Position numbers and translations under genes: made by a program | Shown: positions 1 to 32,000 of the stretch, one piece after another | How the letters are laid out: every line of letters starts with the position of its first letter | Position numbering within the stretch: the first letter of the stretch is position 1 | Source: Promethearchaeota archaeon | GTDB lineage: Archaea > Asgardarchaeota > Hermodarchaeia > Hermodarchaeales > Hermodarchaeaceae | Direction: 5' to 3' | Assembly (NCBI GenBank): GCA_048938295.1 | Contig: JBHLMI010000011.1 | Coordinates: 34,270 to 66,269, forward strand | DNA length: 32,000 nucleotides | The notes under the pieces: generated by a model | Database searches by the model: none | Seen by the model: the letters and a program-made list of their open reading frames with translations, nothing else | Told to the model about the DNA's origin: nothing

Positions 1-2
1 GT

Positions 3-602
3 CGTGTAGAAGATCACGGACGGTATATCCTTTTGCTAGTTAGTGTGATTCTTCTCGTTATTGGGGTTGCTGAATTTTTCCACTTTAGTTCTCTACTCTC
101 TTGTATGATTTTAGGTATAGTGATTGGTAACCGAGTTCCGAAGCAGGCTCAAGAACTGAGTCATGAGGCAGAAAAAATCATCAGTCCCGTAATCCTCTTT
201 TTCTTCGTTCTCTTCGGTGCCGGGATGATCGACCCGGTCGTGATAACAATCGGAGGCCTATTCATTGTTACGACGACCATCCTTTACGTAATGGGGCGAG
301 GTTTGGCGAAATATTTCGGAACGCGTTTAGTCGCCACTCTTGGTGACAACCCTCCATCAGTTAAACGTTACCTCGGATTATGCCTCTTTAGTCAAGCTGG
401 CGTTGCGGTGGGATTGAGCGTGGTGATCGCGGAGCAGCTAAATCAGCTCGGGTTCCCCAGTTACGCGTTTCTAATTATTGGTGTTATTGGAATCTCAACG
501 CTTATTTTCCAAATCTTTGGACCCCTAGCGCTAAAATTTGCCATCCATCGCGCTGGTGAAGCCAATAGTAATTCTGATCAAAATCTCATAAATCCGGGTT
601 GA
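3..602 (+). CDS. Cation:proton antiporter (Na+/H+ exchanger family), 5'-truncated by window edge
   Basis: Frame is open from position 3 (RVEDHGRYILLLV...). Multiple hydrophobic helices, plus the motifs FFVLFGA, RGLAKYFG and LCLFSQAGVAVGL typical of CPA antiporter C-terminal halves. Confidence 0.85.
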   Translation, partial: RVEDHGRYILLLVSVILLVIGVAEFFHFSSLLSCMILGIVIGNRVPKQAQELSHEAEKIISPVILFFFVLFGAGMIDPVVITIGGLFIVTTTILYVMGRGLAKYFGTRLVATLGDNPPSVKRYLGLCLFSQAGVAVGLSVVIAEQLNQLGFPSYAFLIIGVIGISTLIFQIFGPLALKFAIHRAGEANSNSDQNLINPG

Positions 603-2823
603 GTTTTCGGAACCGCATTCGCCACAATGCATAGGTTGCTATTACGCCTATGACACTGACTATACCGATAATGGGGATGAGAGGTCCAAAGAGTGAGGGG
701 GGATGCACGTAAATGTTGATATGGGTTTCGCCTACTCCACCATCGTCATCAGTGACTGTAAGACTAACACGATATAATCTTGGGGCGGAGGCGAGGATTC
801 CCATTTCAGGTCCTTCAAAGGTTACTGTGGGGTAATGACTGGTGCTGGTTTCGGGCGTTGCTCCGTCTCCAAACTCCCAGTAATAGGTGAAGGTATCTGC
901 GGTTCCCGGGTCTGTGACCGTTAATCCGAATCCGATGGTATCTCCGGCTGCGATATGCGTGTCGGCCGTCAGCGTTAAGGTGGGCGCTACGTTATGTATC
1001 ACAAAGGGTTGGGTCTGGACTTCACTATAGCAGAGTCCATCGGAGGCTTGGACATGAACATCAACCTCTTGGTTGTCTGGATAGGTGTGGGCGATTAGCG
1101 TAGTTATCCACCCCGTATCCCAAACGGCGTCGCCGTCCAGATCCCAGCGGAAGGTGAGGGAGGGGCTGTCATAGTCCATGAAGTGCCACCAGTCGGGGTC
1201 AAAGGTGCATTCTTCGCCTTCATCTAACTCATTGGGGCCTGAATAATAATAGGGGTTGGTCGGTGGGAAATTCGCTAGGGATTTAACACGCAATGAGGGG
1301 TCGCCATAAAGCAGGAATTTTAGGGGTTGGTGATAGCCGGCTACCTTGAACCAGGCGCCACCGGAGGTAATACTGGTTTCTCCTCGTCCAATCGCCCCCA
1401 AATTAGTGCCGTCCATCGTTTTGGGCGTATCGCAGTAGCGGGTTACCATATCCCGCCACATATCACCTAATAGACAATGATCGGTATAGTTCTGGAAGAA
1501 GAACAAATCCAGGTATGAATTCCAGGCTTGAGCACCGGACACACACGCAAAGTACCCCATGGCACCACGCCATCGTGTCCGCGTCAATAAGTGTTCAGCG
1601 AATGAATCTACCGTGTCCGCTTGAAGGCAGGCGGGTGGGGGAAGGGTGGGGTCACCGGCCACAGGCCATAATTCTCCGTTGTTAATTCCCAAATGGGCTG
1701 TTCCGTATACATCCAGATAGGCTTCGTAGGGCGGTTCCGGACCGATCTTACCTGTCCCACATCCAGCACTGAAGACCACAGGCCACTTTGTGGTGGTGAG
1801 TGTTGGAGAGCTAATCGAGGACGTGAAGAAGCAGTTCGCCCAGGCCTGAGGATTACCATGACCACCAAAATTCACAAATCCCACGCCTGTATTTAGGCGG
1901 GCAATAATATTGGCTTCAGTTGGTGCACCATCAGTCAATGAGGCCGCTAATCCATTGATGCTAGCGTTGTAGAGCCGAATTGGATTGAAACCTTCATCTT
2001 TGGTCAGGGCAGTGGCGTTAATGGCTTCTTTCGTCGTCAGGTAAGTTTCATCCAAATCATCATCGGGTGAGTTAGGAACAATAAAAAGCACATTGTTAAA
2101 CCAGCTCCCCAAGTTAAACCCCTCATATTGGAGGATTTTTTCAACGTAATTTCGCACCTCTAGGGTGGTGGATGCTGGAACACGACCAATTGCTAAATCG
2201 GGGATCAAGTCGAGTCCTTCAAAATTAATGGGATCCGAAGTAAAATATTCGCCATGGAACTCACCATAGATATGGTTAGCATTAGGGTCCCAATCATAGT
2301 AAGTGCCAGCAGGGCCAATTAGATCGGCGTAGTATAAGTCACAGGGAAAATAACACCCATACCCGTCCACATCATTGGAATCATTCTGTAGGCGATCTGT
2401 ACATTGATACCGCACGGGAAACATCTCACAATCACCAACTAACATCACATAATCAGCTCGTCCTGTCTGGTGACGGAGCTGTATACCCTTGCGAATTCGG
2501 GCTGCCTCATCCCACCCATAAAACGAGTTGTTGAAGTATTGCCAACTGGTTAGCTCAACGTCAAATCCAGTACGGGCTTTCCACTCGGCTAACGGCTCTA
2601 ATTCAGCCAAAAAATCCTCATGGGCAATAATAAGCAACGAGGGCAAACCATTAACAAAAGCCACCGCTGGTTCTTCCCTTTCGCAGGTATCAGTCAATAC
2701 TAACTGCCCATATCCATCGCTTCCAACTATTACACATGCTGTTTCCGAGTTACCCGCGGAAAACAAAAGTAGTCCAAGAAGACTCAACAATAACACTGAT
2801 ACTATGCCGGATCGATTCCACAC
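586..2823 (-). CDS. Secreted, membrane-anchored C25 (gingipain-like) cysteine peptidase with C-terminal PKD-like domain(s)
   Basis: C25 motifs YVMLVGD, CDLYYADL, PDLAIGRVP, catalytic His in FGGHGNPQAW and Cys in FSAGCGTG, and LLYGDPSL. PKD-like YYWEFGDG...VSLTVTDDDG follows, then a C-terminal TM helix with basic tail. Start is refined to GTG 2823 (GGGGAG upstream, followed by a signal peptide); the ORF track starts at 2907. Confidence 0.85.
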   Translation of the reverse strand: MWNRSGIVSVLLLSLLGLLLFSAGNSETACVIVGSDGYGQLVLTDTCEREEPAVAFVNGLPSLLIIAHEDFLAELEPLAEWKARTGFDVELTSWQYFNNSFYGWDEAARIRKGIQLRHQTGRADYVMLVGDCEMFPVRYQCTDRLQNDSNDVDGYGCYFPCDLYYADLIGPAGTYYDWDPNANHIYGEFHGEYFTSDPINFEGLDLIPDLAIGRVPASTTLEVRNYVEKILQYEGFNLGSWFNNVLFIVPNSPDDDLDETYLTTKEAINATALTKDEGFNPIRLYNASINGLAASLTDGAPTEANIIARLNTGVGFVNFGGHGNPQAWANCFFTSSISSPTLTTTKWPVVFSAGCGTGKIGPEPPYEAYLDVYGTAHLGINNGELWPVAGDPTLPPPACLQADTVDSFAEHLLTRTRWRGAMGYFACVSGAQAWNSYLDLFFFQNYTDHCLLGDMWRDMVTRYCDTPKTMDGTNLGAIGRGETSITSGGAWFKVAGYHQPLKFLLYGDPSLRVKSLANFPPTNPYYYSGPNELDEGEECTFDPDWWHFMDYDSPSLTFRWDLDGDAVWDTGWITTLIAHTYPDNQEVDVHVQASDGLCYSEVQTQPFVIHNVAPTLTLTADTHIAAGDTIGFGLTVTDPGTADTFTYYWEFGDGATPETSTSHYPTVTFEGPEMGILASAPRLYRVSLTVTDDDGGVGETHINIYVHPPSLFGPLIPIIGIVSVIGVIATYALWRMRFRKLNPDL

Positions 2824-2903
2824 CGTTAATACTCCCCTATAACGGGTATCGATAGGCTTTACTGCTATTCCCAAAATAAATCTCTTGTCATAAAGGGCGT
2901 GTA

Positions 2904-3752
2904 TCAAGTCGAAGATTTACAGTATTTTTTGAATAGAGAACTGGCCTCAGCTAAGGTCATAGGGAGTGGCTCGTGACCCATTTGAGGAATAAGTTTCGTG
3001 GCATTGTGAAATAGTTGGGTAACTATCGGAGGGGCTAAGTGTGCATTATCCAGCATTTTCGCATTGGAGAAGATTTCTGCGACAGATCCCGCCCCGATGA
3101 ATTTGCCTTCATAAAGAACGTAAGCGCGGTCTGCAATTAATGGGACGATATTGACATCATGTGTAGCGGTGATGATGGTGAGATTGCCTTCTGAATAAAG
3201 CTTAGATAAGAACTTGGCAAATTCATTTCGCGTACGTGGGTCCATATGGGCGGTGGGCTCGTCAAAGACTAGAATTTGGGGGCGCATGGCAAGCACTGAT
3301 GCGATAGCTGCTCGTTTCTTTTCTCCAACGCTTAGATGATGCGGAGGCTTTTCCTTTAAATGGCTTAAATCCACCACATTCAATGCTTCGTCGACACGCT
3401 GGTTCACCTCTTCGTCTGTAAGCCCCATATTGAGTGGCCCAAAGGCAATGTCTTCCCAAAGTGTTGGCATGAACAGCTGGTTATCCGGTTCCTGAAAAAC
3501 TAACCCAATGGCTACCCGAAATTCATGGACATTTTTCGCCGTGAGCTCCCTATTGAGAATTTTAATAGTTCCCTTGGTCGCTTCAAGGATTCCACACATT
3601 ATTGAAAGTAGGGTGGATTTTCCCGCTCCATTTGCACCAAGAATTACAGCGCGTTCGTGTAAACCCACTTCAAAATCGATATCTTGTAGGGCAATGTGCC
3701 CATCTGGATACCGATATTGCACATTCTTCATATTTACAGCACAATGAACCAT
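2904..3752 (-). CDS. cbiO: ECF transporter ATPase (CbiO/NikO)
   Basis: Walker A GANGAGKST, Q-loop LVFQEPDNQLF, signature LSVGEKKR, Walker B VFDEPT, H-loop ATHD. ATG 3752 lies 3 nt past the cbiQ stop; the ORF track starts at 3764. Confidence 0.93.
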   Translation of the reverse strand: MVHCAVNMKNVQYRYPDGHIALQDIDFEVGLHERAVILGANGAGKSTLLSIMCGILEATKGTIKILNRELTAKNVHEFRVAIGLVFQEPDNQLFMPTLWEDIAFGPLNMGLTDEEVNQRVDEALNVVDLSHLKEKPPHHLSVGEKKRAAIASVLAMRPQILVFDEPTAHMDPRTRNEFAKFLSKLYSEGNLTIITATHDVNIVPLIADRAYVLYEGKFIGAGSVAEIFSNAKMLDNAHLAPPIVTQLFHNATKLIPQMGHEPLPMTLAEASSLFKKYCKSST

Positions 3753-3754
3753 TT

Positions 3755-4588
3755 CTAAAACCAACCTCCAAACAAGGTAACCGGGAACAGAAGGGGTGCG
3801 AAGAAGACAAGAGCGGTGATGCCCAACAGGCCGATGACAAATCCGTAATCCTTCAGCCCCATTTTCAGATGGGTTAATAGGTGGAACTGTCCCGTAAAGC
3901 CTCGGGCGATCATTGTTTGATAGACTCTTTCTCCCCGTTCATAAGCCCGGATAAAGAGTGTTCCAATCATACTTGATATGGTGCGCCATGTTCGCAATCG
4001 GAAAACCCGTTCCTTCTTCACCATTCGGGCTTCTCGGGCTAGCCCCATGCGATAGGCTTCATCCGTAAAAAGGAAAATGTAACGATACGTGAGGGCTGTT
4101 AGTGAAACGAAAAGGCTAGGCAATCGGAGCCGTTGCATTCCGTGTAGTAAAACTGGAAACCGGGTTGAAAGAGTCAGTAAGCTCAAAGCCGCGACACAGA
4201 CCCATATGCGCATCCCAAAAATCGCGGCTCGAAGAAGTCCTTCAACAGTTATCCCTATTAGCCAGGTTCCAAGTGGAATGACAAATATGAGCGTTCCCGG
4301 GGTAATGAATGGCAAAGGAATGATAATAATCACTGAAAAGATTATCACCATTGATTGACGACTAAAAAACGCTCGCAAGGGGATTCGGGAAGCAACGGCT
4401 AGCCCTGTCAAGAACAATAATAGAATCGCAAATTGTAGGAGATTTTGCATCAGAACTGTGAAGATGATAACACAAGTTAGTCCAATAAGCTTGACGCGAG
4501 GATCAATGCGTTGAAGTAGTCCATTTCGACTCGCATACTTCTCAATGGCGAGGCTCTCACCCAGCACCTTCAATAATTCTTTAAACAT
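3755..4588 (-). CDS. cbiQ: ECF transporter T component (CbiQ/NikQ)
   Basis: LQRIDPRVKL N-terminal motif, TYRYIFLF, AREAR, and RAYERGERVYQTMIARGF coupling helix. Start uncertain (ATG 4588 or GTG 4612). Confidence 0.92.
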   Translation of the reverse strand: MFKELLKVLGESLAIEKYASRNGLLQRIDPRVKLIGLTCVIIFTVLMQNLLQFAILLLFLTGLAVASRIPLRAFFSRQSMVIIFSVIIIIPLPFITPGTLIFVIPLGTWLIGITVEGLLRAAIFGMRIWVCVAALSLLTLSTRFPVLLHGMQRLRLPSLFVSLTALTYRYIFLFTDEAYRMGLAREARMVKKERVFRLRTWRTISSMIGTLFIRAYERGERVYQTMIARGFTGQFHLLTHLKMGLKDYGFVIGLLGITALVFFAPLLFPVTLFGGWF

Positions 4589-4617
4589 ACCCGTTCGATT
4601 CCTTCTTGCCACGAATG

Positions 4618-4908
4618 TTATTCTTTTCGTCGTAACCTGACTAGTAACCACATGAGCCCAAAGGTTATCCCAAGGATGAGCACAACAAAAACCATACCTA
4701 ACAGGAAATTGGAGAGTAGTACGCCTTCAAGTCCAGGAATCTCATAATCGGGGAAAAGGGGAATCCATAATTCCCATTCTGGGGCTCCAAACAAGTTGGC
4801 AATGACATCAAGGGTTTCGTTTGCAAAACCCAACCAGATAACTCCAATCGCCACGAATATGATGGCGATGAGAACACCACCCAGCATGAGCTTATATTTT
4901 TGGTCCAT
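4618..4908 (-). CDS. PDGLE-domain / NikN-like accessory membrane subunit
   Basis: Two TM helices flank a loop with PLFPDYEIPGLEG (PDGLE-like). Lies between cbiM and cbiQ, with GGAGGTG upstream of ATG 4908. Confidence 0.8.
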   Translation of the reverse strand: MDQKYKLMLGGVLIAIIFVAIGVIWLGFANETLDVIANLFGAPEWELWIPLFPDYEIPGLEGVLLSNFLLGMVFVVLILGITFGLMWLLVRLRRKE

Positions 4909-4910
4909 GG

Positions 4911-5609
4911 TTAGAGCACCTCCTCTAATTTGGGGCTCCAATCTCCTGTGATGGATGGGACCACACGCTCAATGACCAGAAGGTCAGGACGTACACCATC
5001 AATGACCAACAGAATAACTACTGTAGCACCCCCTTCAATGACTCCGATAACAGAATGATGTACTCCCATCGCAATTAACGCAATGGGGGTTGAGTAGGGG
5101 AAGAGGGGATAGGAAAATCCGAGCATAATCGCAGCAGAAATTGCCGCCAAAAAATCACCAAAAAACGCGGCAGCAAACCCACCGACAATCATGCCTGTGC
5201 GGTTGGGTGAGATTCGATAGATCAGAACGAAGATAACCCAGGGGATAAAAACTCCAACAATACCCATGTTGACGATATTAGCCCCTAGCGTAAGGATGCC
5301 TCCGTCGCCAAAGACCAAGGCTTGAATCACCAGAATAACGGTCATGGAAACAAGTGCCGCATAGGGCCCGAGGGTAATGGCAAGAATAGGTCCTCCTAAG
5401 AGGTGGGCGGTTGTTCCGCCAATTATGGGGTAGTTCATCATTTGGGCAGCAAAAAACATGGCCGTTAAAGTTGCCATCAGTGGGATTTGTTTCTCGTTGA
5501 AGTTCCGTTCAAGGCGCCAGAAAGCGAATGCCAGTAGAATGATCGCAATTGCCCACATGATGGCGGAGAGGAGGATGGTGAGAAAACCGTCCGGGATATG
5601 CATGGTCAT
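4911..5609 (-). CDS. cbiM: ECF S component CbiM/NikM (nickel probable)
   Basis: MHIPDGFL N-terminal metal-binding motif, GGTTAHLLG, QALVFGDGGILTLGAN, conserved HH...IEG. Start is ATG 5609 or ATG 5603. Confidence 0.93.
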   Translation of the reverse strand: MTMHIPDGFLTILLSAIMWAIAIILLAFAFWRLERNFNEKQIPLMATLTAMFFAAQMMNYPIIGGTTAHLLGGPILAITLGPYAALVSMTVILVIQALVFGDGGILTLGANIVNMGIVGVFIPWVIFVLIYRISPNRTGMIVGGFAAAFFGDFLAAISAAIMLGFSYPLFPYSTPIALIAMGVHHSVIGVIEGGATVVILLVIDGVRPDLLVIERVVPSITGDWSPKLEEVL

Positions 5610-5621
5610 CTACTTCTCCAA

Positions 5622-5649
5622 GTAATACTTTTTTACATTTTTTTAATAC
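5622..5649. promoter_or_regulatory. Putative NikR operator GTAATA-N16-TAATAC
   Basis: 6-16-6 inverted repeat with one mismatch and a spacer of 14 A/T in 16. Same geometry as the E. coli NikR operator GTATGA-N16-TCATAC. Lies between the TATA box and the cbiM RBS. Confidence 0.7.
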
Positions 5650-5653
5650 CTCA

Positions 5654-5660
5654 ATTTAAA
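5654..5660 (-). promoter_or_regulatory. TATA box of cbiM/nikM operon
   Basis: TTTAAAT on the minus strand about 45 nt upstream of the cbiM ATG. The predicted TSS (~5630) falls inside the NikR box. Confidence 0.55.
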
Positions 5661-5799
5661 TGTAACTACATAATCAAGGCTCCTACCCCAAGTGCGTTGA
5701 GAACCCGGATTCAGCTGTTTTTTCGAGTCTTCTCGTTGAGAAAGAGGTGTAGAGAAAGGTTCAAAGAGGTTCGCCTCCGAATAGATGCGGGTGACATGA

Positions 5800-6225
5800 A
5801 TGGTGGGAGCACCACACGAGATTGCCATTGGTTTGTTTTTTCTTTCCGGCCTGGTGATGCTGATTATCATGGCCTTCATTGCGGCAGGAATATGGAGTGT
5901 GCAGAAGCGACGCTATCAAAAGAAAGCTACTGAACTTGGTGTTGTGGTGGATCTCTCGAGTAAAGAATCATCAATTGATCCCTATGCGATTGAAGGATGT
6001 GGGTATTGTGTAGCGTTTGTGATCATTATTATTTTAGCAGCGTTAGGCGTTTCGTTACCCATTATTTTACCGGGAGATGTCCAGACCCTTCTTGTCCTTA
6101 TTGTGTCCCTTGTGTTGGGCGGTATGTGTTGGGGCGCCTCAATCTGGAGTTTCTATTATATTTACAAGATTCCAGCGAAATTTCAATCAATCATTGATGA
6201 AGCACTTGATATGACTGAAAAATAA
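5800..6225 (+). CDS. Hypothetical membrane protein (3 predicted TM helices)
   Basis: 141-aa ORF with GGTGA RBS 5 nt upstream and alternating hydrophobic and charged segments. Family not recognised. Confidence 0.7.
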   Translation: MVGAPHEIAIGLFFLSGLVMLIIMAFIAAGIWSVQKRRYQKKATELGVVVDLSSKESSIDPYAIEGCGYCVAFVIIIILAALGVSLPIILPGDVQTLLVLIVSLVLGGMCWGASIWSFYYIYKIPAKFQSIIDEALDMTEK

Positions 6226-6371
6226 CTCACCTTCTAGCCACAGATTATATCTCTGGGTTACTAAATTTGGGCTTTCTTCAAGGCTAAGGAACCCGTTCTA
6301 ATTCCATCTTCTAGAAGCGGCCCGTAGAGCACCAATCAATCCGGGAAGGTGCTGGTAGGGCGAGAACGTTG

Positions 6372-7586
6372 TTACAGTGTTTTGCGCTGCATTGTTTCTT
6401 TGAGAAGGATTGAGATGAGTAACGCGAGCAGGTCGAGGACGAGAAGGAGCATCATGGCCCAGAAGAAGGAGTAGAATAGCGAATTTACCAAATCCATTGC
6501 GAGAATAAGGACGATGCCACCGGCTTGCCCAAAGATCATAAGAACGCCAGCAGAGGTGCCTTCAGGAATGGGTTTTGTCATTTCAGCCCCCGTTTGCAGT
6601 CCCAAGGGTAATGCGGGCATGAGGAAAAATCCTAACAGGAAGGCGGATACTAGTAGTACGATGTAATCGGGATGATAGGCTAGCATGAAGGTGAAAGGTG
6701 CGGCAAGTAAGAGGGCGAGGATGATAAACGGTTTACGACGCTGATATTTATCGGACAAAGTGGGAATGATTACCGCTCCGATGATGCCCCCAAGAATGAT
6801 GATGGCACCTACTATTCCTGCTTGAGTGATATCAATAACTCGTCCTGCAAGAATTTGTTCAATCCATGTAGCAATGCCGTTAAAGATGCCCAAACCAACG
6901 AAGAAGAGCACTATCAGAATAATGAATTGTCTGATTCCGATGATTTGACGAAGCCCTTTGAGCATCTTTTCGTCTTCGGGTTCATCGAGTTCCGGAGGAG
7001 ACGGCGGGTGCTCTTTAGCGACGAATAGAAACAAAACCGCTGCGATGACAGCGATCACCGCATAGCTGAGCATGGTATAAAAGAACCCAATGCCGACAAC
7101 CGCAAAGGGGGTGACTAATAATCCAAGCATAATTCCAAGAAAAATGGCCATTGTACCTAATCCCGTGGCAAGGCCCCGCTCCTTTGCCGGAAACCAACGG
7201 CGCGCAATTTTGGTAGGGCTGTTAAAGACAAAGGGTTGTCCAATTGCGATACCGCCTGATAAGGCCAATAAGAGAAGATAGTTGGGGGCAAATACGCGAA
7301 ATACAGCAAATACTGCGGTGATTATTGCACCGACACCAGCGGCGTATCGAAAGCCTTTACTGTCGATTAGATACGCCGAGGGGATCGAGACCGGGATGTA
7401 GACAGCCATGAAAATTAGTGAAAGCAGTGCCACATCGAGCTCGGTCACCCCGTAGAGACTGGCGACCATTGAAGAAATCGGTGCAAAGGTGATCCATAAG
7501 ATCTGTGTAACTGCTGCAATGAACATAAACACTAACAAAACAATCCAGCGATATCCATAAACAGGCGCTTCTGTTGCTTTAGTCAC
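6372..7586 (-). CDS. MFS transporter (FLVCR-like subgroup by N-terminal motif)
   Basis: About 12 TM helices; VYGYRWIVL, QILWITFAPI, WFPAKERGLATG, LSDKYQRRKP. Confidence 0.88.
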   Translation of the reverse strand: MTKATEAPVYGYRWIVLLVFMFIAAVTQILWITFAPISSMVASLYGVTELDVALLSLIFMAVYIPVSIPSAYLIDSKGFRYAAGVGAIITAVFAVFRVFAPNYLLLLALSGGIAIGQPFVFNSPTKIARRWFPAKERGLATGLGTMAIFLGIMLGLLVTPFAVVGIGFFYTMLSYAVIAVIAAVLFLFVAKEHPPSPPELDEPEDEKMLKGLRQIIGIRQFIILIVLFFVGLGIFNGIATWIEQILAGRVIDITQAGIVGAIIILGGIIGAVIIPTLSDKYQRRKPFIILALLLAAPFTFMLAYHPDYIVLLVSAFLLGFFLMPALPLGLQTGAEMTKPIPEGTSAGVLMIFGQAGGIVLILAMDLVNSLFYSFFWAMMLLLVLDLLALLISILLKETMQRKTL

Positions 7587-7684
7587 GAAATAACCACCTA
7601 GACAACCTGGTCTACGATTCGAATCAATAGACTACTAGTCACAAATGGGCTAGGACTTTCTAATATACCTAGCTATCTTCGTGT

Positions 7685-8380
7685 TCACAGGGATTCAGGC
7701 TGCTCTTTTTTCAGCCATTCTCGTAAGAAGCTAAGCATCCGCTTGTTGGCTAGAGAAGCTGCAGCTGCATTGTAAGCGTCTTTTACATCTTCTTCGAAGA
7801 ACCAATGAGACGTGTGGGGATATTCATGAAAGTCGATTACCCCTCGTCCCGCAGCTAAGCGTGTTCGCAGTTTTTGCATGGCCTCCGGTCCTGACCCCCA
7901 TTCATCATTTTCCGCAAAATGCCCTTGAACGGGAATCGTAAATTCTCGGAATAGACCTCCTGCAACACCATAGAACAAAACCACCGCACCGACATCTTTT
8001 GCCTTTGTTCGAGCAAGATTCATTGCAAAGCGCACACCCAACGAAAAGCCAATAATGCCGATTTTCTCACCATCCACTGCAGGATGGGATTTCATGAACT
8101 CCGCAGCCATTTTGACCTGTTTCTCTGCCTCCTTTCGATCCAGTTGGCCACTGAGCGCTTTCGCCGTTTCTACGCTAGTGGCTACCTGCCCATTATAATA
8201 ATCTGGAGCAAACGTGATAAACCCCTCTCCGGCCAACCGCTTGGCAAGACCTTTAAAGAATTCATTCAGGCCCCACCATGCAGGTAACAGCAAGAGACCA
8301 GGTCCTGACTGATTCTTTGGGAACGTTAGAACACCGGCGACTGGGCTCTCAAGAAACTGGAAAATTACAGTAGAAGTCAT
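7685..8380 (-). CDS. Dienelactone hydrolase family protein (Ser-nucleophile variant)
   Basis: PAWWGLN, FAPDYY, KIGIIGFSLG, VVLFYG, HFAENDEW, YPHTSHWF. Confidence 0.88.
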   Translation of the reverse strand: MTSTVIFQFLESPVAGVLTFPKNQSGPGLLLLPAWWGLNEFFKGLAKRLAGEGFITFAPDYYNGQVATSVETAKALSGQLDRKEAEKQVKMAAEFMKSHPAVDGEKIGIIGFSLGVRFAMNLARTKAKDVGAVVLFYGVAGGLFREFTIPVQGHFAENDEWGSGPEAMQKLRTRLAAGRGVIDFHEYPHTSHWFFEEDVKDAYNAAAASLANKRMLSFLREWLKKEQPESL

Positions 8381-8453
8381 GATATTGTTCCCTCCCTCAA
8401 ACCGTTATCTACTTTTTCCACTAGATTTTGAAGACAGTGCGGTTGGTCCAACT

Positions 8454-9278
8454 TTATCGGTGCCTGGTTTCTACTCTATCGAGCCATTCGTTCACTAGAC
8501 TGTTGAACAGTGTTGGTTGTTCCAGTTGGAGCGCATGACCGGCTTGGTCGAGTACCGCGAAGGTCGCTCGGGGGTAATTTTCAAGGATAGTCCAAGCATC
8601 GCGGTAACCCACCCAATGATCTTGGCGGCCTACAATAATCAGAGTTGGTTTGTCAAAACGAAATTCGGGGGGATTGAGCGTGAAGCTGAATTTATCCTTT
8701 CGTGGGTCCAATCGTGCTAGAAACGTCGTGTCAGCGATTTTCACAGCGGGAGTGATTTCTTGGGAATAGCGGTGCCAATGATTGCGTGTCTGTATCACCG
8801 CTACTTCCATGAACCCTTCACGGTCTTGCGGGGGTAATTCTGCTAAGAAATCCTTCTCCCGTACAATCACGGTTTTTGTGGGAAGGGCTCTTTGTTTGGG
8901 ATTCCCAATGGTGCGGGGCACGATTAAGAGAAGCCCGTTTACCCGGTCAGGTTTCTTATTGACTAGCCCTTGCGCAAGATACCCTCCATAGGAAAGCCCA
9001 GCTACGACAAATTGCTCCTTGGGAATTATTTTGTCGATAAAACCAAACAAGAGCTCTAATACGTCATTCGAGGTTTTTATCCAGTCAATTCCGGGTGTTT
9101 TTCCATGTCCCGGTAAATCAGGATAGATTCGCTGCCATCTCTTTCGGGACTTGAATATTGGCTCCAATGATCCAACCATTGAGCGATGGTCAAGGGTAGA
9201 ACCATGAAGTGAGATAATTGGGGTGCCTTCTCCAAAGACTTTGTAGTGAATAGGGACATCTCGCACTTCGCATATCAT
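8454..9278 (-). CDS. Alpha/beta fold hydrolase
   Basis: LHG oxyanion motif, PDLPGHG, nucleophile elbow GLSYGG, GRQD (Asp), AGHAL (His). GAGGTG RBS. Confidence 0.9.
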   Translation of the reverse strand: MICEVRDVPIHYKVFGEGTPIISLHGSTLDHRSMVGSLEPIFKSRKRWQRIYPDLPGHGKTPGIDWIKTSNDVLELLFGFIDKIIPKEQFVVAGLSYGGYLAQGLVNKKPDRVNGLLLIVPRTIGNPKQRALPTKTVIVREKDFLAELPPQDREGFMEVAVIQTRNHWHRYSQEITPAVKIADTTFLARLDPRKDKFSFTLNPPEFRFDKPTLIIVGRQDHWVGYRDAWTILENYPRATFAVLDQAGHALQLEQPTLFNSLVNEWLDRVETRHR

Positions 9279-9454
9279 CGATTACACCTCACTTGATGAA
9301 ATGGGTAACAGACACAGGTAATCTATCTTGTGATACATACTATTGGACTTTTCTTAAACCATAATCTGATTTCATTTGCCAGATAGATGAAAACGACGAC
9401 TAGCGTGATGAACAGGATAACACAGCACTCAAGAAGCTATTGACCAGCAAAGGA

Positions 9455-10390
9455 TTACCGTGGTTTGTAAAGGTCTGTGCTCAAGTATTTTAGCCCTGAA
9501 TCGTTTAGCAACGTGACGACGGTGGCTTTCGGTCCTAATGTTTTCGCGATCCTAATGGCTGCTACCACATTGGCACCTGACGAAGTACCTGCGAAGAGTC
9601 CTTCCTCTCGTGCTAAGTGTTGAGCCATCTCTTTGGCTTCCTGTGTGGAAACTCGCATTATCTCATCAATCAAACTGGGCTTCCACAACGGGGGTATAAA
9701 CCCAATACCGATTCCATCGATACCATGAGCTCCCCTGCTCCCACCAGACAACACAGGTGATTCGTTCGGTTCAACAGCTACTATTTTCACATCTGGATGC
9801 TGCTTTTTCAAAACCATCGCGGTTCCCATGAGCGATCCTGCCGTCCCAACGACTTGGACAAAGGCATCAACCGTTCCCTCTGTTTGCTCCCAAATTTCTT
9901 CACCGAGGGCAAAATATCCGGAGATCTGGTCTTGGTTATACAGTTGATTTGTCCAGTAGGTTTCAGGTGTTTCACTAATTTTGCGCGCTTTTTCAATCAT
10001 TGCCTCAATTAATTCCTTGGTTATCCCGCGTCCATGACTCGGAATAACTGTTACTTCCGCACCTAAAGCCTGCATATGATCCAGTTTATCACGACTAAAG
10101 GCATCCGAAGAGATTATCCGAAGCCGATACCCTTTCGCTGCACAAATAAATGCTAACGATGTGCCCGTACTTCCCCCGGTATATTCAACTACCGTTCCAC
10201 CCGGTTTCAACCGCCCATCTTGTTCGGCTTTAACAATCATTGCTTGTGCCATACGATCTTTCATGCTCCCCGTTGGGTTTTCCCACTCCAACTTTACAAG
10301 CACACGGGCATATCCCTTTGGAACCACTTGCTGCAACTGCACCAATGAAGTATTCCCAATGGCGGCTAGAATATTCGCTTCACTTTTCAC
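9455..10390 (-). CDS. PLP-dependent cysteine synthase family protein (non-canonical substrate loop)
   Basis: KLEWENPTGSMKDR (PLP Lys), GTAGS, TSSGAN, DSGLKYLS. Substrate loop reads EYTGGSTG rather than EPTSGNTG. Confidence 0.88.
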   Translation of the reverse strand: MKSEANILAAIGNTSLVQLQQVVPKGYARVLVKLEWENPTGSMKDRMAQAMIVKAEQDGRLKPGGTVVEYTGGSTGTSLAFICAAKGYRLRIISSDAFSRDKLDHMQALGAEVTVIPSHGRGITKELIEAMIEKARKISETPETYWTNQLYNQDQISGYFALGEEIWEQTEGTVDAFVQVVGTAGSLMGTAMVLKKQHPDVKIVAVEPNESPVLSGGSRGAHGIDGIGIGFIPPLWKPSLIDEIMRVSTQEAKEMAQHLAREEGLFAGTSSGANVVAAIRIAKTLGPKATVVTLLNDSGLKYLSTDLYKPR

Positions 10391-10538
10391 GCAGCCAACC
10401 AGCTACCTCCAACTGCGTCTCTAAAGCCTAAATATCTTATTCCAAGTTAATGACGCAACAGTAGGCCATTATGTTGCGTTTCGAAGACATACATGCCTAG
10501 GATTTTTCAAATGATGCGAAAATTAGCGTTGTTTCAAG

Positions 10539-11768
10539 TCATTCAGTGGGTTTTATGCGTAATCTGTAGAGGAGTAACAAAAGGGGAATTAACAGGAGGC
10601 TGCCACTAGCAATAAGGAATGCATAGAGGTAATTATTTCCACTGGCTGCAAGGAGAAAACCAACAGTGATTGGTCCCAGGACTTGTCCTACATCCATAAT
10701 GGTGCTGAGAAGCCCGAGTGCTGTGCCTTTCAATTTGTGGTGCACCACCTCGGTGATAAACGGGATAGTTGCAGAAACTACCCCTGCCATCGCTAACGCC
10801 ATGGGAACGATTACACCGATTTGAATCAGAGGATAGGGAAGCAACACCAGCAAGATAGTGAATACACACATCGCAATAAGTCCCCCAATAATGAATACCT
10901 GTCGCCCATATCGATCGGATAACGCTCCGAGGGCTGGGCTTGAAAACAGGAGTATAGCGGTAAATAGGGATAAGAGGGGGCCGGTCATCCACTCAGCAAT
11001 TCCGGCGTTGGTCGTCCAGTAGAGGGGCATGAAAAATTCGAAAGCCCCATACAGGAAGAACACAGCCGCTTGAGCCAAGCAAATTAACAACACCTGGACG
11101 GTTGTGACCTGTCGTAACATTGCAAAGTTCATTCTTTCTTCAGAAACCGGCTCAAAATCCTGCCTGTGCTTCGTGGTAAGTGAGAACACAAGCGTTAATC
11201 CAAGCGCAATGAGGCCGAATACGCCACATGCCAAGTAGACTCCTTGGTACACATTGAGGCTCAGTACAGCGAATATCGGGAACGCCAGTAACAGTCCTCC
11301 TACGAGGGGAGCCAGCATGCGACCCACACGTGTTGATGAGGAATAGGTAGCCATCCGCTCTCCACGACGGCTCGTATACAAACCCGCCACTATTGCTAGG
11401 GCAATCGGACCAAGAATAGCGGTCGCGAATCCGTGTAGAAATCGCACCCAGAAGAGCTGCTGCGGTGTAATAATGGGGAGATACAAGAAGGGAACAAATG
11501 CTACAAGTAGGATTGAAATCCAAAGCATCCCGCGTGGTCCTTTTCGATCTGCTACCATTCCTGCCGGGATACTGACGAGAATTCCTGGAATTGTCGAAGC
11601 AGCTGCAATGAATCCCATCTGCTCAGGGGAAGCACCCAGAAATCCAGCAAAAAAGGGCAGCACAGGTGACTTGGACATCGTCGTACTCAAAATTGCGACT
11701 GCACCAATAGCCGAAAGCAGCACCATGGGGGTGAAGGTCTGAGATTTCGACCCCGATTCCTGTGCCAT
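10539..11768 (-). CDS. MFS transporter (DHA-like)
   Basis: Motif-A-like GMVADRKGPR and GALSDRYGRQ; about 12 TM helices. Its ATG overlaps the stop of the upstream ChrB gene (TAATG). Confidence 0.88.
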   Translation of the reverse strand: MAQESGSKSQTFTPMVLLSAIGAVAILSTTMSKSPVLPFFAGFLGASPEQMGFIAAASTIPGILVSIPAGMVADRKGPRGMLWISILLVAFVPFLYLPIITPQQLFWVRFLHGFATAILGPIALAIVAGLYTSRRGERMATYSSSTRVGRMLAPLVGGLLLAFPIFAVLSLNVYQGVYLACGVFGLIALGLTLVFSLTTKHRQDFEPVSEERMNFAMLRQVTTVQVLLICLAQAAVFFLYGAFEFFMPLYWTTNAGIAEWMTGPLLSLFTAILLFSSPALGALSDRYGRQVFIIGGLIAMCVFTILLVLLPYPLIQIGVIVPMALAMAGVVSATIPFITEVVHHKLKGTALGLLSTIMDVGQVLGPITVGFLLAASGNNYLYAFLIASGSLLLIPLLLLLYRLRIKPTE

Positions 11769-12307
11769 TATAAAGATCCCCCCGGAATTGATGGAGGCAA
11801 TCGCTCACGCAACGTGGTATAGATCAGGTGGAACCGCTCTTCACGGTTCAACGGAACCAATTGTTCATGAAGTTCTTCACGAACCCGACGCAACAGCAAC
11901 CCAGCATATAATGCATCCAATACAGTCAAGCCCTTTTGTACCGCGTCCTGGTCGTTGTCACCCAGAAACGCTAAACCACTCAATGTCAACTCCACTCCAC
12001 GCGCATCCGGAGCCCTATCCAAATCTTTCTGAATATCCGCTGAATGAATTATTGCGGCCATATCCTGCAACACCGGATCTGTCAGCGCATAGTGCTTCAC
12101 TAACACCTCGAAGGTACACATGTTATCGTGATGGGTAAAAGGAATATCTAGGTCAGGAAAATCAAACGGCGTTCCATCCTCCTCAGCAAGTACTGCACCT
12201 GGCCACGACACAAACTTGAACTCCGCATCTAGATCAATAAACCGTTTTATCAACCACGGACATGCCACCCGATCTACATGTACATGGGCACGCGTAACCC
12301 AACGCAT
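11768..12307 (-). CDS. Chromate-resistance ChrB C-terminal-domain protein
   Basis: MRWVTR...VDRVACPWLIKRFID..AEF.FV, PFD, FTHHDNMCTFE, IHSADI, DARG...G, typical of the ChrB_C family. Confidence 0.85.
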   Translation of the reverse strand: MRWVTRAHVHVDRVACPWLIKRFIDLDAEFKFVSWPGAVLAEEDGTPFDFPDLDIPFTHHDNMCTFEVLVKHYALTDPVLQDMAAIIHSADIQKDLDRAPDARGVELTLSGLAFLGDNDQDAVQKGLTVLDALYAGLLLRRVREELHEQLVPLNREERFHLIYTTLRERLPPSIPGGSL

Positions 12308-12458
12308 AACAAGACCTCTAACAAATCAGGAAATACGATGACGCTACTTATACTCCTGAAATTAATAAAGCCAGCAGTTAGTATCCAATGATACCAATGA
12401 CGTGAAAGATGATTTGTATTAAATCGCATTCTGAGAAAAATGCATAGACACAGCGGTT

Positions 12459-13085
12459 TTACTTTGGATATCCTATTGTTTGTGCGAATAGTACCCTTTG
12501 GTTGGGTCGCAGGTTGAATTCCGTTGCGATACTAGCCGTATCACAATTATGGAACCAAGTTGCGAGTCCTTCTGACGCTGCAAAGAGGTAGATGTTTTGG
12601 GCAATAAAGCCGGTATCAGTGTAATAGTACGATTTCTGAACTTCAGAGTCTCCAATGCTTGGGTCTGGTTGGTTGGGTCCCAAATCATAGCGGGAAAAAT
12701 TGACAACATAGAAGATATTTACGGGCGTTTTACTTGTGAGGCTCGCGGCCCGAGGGCTGCAGGAGAGGCTGCGAAAGTCCTTTGCGGAAATGGGGGTCAG
12801 TTGATGCGGACTTGCTTCGTACAAATAGAGGCCATCTTTCAATGCTACGTACAGGTCAATTTCTTGCGAATTGCTTGCTGAAGGCGCTGTCCGTCCAGGT
12901 TTGCTAAAAGCTCCCGTTTTACGGTTTACGCCAAAGGCTGCCCAAAGCAAGTTGGAAAGCACCTGAAGTGGGAGCTCTCTTGAGCTAATATTTCGGTCCG
13001 TCTGCCTGAGGTGCAAAGCCTCCAGTAACGTTTTCCCACCTGTTTTCTCAGGTTTTGGTAGAATAATTGGTTCCATTTTACTCAT
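12459..13085 (-). CDS. Nitroreductase family protein (SagB/ThcOx-like)
   Basis: ALHLRQTDR, LSNLLWAAFG, RTAPSASNSQEIDLYV, DTGFIAQNIYLFA...GL. Start is refined to ATG 13085 (AGGAGA upstream). Confidence 0.85.
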   Translation of the reverse strand: MSKMEPIILPKPEKTGGKTLLEALHLRQTDRNISSRELPLQVLSNLLWAAFGVNRKTGAFSKPGRTAPSASNSQEIDLYVALKDGLYLYEASPHQLTPISAKDFRSLSCSPRAASLTSKTPVNIFYVVNFSRYDLGPNQPDPSIGDSEVQKSYYYTDTGFIAQNIYLFAASEGLATWFHNCDTASIATEFNLRPNQRVLFAQTIGYPK

Positions 13086-13093
13086 CTTGTCTC

Positions 13094-13918
13094 CTAATTT
13101 TGTTCCCATTTTTGGTAGACCGCTTCGATGCCATCGCCTACGACTTCAATGTCGGTAATCTCGCCTATGCCGGCTTCATGGAGCCACCTAACATGATCGA
13201 TGGTATGGGGGTCGATGCCAATGCACCGGGCGGCGGTGGCGTCGGCAGCGACTGGGTCGACACTGGCGATGATGGTGTCCATCTTCACAGGGGTTCCACT
13301 CCATGGACCCGGACCTGATTTGCCGTAGAAGCCATCGATGACGCTGAGCGTGGGGGGGAGGGTCTTACAGATATCGTAAACAAAGTTGTTCGTGCCGAGT
13401 GGGTGCAAGCCATATTTGTTCCGAATGGTGAGCATCCCGAACATATTCTTCAACCCCATCGTAATCGTGGTATGCTGCAAGGTCTTCATGGAAGGCACAG
13501 TGATAATGGCAGATTCGACGGCGAGTCGAGCCACTTTAAACTTCGCTAGCGCCTGGTGGTCTGTGACCTCGAGTTCCACCTTATCTTTGAGCTTACGCAT
13601 GTTGATGTACTCGGACCCCAAGCGTTCAATGACCTCCATCATTCCGGTCTCAACAATCGCGTCATCCGGTGAGGTGGTTCCTCCTTCGGTCTCTACCACG
13701 ATCGCCTTTTTGTCTAGGTCCTGAACTTTCCTAATCACCGCCTCCACCACGACAGGATCCGTGGTGATGCCGGTCTCAAAGGTGTGGTCAGTGATTAGAT
13801 TGGGCTTAACTAAGACCGTATCATACGGCTTAAGGGCTTCTTGGAATGGAATTAGATCTATTGCCCGAAAGACCGGTTTAAGACTTCGTTCTCCCTTAAC
13901 GACTGCGACCAATGACAT
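13094..13918 (-). CDS. DUF362-domain protein
   Basis: VLVKPNL, TTDPVVV, VPSMKT...ITMGLKNMFG, IDGFYG...GP, ASVDPVAADA. No attached ferredoxin domain. Confidence 0.85.
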   Translation of the reverse strand: MSLVAVVKGERSLKPVFRAIDLIPFQEALKPYDTVLVKPNLITDHTFETGITTDPVVVEAVIRKVQDLDKKAIVVETEGGTTSPDDAIVETGMMEVIERLGSEYINMRKLKDKVELEVTDHQALAKFKVARLAVESAIITVPSMKTLQHTTITMGLKNMFGMLTIRNKYGLHPLGTNNFVYDICKTLPPTLSVIDGFYGKSGPGPWSGTPVKMDTIIASVDPVAADATAARCIGIDPHTIDHVRWLHEAGIGEITDIEVVGDGIEAVYQKWEQN

Positions 13919-14009
13919 AACTCAATTTACAGACCATTAGCTATTAAAATTCAACATTGATGAGAATGTCATTCTAAACCGTTCTTATTGTATTCAGCTA
14001 ACCACAATT

Positions 14010-14414
14010 TTAGTCTTTGAGTGGCATAATTGTATACTTCACCTGAAGAAGGCCACGCATGGCACGGATCCGACTTATGAACTCGGTTATGTCCTCGGCT
14101 TCTCCCTCGGCAATGAATACCTCAAGGCAATAGGCTTCACCGAGGTGCAAATGCATGTTACCCGACACAATATGGCTGTAAGCATGACGGAGACGAGTTA
14201 ATCGCTCATCCACTCCCTGCTGCTCGTGGGTCGAGATGGCCGTGATGGTGGCCGTAACCCGTCCTCCTTCAAACTTTTCAAGTTCAAATTCAGAAAGTGC
14301 GGTACGAACCGCATCTCGAATAGCCTCCGAACGACTAGAATAACCCCGTTCCTGCATGAATTGATCCAATTGCTTTAGGAGTTTGGTGGTCAGAGAAATG
14401 CTAATAATGGGCAT
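14010..14414 (-). CDS. nikR: Nickel-responsive transcriptional regulator NikR
   Basis: RHH domain (IISISL...GYSSRSEAIRDA) plus ACT-like domain with Ni ligands LRH, HLH and YCLEV (His, His, His, Cys). AGGTGA RBS. Confidence 0.9.
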   Translation of the reverse strand: MPIISISLTTKLLKQLDQFMQERGYSSRSEAIRDAVRTALSEFELEKFEGGRVTATITAISTHEQQGVDERLTRLRHAYSHIVSGNMHLHLGEAYCLEVFIAEGEAEDITEFISRIRAMRGLLQVKYTIMPLKD

Positions 14415-14553
14415 GCCATCACCTTATTAATTCTTAGCATCGATTTTAATAAATATTATTAGGAATTTGCATTTTAATTAGCACTACCTTAATAGATTAT
14501 ACCAGCATCAGGTGAATTCAGACTAGACGTATTATGTCCTGGGGAAATCACTA

Positions 14554-16500
14554 GTGCCAGACCAGCGTTACGAAAATGGGAATAATTGCACAGTGTGCGA
14601 AGTAGCCTTTGAACCTGCCATTCACAGATCTTCGTTTTGGCGTGATTACCGGGTTCTCATTATTCTTGTCTCAACTGCGTTGTTTGCCTTGGGACTCATC
14701 GTCGATTTCGTCCTGCACCAGCAGCTCATCGCCTTTGCCCTGTACCTATTTGCGGTGGGTATTGCAGGGTATTCCATTGCTAAAGAGGGAATCAAAGCAT
14801 TGATCTTCAAGCGACGGCTGAACATCGCCTTTCTAATGACAATCGCGGCCGTGGCCAGCTTCTTCATTGGACATCCAGCGGAAGGTGCTGCTGTAATGGT
14901 GCTGTACTTCATTGCGGAGTTTCTTGAAATTAAGGCGAATGAGAATGCCCAGCGATCCGTCGCTTCCCTGATGAAGTTGGCACCGGAAACGGCGACTATA
15001 AAACGTGATGGCAAAGAATCCCGCGTTCATGTTCACGAAGTAAACCTCGATGAAATAGTGGTGGTTCGACCCGGTGAAAAAATCCCGTTAGATGGAATCG
15101 TTATCCAGGGATCGTCTAGTGTCAATCAAGCCCCCATTACTGGTGAATCGCTTCCAGTCGAAAAAGAAGCCAATGATGAGGTGTACGCAGGGACCATAAA
15201 CAATGAAGGCTATCTCGAAATTCGAGTAACCCGATTATCGAATGAAACCGTGCTTGCCAAGATTTTGACCATGGTTGAGGAGGCGCAAAAATCCAAATCT
15301 CCTATTGAACACTTCGTGGACAAGTTTGCGAAATATTATACACCCTCAGTCGTTGTCGTTGCGGTTGTTGTTGCAACGATTCCATCAATTCTTTTGGGTG
15401 CTCTTTGGATAGACTGGATCTATCGAGCCCTTATTCTTCTGGTAATATCTTGTCCTTGTGCTCTCGCTATCGGAACGCCGGTGGCGATGGTGTCAGCTTT
15501 GACGAGTGCAACGAAGCAAGGGGTGCTGATTAAAGGAAGTCGGTATATCGAAGCATTGGGCAACGTGAAGGTGGTCGCATTCGATAAGACCGGAACCTTG
15601 ACTTCGGGTCAATTAGCGGTGACCGACGTTATTTCCTTTGACGAATCTGACGAATCGGTTCTCCGAGTGGCAGCGTCAATTGAGAGCTTCTCGGAGCACC
15701 CAATTAGTAAAGCAATTGTAGCGAAAGCCTTGAATCCCGGATTACAAGTCAGCGACGTGGATGATTTCACAACTATCACTGGACAAGGCGTCTCGGGCAG
15801 AATCGACACCGTACAATATTTTGTTGGAAGTGAACGGCTTTTCACTAAATTAGCTATCCCGTATCCTAAGAATCAAGTTCGGCATCTAGAGGAAGAAGGA
15901 AAAACAGTTATCCTGGTCGGTGATTCAGCGCGAGCGATTGGCGTAATTGCAATTCAGGATACGATTCGACCCTCCAGTATGAGTACCATTGCAACTCTGA
16001 AACAAATGGGGATCAAAACCGTCATGGTGACCGGCGATAATGAACACACTGCCGCGTTTATCGCCAAACAAATCGGCATCGATGCGTTCTATGCAAATCT
16101 GATGCCTGAAGATAAAGTCAAGATTCTCGAAGAGTTGCAGCAACATTACGGGGCCATCGCAATGGTGGGAGATGGGGTGAATGATGCCCCCTCGCTAGCC
16201 ACCGCGGATGTAGGCATTGCGATGGGAGCTATTGGAAGTGACGCGGCTATCGAAACCGCCGACATTGCATTAATGCATGATGATCTCGCAAAATTGCCCT
16301 ATCTATTTGAACTGAGCCAAAAAACGCGAAGTATTGTTCGTCAAAATATCGGAACCGCATTAATTGTAAAATTTAGTCTGGCCGCTCTGGTCTTCCCGGG
16401 CTTAATCACTCTCTGGTTGGCGGTAGCCATCGGAGATATGGGCTTATCTTTAGCAGTTATACTCAACGCGATGCGACTTTCCCGAGTAAGAGCTGAATGA
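14554..16500 (+). CDS. Heavy-metal P1B-2 ATPase (Zn/Cd/Pb exporter, ZntA/CadA-like)
   Basis: TGES, SCPCAL, DKTGTLT, SEHP, TGDN, GDGVNDAP. TM7 Lys (LIVKF) and TM8 Asp (GDMG) are P1B-2 signatures. Confidence 0.93.
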   Translation: MPDQRYENGNNCTVCEVAFEPAIHRSSFWRDYRVLIILVSTALFALGLIVDFVLHQQLIAFALYLFAVGIAGYSIAKEGIKALIFKRRLNIAFLMTIAAVASFFIGHPAEGAAVMVLYFIAEFLEIKANENAQRSVASLMKLAPETATIKRDGKESRVHVHEVNLDEIVVVRPGEKIPLDGIVIQGSSSVNQAPITGESLPVEKEANDEVYAGTINNEGYLEIRVTRLSNETVLAKILTMVEEAQKSKSPIEHFVDKFAKYYTPSVVVVAVVVATIPSILLGALWIDWIYRALILLVISCPCALAIGTPVAMVSALTSATKQGVLIKGSRYIEALGNVKVVAFDKTGTLTSGQLAVTDVISFDESDESVLRVAASIESFSEHPISKAIVAKALNPGLQVSDVDDFTTITGQGVSGRIDTVQYFVGSERLFTKLAIPYPKNQVRHLEEEGKTVILVGDSARAIGVIAIQDTIRPSSMSTIATLKQMGIKTVMVTGDNEHTAAFIAKQIGIDAFYANLMPEDKVKILEELQQHYGAIAMVGDGVNDAPSLATADVGIAMGAIGSDAAIETADIALMHDDLAKLPYLFELSQKTRSIVRQNIGTALIVKFSLAALVFPGLITLWLAVAIGDMGLSLAVILNAMRLSRVRAE

Positions 16501-16692
16501 ACCATTTAGATAAAAAGTGCTCAAAGGAAGGAAAGAGCCTTTCACTACCGTAGGCGTTATCCGCTATTCTCTTGGCCTTCGAAGACAAAATTCTTCGCGT
16601 ATCACGGATTGCTGCCTTTTGAGGACCTTTTTTATACCAGCGTGACTTAACACTGTTAATACTAAATACTGTTAGGTTCATGGCGGCTTGCT

Positions 16693-17664
16693 GTGTTAGC
16701 TAAGAATCCGATTGATCTTATCGGTAATACACCCATGGTGCTTGTGCGTAGCCTTAATCCAAATCCAAAGGTGCGTTTTTACCTGAAGCTTGAAAAATTC
16801 AATCCAGGTGGCTCGGTTAAGGACCGCATTGCCAAGTATATGATCGAAGATGCAGAACAACGCGGGGTACTGACTAAAGATAAGATTGTCGTGGAACCTA
16901 CGAGTGGGAATACGGGTATTGGTCTGGCGATGGTGTGTGGCGTTAAGGAGCATCGGCTTGTGCTGGTGATGCCCGAATCGATGACTCGAGAACGTCGACA
17001 GATGCTGATTGCGTATGGGGCGCACCTTATCCTAACCCCCGCGAAAAAGGGTATGGATGGTGCAGAAGATGAAGCCCATCGTATTGCCAACGAGAATCCG
17101 GATACCTATTTCATGCCCAACCAGTTCGCCAATGAAGCGAATGTACGGGCTCACCGAGAAACGACAGCCGAGGAAATCTGGCGGGATACAAGAGGAAAGA
17201 TCACCCATTTTGTTGCTGGATTAGGAACGACGGGGACTGTCATGGGCGTAGGTTCCGCATTGAAACCTAGAAATAAAGAATTACAACTCATTTGTGTGGA
17301 AGCGGATGCCAAAACGCCGATACCCGGGCTCAAGAACCTCACAACGCAATATGTGCCCAAAATCTTTCAGAAGGAATTGATTGATGGACGAACAACTGTC
17401 TGCTTAGATGAGGCCCAAGAAGCTGTACGACTTTTGGCGTTACGCGAAGGAGTGTTTGTAGGTCCCAGTTCAGGGGCAATTTTCATTAGGGCACACGAAC
17501 TGGCAAAGTCAATTAAATCAGGGACAATCGTGGCTTTAATGCCAGACGGAGGAGAACGATACCTTAGTACACAGGAATGTGATCTCAACAAGTGCAGTGA
17601 ATGCGTCCAACGATACGGAATTGAATGCATACTACCTTCGCTACGATCCCCCAAATCACTGTAG
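16693..17664 (+). CDS. Cysteine synthase (CysM-like) with Cys-rich C-terminal tail
   Basis: KLEKFNPGGSVKDR, EPTSGNTG, NQF, GLGTTGT, IPGLKN, PSSGA, PDGGERYLS. Confidence 0.9.
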   Translation: MLAKNPIDLIGNTPMVLVRSLNPNPKVRFYLKLEKFNPGGSVKDRIAKYMIEDAEQRGVLTKDKIVVEPTSGNTGIGLAMVCGVKEHRLVLVMPESMTRERRQMLIAYGAHLILTPAKKGMDGAEDEAHRIANENPDTYFMPNQFANEANVRAHRETTAEEIWRDTRGKITHFVAGLGTTGTVMGVGSALKPRNKELQLICVEADAKTPIPGLKNLTTQYVPKIFQKELIDGRTTVCLDEAQEAVRLLALREGVFVGPSSGAIFIRAHELAKSIKSGTIVALMPDGGERYLSTQECDLNKCSECVQRYGIECILPSLRSPKSL

Positions 17665-17935
17665 AATTGGTTAGTGGGTAATTCGCTGGTTTTAACTCGT
17701 ATTAAAGCCACGATTGTAAAAAGGATATTCTTCCGATCGTCCTTGTTGCTAATAACCACTATTCCTCTGGTCATTCGCCTCGTACAGTTTAACCTGCAAC
17801 ACATGCCACTGTGTACATGTCGAATAAATTGTATATATTATTCCGAAAGGCTTTTACGTCGTCACAATGGGAAGGTGTCGTTCTTCACGCAGGCGTTGAA
17901 TAAATGAAAGCGCGAGATTGTAAGGGGTGAAATGA

Positions 17936-18364
17936 TTGAGTTCGTCCAAACATGTTATTGATGTGGCTCGCAGAAAAGTGGTTTCAGGGCTTCCGAACGA
18001 CTCGCTCCAGTCGATAGCCAAGAGTATGGTGGACCATTGGATTACTAGTGTTGTCATCGTGGAAGCGGGGAAACCCGTGGGAATCGTGACTGATGGCATA
18101 ATATTCAGGCTAATAGCTAAGGGGCATAATCCATTGAAGCTTATGGCAAAGGATGTAATGGCTCACCCAGTGGAAACAATCCATGAAGATGTAGATCTGG
18201 AAGATGCCGAAGACGCTTTTCGAAAATCCAAGGTGAGCCGGTTAGTAATAGTAAATGATAAAGGACAGGTTAAAGGCATCGTCAGCAAAAAAGACGTGGA
18301 TCGGTTTGCCGCCTATTCGCTGGCAGAAAAGCTCCTTCAACATCGACACGAAGTCATGGACTAA
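17936..18364 (+). CDS. Stand-alone CBS-domain-pair protein
   Basis: Two CBS repeats (PVGIVTDG; VKGIVSKKD; DVMAHPVETI). TTG start with GGTGA upstream. Confidence 0.88.
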   Translation: MSSSKHVIDVARRKVVSGLPNDSLQSIAKSMVDHWITSVVIVEAGKPVGIVTDGIIFRLIAKGHNPLKLMAKDVMAHPVETIHEDVDLEDAEDAFRKSKVSRLVIVNDKGQVKGIVSKKDVDRFAAYSLAEKLLQHRHEVMD

Positions 18365-18610
18365 TCTTCAACTCCCTATGACAAATAGTAAAGCTAGCGT
18401 GAGACGTGGTTTTACAGTCGATAAATACCACTAGCATTGGCTTCGTAGACATGAGCGCAACACTTGAAAAAGGACGTGAGAATAGTAGTCGTGGCTACCC
18501 AACATTTAGCCTATGAGTGGCGTGATCGTGTACTTTGGTATTCTACTCTAGGCAATTGGTGACTTGTGTTAGGAATTAAACACTAGTAGTATTTTCATAC
18601 TATCGTGTTG

Positions 18611-18617
18611 AAAAAAA
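18611..18617 (-). terminator. Oligo-U tract downstream of hsp20
   Basis: T7 on the minus strand, preceded by a pyrimidine-rich stretch, about 20 nt after the stop codon. Resembles an archaeal-type terminator. Confidence 0.5.
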
Positions 18618-18635
18618 GAGGAGAAGGGGATCAAG

Positions 18636-19127
18636 CTAGTGTAGCTTGATCTGCTTCATTTTTCGTTGGGGGCTAGGTTCCCGTTTGGGTATTTCCAGGT
18701 TTAAGACACCATTTTCCATGGTGCCTTCCGCGAGGTCGGGGTCGACTTCTTCGGGGAAGTTGATGGTTCGTTGGCTAGCAGAATAGCTTCGTTCGCGGTG
18801 CACAAATTCTTGGTCGTTTGCTGCTTTTTCTAATTTTCTTTCTGCGCGGATGTTCAATGTGTCATTGTTCAACTCGATTTTGACCATTTCCTTGCTATAT
18901 CCGGGGAGTTCTGCTTTGATCAAGTATTGGTGGCCCTGATCGATGATATCGACAAGGGCTGCTCGAGTCGGCAAGGCATCCATTCTACTTGGCTCCCATG
19001 CTCGCATCGGGAGGAAGGGCGCCATCATATTGTCGAAAGATCTCTTGAAGTCGTCGAAGAGGGAATCAAATCCGCGGTAGAGGCGGTTATCGTTTCTCGG
19101 TTCAACCGCTACTCGTTGTTCGTTCAT
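18636..19127 (-). CDS. hsp20: Small heat-shock protein Hsp20
   Basis: Alpha-crystallin domain (VDIID...IKAELPG...RER.Y....RTINFPEEVD...A...NGVL...IPK) with C-terminal IxI-type QIKL. The true start is TTG 19187 or ATG 19127, downstream of its promoter, not the ORF-track start at 19283. Confidence 0.92.
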   Translation of the reverse strand: MNEQRVAVEPRNDNRLYRGFDSLFDDFKRSFDNMMAPFLPMRAWEPSRMDALPTRAALVDIIDQGHQYLIKAELPGYSKEMVKIELNNDTLNIRAERKLEKAANDQEFVHRERSYSASQRTINFPEEVDPDLAEGTMENGVLNLEIPKREPSPQRKMKQIKLH

Positions 19128-19187
19128 AGGAGAAGTTACGATGGCTTTTTTAGCTGCTGTTTGTCTCGACGTGTTTACTACCTTCAA

Positions 19188-19208
19188 TTTACAACTTTTT
19201 GTAGTAAA
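19188..19208. promoter_or_regulatory. Operator palindrome TTTACAAC-N5-GTAGTAAA at hsp20 promoter
   Basis: 8-5-8 inverted repeat with 7 of 8 matches, starting about 19 nt downstream of the TATA box. A near-identical copy lies at 20100-20120. Confidence 0.75.
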
Positions 19209-19226
19209 CCTTATATTACTAACTTG

Positions 19227-19234
19227 CTTATAAA
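19227..19234 (-). promoter_or_regulatory. TATA box of hsp20
   Basis: TTTATAAG on the minus strand; predicted TSS ~19202, inside the operator. Confidence 0.6.
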
Positions 19235-19333
19235 TATATCGGTAAAACACATCTCTCATAGCGAATAATTGCCCAAAGATCAATCAAATCCAAGAATTAC
19301 TCTAATGAAATGGGGCCTTGAGGTTCGTTAGTT

Positions 19334-20080
19334 TTATTCGAACAGGGTGGTGTCCAGGCTTGCTTTTAATTCGCTAATTATCTCTTTTACAGTGGCTTCC
19401 CGCAGATTCAACACTTCAGAAATACGTCTTATGCTGTCGTCATGGGAATCAATGGCATGGTGCAAGACGCGGCGGGCATCGGGGCTATCAATTTGCTGCA
19501 CCATCTTGCGGGTTTCTTTCATCACGCTGTTTCGAATGTAAAGGAGAACCAGTTTTTCTTCTTCGAGGTAATCGAGGTGTTCATCTATATCTGTTAGAAT
19601 CTCTGCTAAGTGATCGATTTTCCTCTCTTCTTTAGGATATTTGAAAAGTTCCTTCACTCGATTCAGGAAGGCTGCTGCCTTTTCAGAAAGGGTTTCTTGG
19701 TCTGGCTCTACATCAAAGGCTATTACTTTCTCTTTGAAGAGATGTGGACCGATGTTCACCATGATAGCGAGGCTCTTGTTTAAGAAGTAGATTCGCCGTT
19801 TGGGTCCTTGAGGGCTTGTTTCTTTAGCAGACTCAACGAGCTGTGCCTTTTCCATGATTTTAAGATGTTTGGCGACAAGTTGTTGACTTAAATTGAGGTC
19901 TTTGGCAAGCTGGAGAGGGTAATTGGGTTCTTGGCTTAAACGTTGGATAACTAGTCGGCGAATGGGGCTGTCTAAAATTCGCAAAATTGAATCGAGCTCG
20001 GTATCGCGTCTCGGTTTGACTCCAGTTTCCTTTCCTTTTTTGGAAGTTGATACAATCTTTTTTTTGCTCTTACTATTCAT
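19334..20080 (-). CDS. ArsR-type wHTH regulator, Phr/HSR1-like heat-shock repressor
   Basis: LRILDSPIRRLVIQRLSQEPNYPLQLAKDLNLSQQLVAKHLKIMEKAQLV...GPKRRIY, then a coiled coil and a second HTH-like C-terminus. Adjacent to hsp20 and shares its operator. Confidence 0.75.
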   Translation of the reverse strand: MNSKSKKKIVSTSKKGKETGVKPRRDTELDSILRILDSPIRRLVIQRLSQEPNYPLQLAKDLNLSQQLVAKHLKIMEKAQLVESAKETSPQGPKRRIYFLNKSLAIMVNIGPHLFKEKVIAFDVEPDQETLSEKAAAFLNRVKELFKYPKEERKIDHLAEILTDIDEHLDYLEEEKLVLLYIRNSVMKETRKMVQQIDSPDARRVLHHAIDSHDDSIRRISEVLNLREATVKEIISELKASLDTTLFE

Positions 20081-20099
20081 CGCTATGTAAACTCTTCAA

Positions 20100-20120
20100 T
20101 ATACTACTAAATGTTGTATA
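20100..20120. promoter_or_regulatory. Operator palindrome TATACTAC-N5-GTTGTATA upstream of the regulator gene
   Basis: 8-5-8 inverted repeat with 7 of 8 matches, 20 nt upstream of ATG 20080. Same consensus as the 19188-19208 site. Confidence 0.75.
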
Positions 20121-20176
20121 ATTAAAGTTATTTATTGTGCAGTTGCATAGAAGCCATCGTCTTTAGTCGAGGTAGT

Positions 20177-21871
20177 TCACGCTGTAACAACCTCAATTTT
20201 GAGTTTGGGTTTACTAATCACTTCACGTTGTTCTTTGAGGATGTTTCGGGCAATGTCTAAGGCTGTTTCATCATCGTAGACGCCTTGAGCGTTTTTCCGT
20301 GCTTCTTGGAGCATCTGACGCTGCACCTTGAGTTTCAAATCCCCAATGGTCAACGCACCAATACCATAGTTTTCAGGAATTAGCTCACGAAAATCATCTG
20401 TAGGAGTTAGAGATTCGATTCCACTTGGAGGTACAGCATTTACATCCAATAGAATTTTTGTCCCTAAAACAGATTGCAGCTGTTCGAGTGATACTAATTG
20501 AATACCCGGAGAGCCAACAGCGAAAATAAGGTTAGCATCCTCTAGAAGTTCATGAAGGTCATCAGGTGAAGTTGATTGCACGCCTTCCACTTTATTACTC
20601 TCGATTGAGGCCCGGTGCGCTACTTCTCTGGCCCGGTCAATATTTCGTGAGGTTAATACTGTCAGCGCTCCACTCTTGGAAAGTAAATGAGCCACACTTT
20701 CTCCAACTGGTCCTGTACCTGCAAGAACTAACGCAATGTTACTTTTGAGTGAACCTTGGTTAAGTCTGCGCAGAGCTTCCTCAGCTTTGGCAACCATAGC
20801 CGCCGCCGTGGAAAATGCACCGTGTGGATCAATAATTACTGCCGTTTCGAAAGGTTTCACCATGGCCTTTTGAATTCTGTCTGCCATTTGACGAGCAAGG
20901 GAAACCTGACGTCCTCCAACAAAGAAGCAAAGATGCTTTACTCCCTTGGTTCCCCTTGAAAAGATAGCATCTTGGACTAAGTCTTGAATCCGATCAAGCG
21001 ACACTCCAGAATATGGAACTACAACATCAAATCCTGCGTCGTACGCTACACAGATATCAAACGGGCTAGCGTGGTCATCCGCTTCTAGGAAAAAAAGAAT
21101 GTCACTTAGTTTTGTTTTTGGGCGCTTAATCACTGGCACAACAGAAACCGAAGAAACTCCTGTGAGCTCCGTCATGCCTTTCATTTCCTCTTTTGGCACT
21201 TCTGAAAGAATTCGTTTGAAGCTTATAGGGACCACATCTACCTCCAAGGATTGCAAAAGTTCCATTAAACCTTGGAAATGTCTGGGGCTGCTCAAGTGAA
21301 ACGTGGTTATTCGCTTCTTCTTAAGAAGTTCAGCTTGTTGTAAAATCCCCATAGTAATCCAGCTTTCACGGATTCCAAATTGTACTTGTCTAATTTCCTC
21401 TTCAAGTTCATCGTGCAAGTACTGACCATAGGCGACAAGCCGATCTATTTTGTCTTGCACACTTGGAGTTATTTTTTCATCTGATAGGATTCTTAACCCG
21501 TCTAAGACCTCATTGCGCTTTTCCAGTTTCAACTTGATACTCCGTGAGAGGTATGAGTGAGCGAACTCGTCCATTTCAACCGCATAAAAAGGGATCTTTA
21601 ATTTTGAGAATACATCCGCTACTGGGTTGTCTTCACGGAATTCCTTCAAGCTCCGCAGACCCAATTCATCGGTGGCAAAATCTGGTGACTCTGATTCAGC
21701 AATCTGCTTGATCATATCGCAATAAGCCATTGAAGGGCGTTTTATTGCAGAAATCTTCGATTCAGATTCAGAAGGAGGGGAATGAATGAGCCAAGGTTCG
21801 TCATAGGCCTTTCTAATTAGGAAGACCCGCAATTTTTTCCCACTTAAAGGGGCAAGCTCTAACGTTTTCAA
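20177..21871 (-). CDS. Fusion: N-terminal TraB/ChaN/EreA-like domain plus NAD(P)-dependent methylene-H4MPT/H4F dehydrogenase (MtdA-like)
   Basis: C-terminal ~305 aa: SPFDICVAYDAGFD, QDAIFSRG, FVGG, DPHGAFSTAAAMV, VLAGTGPVG, LTSR, DVNAVPPSGI, GALTIGDLK. N-terminal ~235 aa is soluble, with PDFATDEL, RE and RHFQGLMELL. TTG start with AGGTGA RBS. Confidence 0.85.
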   Translation of the reverse strand: MKTLELAPLSGKKLRVFLIRKAYDEPWLIHSPPSESESKISAIKRPSMAYCDMIKQIAESESPDFATDELGLRSLKEFREDNPVADVFSKLKIPFYAVEMDEFAHSYLSRSIKLKLEKRNEVLDGLRILSDEKITPSVQDKIDRLVAYGQYLHDELEEEIRQVQFGIRESWITMGILQQAELLKKKRITTFHLSSPRHFQGLMELLQSLEVDVVPISFKRILSEVPKEEMKGMTELTGVSSVSVVPVIKRPKTKLSDILFFLEADDHASPFDICVAYDAGFDVVVPYSGVSLDRIQDLVQDAIFSRGTKGVKHLCFFVGGRQVSLARQMADRIQKAMVKPFETAVIIDPHGAFSTAAAMVAKAEEALRRLNQGSLKSNIALVLAGTGPVGESVAHLLSKSGALTVLTSRNIDRAREVAHRASIESNKVEGVQSTSPDDLHELLEDANLIFAVGSPGIQLVSLEQLQSVLGTKILLDVNAVPPSGIESLTPTDDFRELIPENYGIGALTIGDLKLKVQRQMLQEARKNAQGVYDDETALDIARNILKEQREVISKPKLKIEVVTA

Positions 21872-21879
21872 TTAATCAC

Positions 21880-21896
21880 CTGCCTATATTAGGCAG
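21880..21896. promoter_or_regulatory. Perfect 7-3-7 inverted repeat abutting the mtd ribosome-binding site
   Basis: CTGCCTA-TAT-TAGGCAG. On the minus strand its 3' arm runs into AGGTGA. A TATA-like TATAAAAA lies at 21959-21966. Confidence 0.45.
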
Positions 21897-22027
21897 TTAA
21901 GGCTTCTTCCCATCTGAGAAAAAGGCGATGAAAATTTATTTTAGATGAAAAAAGACAATTTTTATAGTCAAGCTCGTTGCCCAAGGCAAATTGTGAACTA
22001 GATCGGGGCAGATATCTTAAGTTCAAA

Positions 22028-23371
22028 TCATGTTTTTCGTTCTCCAGCTTCTCTAAATCTATAATCTGTATGAGCTGCACAAGAAACGCAGGGATCAAAA
22101 CATCGAACAGCCATCATAGCCCGTTCAAGGATTTTTTCATTTGGCCAACCAAGATTTATGCAAGCACTCATGACGTTTTGTACAATCACCGCTATCGCAC
22201 GGGCATTAAGCTCTGTTGGCACTCGAATGTCGATATCTTTGATTCTGTTGCTACTATTTGTACTTACTCGGTAAAGGAGAATTCCCCGTGGAGCTTCAAC
22301 TGCACTAGCTCCGATTCTAGTTCCTGGTGTCAACCCAATTGAAGAGTCTTCATCTTTCGACCATTCTGTTTCCAACAGGTTGATTGCATTTGTGAGAGCG
22401 AATTCCATTTCGTCAATTCGAAGAAGCCCGGTTTGGAACAGGTTAGGCACTCCTATGTACGATTTCTTACTTTTCGTTGGCTTAGACTGAAGTACAGCTA
22501 GTCGGGCATAAGGCCCCGCTAAGAGATTCTTGGATTCGTCGTTTGATTTGATGTAGACAACTTTTGTGGGGGCATCTAACAGGTCCTGCTCCACTAAGTA
22601 TTCAGAGAAATCATCACAGGCAACGGTTTCATGTGTTCCATCATCAGAAATGAAATGGACCTGATTAAGACCAGAAAACCGGTTGGCCTTTGTTTCAAAG
22701 GAGCTAATATAAAGTGGAAGAGGAAGTGCATAGTGTTGGATTTCCTCTTCGATTTCATCTAGTAGCGAATTGTAGTATTCTTTAGTCCATTTCACTCCCG
22801 AGAGCGTTGAAGAAAGTTGTTGGATAAGATCTTGCTGTTGAGTGCTATTGATGTTTTGAACGACTCCACCTGGAATCAGGTTAAAGGCTAAATTAGTATT
22901 ACCTGCTGTTGCGGTGATTAACGCTTCTGCACACTCGTATAATTTTGTAGCAATTGGTAGAACTCGTGGTTGCATGCGATCAATGCCAAGGATGTCTTGT
23001 CGAGAGATTTGGTTTGTAAGATACATCAAATCAGCCAAAGTAGAAAAGAACACACTATATGTGTGCGATCGGATGATTTCTCCCAAGAGCGCCAGTTCGC
23101 GGATTAACTCGGCAATTGGGGGAATTGATACATCTGTAGTCGATTCAATTGCTTTTATTGCTCCTATTCTATGGGCAACTGGACAAATTCCACAGATCCG
23201 CGGAACAATTTTTGGTAAGTCATTAATGTGTTGTCCAATTAGAACGTTCAAAAAGTCCCGTGCCGTTGGCATGTTATATACAACATTTGTTATGCGATCT
23301 TTGTCTCGCGTTACAATGAGCTTGCTTTCGCCTTCTATCCGTGTCATTGGTAAGGATAGTCGAATTTTCAT
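22028..23371 (-). CDS. mvhA: Group 3 [NiFe]-hydrogenase large subunit (MvhA-like), divergent
   Basis: TRIEG, L1 PRICGICPVAH, GPYAR, EAPRG, VPT, L2 FDPCVSCAAH, then a 13-aa C-terminal extension. ATGA overlap with the mvhG stop. Confidence 0.88.
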   Translation of the reverse strand: MKIRLSLPMTRIEGESKLIVTRDKDRITNVVYNMPTARDFLNVLIGQHINDLPKIVPRICGICPVAHRIGAIKAIESTTDVSIPPIAELIRELALLGEIIRSHTYSVFFSTLADLMYLTNQISRQDILGIDRMQPRVLPIATKLYECAEALITATAGNTNLAFNLIPGGVVQNINSTQQQDLIQQLSSTLSGVKWTKEYYNSLLDEIEEEIQHYALPLPLYISSFETKANRFSGLNQVHFISDDGTHETVACDDFSEYLVEQDLLDAPTKVVYIKSNDESKNLLAGPYARLAVLQSKPTKSKKSYIGVPNLFQTGLLRIDEMEFALTNAINLLETEWSKDEDSSIGLTPGTRIGASAVEAPRGILLYRVSTNSSNRIKDIDIRVPTELNARAIAVIVQNVMSACINLGWPNEKILERAMMAVRCFDPCVSCAAHTDYRFREAGERKT

Positions 23372-24102
23372 TGTTTAAACTTCAGCTCCGGTTTTTGATA
23401 TCTAAAAGCGAGAGCCGCATACTTACGAATGGCGTCGCTGACTTTTATGAGAGAGAAGAAATTAGCGAGAGTCGAGGGTAGATTCCGGTCTATGGCACCC
23501 ATACAGCCATCACAGGGAGTGGCTCCCTTAATACAAAGGGCTTCACACCCTGCACGGGTTATTGGGCCTAAACAGAGTATTCCCTCGCGTAAAAAACAGC
23601 TTTGGGGAGGGCGTACGTTATGTAAGGACGTTATCTCAACATCAAATGCTTGATCTTGGGCAAACGGGCATTCTCCACACACGTTTTTGTCAGGGAGTTC
23701 GATTTCAGAACCATCAATTGCGCTCATCAACAGATTTCCAAGTAACTTTCGTGGTGGCGGACAGCCAGGTAATGACATGTATAAGTCAACGAATTTACTG
23801 ATGGGATCTATACGCATGTTGGGGGATTGGCTCATTATTCCACCGAGAACGGCACAGCTTCCCAAAGCGATGATTTTGGTTCCTGCGGTCCATAGTCTTC
23901 GAAGAAGTTCCGCGTCTTCATCTCGAGTGACTCCACCTTCTACAAATGCGATATCTAAATCCGTGTCAACTTGAACATCAGAGATTAATCGAAACACACG
24001 AATATCAACTGATTTAAGGAGTTCAGGGAATAGGGCGCTACCAAGTATGGCAAACATACACCCGCTACAGGAGTTTAGTTGAAGAAAACCAATCTTAGTC
24101 AT
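23368..24102 (-). CDS. mvhG: [NiFe]-hydrogenase small subunit (MvhG-like)
   Basis: SCSGC, VEGGV, ALGSCA..GGI, LPGCPP, VCGECP, CFL..G..CLGP.TRAGC.A.C....PC.GC.G. TAATG overlap with the hdrA fusion stop. Confidence 0.9.
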   Translation of the reverse strand: MTKIGFLQLNSCSGCMFAILGSALFPELLKSVDIRVFRLISDVQVDTDLDIAFVEGGVTRDEDAELLRRLWTAGTKIIALGSCAVLGGIMSQSPNMRIDPISKFVDLYMSLPGCPPPRKLLGNLLMSAIDGSEIELPDKNVCGECPFAQDQAFDVEITSLHNVRPPQSCFLREGILCLGPITRAGCEALCIKGATPCDGCMGAIDRNLPSTLANFFSLIKVSDAIRKYAALAFRYQKPELKFKQ

Positions 24103-26630
24103 TAGCCTAATAGCTCCTCTAATTCAGTGGAAAATTGATTGACCTGGTTCGCGAACACGTGACCTTCAACGGCTGACACATTCAATACGCGTACACGTTT
24201 TTGTAGTTCGTCTCCATAAAAATCTGCGAGAACACCAATTCGTGTCTGAGCCTTCTTGATACCCTCAAAGAACCGGCAAGCTGTTTCATGACAGCCAACA
24301 ACCATAACACCATCAAATCCGTGGTTTAACGCTGTTATTACATAATTTGCATCGATTGAACCCGCGCATGGCAGTCTAATGACCATTGCACCAGGATCAT
24401 AGTCCAGTCGACGAATGCCTGCATTATCCACTGCCGGGTATCCACATGAGTTGCAGGAAAACACAATTATTCGGGGGGAGGCTGTGCTCATTGAGAGGGC
24501 ATTCATTGCAGCTTGAACCTCCTCCTGAATTGGAGGGGAAGCCAGAGCTCCGGTTGGGCATATTGCGATGCAGGCTCCACAGCCTTCACATTTTAGCGTA
24601 TCGATACGAAGTGTGTCAGCTATGATGGCGAGAGCGTTAAAGGGACAGGACTCTACACAGAGATTACAAAGCCCACATTTTTCTTGATTAATTTGAATTG
24701 GTATGTCCCCTGCAGGGAGGCTATCTTTTCCTAATAGAAGAAGAACTTCTAATGCGGTATCTCGAGAATCTGCTACTAAGTCGGCATAAGCTTTAGGACC
24801 AGTTATAGACCCACAAGCCCAAATACCTGAGGATAAGCTCTTTGGGTCAATGAAACCTCGTCTATCCAAGGAAAAATTCGTCATACTACGAAGGGTTAGC
24901 TGTTGGTCTCCTGGCGTCATACCCATATTGAGAACAATAAGATCTGCTGGGAATGAATTTGAATCAGTTTGGATTAAGCGTTTATGCCCCCGATGAATGA
25001 TCTTAATGCTTTCACAAAAGTGAATATGAGAATATTCTGGGATGAAGGTGCTTCGATCAGGGGGAATTAAGGCTATCTGGTAAAGGACATTGATGGAAGT
25101 ATTGGGCGCCTTTTTTTCTACAATCTCTAGGTATTTGAGCGCGAGGTTACAGCAGTAGTTTGAACAAGCCTTGGTTCGGTTCTGACATTGAAGAACAATT
25201 ATGGAACGGGCAGGTTGGCCGGTTGTTGGGCAGATTATATTGCCTCCTGTTGGTCCATCAGGCGCTAGCATACGTTCAAATTCGGATGAAGTGATAATAT
25301 CCTTAGCAGGGTTATATTGAATTGCTCCTTGAGATGGCAAGGTTTTAGGATCGCATACTTCTGCGCCTGTTGCAAGAATTATGGCACCAACCGTGAACTT
25401 CTTGGTTACAGGTTCTTGATCAAGATTAATCGCTTTAGATGGGCATGCTTTTTCGCATTTTCGGCATGTCCGGCAAAAATCAATATCCTCCTGTTCAATG
25501 ACGGGTCTACTAGGATATGCGGCAGGGCAAGGCACATGGATGAGTTTACGTTGGCTAATATGGTACTCAAATGCATCTGGACGAGACTCAGGACACGTAT
25601 CGACACAAGAGCCGCACATTATGCATTTTGATAAATCGACATATCGGGGCTGTTGCAGAGCAGTAATCTCATAATTGCCAATTGTTCCTGAAATATCGGA
25701 GAGTTCGGTATTAGTAAGAATTCGTATGTTCCCTGAAAGCATAACTGAGGATACATCCTCAGCAATCATACATGGACCACAATCGATAGCCCCATAGATG
25801 CTTTCCCATCGCCGCGCGATTCCACCTAGACATGACTCTTTCTCTAGCAGAATAATGGAATAGTTGGATTGAGCCAAAACCTTGGCAACCTCTACTCCAG
25901 CTAGTCCACCACCAATGATGGCGGCACTTTTCCGAATTGGTAACGTACGCTTTGGAATTGAGACCCGATGCCGGAGCATCTCAGCGCTGGCCCGTATTAG
26001 AAGTAACGCTTTTTCTGTGGCTTGCTCGGGTTTATTTCTATGAACCCAAGCACAATGTTCACGTATGTTCGCGAATTCAATGGGTATATCCAATTGCATT
26101 CGAATAGCGGTAAACATTTGGCTGTGAAGGTGAGGGGAGCAGGCTGCAATTACAAGATTATTCAGAAAATACCGATCACACCATGCTTTTAGTTTCTCAA
26201 CGTTTTCTAACAAACATAAATGCTGAAACACCATTGTACGTTCAACATATGGCAGATCATTGACTTTCTCCATAAGCTCCCCGACATTAATGGCTTGATG
26301 AATTTCCTCCCCACAAGAACAGACAATTACGCCAATACGGAAAATTGCTCCTCGTGAATCCGCTTCGCTCAGATCGATTGCCTCTCCGGCCATCAATTGT
26401 TCCTTGGCGGTCATTAGGCGGATTGCATTTGTTCCTGCGGCGGAAAGTTGATAGAAGCCATTCCGTTTCTCTATGAACCCCTCCAGTTTTTTGAGATGAT
26501 AATTGAAGAGACCTGTTTTCGTGAGCCCTAATCTTTTCATCAAATCATTATAGGTGATTAGTCGTTCAGCGTCTAATATTCGAAGAATTTGTTCGCGGAG
26601 TGGATGGGCCAAAGCCGCATATACATTCAT
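24102..26630 (-). CDS. hdrA: Winged-helix HTH :: HdrA :: MvhD triple fusion protein
   Basis: aa 1-80: wHTH (ALAHPLREQIL...GLFNYHLKKL...YQLS..G). HdrA part: IGVIVCSCG, AACSP, NIREHCAWVH, IIGGGLAG, DCGPC, two inserted CxxCxxCxxxCP, EFERM, CSNYCC, two C-terminal ferredoxin motifs. MvhD part: FSCNSCGYP, RLPCAG, DGV..VGC....CRF..G. Confidence 0.9.
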   Translation of the reverse strand: MNVYAALAHPLREQILRILDAERLITYNDLMKRLGLTKTGLFNYHLKKLEGFIEKRNGFYQLSAAGTNAIRLMTAKEQLMAGEAIDLSEADSRGAIFRIGVIVCSCGEEIHQAINVGELMEKVNDLPYVERTMVFQHLCLLENVEKLKAWCDRYFLNNLVIAACSPHLHSQMFTAIRMQLDIPIEFANIREHCAWVHRNKPEQATEKALLLIRASAEMLRHRVSIPKRTLPIRKSAAIIGGGLAGVEVAKVLAQSNYSIILLEKESCLGGIARRWESIYGAIDCGPCMIAEDVSSVMLSGNIRILTNTELSDISGTIGNYEITALQQPRYVDLSKCIMCGSCVDTCPESRPDAFEYHISQRKLIHVPCPAAYPSRPVIEQEDIDFCRTCRKCEKACPSKAINLDQEPVTKKFTVGAIILATGAEVCDPKTLPSQGAIQYNPAKDIITSSEFERMLAPDGPTGGNIICPTTGQPARSIIVLQCQNRTKACSNYCCNLALKYLEIVEKKAPNTSINVLYQIALIPPDRSTFIPEYSHIHFCESIKIIHRGHKRLIQTDSNSFPADLIVLNMGMTPGDQQLTLRSMTNFSLDRRGFIDPKSLSSGIWACGSITGPKAYADLVADSRDTALEVLLLLGKDSLPAGDIPIQINQEKCGLCNLCVESCPFNALAIIADTLRIDTLKCEGCGACIAICPTGALASPPIQEEVQAAMNALSMSTASPRIIVFSCNSCGYPAVDNAGIRRLDYDPGAMVIRLPCAGSIDANYVITALNHGFDGVMVVGCHETACRFFEGIKKAQTRIGVLADFYGDELQKRVRVLNVSAVEGHVFANQVNQFSTELEELLG

Positions 26631-26704
26631 CTTGGGGTCCTTCTCGTGATTTCTGTGGAGAAATACCTTAGATAACTCTAATTGTCAAGAAACATAACTT
26701 AGAC

Positions 26705-26735
26705 AAAAAAGCTTGCCCTGTTTAAAAAGGCAAGC
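26705..26735 (-). terminator. Hairpin plus U6 tract downstream of the zinc-finger gene
   Basis: GCTTGCC (26711-26717) pairs with GGCAAGC (26729-26735), 11-nt loop, followed by TTTTTT on the minus strand, about 40 nt after the 26773 stop. Confidence 0.6.
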
Positions 26736-26772
26736 AATGGCTGCAACTATTCTTGCTACTTCTGATGAGAAA

Positions 26773-27018
26773 TTACATCTTTTTACTCTCAGAAGTAGGA
26801 ATGGGAGCACGATAGCGCGTTTGATAGCAATTGCGGCAAATGTAGCGAGGCATAACGTTAAGCGCACCACACCATGGGCATTTCCAAAAATCGATCGTTG
26901 TTAGTGTCACATCGGCCTCACGTCGGATATAACGACAATGCTGGCATAAACGTAAATGAATAAAATTTGATACTCCACATTTCGGACACGTCCAATACTT
27001 CAAATTCCACCACCCCAC
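26773..27018 (-). CDS. Small protein with two RanBP2-type zinc fingers
   Basis: WTCPKCGVSNFIHLRLCQHC and WKCPWCGALNVMPRYICRNC both fit W-x-C-x2-C-x3-N-x6-C-x2-C exactly. GTG start; downstream terminator. Confidence 0.75.
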   Translation of the reverse strand: MGWWNLKYWTCPKCGVSNFIHLRLCQHCRYIRREADVTLTTIDFWKCPWCGALNVMPRYICRNCYQTRYRAPIPTSESKKM

Positions 27019-27211
27019 GAGGATCTCTTATTGCTACTTTCTCATTAAATCTCCTAAGTTGTGCTATAGGATGCGCGGGTTTCATAGCGACTCTATATTG
27101 ATTTCAGCCGAATCTTCACATCCTAGCATATAGTAGGAGGGAACGAAAAAACAAAAACACTCTGAAAAACATCATTTCCAAAGTGTGACAAATAATTTTA
27201 TCTTGAGCTTG

Positions 27212-27227
27212 TTGTCAATCTTGACAA
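27212..27227. promoter_or_regulatory. Perfect 7-2-7 palindrome TTGTCAA-TC-TTGACAA
   Basis: Intergenic, about 195 nt upstream of the zinc-finger gene. The cognate factor is unknown. Confidence 0.4.
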
Positions 27228-27311
27228 ACGCTTTCCAAATATCAGCAGAAACGCGATTCTGTGATGGTTTTTCGTAGTATTATGAAAATTAAGCTTTCAT
27301 AGTGTTAGACT

Positions 27312-27638
27312 TCATTTTATTTGTTCAAGTTTCTCTAGCATTTGTTGGCGATATCGTTCTAAAGCGGTTTTCCCCTCATCAGAGAGTTGGATGAGCGTGT
27401 GGGGAATTTTATCAACGAATTCTTTGGTGATCCTAACATAGCCGACGGTTTCCAGTTTGCTGAGATGAGAAGAGAGATTACCGCGCGTGAGGCCCGTGCG
27501 GCGTAAGATGAACAGGAAATCTGCACTCTCGACTTCTTTGAGAATGGTGAGGATTTTCAGACGTGCTGGCGAATGGACAATAGGATCAACATCCTCATCC
27601 TCGATGGAAGAGAATGGGGGGGAGTTAGAGGAGGGCAT
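27312..27638 (-). CDS. Winged-helix transcriptional regulator (MarR/ArsR-like, HTH_34 type)
   Basis: VDPIVHSPARLKILTIL...ADF...TRGNLSSHLSKLE..GYV..TKEF....PHT...LS.EG..A...Y. Start is refined to ATG 27638 (GGTGA RBS), overlapping the upstream gene by 14 nt. Confidence 0.87.
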   Translation of the reverse strand: MPSSNSPPFSSIEDEDVDPIVHSPARLKILTILKEVESADFLFILRRTGLTRGNLSSHLSKLETVGYVRITKEFVDKIPHTLIQLSDEGKTALERYRQQMLEKLEQIK

Positions 27639-28308
27639 GGGGCGTCTCACCTTCAATGGACTCGGTGTGTTCGACTGGATAGTGGTGCAGGAATCGGAGA
27701 AACAGGATAGTGCCGAATAAGAGAGCGAGGAGCCCAATGGCGGCGTATTGGATGGCAAGGGTTGTGAAAAACGCCGCATATGCGCTGGGAAAACTGAGAG
27801 GCAACCATGGCACGAGAATCCCAATGAGAGGCGGAAGAACCGCAAATAGATAATAGCGGGCAACGTGGTATTTGCGGGCGATGATAAAGAGCCCAATGGA
27901 AATTAAGACGCTAAAGGTGACGGGGGCAATCCAGATTAACCAGAAGAACAGTCCATCATATCCGGAGAAGATGAATAAGACCACCGGCGGAAGGATGAGC
28001 AGAATCATAATCGAGACCAGCACAAGGACTGCTGTGCGTGTACTCGTGGCTTCCAAGGGCTTGGGCTTGACATATCCGACGCGGGGATAGACCCACCGTT
28101 GTTTAGCTCGCTCAATGAGCGGTCTATATAGCAGGGGATTAAGGGTCAGGATCATAACCCACAGGAATGTGATATTGTGGGCAAGCAGGGTGAGAAGGGC
28201 AGCCAAGCCAAGAAGAATGACGGCCATGAAAAGGTCAGCGAGTCCATCCTCATAATAGGCTTGTTGGACTTTCAGAGCGAGTGCATCTAATTCTGTGGAG
28301 GTTGACAT
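27625..28308 (-). CDS. Integral membrane protein (about 6 TM) coupled to the wHTH regulator
   Basis: YYEDGLADL and YPRVGYVKP motifs between hydrophobic helices; overlaps the regulator start. Confidence 0.75.
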   Translation of the reverse strand: MSTSTELDALALKVQQAYYEDGLADLFMAVILLGLAALLTLLAHNITFLWVMILTLNPLLYRPLIERAKQRWVYPRVGYVKPKPLEATSTRTAVLVLVSIMILLILPPVVLFIFSGYDGLFFWLIWIAPVTFSVLISIGLFIIARKYHVARYYLFAVLPPLIGILVPWLPLSFPSAYAAFFTTLAIQYAAIGLLALLFGTILFLRFLHHYPVEHTESIEGETPHALL

Positions 28309-28465
28309 TGGCGTTCATCTTGAGGTTCCAGTTCCAAACTGGTTTGCGATGCAAACATGTTTGAAAATTGAGCCTATAAAGTTTTGGATACAGGCATATA
28401 GCTTCACTCGTCTCGAGTAAAGTTCCTTACTCATGAAAAAGAAGGCTTCGACTCTGTGAATCTTA

Positions 28466-28663
28466 CTAGTCAGCAGCTCTGACTACAATACCAGCACCTA
28501 AACCAACGAGAAGCCCAATGAGCCAAGGAATAAAAATGAAGAAAGCATTATTAGTTAATATCCAGAGGGCTGAACCTATCACGAGGCCAAAACACATTCC
28601 GTACAGCATGAATTGCATTACTCTACTCAACTTAGCCATTTCAACCAGCATTGTATACTTCAA
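28466..28663 (-). CDS. Small 2-TM membrane protein
   Basis: 65-aa ORF with two Gly-rich hydrophobic helices (YGMCFGLVIG; GLLVGLGAG). Start may be ATG 28651 or later. Confidence 0.6.
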   Translation of the reverse strand: MKYTMLVEMAKLSRVMQFMLYGMCFGLVIGSALWILTNNAFFIFIPWLIGLLVGLGAGIVVRAAD

Positions 28664-29027
28664 AAATCAGACCCTTTAACATTAGCTTCTTAATTCAGGC
28701 ACAGAGCAACGCTCTTCACGAGGAATCAATTCCTAACCGTTATTCGAGCTCTGGTTTTTTCGCGGCGTTTCAACTACACCTAGGAAAGAAGATATGTAAC
28801 AGTGCTTGCCAAGGATGGCTTTGATCGCCTTAGCCAACCAGCAATCCCATTGAGCAAGATCAAGAACCCAAATCATGAGGTTCTACCTCGATTCTTAGAA
28901 TCACATCTTCAGCAATTCCATCCATTGAGCCGCACCTCATTTACAAGCCACCACAAAATACAGCTCGTTCTTTGAGGCATTGCAAATAAATACCATAAGC
29001 TGTGTCACATCTTTAGGTGACTCAACG

Positions 29028-29429
29028 GTGCTCTTTCTCATTCTCTCCGTCCTATTGATTTTGACTGCGATTTTTGTAATCTACTTTTGGGTAGATTACT
29101 TTTTCAAAGGCAATGTTCAGGTAACAAAAGAGGAGTGGTATAACAAATTTGAATCCGCTTTTCCAATCGCTGATTTCTGGATGTCAGCTTGTGCGATTCT
29201 CGGTGCTTTGGGCCTCCTACTTGGCCAGTCTTTTGGTCCCTTCTTCGCCCTCCTAGCCGCCAGTTCACTGATTTTCTTAGCCCTTATGGACATCACCTTC
29301 AATATCCAAAATAAGATGTATCGGTTAGCGAGGAAGTCCCGTGAAATGGCATTCGAAGTCATAATCAATGTCTGGTGCCTTACCCTGGGTATCACGCTGA
29401 TTCTTGTGTTTTCAACGATTTTCCTTTAG
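29028..29429 (+). CDS. Hypothetical 4-TM membrane protein
   Basis: GTG 29028 with GGTGA RBS; four hydrophobic helices; FESAFPIADFW motif. The ORF track starts at 28980. Confidence 0.7.
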   Translation: MLFLILSVLLILTAIFVIYFWVDYFFKGNVQVTKEEWYNKFESAFPIADFWMSACAILGALGLLLGQSFGPFFALLAASSLIFLALMDITFNIQNKMYRLARKSREMAFEVIINVWCLTLGITLILVFSTIFL

Positions 29430-29499
29430 TGAGACAACGGATTTGATAAGGAGGCACACGCACAGTACTACTACCAACACTTGTGAGTGGTAGTTTTCA

Positions 29500-30294
29500 G
29501 TGTCCTCAGATACTTCAATGCGCGACGAGCGCATCCGCGAAGCACAACGTATCATCGACACAGCTCAATCACAGAACGTGCTCCTCCGATTAATTGGAGG
29601 GCTTGCAATTAGGAATCATTGTGAAATCATCGGATTTTGTGAACGAGATTATGCCGACATCGATTTAGTGGGACTGCGGAAACAATCCACTAAAATCGTC
29701 AAAGTGATGAGAGACCTTGGTTACCAAGAAAACACCCAAGTTGCATTAACTACTGATGGTCAACGGATGCTGTTTCTAAAACCCCATTCAACTGATCATG
29801 TTGATGTCTTCTTAGATACCTTCGAAATGGAGCATTCTATTGATTTGAAGCACCGCCTTCGAGTTGAACCGTATACAATCTCCATTAGCGATCTGTTGCT
29901 CTCCAAACTTCAGATCCATCGACTAAATGAAAAAGATGTTCGCGACATATTAACCATAATCAAAGATATCCCCCAAGGAAACACCGATGAACGCGGTATC
30001 ATCAATATTACCTATATCGCCACCCTCTGTTCCAAAGATTGGGGTCTATACCATGACGTGACCTCCAACATCACCACGGTTCTTCAGCTTTTATCCAACT
30101 ACTCTCTTTCTCTCACCGAAACCAACCACATCCGCCAAAACCTATACCATATTCAAACCGCCATCGAACAGGCTCCTAAAACCCCCAAATGGAAACTCCG
30201 CAAGCGCCTAGGAACACGCAAAGCCTGGCGCCGCATAGTGGAGAATCAATCTGAACCACCAACAATGGGTGATGACGCTCTTTATCGCACTTAG
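29500..30294 (+). CDS. Pol-beta-superfamily nucleotidyltransferase-like protein
   Basis: LIGGLA, DIDL (DxD), third Asp in VDVF, and C-terminal SKLQ...NEKDVRD. Confidence 0.7.
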   Translation: MSSDTSMRDERIREAQRIIDTAQSQNVLLRLIGGLAIRNHCEIIGFCERDYADIDLVGLRKQSTKIVKVMRDLGYQENTQVALTTDGQRMLFLKPHSTDHVDVFLDTFEMEHSIDLKHRLRVEPYTISISDLLLSKLQIHRLNEKDVRDILTIIKDIPQGNTDERGIINITYIATLCSKDWGLYHDVTSNITTVLQLLSNYSLSLTETNHIRQNLYHIQTAIEQAPKTPKWKLRKRLGTRKAWRRIVENQSEPPTMGDDALYRT

Positions 30295-30506
30295 TACTTC
30301 TACCTATAGACCACAGCCTATTTCACCTCAGCAACACAATTTTGCCTAATAGGTAGTCAGTTTCACTAAATAGGTCTCCGCATAATCATGGGGCGTGTCA
30401 TTATTCACCCTCGTCAAAACGTATCATCATAGAGTCTTTTCTATAGGTCCACTGCGCGTCTAAAAGCTCAAGTAAAGAATGATAACATGTAACCCCAAAA
30501 CCTGGT

Positions 30507-31076
30507 TCAGGCTTCCTTTTCATGAAGCTTTTTTGCACGGCGCCGCGGTCGGGGTATAATCAAAGGGGTTGTTTCCCGGTAAGCGCGGTAGGCGGCACCA
30601 AACCGTTGTTCAAGCTTCGGCTCTTCCCGACGCTTCAGCCAGATCCAAAGCAGAATGAATGCTATCAGAGGGTTGACAAGGATGGCAGTGATCGATTGGC
30701 CCAACCAGCCAATCCCGCTGAGCAGAATCAAAAATCCAAGAATCATAGGGTTTCGCGTATACGCGTAGAATCCCGACGTCACCAACTCCCTTGATTGCGC
30801 CGCATCATCCACATCCCCCCATGGTAACCCCTGACCTGCTCGATATAACTGAAGAATCGACCCCCAACAGACTATCATCCCGCAGACATAGAAAGTGATT
30901 CCAATGATGAGATTCAATGGGAAAGGAGGGAATAAGGGAAACAACAGCACCGCATCCACCCATTTTCCCACCCACCACGTCACCAACGGAATCACCACCA
31001 CAAATAACAACACAACAAACGGGACCACCCGCCAAGACAATTTCCGTTTAGGTTGTGCCATTTGATCTTCCTCCAC
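30507..31076 (-). CDS. Isoprenylcysteine carboxyl methyltransferase / PEMT family membrane methyltransferase
   Basis: LVTSGFYAYTRNPMILG and REEPKLEQRFGAAYRAYRETTP motifs; 4 TM helices. Confidence 0.88.
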   Translation of the reverse strand: MEEDQMAQPKRKLSWRVVPFVVLLFVVVIPLVTWWVGKWVDAVLLFPLFPPFPLNLIIGITFYVCGMIVCWGSILQLYRAGQGLPWGDVDDAAQSRELVTSGFYAYTRNPMILGFLILLSGIGWLGQSITAILVNPLIAFILLWIWLKRREEPKLEQRFGAAYRAYRETTPLIIPRPRRRAKKLHEKEA

Positions 31077-31182
31077 GAAACGTACTAACTACTTACTCTT
31101 TCAAACTATCTACTCAATTGTCATAAACTTCTTTTGGTCTAAACGGGTCCGTATGGCGATGGAAACTCAACGGTGACTTTGA

Positions 31183-31296
31183 TCACGGTTCACCGAGTGA
31201 GACATGATTCAGGCAGAACCATTGCCCCTTATTGAAGTGCATGGCTTTTGCACCACACACAACACGTTTGCTTCCCTGTCCCTGGCGTGACTTCAC
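31183..31296 (-). CDS. Possible 37-aa micro-ORF resembling a degenerate zinc finger
   Basis: GTG overlaps the upstream TAG (TAGTG). Translates to VKSRQGQGSKRVVCGAKAMHFNKGQWFCLNHVSLGEP. Too short for the ORF track. Confidence 0.35.
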   Translation of the reverse strand: MKSRQGQGSKRVVCGAKAMHFNKGQWFCLNHVSLGEP

Positions 31297-32000
31297 TATT
31301 CTGAAAGAGCGTGTATTTCTCCTAATAGCTGTGTAACTTCCTCAGGATTTCGCTTCACAAGCCGGTTTTTCTTCAGATTTTTTTCCAATATTCTGTCAAT
31401 AAGTTCGCGTTTTCCTATCCACTCCCTGATAAACCGAAAACCACGTGTCGGATTCGCAGCAACAAATACGCTGATGGTGAATTCTAATCCTTTTTTCAAG
31501 ACATCAAAATTCTCGCCATTAGTTATCTGCTGCAAGATCCCATTAGCGATCTCAAAACAGAACTTTGCCCGTTCCTCAGTAAGAAATGGAGGATGAGCTA
31601 ACGAGACGAGGATAGCTCGTTTTTCCAGATTATTGGCTACTTCAATCCATTCTGAAAAAATAGTTTTCAACTCATCAAAATCATGTTCTCCAATAATCTG
31701 AAAACCGAAAGCCACCGCTTCACGCATACGCCATCGCCCGTCATTAGCCAACCCTTTTAAGCGACTGATAAGTTTCGGGTCCTTAGTGTTGGTATAGATT
31801 TTGCCCAAACACACGGCAGCACAGAACGCTAAGAACGACTTCGGGTCGTTAACACTCGCTTCATCTTCAGTAATATCCACCCATCTCAATAAAACCTCCA
31901 AATCCCCATAAATCTCAGCCAATGCAAAGGCTAATTCCAAATTCCCTCTTGGTCCTGGAAGATTCGAATGCGCGACTACAAATTCCTCTAATCTGTCTGC
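31296..32000 (-). CDS. Alpha-helical (HEAT-like) repeat protein, 5'-truncated by window edge
   Basis: Frame is open to position 32000 (ADRLEEFVVAHSNLPGPRGNLELAFA...). ANDGRWRMREAVAFGFQ is a HEAT-like unit reminiscent of AlkD-like proteins. Confidence 0.7.
   Translation of the reverse strand, partial: ADRLEEFVVAHSNLPGPRGNLELAFALAEIYGDLEVLLRWVDITEDEASVNDPKSFLAFCAAVCLGKIYTNTKDPKLISRLKGLANDGRWRMREAVAFGFQIIGEHDFDELKTIFSEWIEVANNLEKRAILVSLAHPPFLTEERAKFCFEIANGILQQITNGENFDVLKKGLEFTISVFVAANPTRGFRFIREWIGKRELIDRILEKNLKKNRLVKRNPEEVTQLLGEIHALSE

Follow-up and report, generated by a model that had tools for sequence, protein, structure and literature searches.

Models of how Asgard archaea and Bathyarchaeia live, and of a hydrogen-dependent origin of eukaryotes, give a central place to the tetrahydromethanopterin (H4MPT) C1 pathway (Wood-Ljungdahl pathway). 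The closest described relatives of the gene considered here are the dehydrogenases MtdA and MtdB of Methylorubrum extorquens (PDB 1LU9, 1LUA, 6TLK, 6TGE), usually stand-alone proteins of ~290–300 aa encoded in formaldehyde-oxidation clusters. FolD-type bifunctional methylene-H4F dehydrogenase/cyclohydrolases, in which a C1 dehydrogenase and a second module share one polypeptide, offer an analogy only, as the folds are unrelated and the cyclohydrolase (Mch) is separately encoded in the Hermodarchaeaceae genome analyzed here. A second set of relatives concerns the TraB/Tiki/ChaN/EreA-like proteins, which we take to form one fold group. TraB/ChaN proteins are mostly hydrolases, and the characterized hydrolases of this fold need the His of the first GxxH motif, either as the general base or to bind metal. 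Described members include the TraB/PrgY/GumN family (PF01963), which includes a complex IV subunit from Tetrahymena (PDB 8B6H chain DQ, 7W5Z chain E), as well as the haem-binding ChaN of Campylobacter jejuni (PDB 2G5G) and the erythromycin esterases EreB/EreC (PDB 6XCS).

The window analyzed here, a 32,000-nt stretch of a Hermodarchaeaceae contig, contains a 564-aa open reading frame that combines features of both sets of proteins, together with an upstream hydrogenase-associated block on the same strand:

20177–21871, minus strand: whole gene, encoding a TraB-like domain, a linker and a predicted NAD(P)-type methylene-H4MPT dehydrogenase (564 aa; 629 homologues, full-length architecture kept down to 40% identity).
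21869–21896, minus strand: TTG start (21869–21871) preceded by the AGGTGA ribosome site, which is overlapped by a perfect palindrome of 17 nt, CTGCCTAATATAGGCAG.
21203–21871, minus strand: N-terminal alpha/beta domain (aa 1–223), a putative new family with TraB/ChaN-like fold.
21662–21685, minus strand: PDFATDEL (aa 63–70), with E69 at the place of the Glu in TraB "VAVEL".
21329–21568, minus strand: long helical hairpin (aa 102–181) between strands 3 and 4, from the secondary structure of the model; the TraB model has several helices at the equivalent place.
21254–21373, minus strand: IRESWI (aa 167–172) to HLSSPRHFQGLMELL (aa 192–206), with R168, W171, H192 and H198, aligned by hhalign with TraB "ERDxYMA ... 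VGAGHxxG".
21101–21202, minus strand: linker (aa 224–257), weakly conserved except for one strand, VSVVPVIK (pLDDT below 60, median identity 29%).
20240–21100, minus strand: predicted MtdA/MtdB-type dehydrogenase (aa 258–544), with the Mpt_N lobe at 20825–21064, the Rossmann GTGPVG at 20702–20719 (aa 385–390) and TSR after strand 2 (aa 407–409).
22028–26630, minus strand: upstream block kept in Asgard loci, comprising wHTH-HdrA-MvhD (24102–26630), [NiFe] small subunit (23368–24102) and [NiFe] large subunit (22028–23371).

The AGGTGA ribosome site (21876–21881) lies 4 nt before the TTG start, and the N-terminal MKTLEL is shared with homologues. A TTGCC-N-GGCAA motif occurs upstream of both this gene and hdrA, with spacings of 3 and 11 nt, but a shared operator was rejected as not significant, since 15 of 100 shuffles also reached two matches. 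The earlier note on this DNA had placed the reading frame and all its quoted motifs correctly, and had named a read-through of two genes as the finding that would undo the fusion. Split versions of the gene in some Lokiarchaeia give such a joining artefact, whether of assembly or of gene calling, its one point of support. It is nonetheless vanishingly improbable, and refuted at this locus: neither a stop nor a frameshift interrupts the reading frame, the linker keeps frame and is conserved in part, contigs from four public DNA runs cover the gene, domain junction included, with no insertions or deletions, and independent full-length homologues number in the hundreds. Among public runs, no RNA run holding the locus is listed. 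The 564-aa reading frame is real, and the fusion is no assembly artefact, since hundreds of archaeal proteins, some as little as 40% identical, share the two-domain make-up.

The C-terminal part matches Pfam Mpt_N (PF09176) over aa 270–349 at 101.2 bits, against a cut-off of 27, and the fusion is the only gene of its genome bearing this domain. Residues 5–287 of the MtdA structures 6TLK, 6TGE and 1LU9 align to aa 258–544 with E-values of 5e-40 to 9e-40, and the Mtd part can therefore be regarded as complete, as the earlier note had proposed. The GTGPVG of the GxGxxG Rossmann lobe is identical in the 564-aa protein and in solved MtdA; the Mpt_N lobe, DxNAxPPxGI and GALxIGxLKxK are likewise kept in the archaeal enzyme, and 40 columns are invariant across 26 archaeal homologues. 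By domain identity, aa 258–544 thus constitute a predicted complete MtdA/MtdB-type NAD(P)-dependent methylene-H4MPT dehydrogenase, and the 564-aa length, which departs from the usual stand-alone size through a 257-aa N-terminal extension, was treated as an architectural variant of MtdA/MtdB, giving no ground for exclusion. NADP is probably the preferred cofactor, because T-S-R, with no acidic residue, follows Rossmann strand 2. Despite this end-to-end similarity, the archaeal enzymes differ from those of Methylorubrum in carrying an extra domain of 220–250 aa, fused or encoded adjacently, and in residing in Wood-Ljungdahl/hydrogenase gene contexts. In the tree they fall, together with Methylomirabilota, on the opposite side from the proteobacterial MtdA/MtdB clades. 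The description of this enzyme type as bacterial and methylotrophic in the earlier note is too narrow, since a large archaeal clade exists. The bathyarchaeal enzyme was previously noted as methylotroph-like (PMC7886697).

The N-terminal extension has no such ready counterpart. No match to aa 1–255 was found in Pfam, NCBIfam or PDB sequences, and a full-text literature search returned no description of the domain. PF01963 gave no hit to any of 22 N-domains at E-values up to 10, nor any match elsewhere in the genome; HMMER searches with the N-domain profile did not reach TraB, ChaN or EreA, and neither ChaN of C. jejuni nor the erythromycin esterases show sequence similarity to it. The domain hence appears, on sequence comparison, as a separate family outside Pfam TraB. 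Its AlphaFold model (pLDDT 83.8) presents the core b1-a-b2-(a)-b3-helical lid-b4-a of the TraB/Tiki/ChaN/EreA-like fold group and structural similarity to its members, with strand and helix order identical to that of a TraB control model. Structural matches covering strands 1–5 and the hairpin are of three kinds only, a TraB-family chain, ChaN and a Pasteurella toxin region, which we assume to belong to one fold group; EreC is absent among the N-domain matches listed. These scores equal those of a genuine TraB model against other families of the group. A relaxed hhalign alignment between the N-domain and TraB is colinear through four conserved motifs, with E69 equivalent to E39, R168 to R188 and H198-x-x-G201 to H216-x-x-G219, and on equivalent structural elements the four motifs follow one another as they do in TraB. 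They include those that the earlier note had singled out; the likeness to TraB, Tiki, ChaN and EreA that it drew from them stands as fold resemblance and motif order, not as PF01963 membership.

This resemblance could alternatively be convergent or generic. On that view the motif similarity is due to chance, and the domain has a three-layer alpha/beta fold, helical hairpin included, that is unrelated to TraB/ChaN. When the N-domain alone was compared with PDB by Foldseek, no match was obtained at E < 0.001, the top rows being RecA, KaiC and histidine phosphatases at TM 0.2–0.3; a wide VIA search was dominated by coiled-coil matches to the hairpin (aa 100–169) and is uninformative on the core. 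In the RE.W...H..G region, hhalign against TraB yielded P-values of 0.015, 0.0057 and 0.0049 with a probability of only 3–7%, and the observed score of 23.6, although above that of a reversed profile (14.9), exceeds the best of 60 block-shuffles (22.8) by a narrow margin. Against convergence stand the exclusive restriction of whole-domain structural matches to TraB-family, ChaN and Pasteurella toxin structures, the scores on a par with genuine TraB, and the conserved motif order. A language-model search also placed a bathyarchaeal TraB/GumN cluster second of the three nearest named clusters (0.80, tied with a phage helicase-loader cluster), which is a weak lead, as named rows in such searches often arise by chance. 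We regard convergence as unlikely, if still a serious contender, and the model as indicating a TraB/PrgY/GumN and ChaN fold resemblance. With the N-domain, the TraB/Tiki/ChaN fold group would gain a new branch, probably a non-proteolytic one.

One departure from that group lies in the first GxxH His. This residue (H15) is invariant in 30 TraB proteins; strand 1 of the N-domain reads LxVxLVEKEY, and none of 96 family members inspected has a His at this position, bearing out the absence suspected in the earlier note. Retained elements include E69, the Glu after strand 2; R168, the Arg in the "ERD" helix; H198, the second His; and an acidic VDxDE that follows strand 3. E69, R73, D99, E102, R168, E169, H192 and H198 are kept in Mtd-linked orthologues, and 17 columns do not vary among Asgard, Bathyarchaeia and Hadesarchaea. 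The conserved polar cluster of E69, D99, E102, R168, E169, H192 and H198 resembles a functional pocket more than a dead one. Such conservation would fit an active metal-dependent hydrolase with a remodelled site, performing a second, for instance cyclohydrolase- or deformylase-like, reaction on the H4MPT-bound C1 unit or on a cofactor, and making the fusion a FolD-like bifunctional protein; fusion of consecutive pathway enzymes is common, and the fold group is itself rich in hydrolases. The missing first His speaks against this possibility, as does the lack of H198 and E169 in ~205-aa tandem paralogues. A canonical Mch is moreover encoded in the same genome, so that the pathway is not short of a cyclohydrolase, and the motive for reading the N-domain as a cyclohydrolase replacement is lost. 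We judge an active hydrolase unlikely. Because the first His is needed in characterized hydrolases of the fold, the N-domain is better read as non-proteolytic and, we infer, non-catalytic, with catalysis still conceivable because the conserved polar cluster resembles a working pocket.

To this picture the distribution of the family adds a strict association with the dehydrogenase. The 629 proteins matching the 564-aa query include the ~565–575-aa two-domain form in Asgard lineages, Bathyarchaeia and Hadesarchaea, and a search of 1.84 billion proteins with the N-domain profile recovered only 135 clusters. These comprise N-Mtd fusions, Mtd-N fusions, stand-alone forms or fragments, save for one false positive: P0248 (1181 aa, five stretches), considered as a new architecture, is a saposin-repeat protein. 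The permuted order, with Mtd preceding the N-domain, occurs in L026 and P0174; in five Loki-type loci the two domains are encoded by split, adjacent genes, the VSVVPVIK strand of the linker being assigned to the Mtd gene. Stand-alone N-domain genes are also found in tandem with the fusion, and an extra paralogue is often present. The N-domain partners Mtd exclusively, be it as the N- or C-terminal part of a fusion or as the product of an adjacent gene. Conservation of the N-domain is similar to that of the enzyme domain (median identities of 43% and 46%, versus 29% for the linker). Genome surveys label this gene plain "Mtd" and miss that nearly half of the protein is an uncharacterized domain conserved like the enzyme and existing only in partnership with it. 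A core carbon-fixation step in several large groups of uncultured archaea thus has this degenerate TraB/ChaN-like domain as an obligatory partner.

The fusion is not the only Mtd of its genome, which encodes both canonical Mch and an F420-dependent Mtd. The contrast drawn in the earlier note between MtdA-type enzymes and the F420-Mtd of methanogens accordingly fails here. F420-Mtd is co-present in 79 of the 86 Asgard genomes with an N-domain, and the fusion as sole Mtd was rejected on these grounds; that the two co-occur, with no replacement, is likewise missed by genome surveys. No npdG/Fno was found in the genome, which is weak evidence for such a pathway context because the genome is 91.6% complete.

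Taken together, these observations lead us to favour, with somewhat better than even confidence, a two-module enzyme of the archaeal H4MPT C1 pathway. Module 2 (aa 258–544) would belong to the MtdA/MtdB family and act as an NAD(P)-dependent methylene-/methenyl-H4MPT dehydrogenase. Module 1 (aa 1–223), the presumptive founder of a small, unnamed family with the TraB/PrgY/GumN and ChaN fold, would be a non-proteolytic, probably ligand-binding accessory subunit held in a fixed complex with Mtd, which it may gate, regulate or assemble; the metal, haem or cofactor binding floated in the earlier note is purely conjectural. Such a fusion would act beside the F420-dependent Mtd of the same genome, allowing methylene/methenyl-H4MPT to trade hydride with F420 as well as with NAD(P). 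The two Mtd types would, we infer, bridge these carriers, linking the C1 branch with the NAD(P) pool and with the neighbouring HdrA-hydrogenase redox module. Whether through regulation, assembly, a second activity or HdrA/hydrogenase coupling, the role of the N-domain bears on the electron carriers feeding this branch.

Gene neighbourhoods, built from loci on genome contigs by ORF clustering, are conserved. HdrA-MvhD adjoins the gene in 13 Asgard loci, co-directionally or divergently, and [NiFe]-hydrogenase genes likewise neighbour it in Asgard loci, in agreement with the hydrogenase-operon link first suspected in the window. The co-directional operon is found in the window and in L001, and Loki-type loci are transcribed divergently from a shared intergenic region. 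Six Bathyarchaeia loci have F420-mtd as the next gene upstream, and in four of these ftr and an MvhD-FrhB fusion are close by. These neighbourhoods raise the possibility that the N-domain is a docking adaptor, tethering Mtd to HdrA-MvhD/[NiFe]-hydrogenase in Asgard archaea or to F420-Mtd/MvhD-FrhB in Bathyarchaeia in a supercomplex that couples H2 or F420 redox directly to the methenyl/methylene-H4MPT step. It is also suggestive that the one TraB-family chain with a solved structure to turn up is a respiratory complex subunit. Yet Mtd, judging from the MtdA family, passes hydride straight to NAD(P) without a flavin or iron-sulfur site, so that electrons from HdrA would need a diffusible carrier to reach it; partner genes vary between phyla and the N-domain is conserved, L018 and L020 have no HdrA within the flanks examined, and adjacency may reflect common regulation alone. 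A docking adaptor is therefore, in our estimate, distinctly doubtful. Its most specific form, in which the TraB-like module physically couples the NAD(P)-type Mtd to both sets of partners and perhaps binds a redox or pterin cofactor in its acidic/His/Arg pocket, is a long shot. Were it true, the assembly would constitute a methenyl-H4MPT reductase supercomplex linked to hydrogen or F420, comparable in function to Hmd and without a counterpart among described enzymes.

The fusion gene occupies one uninterrupted open reading frame of the window:

20177-21871, minus strand: fusion gene, 564 codons

Translation starts at a TTG codon with AGGTGA four bases upstream, and homologues from other genomes share the beginning MKTLEL with the window protein, which indicates that the start codon is right. 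All motifs quoted in the earlier note were found in place in this reading frame. Among 5.8 billion proteins searched, 629 were related to it; nearly all of the best 120 have lengths of 560-590 aa and span 97-100% of the query, at identities down to 40%, and their sources are named as Hodarchaeota, Thorarchaeota, Hermodarchaeota, Bathyarchaeia and Hadesarchaea. Across 26 relatives, conservation of the N-terminal 223 residues equals that of the enzyme (median identity to the window protein 43% against 46%), with a drop to 29% in the linker. Contigs from four public sediment/mangrove DNA runs cover the reading frame, domain junction included, with substitutions and 0 insertions or deletions; together with the numerous two-domain relatives, this rules out an assembly read-through of two genes. 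A 17-nt perfect palindrome, CTGCCTAATATAGGCAG (window 21880-21896), extends into the start of the AGGTGA ribosome-binding site and may serve as an operator or fold into an mRNA hairpin.

The C-terminal half matches Mpt_N (PF09176) at aa 270-349 with 101 bits (cut-off 27), followed by weak Rossmann-type Pfam matches at aa 374-477; no Pfam match was obtained ahead of residue 258. The solved MtdA structures 6TLK, 6TGE and 1LU9 (their residues 5-287) align with aa 258-544 at E-values of 5e-40 to 9e-40. The Mpt_N match and this alignment bear out the earlier claim that the C-terminal half is a complete MtdA/MtdB-type enzyme, and judging by sequence aa 258-544 very likely function as a dehydrogenase. 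A preference for NADP is plausible, given T-S-R and no acidic residue after strand 2. Relatives are publicly annotated as NAD(P)-dependent methylene-H4MPT dehydrogenases, and Loh et al. (2021; PMC7886697) place the bathyarchaeal Mtd nearer to the NADH-dependent methylotroph enzyme than to its F420-dependent counterpart.

The N-domain escaped sequence searches: 22 N-domains matched no Pfam family at E-values up to 10, a search of PDB sequences gave no match, and its profile retrieved only 135 clusters among 1.84 billion representative proteins, none of them TraB-like. An AlphaFold2 model built from 22 sequences was confident (pLDDT 83.8, pTM 0.79), predicting a strand (13-20), a helix (48-61), a strand (65-69), two short helices and a strand (95-98), followed by a two-helix hairpin (102-181), a strand (187-194), a helix (196-208) and a final strand (212-223). 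Foldseek returned nothing below E 0.001 for this model and a wide VIA search matched the hairpin alone; VIA re-alignment of Foldseek's 1000 best candidates yielded matches spanning the whole domain, to a Tetrahymena TraB-family chain, ChaN and a Pasteurella toxin region. A profile built from 30 archaeal TraB sequences also retrieved the Tetrahymena chains, named "TraB family protein" by their depositor, from the PDB sequences. For calibration, a genuine archaeal TraB was modelled (pLDDT 85.9) and put through the identical structure search. The N-domain lies as near to TraB and ChaN as this control lies to those other families, and somewhat nearer to TraB, with an identical order of strands and helices in the N-domain and TraB models. 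TraB, Tiki, ChaN, the erythromycin esterases and the toxin domain reportedly form one superfamily.

Profile-profile comparison of the N-domain with TraB gave a weak, on-target match (P 0.015 from the tool, 0.0057 and 0.0049 with our own alignments) pairing IRESWI...HxxSPxHxxG with ERDxYMA...VGAGHxxG. At a relaxed threshold the match was colinear and also paired PDFATEELGxR with PdvVAVELcxxRY and VDIDENA with IDRDI; the observed score of 23.6 compares with 14.9 for the reversed TraB profile and, by a thin margin, with at most 22.8 for 60 block-shuffles. The GxxH motif after strand 1 is invariant in 30 TraB sequences, whereas no counterpart occurs across 96 members of the N-domain family, so that the first catalytic His is missing, as had been proposed. 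The N-domain is thus a probable, rather than proven, separate family inside the TraB/ChaN fold group by its predicted model and motifs, and on sequence grounds falls outside Pfam TraB; the earlier interpretation was largely right on fold and context. The protein is a new architecture of a known enzyme, bearing a domain family that is new within a known fold, and full-text literature outside subscription journals yielded no description of the N-domain, of its resemblance to TraB, or of versions with split genes or permuted order.

Wherever architectures in the 135 clusters are informative, the partner domain is Mtd and no other. One candidate non-Mtd architecture, protein P0248, was rejected as a false positive with saposin repeats. 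N-Mtd fusions measure 550-580 aa and stand-alone N-domain proteins 200-265 aa. The reversed order (Mpt_N, residues 16-97; N-domain, roughly 300-493) occurs in protein P0174 and in a reading frame of a Halobacteriota MAG contig (L026:337-2429), where an extra stand-alone N-domain gene follows the Mtd-N fusion. The stand-alone proteins are tied to Mtd as well: in five Loki-type loci a 241-243-aa N-protein gene stands 20-60 bases ahead of the gene for a 327-337-aa Mtd, at the start of which lies the conserved linker strand. Most Loki-type genomes also have a more divergent paralogue (about 205-225 aa) immediately before the N-protein or fusion gene:

L016:6657-12392; L024, L044, L060, L072 and L079, about 9320-11790; e.g. 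G348:C16:353953-355349: divergent N-domain paralogue

In L016 the unit is doubled (paralogue and fusion, then paralogue, N-protein and fusion). In L024, L044, L060, L072 and L079, the split N/Mtd genes are followed directly by a CDC48/VCP-type AAA ATPase gene of the same orientation; L019 has a CDC48 gene on the other strand. Around domain-less Mtd genes of Thermoproteota, one Hadarchaeota genome, Borrarchaeum, Methylomirabilota and Proteobacteria, no N-domain reading frame was present within 10-kb flanks. That the N-domain is found fused on both sides of Mtd, split from it and in tandem paralogues leads us to argue that it would be a physically associated subunit of Mtd.

The tandem paralogues have lost H198 and E169 and kept D/E69, D99, E102, R/K168 and W171. 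Since the first His is missing, the paralogues lose more "catalytic" residues and the partnership with Mtd is strict, the N-domain may be a non-proteolytic accessory subunit that would attach to Mtd and probably hold a ligand, a reading that we prefer and to which we give about an even chance. The conserved acidic/His/Arg cluster of the N-domain would fit a real second activity, which is unlikely in view of the same missing His and residue losses in the paralogues.

Within the window's phylum, the N-domain was detected in 86 of 301 sampled genomes (34/90 among high-quality ones) and is concentrated in a few families (55/68 in one, 7/18 in the window's own). F420-dependent Mtd (PF01993) occurs in 200 of the 301, and comparison of the two genome lists places both enzymes in 79 of the 86 carriers, so the fusion enzyme occurs alongside the F420 enzyme and is no substitute for it. 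A quick, unrooted maximum-likelihood tree of 102 Mtd domains separated the archaeal sequences, joined by Methylomirabilota, from the proteobacterial MtdA/MtdB clades. N-linked forms fell in at least three well-supported archaeal clades (the window with locus L001; Bathyarchaeia with Jordarchaeia; Loki-type); some "Mtd only" rows are sequences truncated at a contig edge or come from a split copy (L025, L019_8672). The window's genome encodes Mch and F420-Mtd; npdG/Fno (F420H2:NADP+ oxidoreductase, TIGR01915) was not detected in this 91.6% complete genome. The two dehydrogenases could conceivably pass hydride between F420 and NAD(P) via H4MPT-bound C1 units, which, if true, would serve an organism devoid of Fno.

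Three genes lie ahead of the fusion gene in the window, with an ArsR-type regulator and hsp20 downstream:

22028-23371, minus strand: [NiFe] large subunit
23368-24102, minus strand: [NiFe] small subunit
24102-26630, minus strand: wHTH-HdrA-MvhD

Clustering of reading frames from 27 N-domain loci and the window showed HdrA-MvhD homologues adjoining the gene in 13 Asgard loci, window included, with the [NiFe] large subunit in 8 and the small subunit in 7. In the window and L001, HdrA-MvhD points the same way as the gene; in Loki-type loci the two are read outward from an intergenic region that they share. In six Bathyarchaeia loci F420-mtd lies directly upstream, with ftr and an MvhD-FrhB fusion nearby in four of the six. 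A convergent MazE/AbrB-type and PhoU-domain gene (~335-368 aa) lies directly downstream in 12/12 Bathyarchaeia and Jordarchaeia loci with enough flank (L002-L015). The earlier hint of a C1/H2 link corresponds to the conserved HdrA-MvhD/[NiFe] neighbourhood, which may reflect either a complex or shared regulation. A docking role for the N-domain, to which the conserved HdrA and F420-Mtd neighbourhoods would lend themselves, seems rather improbable.

A fusion of MvhD (FlpD), 4Fe-4S ferredoxin and an FrhB/FdhB-like F420-binding domain recurs near the gene in Bathyarchaeia and Asgard loci:

L017:8388-10250; also L002, L007, L012, L015, L019, L022 and L023: MvhD-ferredoxin-FrhB fusion

Inverted repeats TTGCC...GGCAA lie upstream of the fusion gene (window 21977-21989, 3-nt spacer, just before the TATA-like CTATAAAAA) and upstream of wHTH-hdrA (26713-26733, 11-nt spacer); the window holds no further match, their spacings are unlike, and two also occurred in 15 of 100 shuffles.

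Follow-up and report, generated by a model that had tools for sequence, protein, structure and literature searches.

Gene Organization of the Locus

The window, i.e., the entire 32,000-nt stretch from an Asgard archaeon, was numbered from its first letter. Three genes on its minus strand encode an HdrA-MvhD fusion with an N-terminal winged helix (wHTH; 24102-26630, 842 aa), an MvhG-like hydrogenase small subunit with 12 Cys for three Fe-S clusters (23368..24102, 244 aa), and an MvhA-like [NiFe] large subunit (22028..23371, 447 aa). The large subunit has the pairs C60/C63 and C428/C431 and a 13-aa C-terminal extension after His434. The hdrA and mvhG genes overlap in ggcTAATGact (24104-24100), and mvhG and mvhA overlap in caATGAaa (23371-23368). 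The ORFs and both overlaps (TAATG and ATGA) confirmed the tight coupling reported in the first-pass annotation, and the winged helix that it placed on the first protein was recovered by Pfam (DUF7347/HTH_20) at aa 3-71.

The absence of hdrB and hdrC from the window, also reported there, agreed with Pfam scans of the window ORFs, which gave no CCG-domain match. The 12 CCG profile matches across the genome fell on contigs C7, C43, C22, C51, C23, and C5, and no CCG-domain (HdrB) gene was found on the locus contig. Sets of hdrBC occur at C51 and C23, each with its own hdrA. Canonical hdr/mvh clusters, whose existence in the same genome the first-pass annotation had raised as a question, are present elsewhere. 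The window ORFs that were scanned yielded neither a kinase gene nor a response-regulator gene.

Beyond mvhA, a minus-strand gene (20177..21871) encodes a TraB/ChaN-like-MtdA fusion of 564 aa, recognized from Pfam (Mpt_N), PDB, and AF2 results. Its N-domain (aa 1-257) is Asgard-specific and TraB/ChaN/Tiki-like according to the AF2 model and AFDB matches, and aa 258-544 correspond to an MtdA-type NADP-dependent methylene-H4MPT dehydrogenase (PDB MtdA 6tlk/1lu9, E ~5e-40). Upstream of hdrA, an 81-aa ORF with two RanBP2-like zinc ribbons (26773..27018, minus strand) was conserved within the genus only; a hairpin and a T-run come after this ORF. The ArsR gene in the window (19334-20080) was not found at other loci.

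Distribution of the Fusion

Of 400 Asgard species genomes, 106, from 8 families, encode the full-length fusion. The wHTH-HdrA family is monophyletic (support 1.0) and comprises two clades, A, which includes this genome, and B. The fusion is thus ancient and widespread, which refuted the case of a fusion unique to this assembly that the first-pass annotation had considered. The closest HdrA-MvhD paralog in the same genome shared ~32% identity with wHTH-HdrA.

The hdrA-mvhG-mvhA triad was found in all 20 loci inspected, and hdrBC did not flank it in 19 of them. The sole nearby CCG gene, at locus L069, pairs with its own 1186-aa HdrA. The MtdA-fusion gene adjoined the triad in 14 of the 20 loci, and within family f1 it was gained and lost jointly with wHTH-HdrA. 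No other conserved DNA-binding gene was found in these 20 loci. In Loki g53 loci, an FrhB-like subunit gene comes first in the hdrA operon, and Hdr-type modules flank it.

Cofactor Ligands of HdrA, MvhD, and the Hydrogenase

The HdrA core (aa 98-~710; 24492..26336, minus strand) matched PDB HdrA 8rvu_a over aa 98-709 (E 2.7e-91). Its N-terminal [4Fe-4S] domain has the ligands C104, C106, C139, and C164, its FAD/TrxR-like domain has GGGLAG, D283-C284-C287, and K499, and it contains inserted and C-terminal 2x[4Fe-4S] ferredoxin domains. The features that define HdrA (4-Cys cluster, FAD GxGxxG, DCxxC, two ferredoxin domains, and FAD lysine) were thus all found. Every Fe-S Cys was kept, together with GGGLAG, the DCGPC pair, and Lys499; Cys conservation was 0.96-1.0 among 52 orthologs, and K499, D283, C284, and C287 were invariant across orthologs. 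The MvhD ([2Fe-2S]) domain at the C-terminus (aa 719-842; 24105..24476, minus strand) was supported by a Pfam MvhD/FlpD match over aa 721-840 (FlpD, 3.8e-32) and by PDB MvhD 5odc_D (E 1.3e-19), and its C726, C729, C755, and C785 were invariant.

The TrxR domain also carries the HA4 motif C482-x6-C489-S-x2-C493-C494 (25149..25187, minus strand), which is present here and in clade A. In canonical enzymes, the HA4 cluster is the exit towards HdrBC (PMC13580544; preprint 10.64898/2026.04.10.717634). Measured against CxGSRDx6-8CSxxCC, the four Cys are present in this genome and GSRD is replaced by QNRT. Clade B has none of the four Cys, and family-wide they are 52-58% conserved; half of the family has lost the cluster feeding HdrBC. 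In addition, the DIRxxGK..EEFY and HxKxxPS blocks of the TrxR-like domain are deleted, both family-wide. The best NCBIfam HdrA model was HdrA2, which scored 527 bits where the cut-off is 1100. The association with HdrB/HdrC expected of HdrA was missing: there was no CCG gene on the contig, and in 19 of the 20 loci none lay beside the triad.

These data bear on the reading that the complex is a conventional bifurcating Mvh-Hdr whose HdrBC is supplied in trans and whose extra domain is incidental. The four HA4 Cys of clade A, this genome included, and the hdrBC genes at C51 and C23 would be in line with it. However, those two hdrBC sets have their own hdrA, the triad has no adjoining hdrBC in 19 of the 20 loci, the L069 CCG gene is paired with the separate 1186-aa HdrA, clade B lacks HA4, and the NCBIfam HdrA models stay far under their cut-offs (527 vs. 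1100). We regard this reading as highly improbable.

The small subunit matched Pfam Oxidored_q6, and its 12 Cys were conserved at 0.95-1.0 in 20 orthologs. The large subunit matched Pfam NiFeSe_Hases, with MvhA 5odc_F as the best PDB match (E 1.7e-35). RxCGxC, DPCxxC, and a three-cluster small subunit together place the enzyme with the Mvh/Vhu-type (group 3c-like) [NiFe] hydrogenases. Its scores did not reach the curated family cut-offs: the best models, VhuG and VhuA, gave 121 bits (cut-off 450) and 116 bits (cut-off 800), respectively. Nor does it have the marks of a group 2b regulatory hydrogenase (no extension; kinase plus response regulator), and its best matches are group-3. In this genome RICGIC and DPCVSCAAH are intact, RIEGH has become RIEGES, and APRGxLxH has become APRGILLY. 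In clade-B MvhA, RxEGH and EAPRGxLxHH have their canonical form; four f31 orthologs have Gly/Leu in place of the proton-gate Glu of RxEGH, and several clade-B MvhA end at His, without the C-terminal extension.

The first-pass annotation described the catalytic motifs of HdrA and MvhA as eroded. This was only partly right, because the Ni-Fe and Fe-S ligands are all intact in this genome; what stands is that second-shell or unassigned blocks of both proteins have changed. Judged by its ligands, MvhA-MvhG-MvhD-HdrA carries a full cofactor chain, running from Ni-Fe over three Fe-S clusters to [2Fe-2S], then to the Cys pair and FAD, and on to the N-terminal and ferredoxin-domain clusters.

The Winged Helix and Its Tether

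The wHTH occupies aa 1-80 of the fusion (26391..26630, minus strand) and was delimited from Pfam, PDB, AF2, and conservation data. It comprises a recognition helix (aa 39-48, TGLFNYHLKK), a wing (aa 53-62), and a C-terminal helix (aa 64-80). DUF7347 scored 51.2 bits (cut-off 27.6), and HTH_20 scored 24.1 bits, just under its cut-off. The ArsR structure PDB 1y0u matched with E 0.0015, and the AF2 model (pLDDT 83-91) had an H-H-H-wing-H topology. L7, H9, R12, T39, G40, N43, H45, Y60, L62, and G66 were invariant in 44 orthologs, and the recognition helix TG..N.HL was unchanged although wHTH identity spans 29-100%. With its winged fold and ArsR recognition-helix pattern, the domain is of ArsR/SmtB type.

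ArsR/SmtB repressors (PDB 1Y0U and 6J05) share with it the fold and the helix pattern (T/S)xxxx(N/S)xHLxxL; their operators are palindromic, and the candidate site here is likewise a palindrome. The HdrA wHTH differs in falling in Pfam DUF7347 and in lacking the ArsR-type metal-sensing site; the sensor would instead be the fused redox enzyme.

A linker of ~18 residues (aa 81-98; 26337..26390, minus strand) joins the wHTH to the HdrA N-terminal domain. It was poorly conserved in the ortholog alignment, and its AF2 pLDDT was 58-60, dropping below 50 at residues 87-95. In the model, the wHTH hangs from HdrA by a disordered tether.

A Palindrome in the Promoters of the Operon

The promoters of the wHTH-HdrA operon contain an 18-bp palindrome, TGAYAA-N6-TTRTCA. 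Among 72 non-redundant upstream regions of 300 nt, 41 contained its exact core, compared with a mean of 0.18 (maximum 2) expected from 300 dinucleotide shuffles of these regions. Enrichment was confined to spacer 6: counts were 0-1 for spacers 2-5 and 7-11, 0 for everted half-sites, and 2 for direct ones. An unbiased palindrome count placed GACAA-N6-TTGTC at the top, tied with an A/T-run palindrome. The palindrome was missing from all 24 regions examined upstream of HdrA paralogs that lack the wHTH. This 2.52-Mb genome has 14 core sites, of which 12 are within ORFs and the remaining two are intergenic, both at the locus. Other genomes have 2-7 strict sites genome-wide, 1-3 of them at the cluster.

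Putative operator O1 (26670..26687; TGACAATTAGAGTTATCT on the gene strand) spans -57 to -40 from the hdrA ATG, and putative operator O2 (27186..27203; TGACAAATAATTTTATCT) lies 168-185 nt upstream of the zinc-ribbon ORF, with a counterpart as second site in the genus relatives L054-L056. A degenerate putative operator with two mismatches, O3 (21953..21970; TGACTATAAAAATTGTCT on the gene strand), is located in the gap from the mvhA stop to the MtdA-fusion start; the same gap in L054-L062 contains sites with 0-1 mismatch. The palindrome precedes the MtdA-fusion operon also when that operon is ~10 kb distant (G188 and G184), and in some Lokiarchaeia it is also found before neighbouring Hdr-type operons with their own HdrA. 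Speaking against self-regulation, 26 of the 72 upstream regions had no site with 0-1 mismatch within 300 nt, and family f28 has 2-mismatch sites only; in at least two of the 26 (G188 and G193), an extra FrhB-like gene lies between promoter and hdrA. Judging from these positions, the regulon looks local, comprising its own operon and the linked MtdA-fusion and Hdr-type operons. As the palindrome is almost exclusive to the cluster front, the complex may switch its own genes.

A winged helix need not bind DNA: that of BamF acts as an inter-subunit interface in an HdrA-type benzoyl-CoA reductase (preprint 10.64898/2026.04.10.717634). The Asgard wHTH might similarly be a protein-protein adaptor, with the palindrome belonging to an unlinked transcription factor, and the HTH_20 score slightly under the Pfam cut-off would suit that role. 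However, the domain is carried on a disordered tether, T39, G40, N43, and H45 of its ArsR-type recognition helix never vary among the orthologs, in each genome the palindrome is private to the cluster, it is missing before wHTH-less paralogs, and the 20 loci have no other conserved DNA-binding gene nearby. An adaptor is therefore improbable.

Proposed Mechanism and Comparison with Known Systems

The reading to which we give about an even chance is that of an Asgard-specific [NiFe]-hydrogenase/HdrA "trigger enzyme" that is self-regulating, redox/H2-responsive, and uses an acceptor other than HdrBC, rather than a heterodisulfide reductase. Computationally, it has both elements of a trigger enzyme, a DNA-binding domain on the enzyme and a putative operator at its own promoter. 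An HdrA dimer would set two wHTH domains on the palindrome, and the position of O1 at -57 to -40 from the start codon suggests repression, with the complex blocking the promoter. [quoted passage not shown] Since the wHTH is attached to the N-terminal domain and, in solved Hdr complexes, the arm swings with redox state, reduction, set by H2 through MvhA or by ferredoxin through the HdrA ferredoxin domains, could shift operator occupancy. Such a complex would be a kinase-free, one-component redox/H2-responsive regulator and most likely still catalytic while regulating.

Tentatively, and with less confidence, it can be proposed that the complex is a kinase-free H2 sensor in which the swing of the HdrA arm moves the tethered wHTH on and off the 18-bp operator and so switches operons. 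If so, Asgard archaea would control operons of C1 (H4MPT/NADPH) and of Hdr-type energy metabolism by the partial pressure of H2 or the redox state of ferredoxin. The sensor complex that the first-pass annotation had put forward was partly borne out: the fusion and the lack of adjacent hdrBC held, and the DNA-binding role gained strong indirect backing from a cluster-private palindrome that tracks the wHTH.

Two explanations depart from the trigger enzyme in opposite directions. The first is a purely metabolic, autoregulated enzyme, a ferredoxin-linked or other cytosolic hydrogenase whose wHTH binds the operator without any H2/redox signal; for example, unassembled or free HdrA would repress its own operon and match synthesis to need. 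It fits the intact cofactor ligands, the C-terminal maturation extension of MvhA in this genome, the FrhB-like gene that starts the Loki g53 operon with its flanking Hdr-type modules, and the local regulon. However, it leaves the fusion of a DNA-binding domain to the mobile N-terminal domain of the redox subunit unexplained, and a recognition helix kept invariant through the whole history of the clade and lineage-specific erosion (the clade-B HA4 Cys and the f31 proton-gate Glu) also speak against it, making it unlikely.

The second, the strong form of the first-pass proposal, is a dedicated sensor with negligible turnover, a regulatory paralog of a metabolic Mvh-Hdr that reports H2/ferredoxin redox to DNA. 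Here the canonical hdr/mvh clusters elsewhere in the genome, the clade-B loss of the cluster feeding HdrBC, the two TrxR-domain blocks deleted across the family, and the Loki putative operators before other Hdr operons with their own HdrA are favourable, as are the f31 proteins without the proton-gate Glu and the several clade-B MvhA that lack the extension like regulatory hydrogenases. It is nevertheless somewhat more doubtful, given that RxEGH and EAPRGxLxHH are canonical in clade-B MvhA, the FAD lysine and Cys pair are invariant, an FrhB-like catalytic subunit was recruited into the operon in some genomes, and a metallo-complex of ~1500 residues is costly for two or three operons. The local regulon and the FrhB-like gene in the Loki operon fit a trigger enzyme no less well than they fit a pure sensor.

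The HoxBC/HupUV (group 2b) regulatory [NiFe] hydrogenases sense H2 and signal via a histidine kinase and a response regulator (HoxJ-HoxA). An H2-sensing hydrogenase controlling transcription is the idea in common, and some clade-B MvhA likewise lack the C-terminal extension, whereas MvhA of this genome has it. The Asgard DNA-binding domain, however, is on the complex itself, and the best matches place the hydrogenase in group-3 (Mvh-like). In PutA (RHH plus flavoenzyme) and BirA (wHTH plus biotin ligase), an N-terminal DNA-binding domain represses the enzyme's own operon, and in PutA the flavin redox state decides between DNA and membrane binding. The Asgard complex shares the enzyme with an N-terminal DNA-binding domain and would likewise repress its own operon; it differs in being an archaeal multi-subunit metallo-hydrogenase with an ArsR-type wHTH. 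No published description of such a wHTH-HdrA hydrogenase complex was found in the literature.

MvhAGD-HdrABC of hydrogenotrophic methanogens (PDB 5ODC, 8RVU, and 9SW2) has the same subunit families and cofactor chain and gave the top PDB matches for all three Asgard proteins. The Asgard complex differs in its low sequence identity, in having no HdrBC partner gene, in its MvhD fused to HdrA, its added N-terminal wHTH, and an HdrA minus the two TrxR-domain blocks, with HA4 missing in half of the family. An HdrA-MvhD fusion polypeptide also exists in HdrA2B2C2 of Methanosarcina acetivorans, but HdrA2 partners HdrB2C2 and has neither hydrogenase nor DNA-binding domain (PMC5296606), both of which the Asgard complex has. 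BamF of class II benzoyl-CoA reductase also places a wHTH within an HdrA/MvhD-type bifurcating machine (preprint 10.64898/2026.04.10.717634); there the motif belongs to the MvhD-like subunit and forms a protein interface inside the machine, whereas the Asgard wHTH is the tethered N-terminus of HdrA and is accompanied by a DNA palindrome. This 18-bp palindrome, TGAYAA-N6-TTRTCA, is new here.

Gene Organization and Cofactor Ligands

The window (G000:C66:34270-66269) lies in an Asgard genome of 2.52 Mb, which was 91.6% complete. As described in the first-pass annotation, three ORFs on the minus strand were coupled through TAATG and ATGA overlaps, both of which were verified in the sequence. They encoded a wHTH-HdrA-MvhD fusion (24102–26630, 842 aa), the hydrogenase small subunit MvhG (23368–24102, 244 aa) and the [NiFe] large subunit MvhA (22028–23371, 447 aa). 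The 842-aa protein comprised a DUF7347/HTH_20 domain (aa 3–71), an HdrA core from aa 98 and an MvhD/FlpD domain (aa 721–840). The closest solved structures were 8rvu_a for HdrA (E 2.7e-91), 5odc_D for MvhD and 5odc_F for MvhA (E 1.7e-35), and the nearest named relatives of the fusion protein were from Hodarchaeota MAGs (80% identity).

The catalytic motifs of HdrA and MvhA had been described as eroded. This was not the case for the cofactor ligands, which were all kept, but it was correct for altered sequence blocks in both proteins. HdrA retained the N-terminal 4-Cys cluster, GGGLAG, the DCGPC pair, both ferredoxin domains, CSNYCC and Lys499; MvhG retained 12 Cys; MvhA retained RICGIC and DPCVSCAAH, and its C-terminal extension was present. 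Compared with wHTH-less Asgard HdrA-MvhD proteins, wHTH-HdrA carried QNRT instead of GSRD, and its TrxR-like domain had neither the DIRxxGK..EEFY block nor the HxKxxPS block. In MvhA, RIEGH was changed to RIEGES and APRGxLxH to APRGILLY.

The order hdrA-mvhG-mvhA was kept in all 20 orthologous loci, and hdrB or hdrC was directly attached to the triad in none of them. No hdrBC was present in the window, as previously noted, and the HdrB-type CCG domain was absent from the whole contig. In the Loki locus L069, an HdrD-like CCG gene was found downstream, together with a 1186-aa HdrA-HdrA-MvhD partner of its own, and in L069 and a second Loki locus, L070, the wHTH-hdrA operon began with a FrhB-like gene. 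The cluster in Loki g53 genomes (loci L069, L070, L071, L134, and L135) was part of a larger "Hdr island" that contained FrhB-like genes, split HdrA-like genes (about 130 + 470 aa), an HdrD-like CCG protein (409 aa), double-HdrA-MvhD proteins (1037–1186 aa) and candidate operator sites at divergent promoters.

A check for other hdr/mvh clusters in the same genome found several. Contig C51 carried a canonical-looking hdrCB...hdrA-mvhD-mvhG-mvhA cluster outside the window, in which hdrA (G000:C51:20423-22387) had an in-frame TGA. This codon may encode selenocysteine, which has been reported for Asgard HdrA (PMC11227280; PMC11291895). Contig C23 carried hdrA-mvhD together with hdrCB, and further clusters were located on contigs C36, C5, and C25.

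Distribution and Phylogeny of the Fusion

The fusion was not unique to this assembly. In a six-frame search across the phylum, full-length matches that covered the wHTH (query 1–~840) were obtained from 106 of 400 Asgard species genomes belonging to eight GTDB families, and additional copies were truncated by contig ends. About 55 protein-database clusters shared 36–80% identity, and every one of them contained PF24038. In a tree restricted to the HdrA part, the 52 proteins with a wHTH formed a single clade (support 1.0) against 40 wHTH-less Asgard HdrA-MvhD proteins, and this clade was divided into clade A (support 0.95) and clade B (support 1.0). Judged from these sequences, the fusion is old and widespread.

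The CSxxCC motif is presumably the TrxR-domain cluster of the solved complexes, based on its domain position and on Wagner et al. 2017. Clade B (Loki/Hel-type) had lost all four Cys of this cluster. In solved Hdr-type complexes, the TrxR-domain cluster passes the high-potential electron from FAD to HdrBC or an equivalent (PMC13580544; preprint 10.64898/2026.04.10.717634). The idea that the clade-B TrxR domain had regained NAD(P)H binding was rejected, because no GxGxxG-like motif was found at that position.

Variation was also observed in mvhA. In four f31 orthologs (loci L059–L062), Gly or Leu stood in place of the Glu of the N-terminal RxEGH, and EAPRG was changed to ESSRG, ENSRG, or ESARG; all four Ni-Fe cysteines were kept. 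Clade-B mvhA in loci L063, L064, and L068–L071 ended exactly at the His of DPCxSCxxH, without the C-terminal maturation peptide; MvhA in the window had 13 residues beyond that His. Three clade-A members (P0028–P0030) showed 40% identity, and one of their source contigs was labelled Thermoproteota by NCBI. It may be that the family extends outside Asgard or that this contig was binned wrongly.

The DNA-Binding Domain and Its Candidate Operator

The wHTH resembled ArsR repressors (1y0u, E 0.0015). Ten residues (L7, H9, R12, T39, G40, N43, H45, Y60, L62, and G66) were invariant in 44 orthologs, and the recognition helix TG(Q/L)(L/F)N(F/Y)HLKK was retained down to 29% wHTH identity. The AF2 model of the family alignment (mean pLDDT 86.9) gave a confident H-H-H-wing-H fold, after which aa 81–98 were disordered, and the wHTH is therefore predicted to be tethered, not buried. 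The predicted complex of two wHTH copies (aa 1–97) scored 0.39 against a mark of 0.42, which was counted as evidence in neither direction.

The palindrome TGAYAA-N6-TTRTCA recurred in the upstream regions of the orthologs. When exact 5-mer palindromes were counted without bias, GACAA-N6-TTGTC shared first place with an A/T-run palindrome. The exact core was present in 41 of 72 non-redundant 300-nt upstream regions (46 sites); dinucleotide shuffles of these regions averaged 0.18, with a maximum of 2. Spacers of 2–5 and 7–11 yielded 0–1, the everted arrangement 0 and the direct arrangement 2. Conservation extended to the flanking T and A. A perfect 12/12 match was present in 33 of the 72 regions, and 13 more had one mismatch.

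This putative operator was largely specific to the cluster. For wHTH-less HdrA paralogs, drawn from this genome or related ones, the site was absent from all 24 upstream regions (298–551 nt), where the best match had at least two mismatches. The own genome contained 14 core sites, 12 of which were inside ORFs of at least 100 aa; the only two intergenic sites, 26670–26687 (O1) and 27186–27203 (O2), were both in the window, O1 being at -57 to -40 from the hdrA ATG. In four other genomes, 1–3 of 2–7 strict sites were at the cluster, and the reversed-pattern control gave 1–3.

O2 lay upstream of an 81-aa ORF (26773–27018, minus strand) that encoded a pair of RanBP2-like zinc ribbons (W-x-C-x2-C ... 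N ... C-x2-C). A hairpin and a T-run followed this ORF, hdrA was just downstream, and the position of the ORF before hdrA was conserved within the genus only. A 248-aa ArsR/HTH_5 protein was encoded downstream of the MtdA fusion (19334–20080, minus strand); it was rejected as the operator-binding factor, as it was absent from all 20 other loci. Across the loci compared, there was no conserved DNA-binding gene other than wHTH-HdrA.

In families f1 and f31, sites were also found in the gap between mvhA and the MtdA fusion, and this gap in the window held a degenerate site with two mismatches (O3, 21953–21970). The site also preceded an N-domain/MtdA-fusion operon ~10 kb from hdrA, perfect in genome G188 and as two one-mismatch sites in G184. 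In Loki loci, sites were located in divergent promoters common to other Hdr-type operons. The candidate regulon would comprise the module's own operon and the MtdA-type methylene-H4MPT dehydrogenase fusion.

The MtdA-Fusion Partner Gene

The MtdA-fusion gene (20177–21871, minus strand, 564 aa) was downstream of the triad, and 14 of 20 loci had the two side by side. The gene shared the strand of the triad in families f1 and f31 and was transcribed divergently in f20, f14, and f21. Its C-terminal half corresponded to a complete MtdA, the NADP-dependent methylene-H4MPT dehydrogenase (E about 5e-40 against 6tlk/1lu9). The N-domain had no Pfam match at E ≤ 5 and no Foldseek match in the PDB at E ≤ 0.001, and its sequence relatives were Asgard hypothetical proteins only. 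Its predicted fold was confident (pLDDT 82.5), and the model resembled TraB/ChaN/Tiki/GumN proteins in AFDB (TM 0.35–0.47 for named matches, 0.65 for the unnamed top match). Free-standing ~220-aa N-domain paralogs occurred alongside the MtdA fusion in Loki loci. The N-domain represented an Asgard-restricted family of free-standing ~205–243-aa proteins without a Pfam model (20177–21871; loci L063/L064), with up to three paralogs per locus.

The MtdA fusion and wHTH-HdrA were co-inherited: in family f1, 8 of 19 genomes had the MtdA fusion, seven of these also had wHTH-HdrA, and the remaining 11 had neither. The own genome also encoded canonical Mtd, Mch, and CdhC, which makes the MtdA fusion an accessory enzyme. 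HdrA is unlikely to pass electrons directly to the MtdA-like protein, since neither a flavin nor an Fe-S site is present in the MtdA domain and conserved Cys are almost absent from the N-domain. A 565-aa ORF beside the closest paralog (contig C25) was unrelated to the 564-aa MtdA fusion by BLAST.

Proposed Mechanism and Significance

The architecture, cofactor ligands and conservation of the module were observed, as were the candidate operator with its specificity and the joint inheritance with the MtdA fusion. A mechanism is proposed in which the HdrA dimer would offer its two wHTH domains to the palindrome, and the operator position would suggest promoter occlusion. In solved Hdr complexes, the arm with the HdrA N- and C-terminal domains moves between redox states (PMC12350162; PMC13580544). 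Because the wHTH hangs on the mobile N-terminal domain, occupancy of the operator could depend on the reduction state.

Two roles were considered for the complex on the basis of its sequence features. A working enzyme would be consistent with the intact cofactor ligands, the canonical MvhA motifs kept in clade B and the FrhB-like subunit that some genomes have added to the operon, whereas a sensor-like role would be favored by the loss of HA4 (the cluster motif of the TrxR-like domain) in clade B, the two deleted TrxR-domain blocks, the several clade-B MvhA proteins without the C-terminal extension, and the absence from four f31 orthologs of the RxEGH Glu, which reportedly acts as a proton gate in standard [NiFe] hydrogenases (Dementin et al. 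2004). We lean towards a bifunctional trigger enzyme. An enzyme that doubles as a repressor is a known concept (PutA, BirA).

To our knowledge, all characterised H2 sensors consist of a hydrogenase, a kinase and a response regulator, and there is a sizeable chance that this complex is the first kinase-free H2 sensor. Full-text literature searches returned no account of a DNA-binding domain joined to HdrA or to a hydrogenase subunit, and nothing on DUF7347. H2 exchange has a central place in models of Asgard syntrophy and of eukaryote origin, and the module may bear on H2/redox sensing in these archaea: a DNA-binding domain is physically attached to a complete electron chain of hydrogenase and flavoprotein, and the fusion occurs in more than 100 Asgard species. 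It also offers a handle on HdrA function without HdrBC, a question raised by the numerous orphan HdrA paralogs of archaea and bacteria. The idea is directly testable with one oligonucleotide and the 97-residue domain.

Elsewhere in the window (586–5609, minus strand), a secreted-looking Peptidase_C25 + PKD protein (773 aa) was found beside a CbiM/CbiQ/ABC-ATPase ECF transporter (cobalt/nickel-type). The sequencing runs listed were all of DNA, from sediment, soil, and mangrove.

Follow-up and report, generated by a model that had tools for sequence, protein, structure and literature searches.

Electron bifurcation in archaea centres on flavin/Fe-S modules of the HdrA type, and models of Asgard physiology and of eukaryogenesis give hydrogen metabolism a central place. 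In solved complexes (5ODC), HdrA is dimeric. Redox- or H2-dependent control of hydrogenase genes is exerted by a winged-helix regulator in the case of SurR of the Thermococcales and by a sensing hydrogenase in the case of the regulatory hydrogenases HoxBC-HoxJ/HoxA; in these systems, the metabolic enzyme is distinct from both the sensor and the DNA-binding protein, whereas the domain described below lies inside an enzyme subunit. PutA of E. coli and Salmonella is a trigger enzyme, in which an N-terminal ribbon-helix-helix DNA-binding domain is joined to a proline-oxidising flavoenzyme. A winged helix is also present in BamF, an MvhD-like adaptor of the class II benzoyl-CoA reductase, where it contacts BamI (bioRxiv 10.64898/2026.04.10.717634).

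The locus analysed here lies in a stretch of 32,000 nucleotides of an Asgard archaeal genome (the window), and its features are on the minus strand unless stated otherwise. Positions 24102..26630 form a single open reading frame of 842 aa, which starts with ATG, reads MNVYAALAHPLREQILRIL... and contains no stop. The gene product is one polypeptide, composed of an ArsR/SmtB-type winged helix (aa 1-80, 26391..26630), a flexible, acidic linker of 17 aa following Met80 (aa 81-97, 26340..26390), an HdrA core (aa 98-712, 24495..26339) and an MvhD/FlpD domain (aa 721-840, 24102..24470 including the stop codon). The earlier note had claimed such an in-frame fusion of a winged helix to the N-terminus of HdrA, and Pfam, phmmer and Foldseek identify the remainder of the protein as a genuine HdrA-MvhD. 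The core comprises an N-terminal Fe-S domain, an FAD domain as well as inserted and C-terminal ferredoxin domains; past the winged helix, Pfam reports Ferredoxin and Pyr_redox domains and then FlpD/MvhD at aa 721-840 (PF02662, 111 bits, cut-off 22.3). In phmmer searches, the HdrA chains of 8rvu, 5odc and 7bkb aligned over aa 98-709 with E-values of 1e-70 to 1e-91. Since these solved chains begin, with their own residues 2-13, opposite query residue 98, aa 1-97 constitute a true N-terminal extension. Foldseek with the HdrA core recovered 5odc_A (E 1.4e-55) and 8rvy_A (TM 0.75), and the MvhD chains of 5odc and 8rvu matched the C-terminal domain with E-values of 1e-18 to 1e-20 (5odc_D, E 1.3e-19). 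The best NCBIfam match was HdrA2 (NF040770) with 527 bits over aa 98-517 against an equivalog cut-off of 1100, besides hdrA_Methbact (355, cut-off 1300) and HdrA (310, cut-off 1400); as these scores are below the cut-offs, they assign the protein to the HdrA family only and do not allow a transfer of function. The protein resembles HdrA2 of Methanosarcina and other HdrA-MvhD fusions in its HdrA core with a C-terminal MvhD domain, but it is paired with mvhG and mvhA instead of hdrB2C2 and carries the winged helix.

Profiles and structural models characterise the N-terminal 80 aa as an ArsR/SmtB-type winged helix, in agreement with the ArsR-like helix-turn-helix that had been proposed in the earlier note. 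Pfam assigns aa 3-71 to DUF7347 (PF24038; E 1.5e-13, 51.2 bits, cut-off 27.6), with weaker matches to HTH_20 (24.1 bits, just under the cut-off of 27) and HTH_24, and a profile of the domain matched 1y0u, a putative ArsR protein, with E 2.8e-6. The AlphaFold model of the domain (pLDDT 86) has the topology H-H-H-wing-H, with helices at aa 10-22, 27-34, 39-48 and 64-80 and strands at aa 53-56 and 59-62; the predicted recognition helix corresponds to aa 39-48 (TGLFNYHLKK) and the beta wing to aa 53-62. Almost all of the top 50 Foldseek matches were ArsR/SmtB and MarR regulators, the best of them being 3f6o, 1y0u, CadC, Rv0081, NolR bound to DNA, BigR and PagR (TM 0.5-0.68, E 1e-3 to 4e-2). The domain shares fold, sequence family and the 'HLK.L' motif of the recognition helix with ArsR/SmtB repressors (1Y0U of A. 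fulgidus, PagR, CadC and NolR), but it has no Cys site, and its 'sensor' would be a redox enzyme of 760 aa. As aa 1-80 contain no Cys, and no His besides H9 and H45, a canonical site for metals or arsenite is absent. Metal/metalloid sites built on Cys (alpha3N or alpha5) are typical of the founding members of the ArsR/SmtB family, not of the family as a whole. R12, L16, G40, N43, H45 and L46 are invariant in alignments of 70 homologs with 36-80% identity (A2) and of 38 fused homologs (A3), K55 is invariant in the latter as well, and T39 is conserved in at least 90% of the 70 homologs. The most conserved positions of the domain lie on the recognition helix, and T39, G40, N43 and Y44 correspond to what we take to be base- or backbone-contact positions in ArsR-family DNA complexes. 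The net charge of the domain, calculated from its sequence, is about +5. A homodimer prediction for aa 1-96 reached a score of 0.40, with the mark at 0.42. Another DUF7347 domain of the same genome is fused to a membrane RDD domain, and the module is therefore not confined to classical soluble regulators.

A lost stop or frameshift between the domains, or a split of the close homologs into two genes, had been named in the earlier note as findings that would speak against the fusion; neither was encountered. Contigs from three other runs, one of them from a second study, span positions 26318-26816 and 26365-26646 without indels, and the same single frame was present in at least 117 of the 400 Asgard genomes scanned and in about 80 protein clusters. 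Nothing was found in favour of an assembly artefact, and on these grounds we rejected this explanation, to which we give practically no credence. Close and distant homologs alike are fused, and no winged helix was detected in the unfused HdrA relatives recovered. In a phylogenetic tree, the fused proteins form one clade (SH-aLRT 100), whose 'unfused' members are truncated sequences only, which indicates that the fusion arose once and was never lost. Neither the fusion nor DUF7347 was described in anything that a full-text literature search returned, and the earlier note likewise knew of no characterised fusion of HdrA to a transcription-factor domain, although absence from such a search is no proof of novelty; two articles on Asgard HdrA or group 3c hydrogenases (PMC11237513 and PMC11291895) do not mention it.

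The winged helix might nevertheless be mostly not made or vestigial, if translation started at Met80 and yielded a conventional HdrA-MvhD. The AAGGA motif 7 nt ahead of the Met80 ATG, from which the possibility of an HTH-less isoform had been raised, is indeed present, and Met80 is invariant in the 13 closest homologs, its conservation being confined to the window's own subclade. Neither conservation nor the background frequency of the motif lent support to the isoform itself: most of the wider fused family has Leu at position 80, AAGGA simply represents Lys-Glu codons, and an internal AAGGA-ATG occurs by chance in 118 of 2297 crude genes. A start codon and a Shine-Dalgarno-like motif just ahead of residue 1, on the other hand, are kept across lineages. 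Furthermore, identity to the homologs P0002, P0006 and P0013 was higher over aa 1-95 (89, 82 and 69%) than over aa 96-560 (78, 65 and 55%, respectively), which points to a tighter constraint on the winged helix than on the enzyme core. We consider a predominant start at Met80 very improbable.

The hydrogenase cluster hdrA-mvhG-mvhA begins with hdrA and is genetically tied to a gene for an Mtd-like dehydrogenase. The mvhG-like gene for a [NiFe] hydrogenase small subunit (23368..24102; PF01058, NCBIfam VhuG), the start of which overlaps the hdrA stop, comes after the fused gene in all loci examined, apart from the second copy in L085. The mvhA-like gene (22028..23371; PF00374, NCBIfam VhuA/FrhA) codes for the large subunit, and positions 20177..21871 for a 564-aa protein with an unknown N-domain and an MtdA/B-like (Mpt_N) NAD(P) dehydrogenase domain (PF09176, 101 bits). 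The Mtd-like gene is adjacent or divergent in loci L009-L013, L084, L085 and L087. Of the 15 genomes of the genus, 8 contain it, six of them together with the fusion; the fusion and the Mtd-like gene are co-inherited there, with two exceptions on short contigs. Directly upstream of hdrA, an 81-aa double zinc-ribbon ORF (26773..27018; weak Pfam zinc-ribbon matches) is kept in the closest genomes, with its coding sequence conserved in the upstream regions of L009 and L010. An HTH_34 gene was assigned by Pfam to positions 27312-27896 of the window (strand not given), and an Lrp/AsnC gene lies near the locus in genome G167. When the loci were compared across lineages, no other regulator gene was conserved beside the cluster.

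With regard to the MvhAGD-HdrABC complex of methanogens (5ODC, 8RVU), the HdrA, MvhD, MvhG and MvhA modules are all present by fold and sequence; the differences are the fusion of MvhD to HdrA, the 97-aa N-terminal winged-helix extension, the linked Mtd-like gene and the lack of HdrB/HdrC beside the cluster. No gene for a CCG-domain protein, the HdrB/HdrC partner, was found in the window, and the 12 CCG matches of the genome are located on contigs C5, C7, C22, C23, C43 and C51, those on C23 and C51 beside other hdrA paralogs. The conserved link with an Mtd-like NAD(P) dehydrogenase and the lack of HdrBC suggest a role other than heterodisulfide reduction. Conceivably, the whole wHTH-HdrA-MvhD/MvhG/MvhA assembly could serve mainly as an H2/redox sensor, that is, as a regulatory hydrogenase wired to DNA and not as a metabolic bifurcating enzyme. 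Such a role would be in line with the absence of adjoining hdrB/hdrC genes, while other hdrA paralogs of the genome adjoin CCG-domain HdrB genes, with the behaviour of the cluster as an accessory cassette (6-8 of the 15 genomes of the genus) and with the altered 'Y.DIR..GK' stretch, which is canonical in HdrA, in the alignment to 8rvu. However, 70 homologs show complete or almost complete conservation of the Cys positions aligned with Fe-S motifs in solved HdrA, of the GxGxxG motif for FAD, of EFER and of the lysine in CC...K, and the tight linkage to the Mtd-like NAD(P) enzyme resembles a metabolic module. We hold a mainly sensory assembly to be decidedly unlikely.

The promoters of the cluster are marked by an 18-bp palindrome, TGACAA-N6-TTGTCA, which is new to this work. 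In an unbiased k-mer scan of orthologous upstream regions, TGACAA/TTGTCA came out first, with occurrences in 20 of 30 sequences compared to 3.25 expected, and the hexamer was found in 43 of 60 non-redundant upstream sequences. Its density fell from 4.1 per kb within the proximal 250 nt to 1.2 per kb in the distal part, as against 0.45 per kb in coding sequence, and just 7.5% of 1111 upstream regions of the source genome contain it. Perfect copies of the palindrome were counted genome-wide in five genomes from four genera and three families; these genomes had been picked since the palindrome had already been seen at their loci, so that only its exclusivity there is an open test. The counts were 1, 1, 1, 1 and 2, the latter in G167, and all six copies are at the cluster locus, compared to none for a reversed-pattern control in the same genomes.

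No perfect palindrome is present in the source genome, where the cluster sites carry two to three mismatches. Three of its 28 intergenic sites with at most two mismatches nevertheless fall into the three promoters of the cluster (about 0.05 expected). The operator-like site in the Mtd-like promoter (TGACTA-N6-TTGTCT, two mismatches; 21953..21970) is located 99 nt upstream of the start, and each of the eight Mtd-like orthologs in the genus carries one with no more than two mismatches at -97 to -101. In the wHTH-hdrA promoter, TGACAA-N6-TTATCT (two mismatches; 26670..26687) lies 40-57 nt upstream of the ATG in a block conserved in six orthologs of the genus. A second, weaker palindrome, GGGCAA-N6-TTGTCT (three mismatches; 26701..26718), overlaps a terminator-like hairpin of the upstream zinc-ribbon gene, and its role is therefore uncertain. 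Together, these two sites give the pattern TTGTC-N15-GACAA; its reading as a single inverted repeat was dropped, because the pattern is better explained by two neighbouring degenerate 18-bp sites, of which it comprises the inner halves. Upstream of the zinc-ribbon gene, a site cluster (27186..27227, no strand assigned) consists of TGACAA-N6-TTATCT at 27186-27203 and half-sites TTGTCA at 27212 and TGACAA at 27222; one natural variant lacks 12 nt at 27208, within this cluster. A phylum-wide search for TGACAA-N4-8-TTGTCA proved too permissive, with many families near the reversed control and two (f31 and f9) raised genome-wide, unlike the fixed N6 spacer in single genomes, which was informative.

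An intact ArsR-type domain, together with a palindrome to match in the promoters of the gene cluster that encodes it, suggests that the enzyme probably regulates its own genes. By analogy to PutA, we therefore favour, with moderate confidence, a self-regulating trigger enzyme whose winged helix acts on the candidate 18-bp operator. The winged helix would bind TGAC(A)A-N6-TTGTCA at the promoters of its own operon and of the Mtd-like gene and, within the window, upstream of the zinc-ribbon gene, and the HdrA-MvhD subunit would act as a one-component autoregulator exerting feedback control. A dimer of HdrA could present two tethered winged helices to the two half-sites, and occupancy of the operator may vary with the redox state of the flavin/Fe-S core or with how it is assembled.

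Several observations count against autoregulation, among them the mismatched sites in the source genome and the DUF7347-RDD fusion. The winged helix could instead be a structural or docking module that contacts a subunit or a partner, e.g. the Mtd-like protein or its N-domain, and not DNA, in which case the palindrome would be bound by a separate regulator encoded elsewhere. Palindromes of the same type with spacers of 4-8 nt are over-represented genome-wide in some Asgard families (f31 and f9), including genomes without the fusion, which points to another regulator of similar specificity in the phylum, and the regulator genes near some loci (HTH_34 in the window, Lrp/AsnC in G167) fit a docking role as well. 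BamF offers a precedent as an MvhD-type adaptor with a winged helix inside an HdrA-like bifurcating complex; there, however, the winged helix belongs to the adaptor and contacts protein, whereas here it is ArsR-like and placed at the HdrA N-terminus. The conserved linker residues, i.e. the invariant G82 and the RIL.GE motif seen in homolog alignments, could mark an interface, but the tether is of low confidence in the full-length AlphaFold model (pLDDT <50 at aa 87-94). Moreover, genuine DNA-binding repressors are the closest relatives of the domain in both sequence and fold, the domain is basic and its recognition helix carries the invariant residues. A dedicated operator at this locus alone argues for a locally encoded regulator, and the winged helix is the only conserved one there. 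Overall, we regard a pure docking function as unlikely.

The self-regulating trigger enzyme that we favour agrees with PutA in having catalytic and DNA-binding-type domains in one polypeptide, with the latter at the N-terminus of a large flavoenzyme, in the presence of candidate operators ahead of genes from its own pathway and in the flavin redox state as a plausible switch. It differs in that PutA has a ribbon-helix-helix instead of an ArsR-type winged helix, that the enzymes are unrelated and that the PutA switch involves membrane binding, while here DNA binding and a switch are both proposed. A bolder proposition, which we put forward tentatively, is that the transcription factor is nothing other than a [NiFe] hydrogenase/HdrA complex of the electron-bifurcating type. 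H2 and the acceptor pool would then set the redox state of the HdrA flavin/Fe-S core and thereby directly control occupancy of the candidate operator by the two tethered winged helices.

Several Asgard families share the fusion, which is conserved within a single clade, and the paired palindrome is restricted to the locus in several genomes. The organisms are mostly uncultured, but the 96-aa domain and the 18-bp site are amenable to testing in vitro. Should the proposed autoregulation hold, it would make this protein the first case of self-regulation by an HdrA or hydrogenase subunit and add a new archaeal example to the trigger enzymes. If, beyond that, the complex as such were the transcription factor, Asgard archaea would sense hydrogen and redox state and tune a regulon of hydrogenase and C1-dehydrogenase genes without a separate sensor.

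The fused hdrA gene (24102..26630, minus strand, ATG start) encodes a protein of 842 aa. Its Pfam match to DUF7347 (PF24038) spans aa 3-71 (E 1.5e-13, 51.2 bits versus a cut-off of 27.6), accompanied by weaker matches to HTH_20 and HTH_24, and is followed by FAD/NAD Rossmann and ferredoxin domains and by FlpD/MvhD at aa 721-840. The top NCBIfam match, HdrA2, starts at aa 98 and reaches 527 bits, well below the equivalog cut-off of 1100; the solved HdrA chains 8rvu, 5odc and 7bkb likewise align from aa 98, corresponding to chain residues 2-13, and the alignment to solved MvhD chains covers aa 714-840. In a full-length AlphaFold model (pLDDT 86.9), the winged helix is compact (helices 10-22, 27-34 and 39-48, strands 53-56 and 59-62, helix 64-80), pLDDT of the linker falls below 50 at aa 87-94, and the HdrA core begins with strand 99 and matches 5odc_A in Foldseek with an E-value of 1.4e-55. 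Based on these boundaries, the segment 26390-26630 corresponds to aa 1-80, as the earlier note had described it.

The in-frame fusion proposed in that note was borne out by contigs of three further runs, one of them from a second study, which span the junction without indel, and by homologs with the same architecture. A search with aa 1-95 among proteins as long as HdrA gave 13 clusters (840-845 aa), identical in architecture throughout, and one with aa 96-560 gave about 80 clusters that combine PF24038, HdrA and FlpD (839-885 aa) at identities down to 35%, from sources named Hod-, Hermod-, Jord-, Odin- and Lokiarchaeota, plus a truncated Thorarchaeota entry. The matches that ranked next for aa 96-560, bacterial proteins about 1000 aa long and HdrA proteins of 640-660 aa, had no winged helix. 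When 400 genomes of the phylum were scanned in six frames, residues 1-235 lay in one open frame in at least 117 genomes, with an ORF of about 850 aa where the contig spans the entire gene. The fusion was found in 6 of 15 genomes of the window's genus and in families f14, f15, f16, f20 (about 89 of 135), f21, f28 and f31; in the other families scanned, matches start near aa 97 only. Nearly all orthologs share the position of the start codon, which is preceded by a Shine-Dalgarno-like motif. The suggestion of an HTH-less isoform initiated at Met80 is unsupported, since most of the family has Leu at this position and internal AAGGA-ATG pairs often arise by chance.

In a maximum-likelihood tree of the HdrA core, all fused proteins grouped in one clade (SH-aLRT 100), in which the five members scored as unfused were either cut off by a contig end or labelled partial in their annotation, and the other HdrA paralogs of the window's genome fell outside. 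One HdrA paralog of this genome (G000:C51:20423-22387) contains one TGA and one TAA in frame within the match; it is possible that the TGA encodes selenocysteine, which has been reported in Asgard HdrA (PMC11291895), or that the gene is broken.

A profile built from 38 N-termini matched 1y0u, a putative ArsR repressor of Archaeoglobus (E 2.8e-6), followed by PagR and ArsR. Modelled in isolation (pLDDT 86), the domain retrieved almost exclusively ArsR/SmtB and MarR regulators in Foldseek, including NolR on DNA, at TM-scores of 0.5-0.68 and with the modest E-values expected for a small domain. Residues 1-80 are basic (12 Lys/Arg versus 7 Asp/Glu) and devoid of cysteine, so that the canonical ArsR metal site is missing. 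Among 70 fused homologs, R12, L16, G40, N43, H45, L46, Y60, L62 and G66 are invariant and T39 is conserved to at least 90%; several of these residues sit on the recognition helix, at the DNA-contacting positions of ArsR-family complexes. The winged helix is also better conserved than the enzyme core, with identities of 89 vs 78%, 82 vs 65% and 69 vs 55% in protein clusters P0002, P0006 and P0013, respectively. A whole-library profile search yielded 2882 relatives, most of them proteins of 90-470 aa with an N-terminal winged helix and a variable C-terminal part, and paralogs in the window's genome are fused to a GyrI-like effector domain or to a membrane RDD domain. Because of this arrangement, the DUF7347-type module appears to behave as the DNA-binding head of one-component proteins. 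The 248-aa RDD fusion (G000:C17:35236-35981; L089:1486-2232), whose recognition helix GKLNFHLQRLE is much like that of the fused HdrA, could be a membrane-tethered regulator. Against self-regulation by the fused HdrA stands a precedent in the MvhD-like adaptor BamF, where a winged helix serves as a protein-docking element (bioRxiv 10.64898/2026.04.10.717634).

The fused gene is followed by mvhG (23368-24102, minus) and mvhA (22028-23371, minus), each with overlapping stop and start codons, and, 156 bp past mvhA, by an Mtd-like gene (20177-21871, minus), whose 564-aa product has an Mpt_N (MtdA/B-like) domain. This gene string recurs elsewhere in the genus and in a more distantly related lineage (locus L087); at loci L084 and L085, the Mtd-like gene is divergent from fused hdrA and preceded by a gene homologous to the Mtd N-domain. 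This N-terminal domain has no Pfam family match, and aa 64-192 match a 206-aa protein (L084:5965-6585; E 5e-9 in local BLAST), whose gene lies directly upstream of the Mtd-like gene in other Asgard lineages; since this homolog is encoded separately, some lineages have the domain as a fusion and others have it as a stand-alone protein. Within the genus, the Mtd-like gene is present in the six fusion genomes and on short contigs of two more, and in none of the remaining seven. The Lokiarchaeota-labelled contig L085 carries two wHTH-HdrA-MvhD copies about 7 kb apart (1-2476 and 7001-9532), one followed by mvhG and mvhA, the other without hydrogenase genes and facing the Mtd-like operon. In the window, an Hsp20 gene adjoins a gene for a 248-aa ArsR-type regulator resembling SurR and Phr (NCBIfam E ~1e-15); this pair (18636-20080, minus) is likely a heat-shock regulator pair unrelated to fused hdrA. 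No HdrB-type CCG protein is encoded near fused hdrA, and CCG genes occur elsewhere in the genome, two of them adjoining other hdrA paralogs. The lack of HdrBC and an altered 'Y.DIR..GK' stretch each add a little to the idea of a complex that serves as a whole mainly to sense H2 or redox state, an idea which we consider improbable.

With regard to self-regulation, TTGTC- and GACAA-containing blocks are common to orthologous promoters in the genus, and TGACAA/TTGTCA ranked first in an unbiased k-mer scan (20 of 30 non-redundant upstream regions versus 3.25 expected from dinucleotide shuffles). It occurs in 43 of 60 non-redundant upstream regions, and in just 7.5% of the upstream regions of the window's genome. 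Its density falls from 4.1 per kb within the proximal 250 nt to 1.2 per kb farther out, and coding sequence has 0.45 per kb. In family f14 (L030, L031, L033) and two f20 genera (L039, L066), perfect copies of the full candidate site, TGACAA-N6-TTGTCA, lie 5' of the fused gene; in genome G102 and at L087, such copies lie between mvhA and the Mtd-like gene. Five whole genomes of 2.3-4.5 Mb from three families contain 1, 1, 1, 1 and 2 perfect copies, all at the cluster locus, and none of the reversed-pattern control, although these genomes were picked because the site was already known from their loci, which weakens the case for self-regulation; in genome G167, the second copy lies ahead of a gene homologous to that for the Mtd N-domain. 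Within the genus, each of the eight Mtd-like genes is preceded by a site with two or fewer mismatches at -97 to -101, and four have a second near -150. The window's genome has no perfect copy; even so, the cluster accounts for 3 of the 28 intergenic sites that deviate by no more than two mismatches (21953-21970, 26670-26687 and 27186-27203), versus about 0.05 expected. These patterns make the palindrome a conserved candidate operator. A related palindrome family is, however, enriched genome-wide in some Asgard families without the fusion, and other regulators lie close to some loci, which both count against self-regulation; no separate regulator gene is kept beside the cluster across the lineages compared.

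The ORF immediately 5' of the fused gene (26773-27018, minus; 81 aa) contains two zinc-ribbon motifs. It has its own 5' cluster of operator-like sites and a terminator-like hairpin 3', and its coding sequence is kept in the closest genomes, where gene callers overlooked it. In another assembly of the same study (run X2), 12 nt flanked by two CTTG direct repeats are absent (27208-27219); one TTGTCA half-site of the sites 5' of the zinc-ribbon ORF is lost with them, which makes this a natural variant of the candidate operator. Further upstream lies an HTH_34/ArsR-type winged-helix ORF (27312-27896, minus), which is unlikely to be a conserved regulator of the cluster since it was not found at orthologous loci of other genomes.

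The fusion is described nowhere in the full-text literature searched, and it goes unmentioned in papers on Asgard HdrA fusions or group 3c hydrogenases (PMC11237513, PMC11291895); it combines known kinds of element, namely HdrA-MvhD fusions, ArsR regulators and trigger enzymes. The most parsimonious interpretation is a self-regulating winged-helix HdrA: on balance, we think it probable that the winged helix would occupy the candidate operators and exert feedback on its own operon as well as on the linked Mtd-like gene, in which case the fused HdrA would be a trigger enzyme of the PutA kind.
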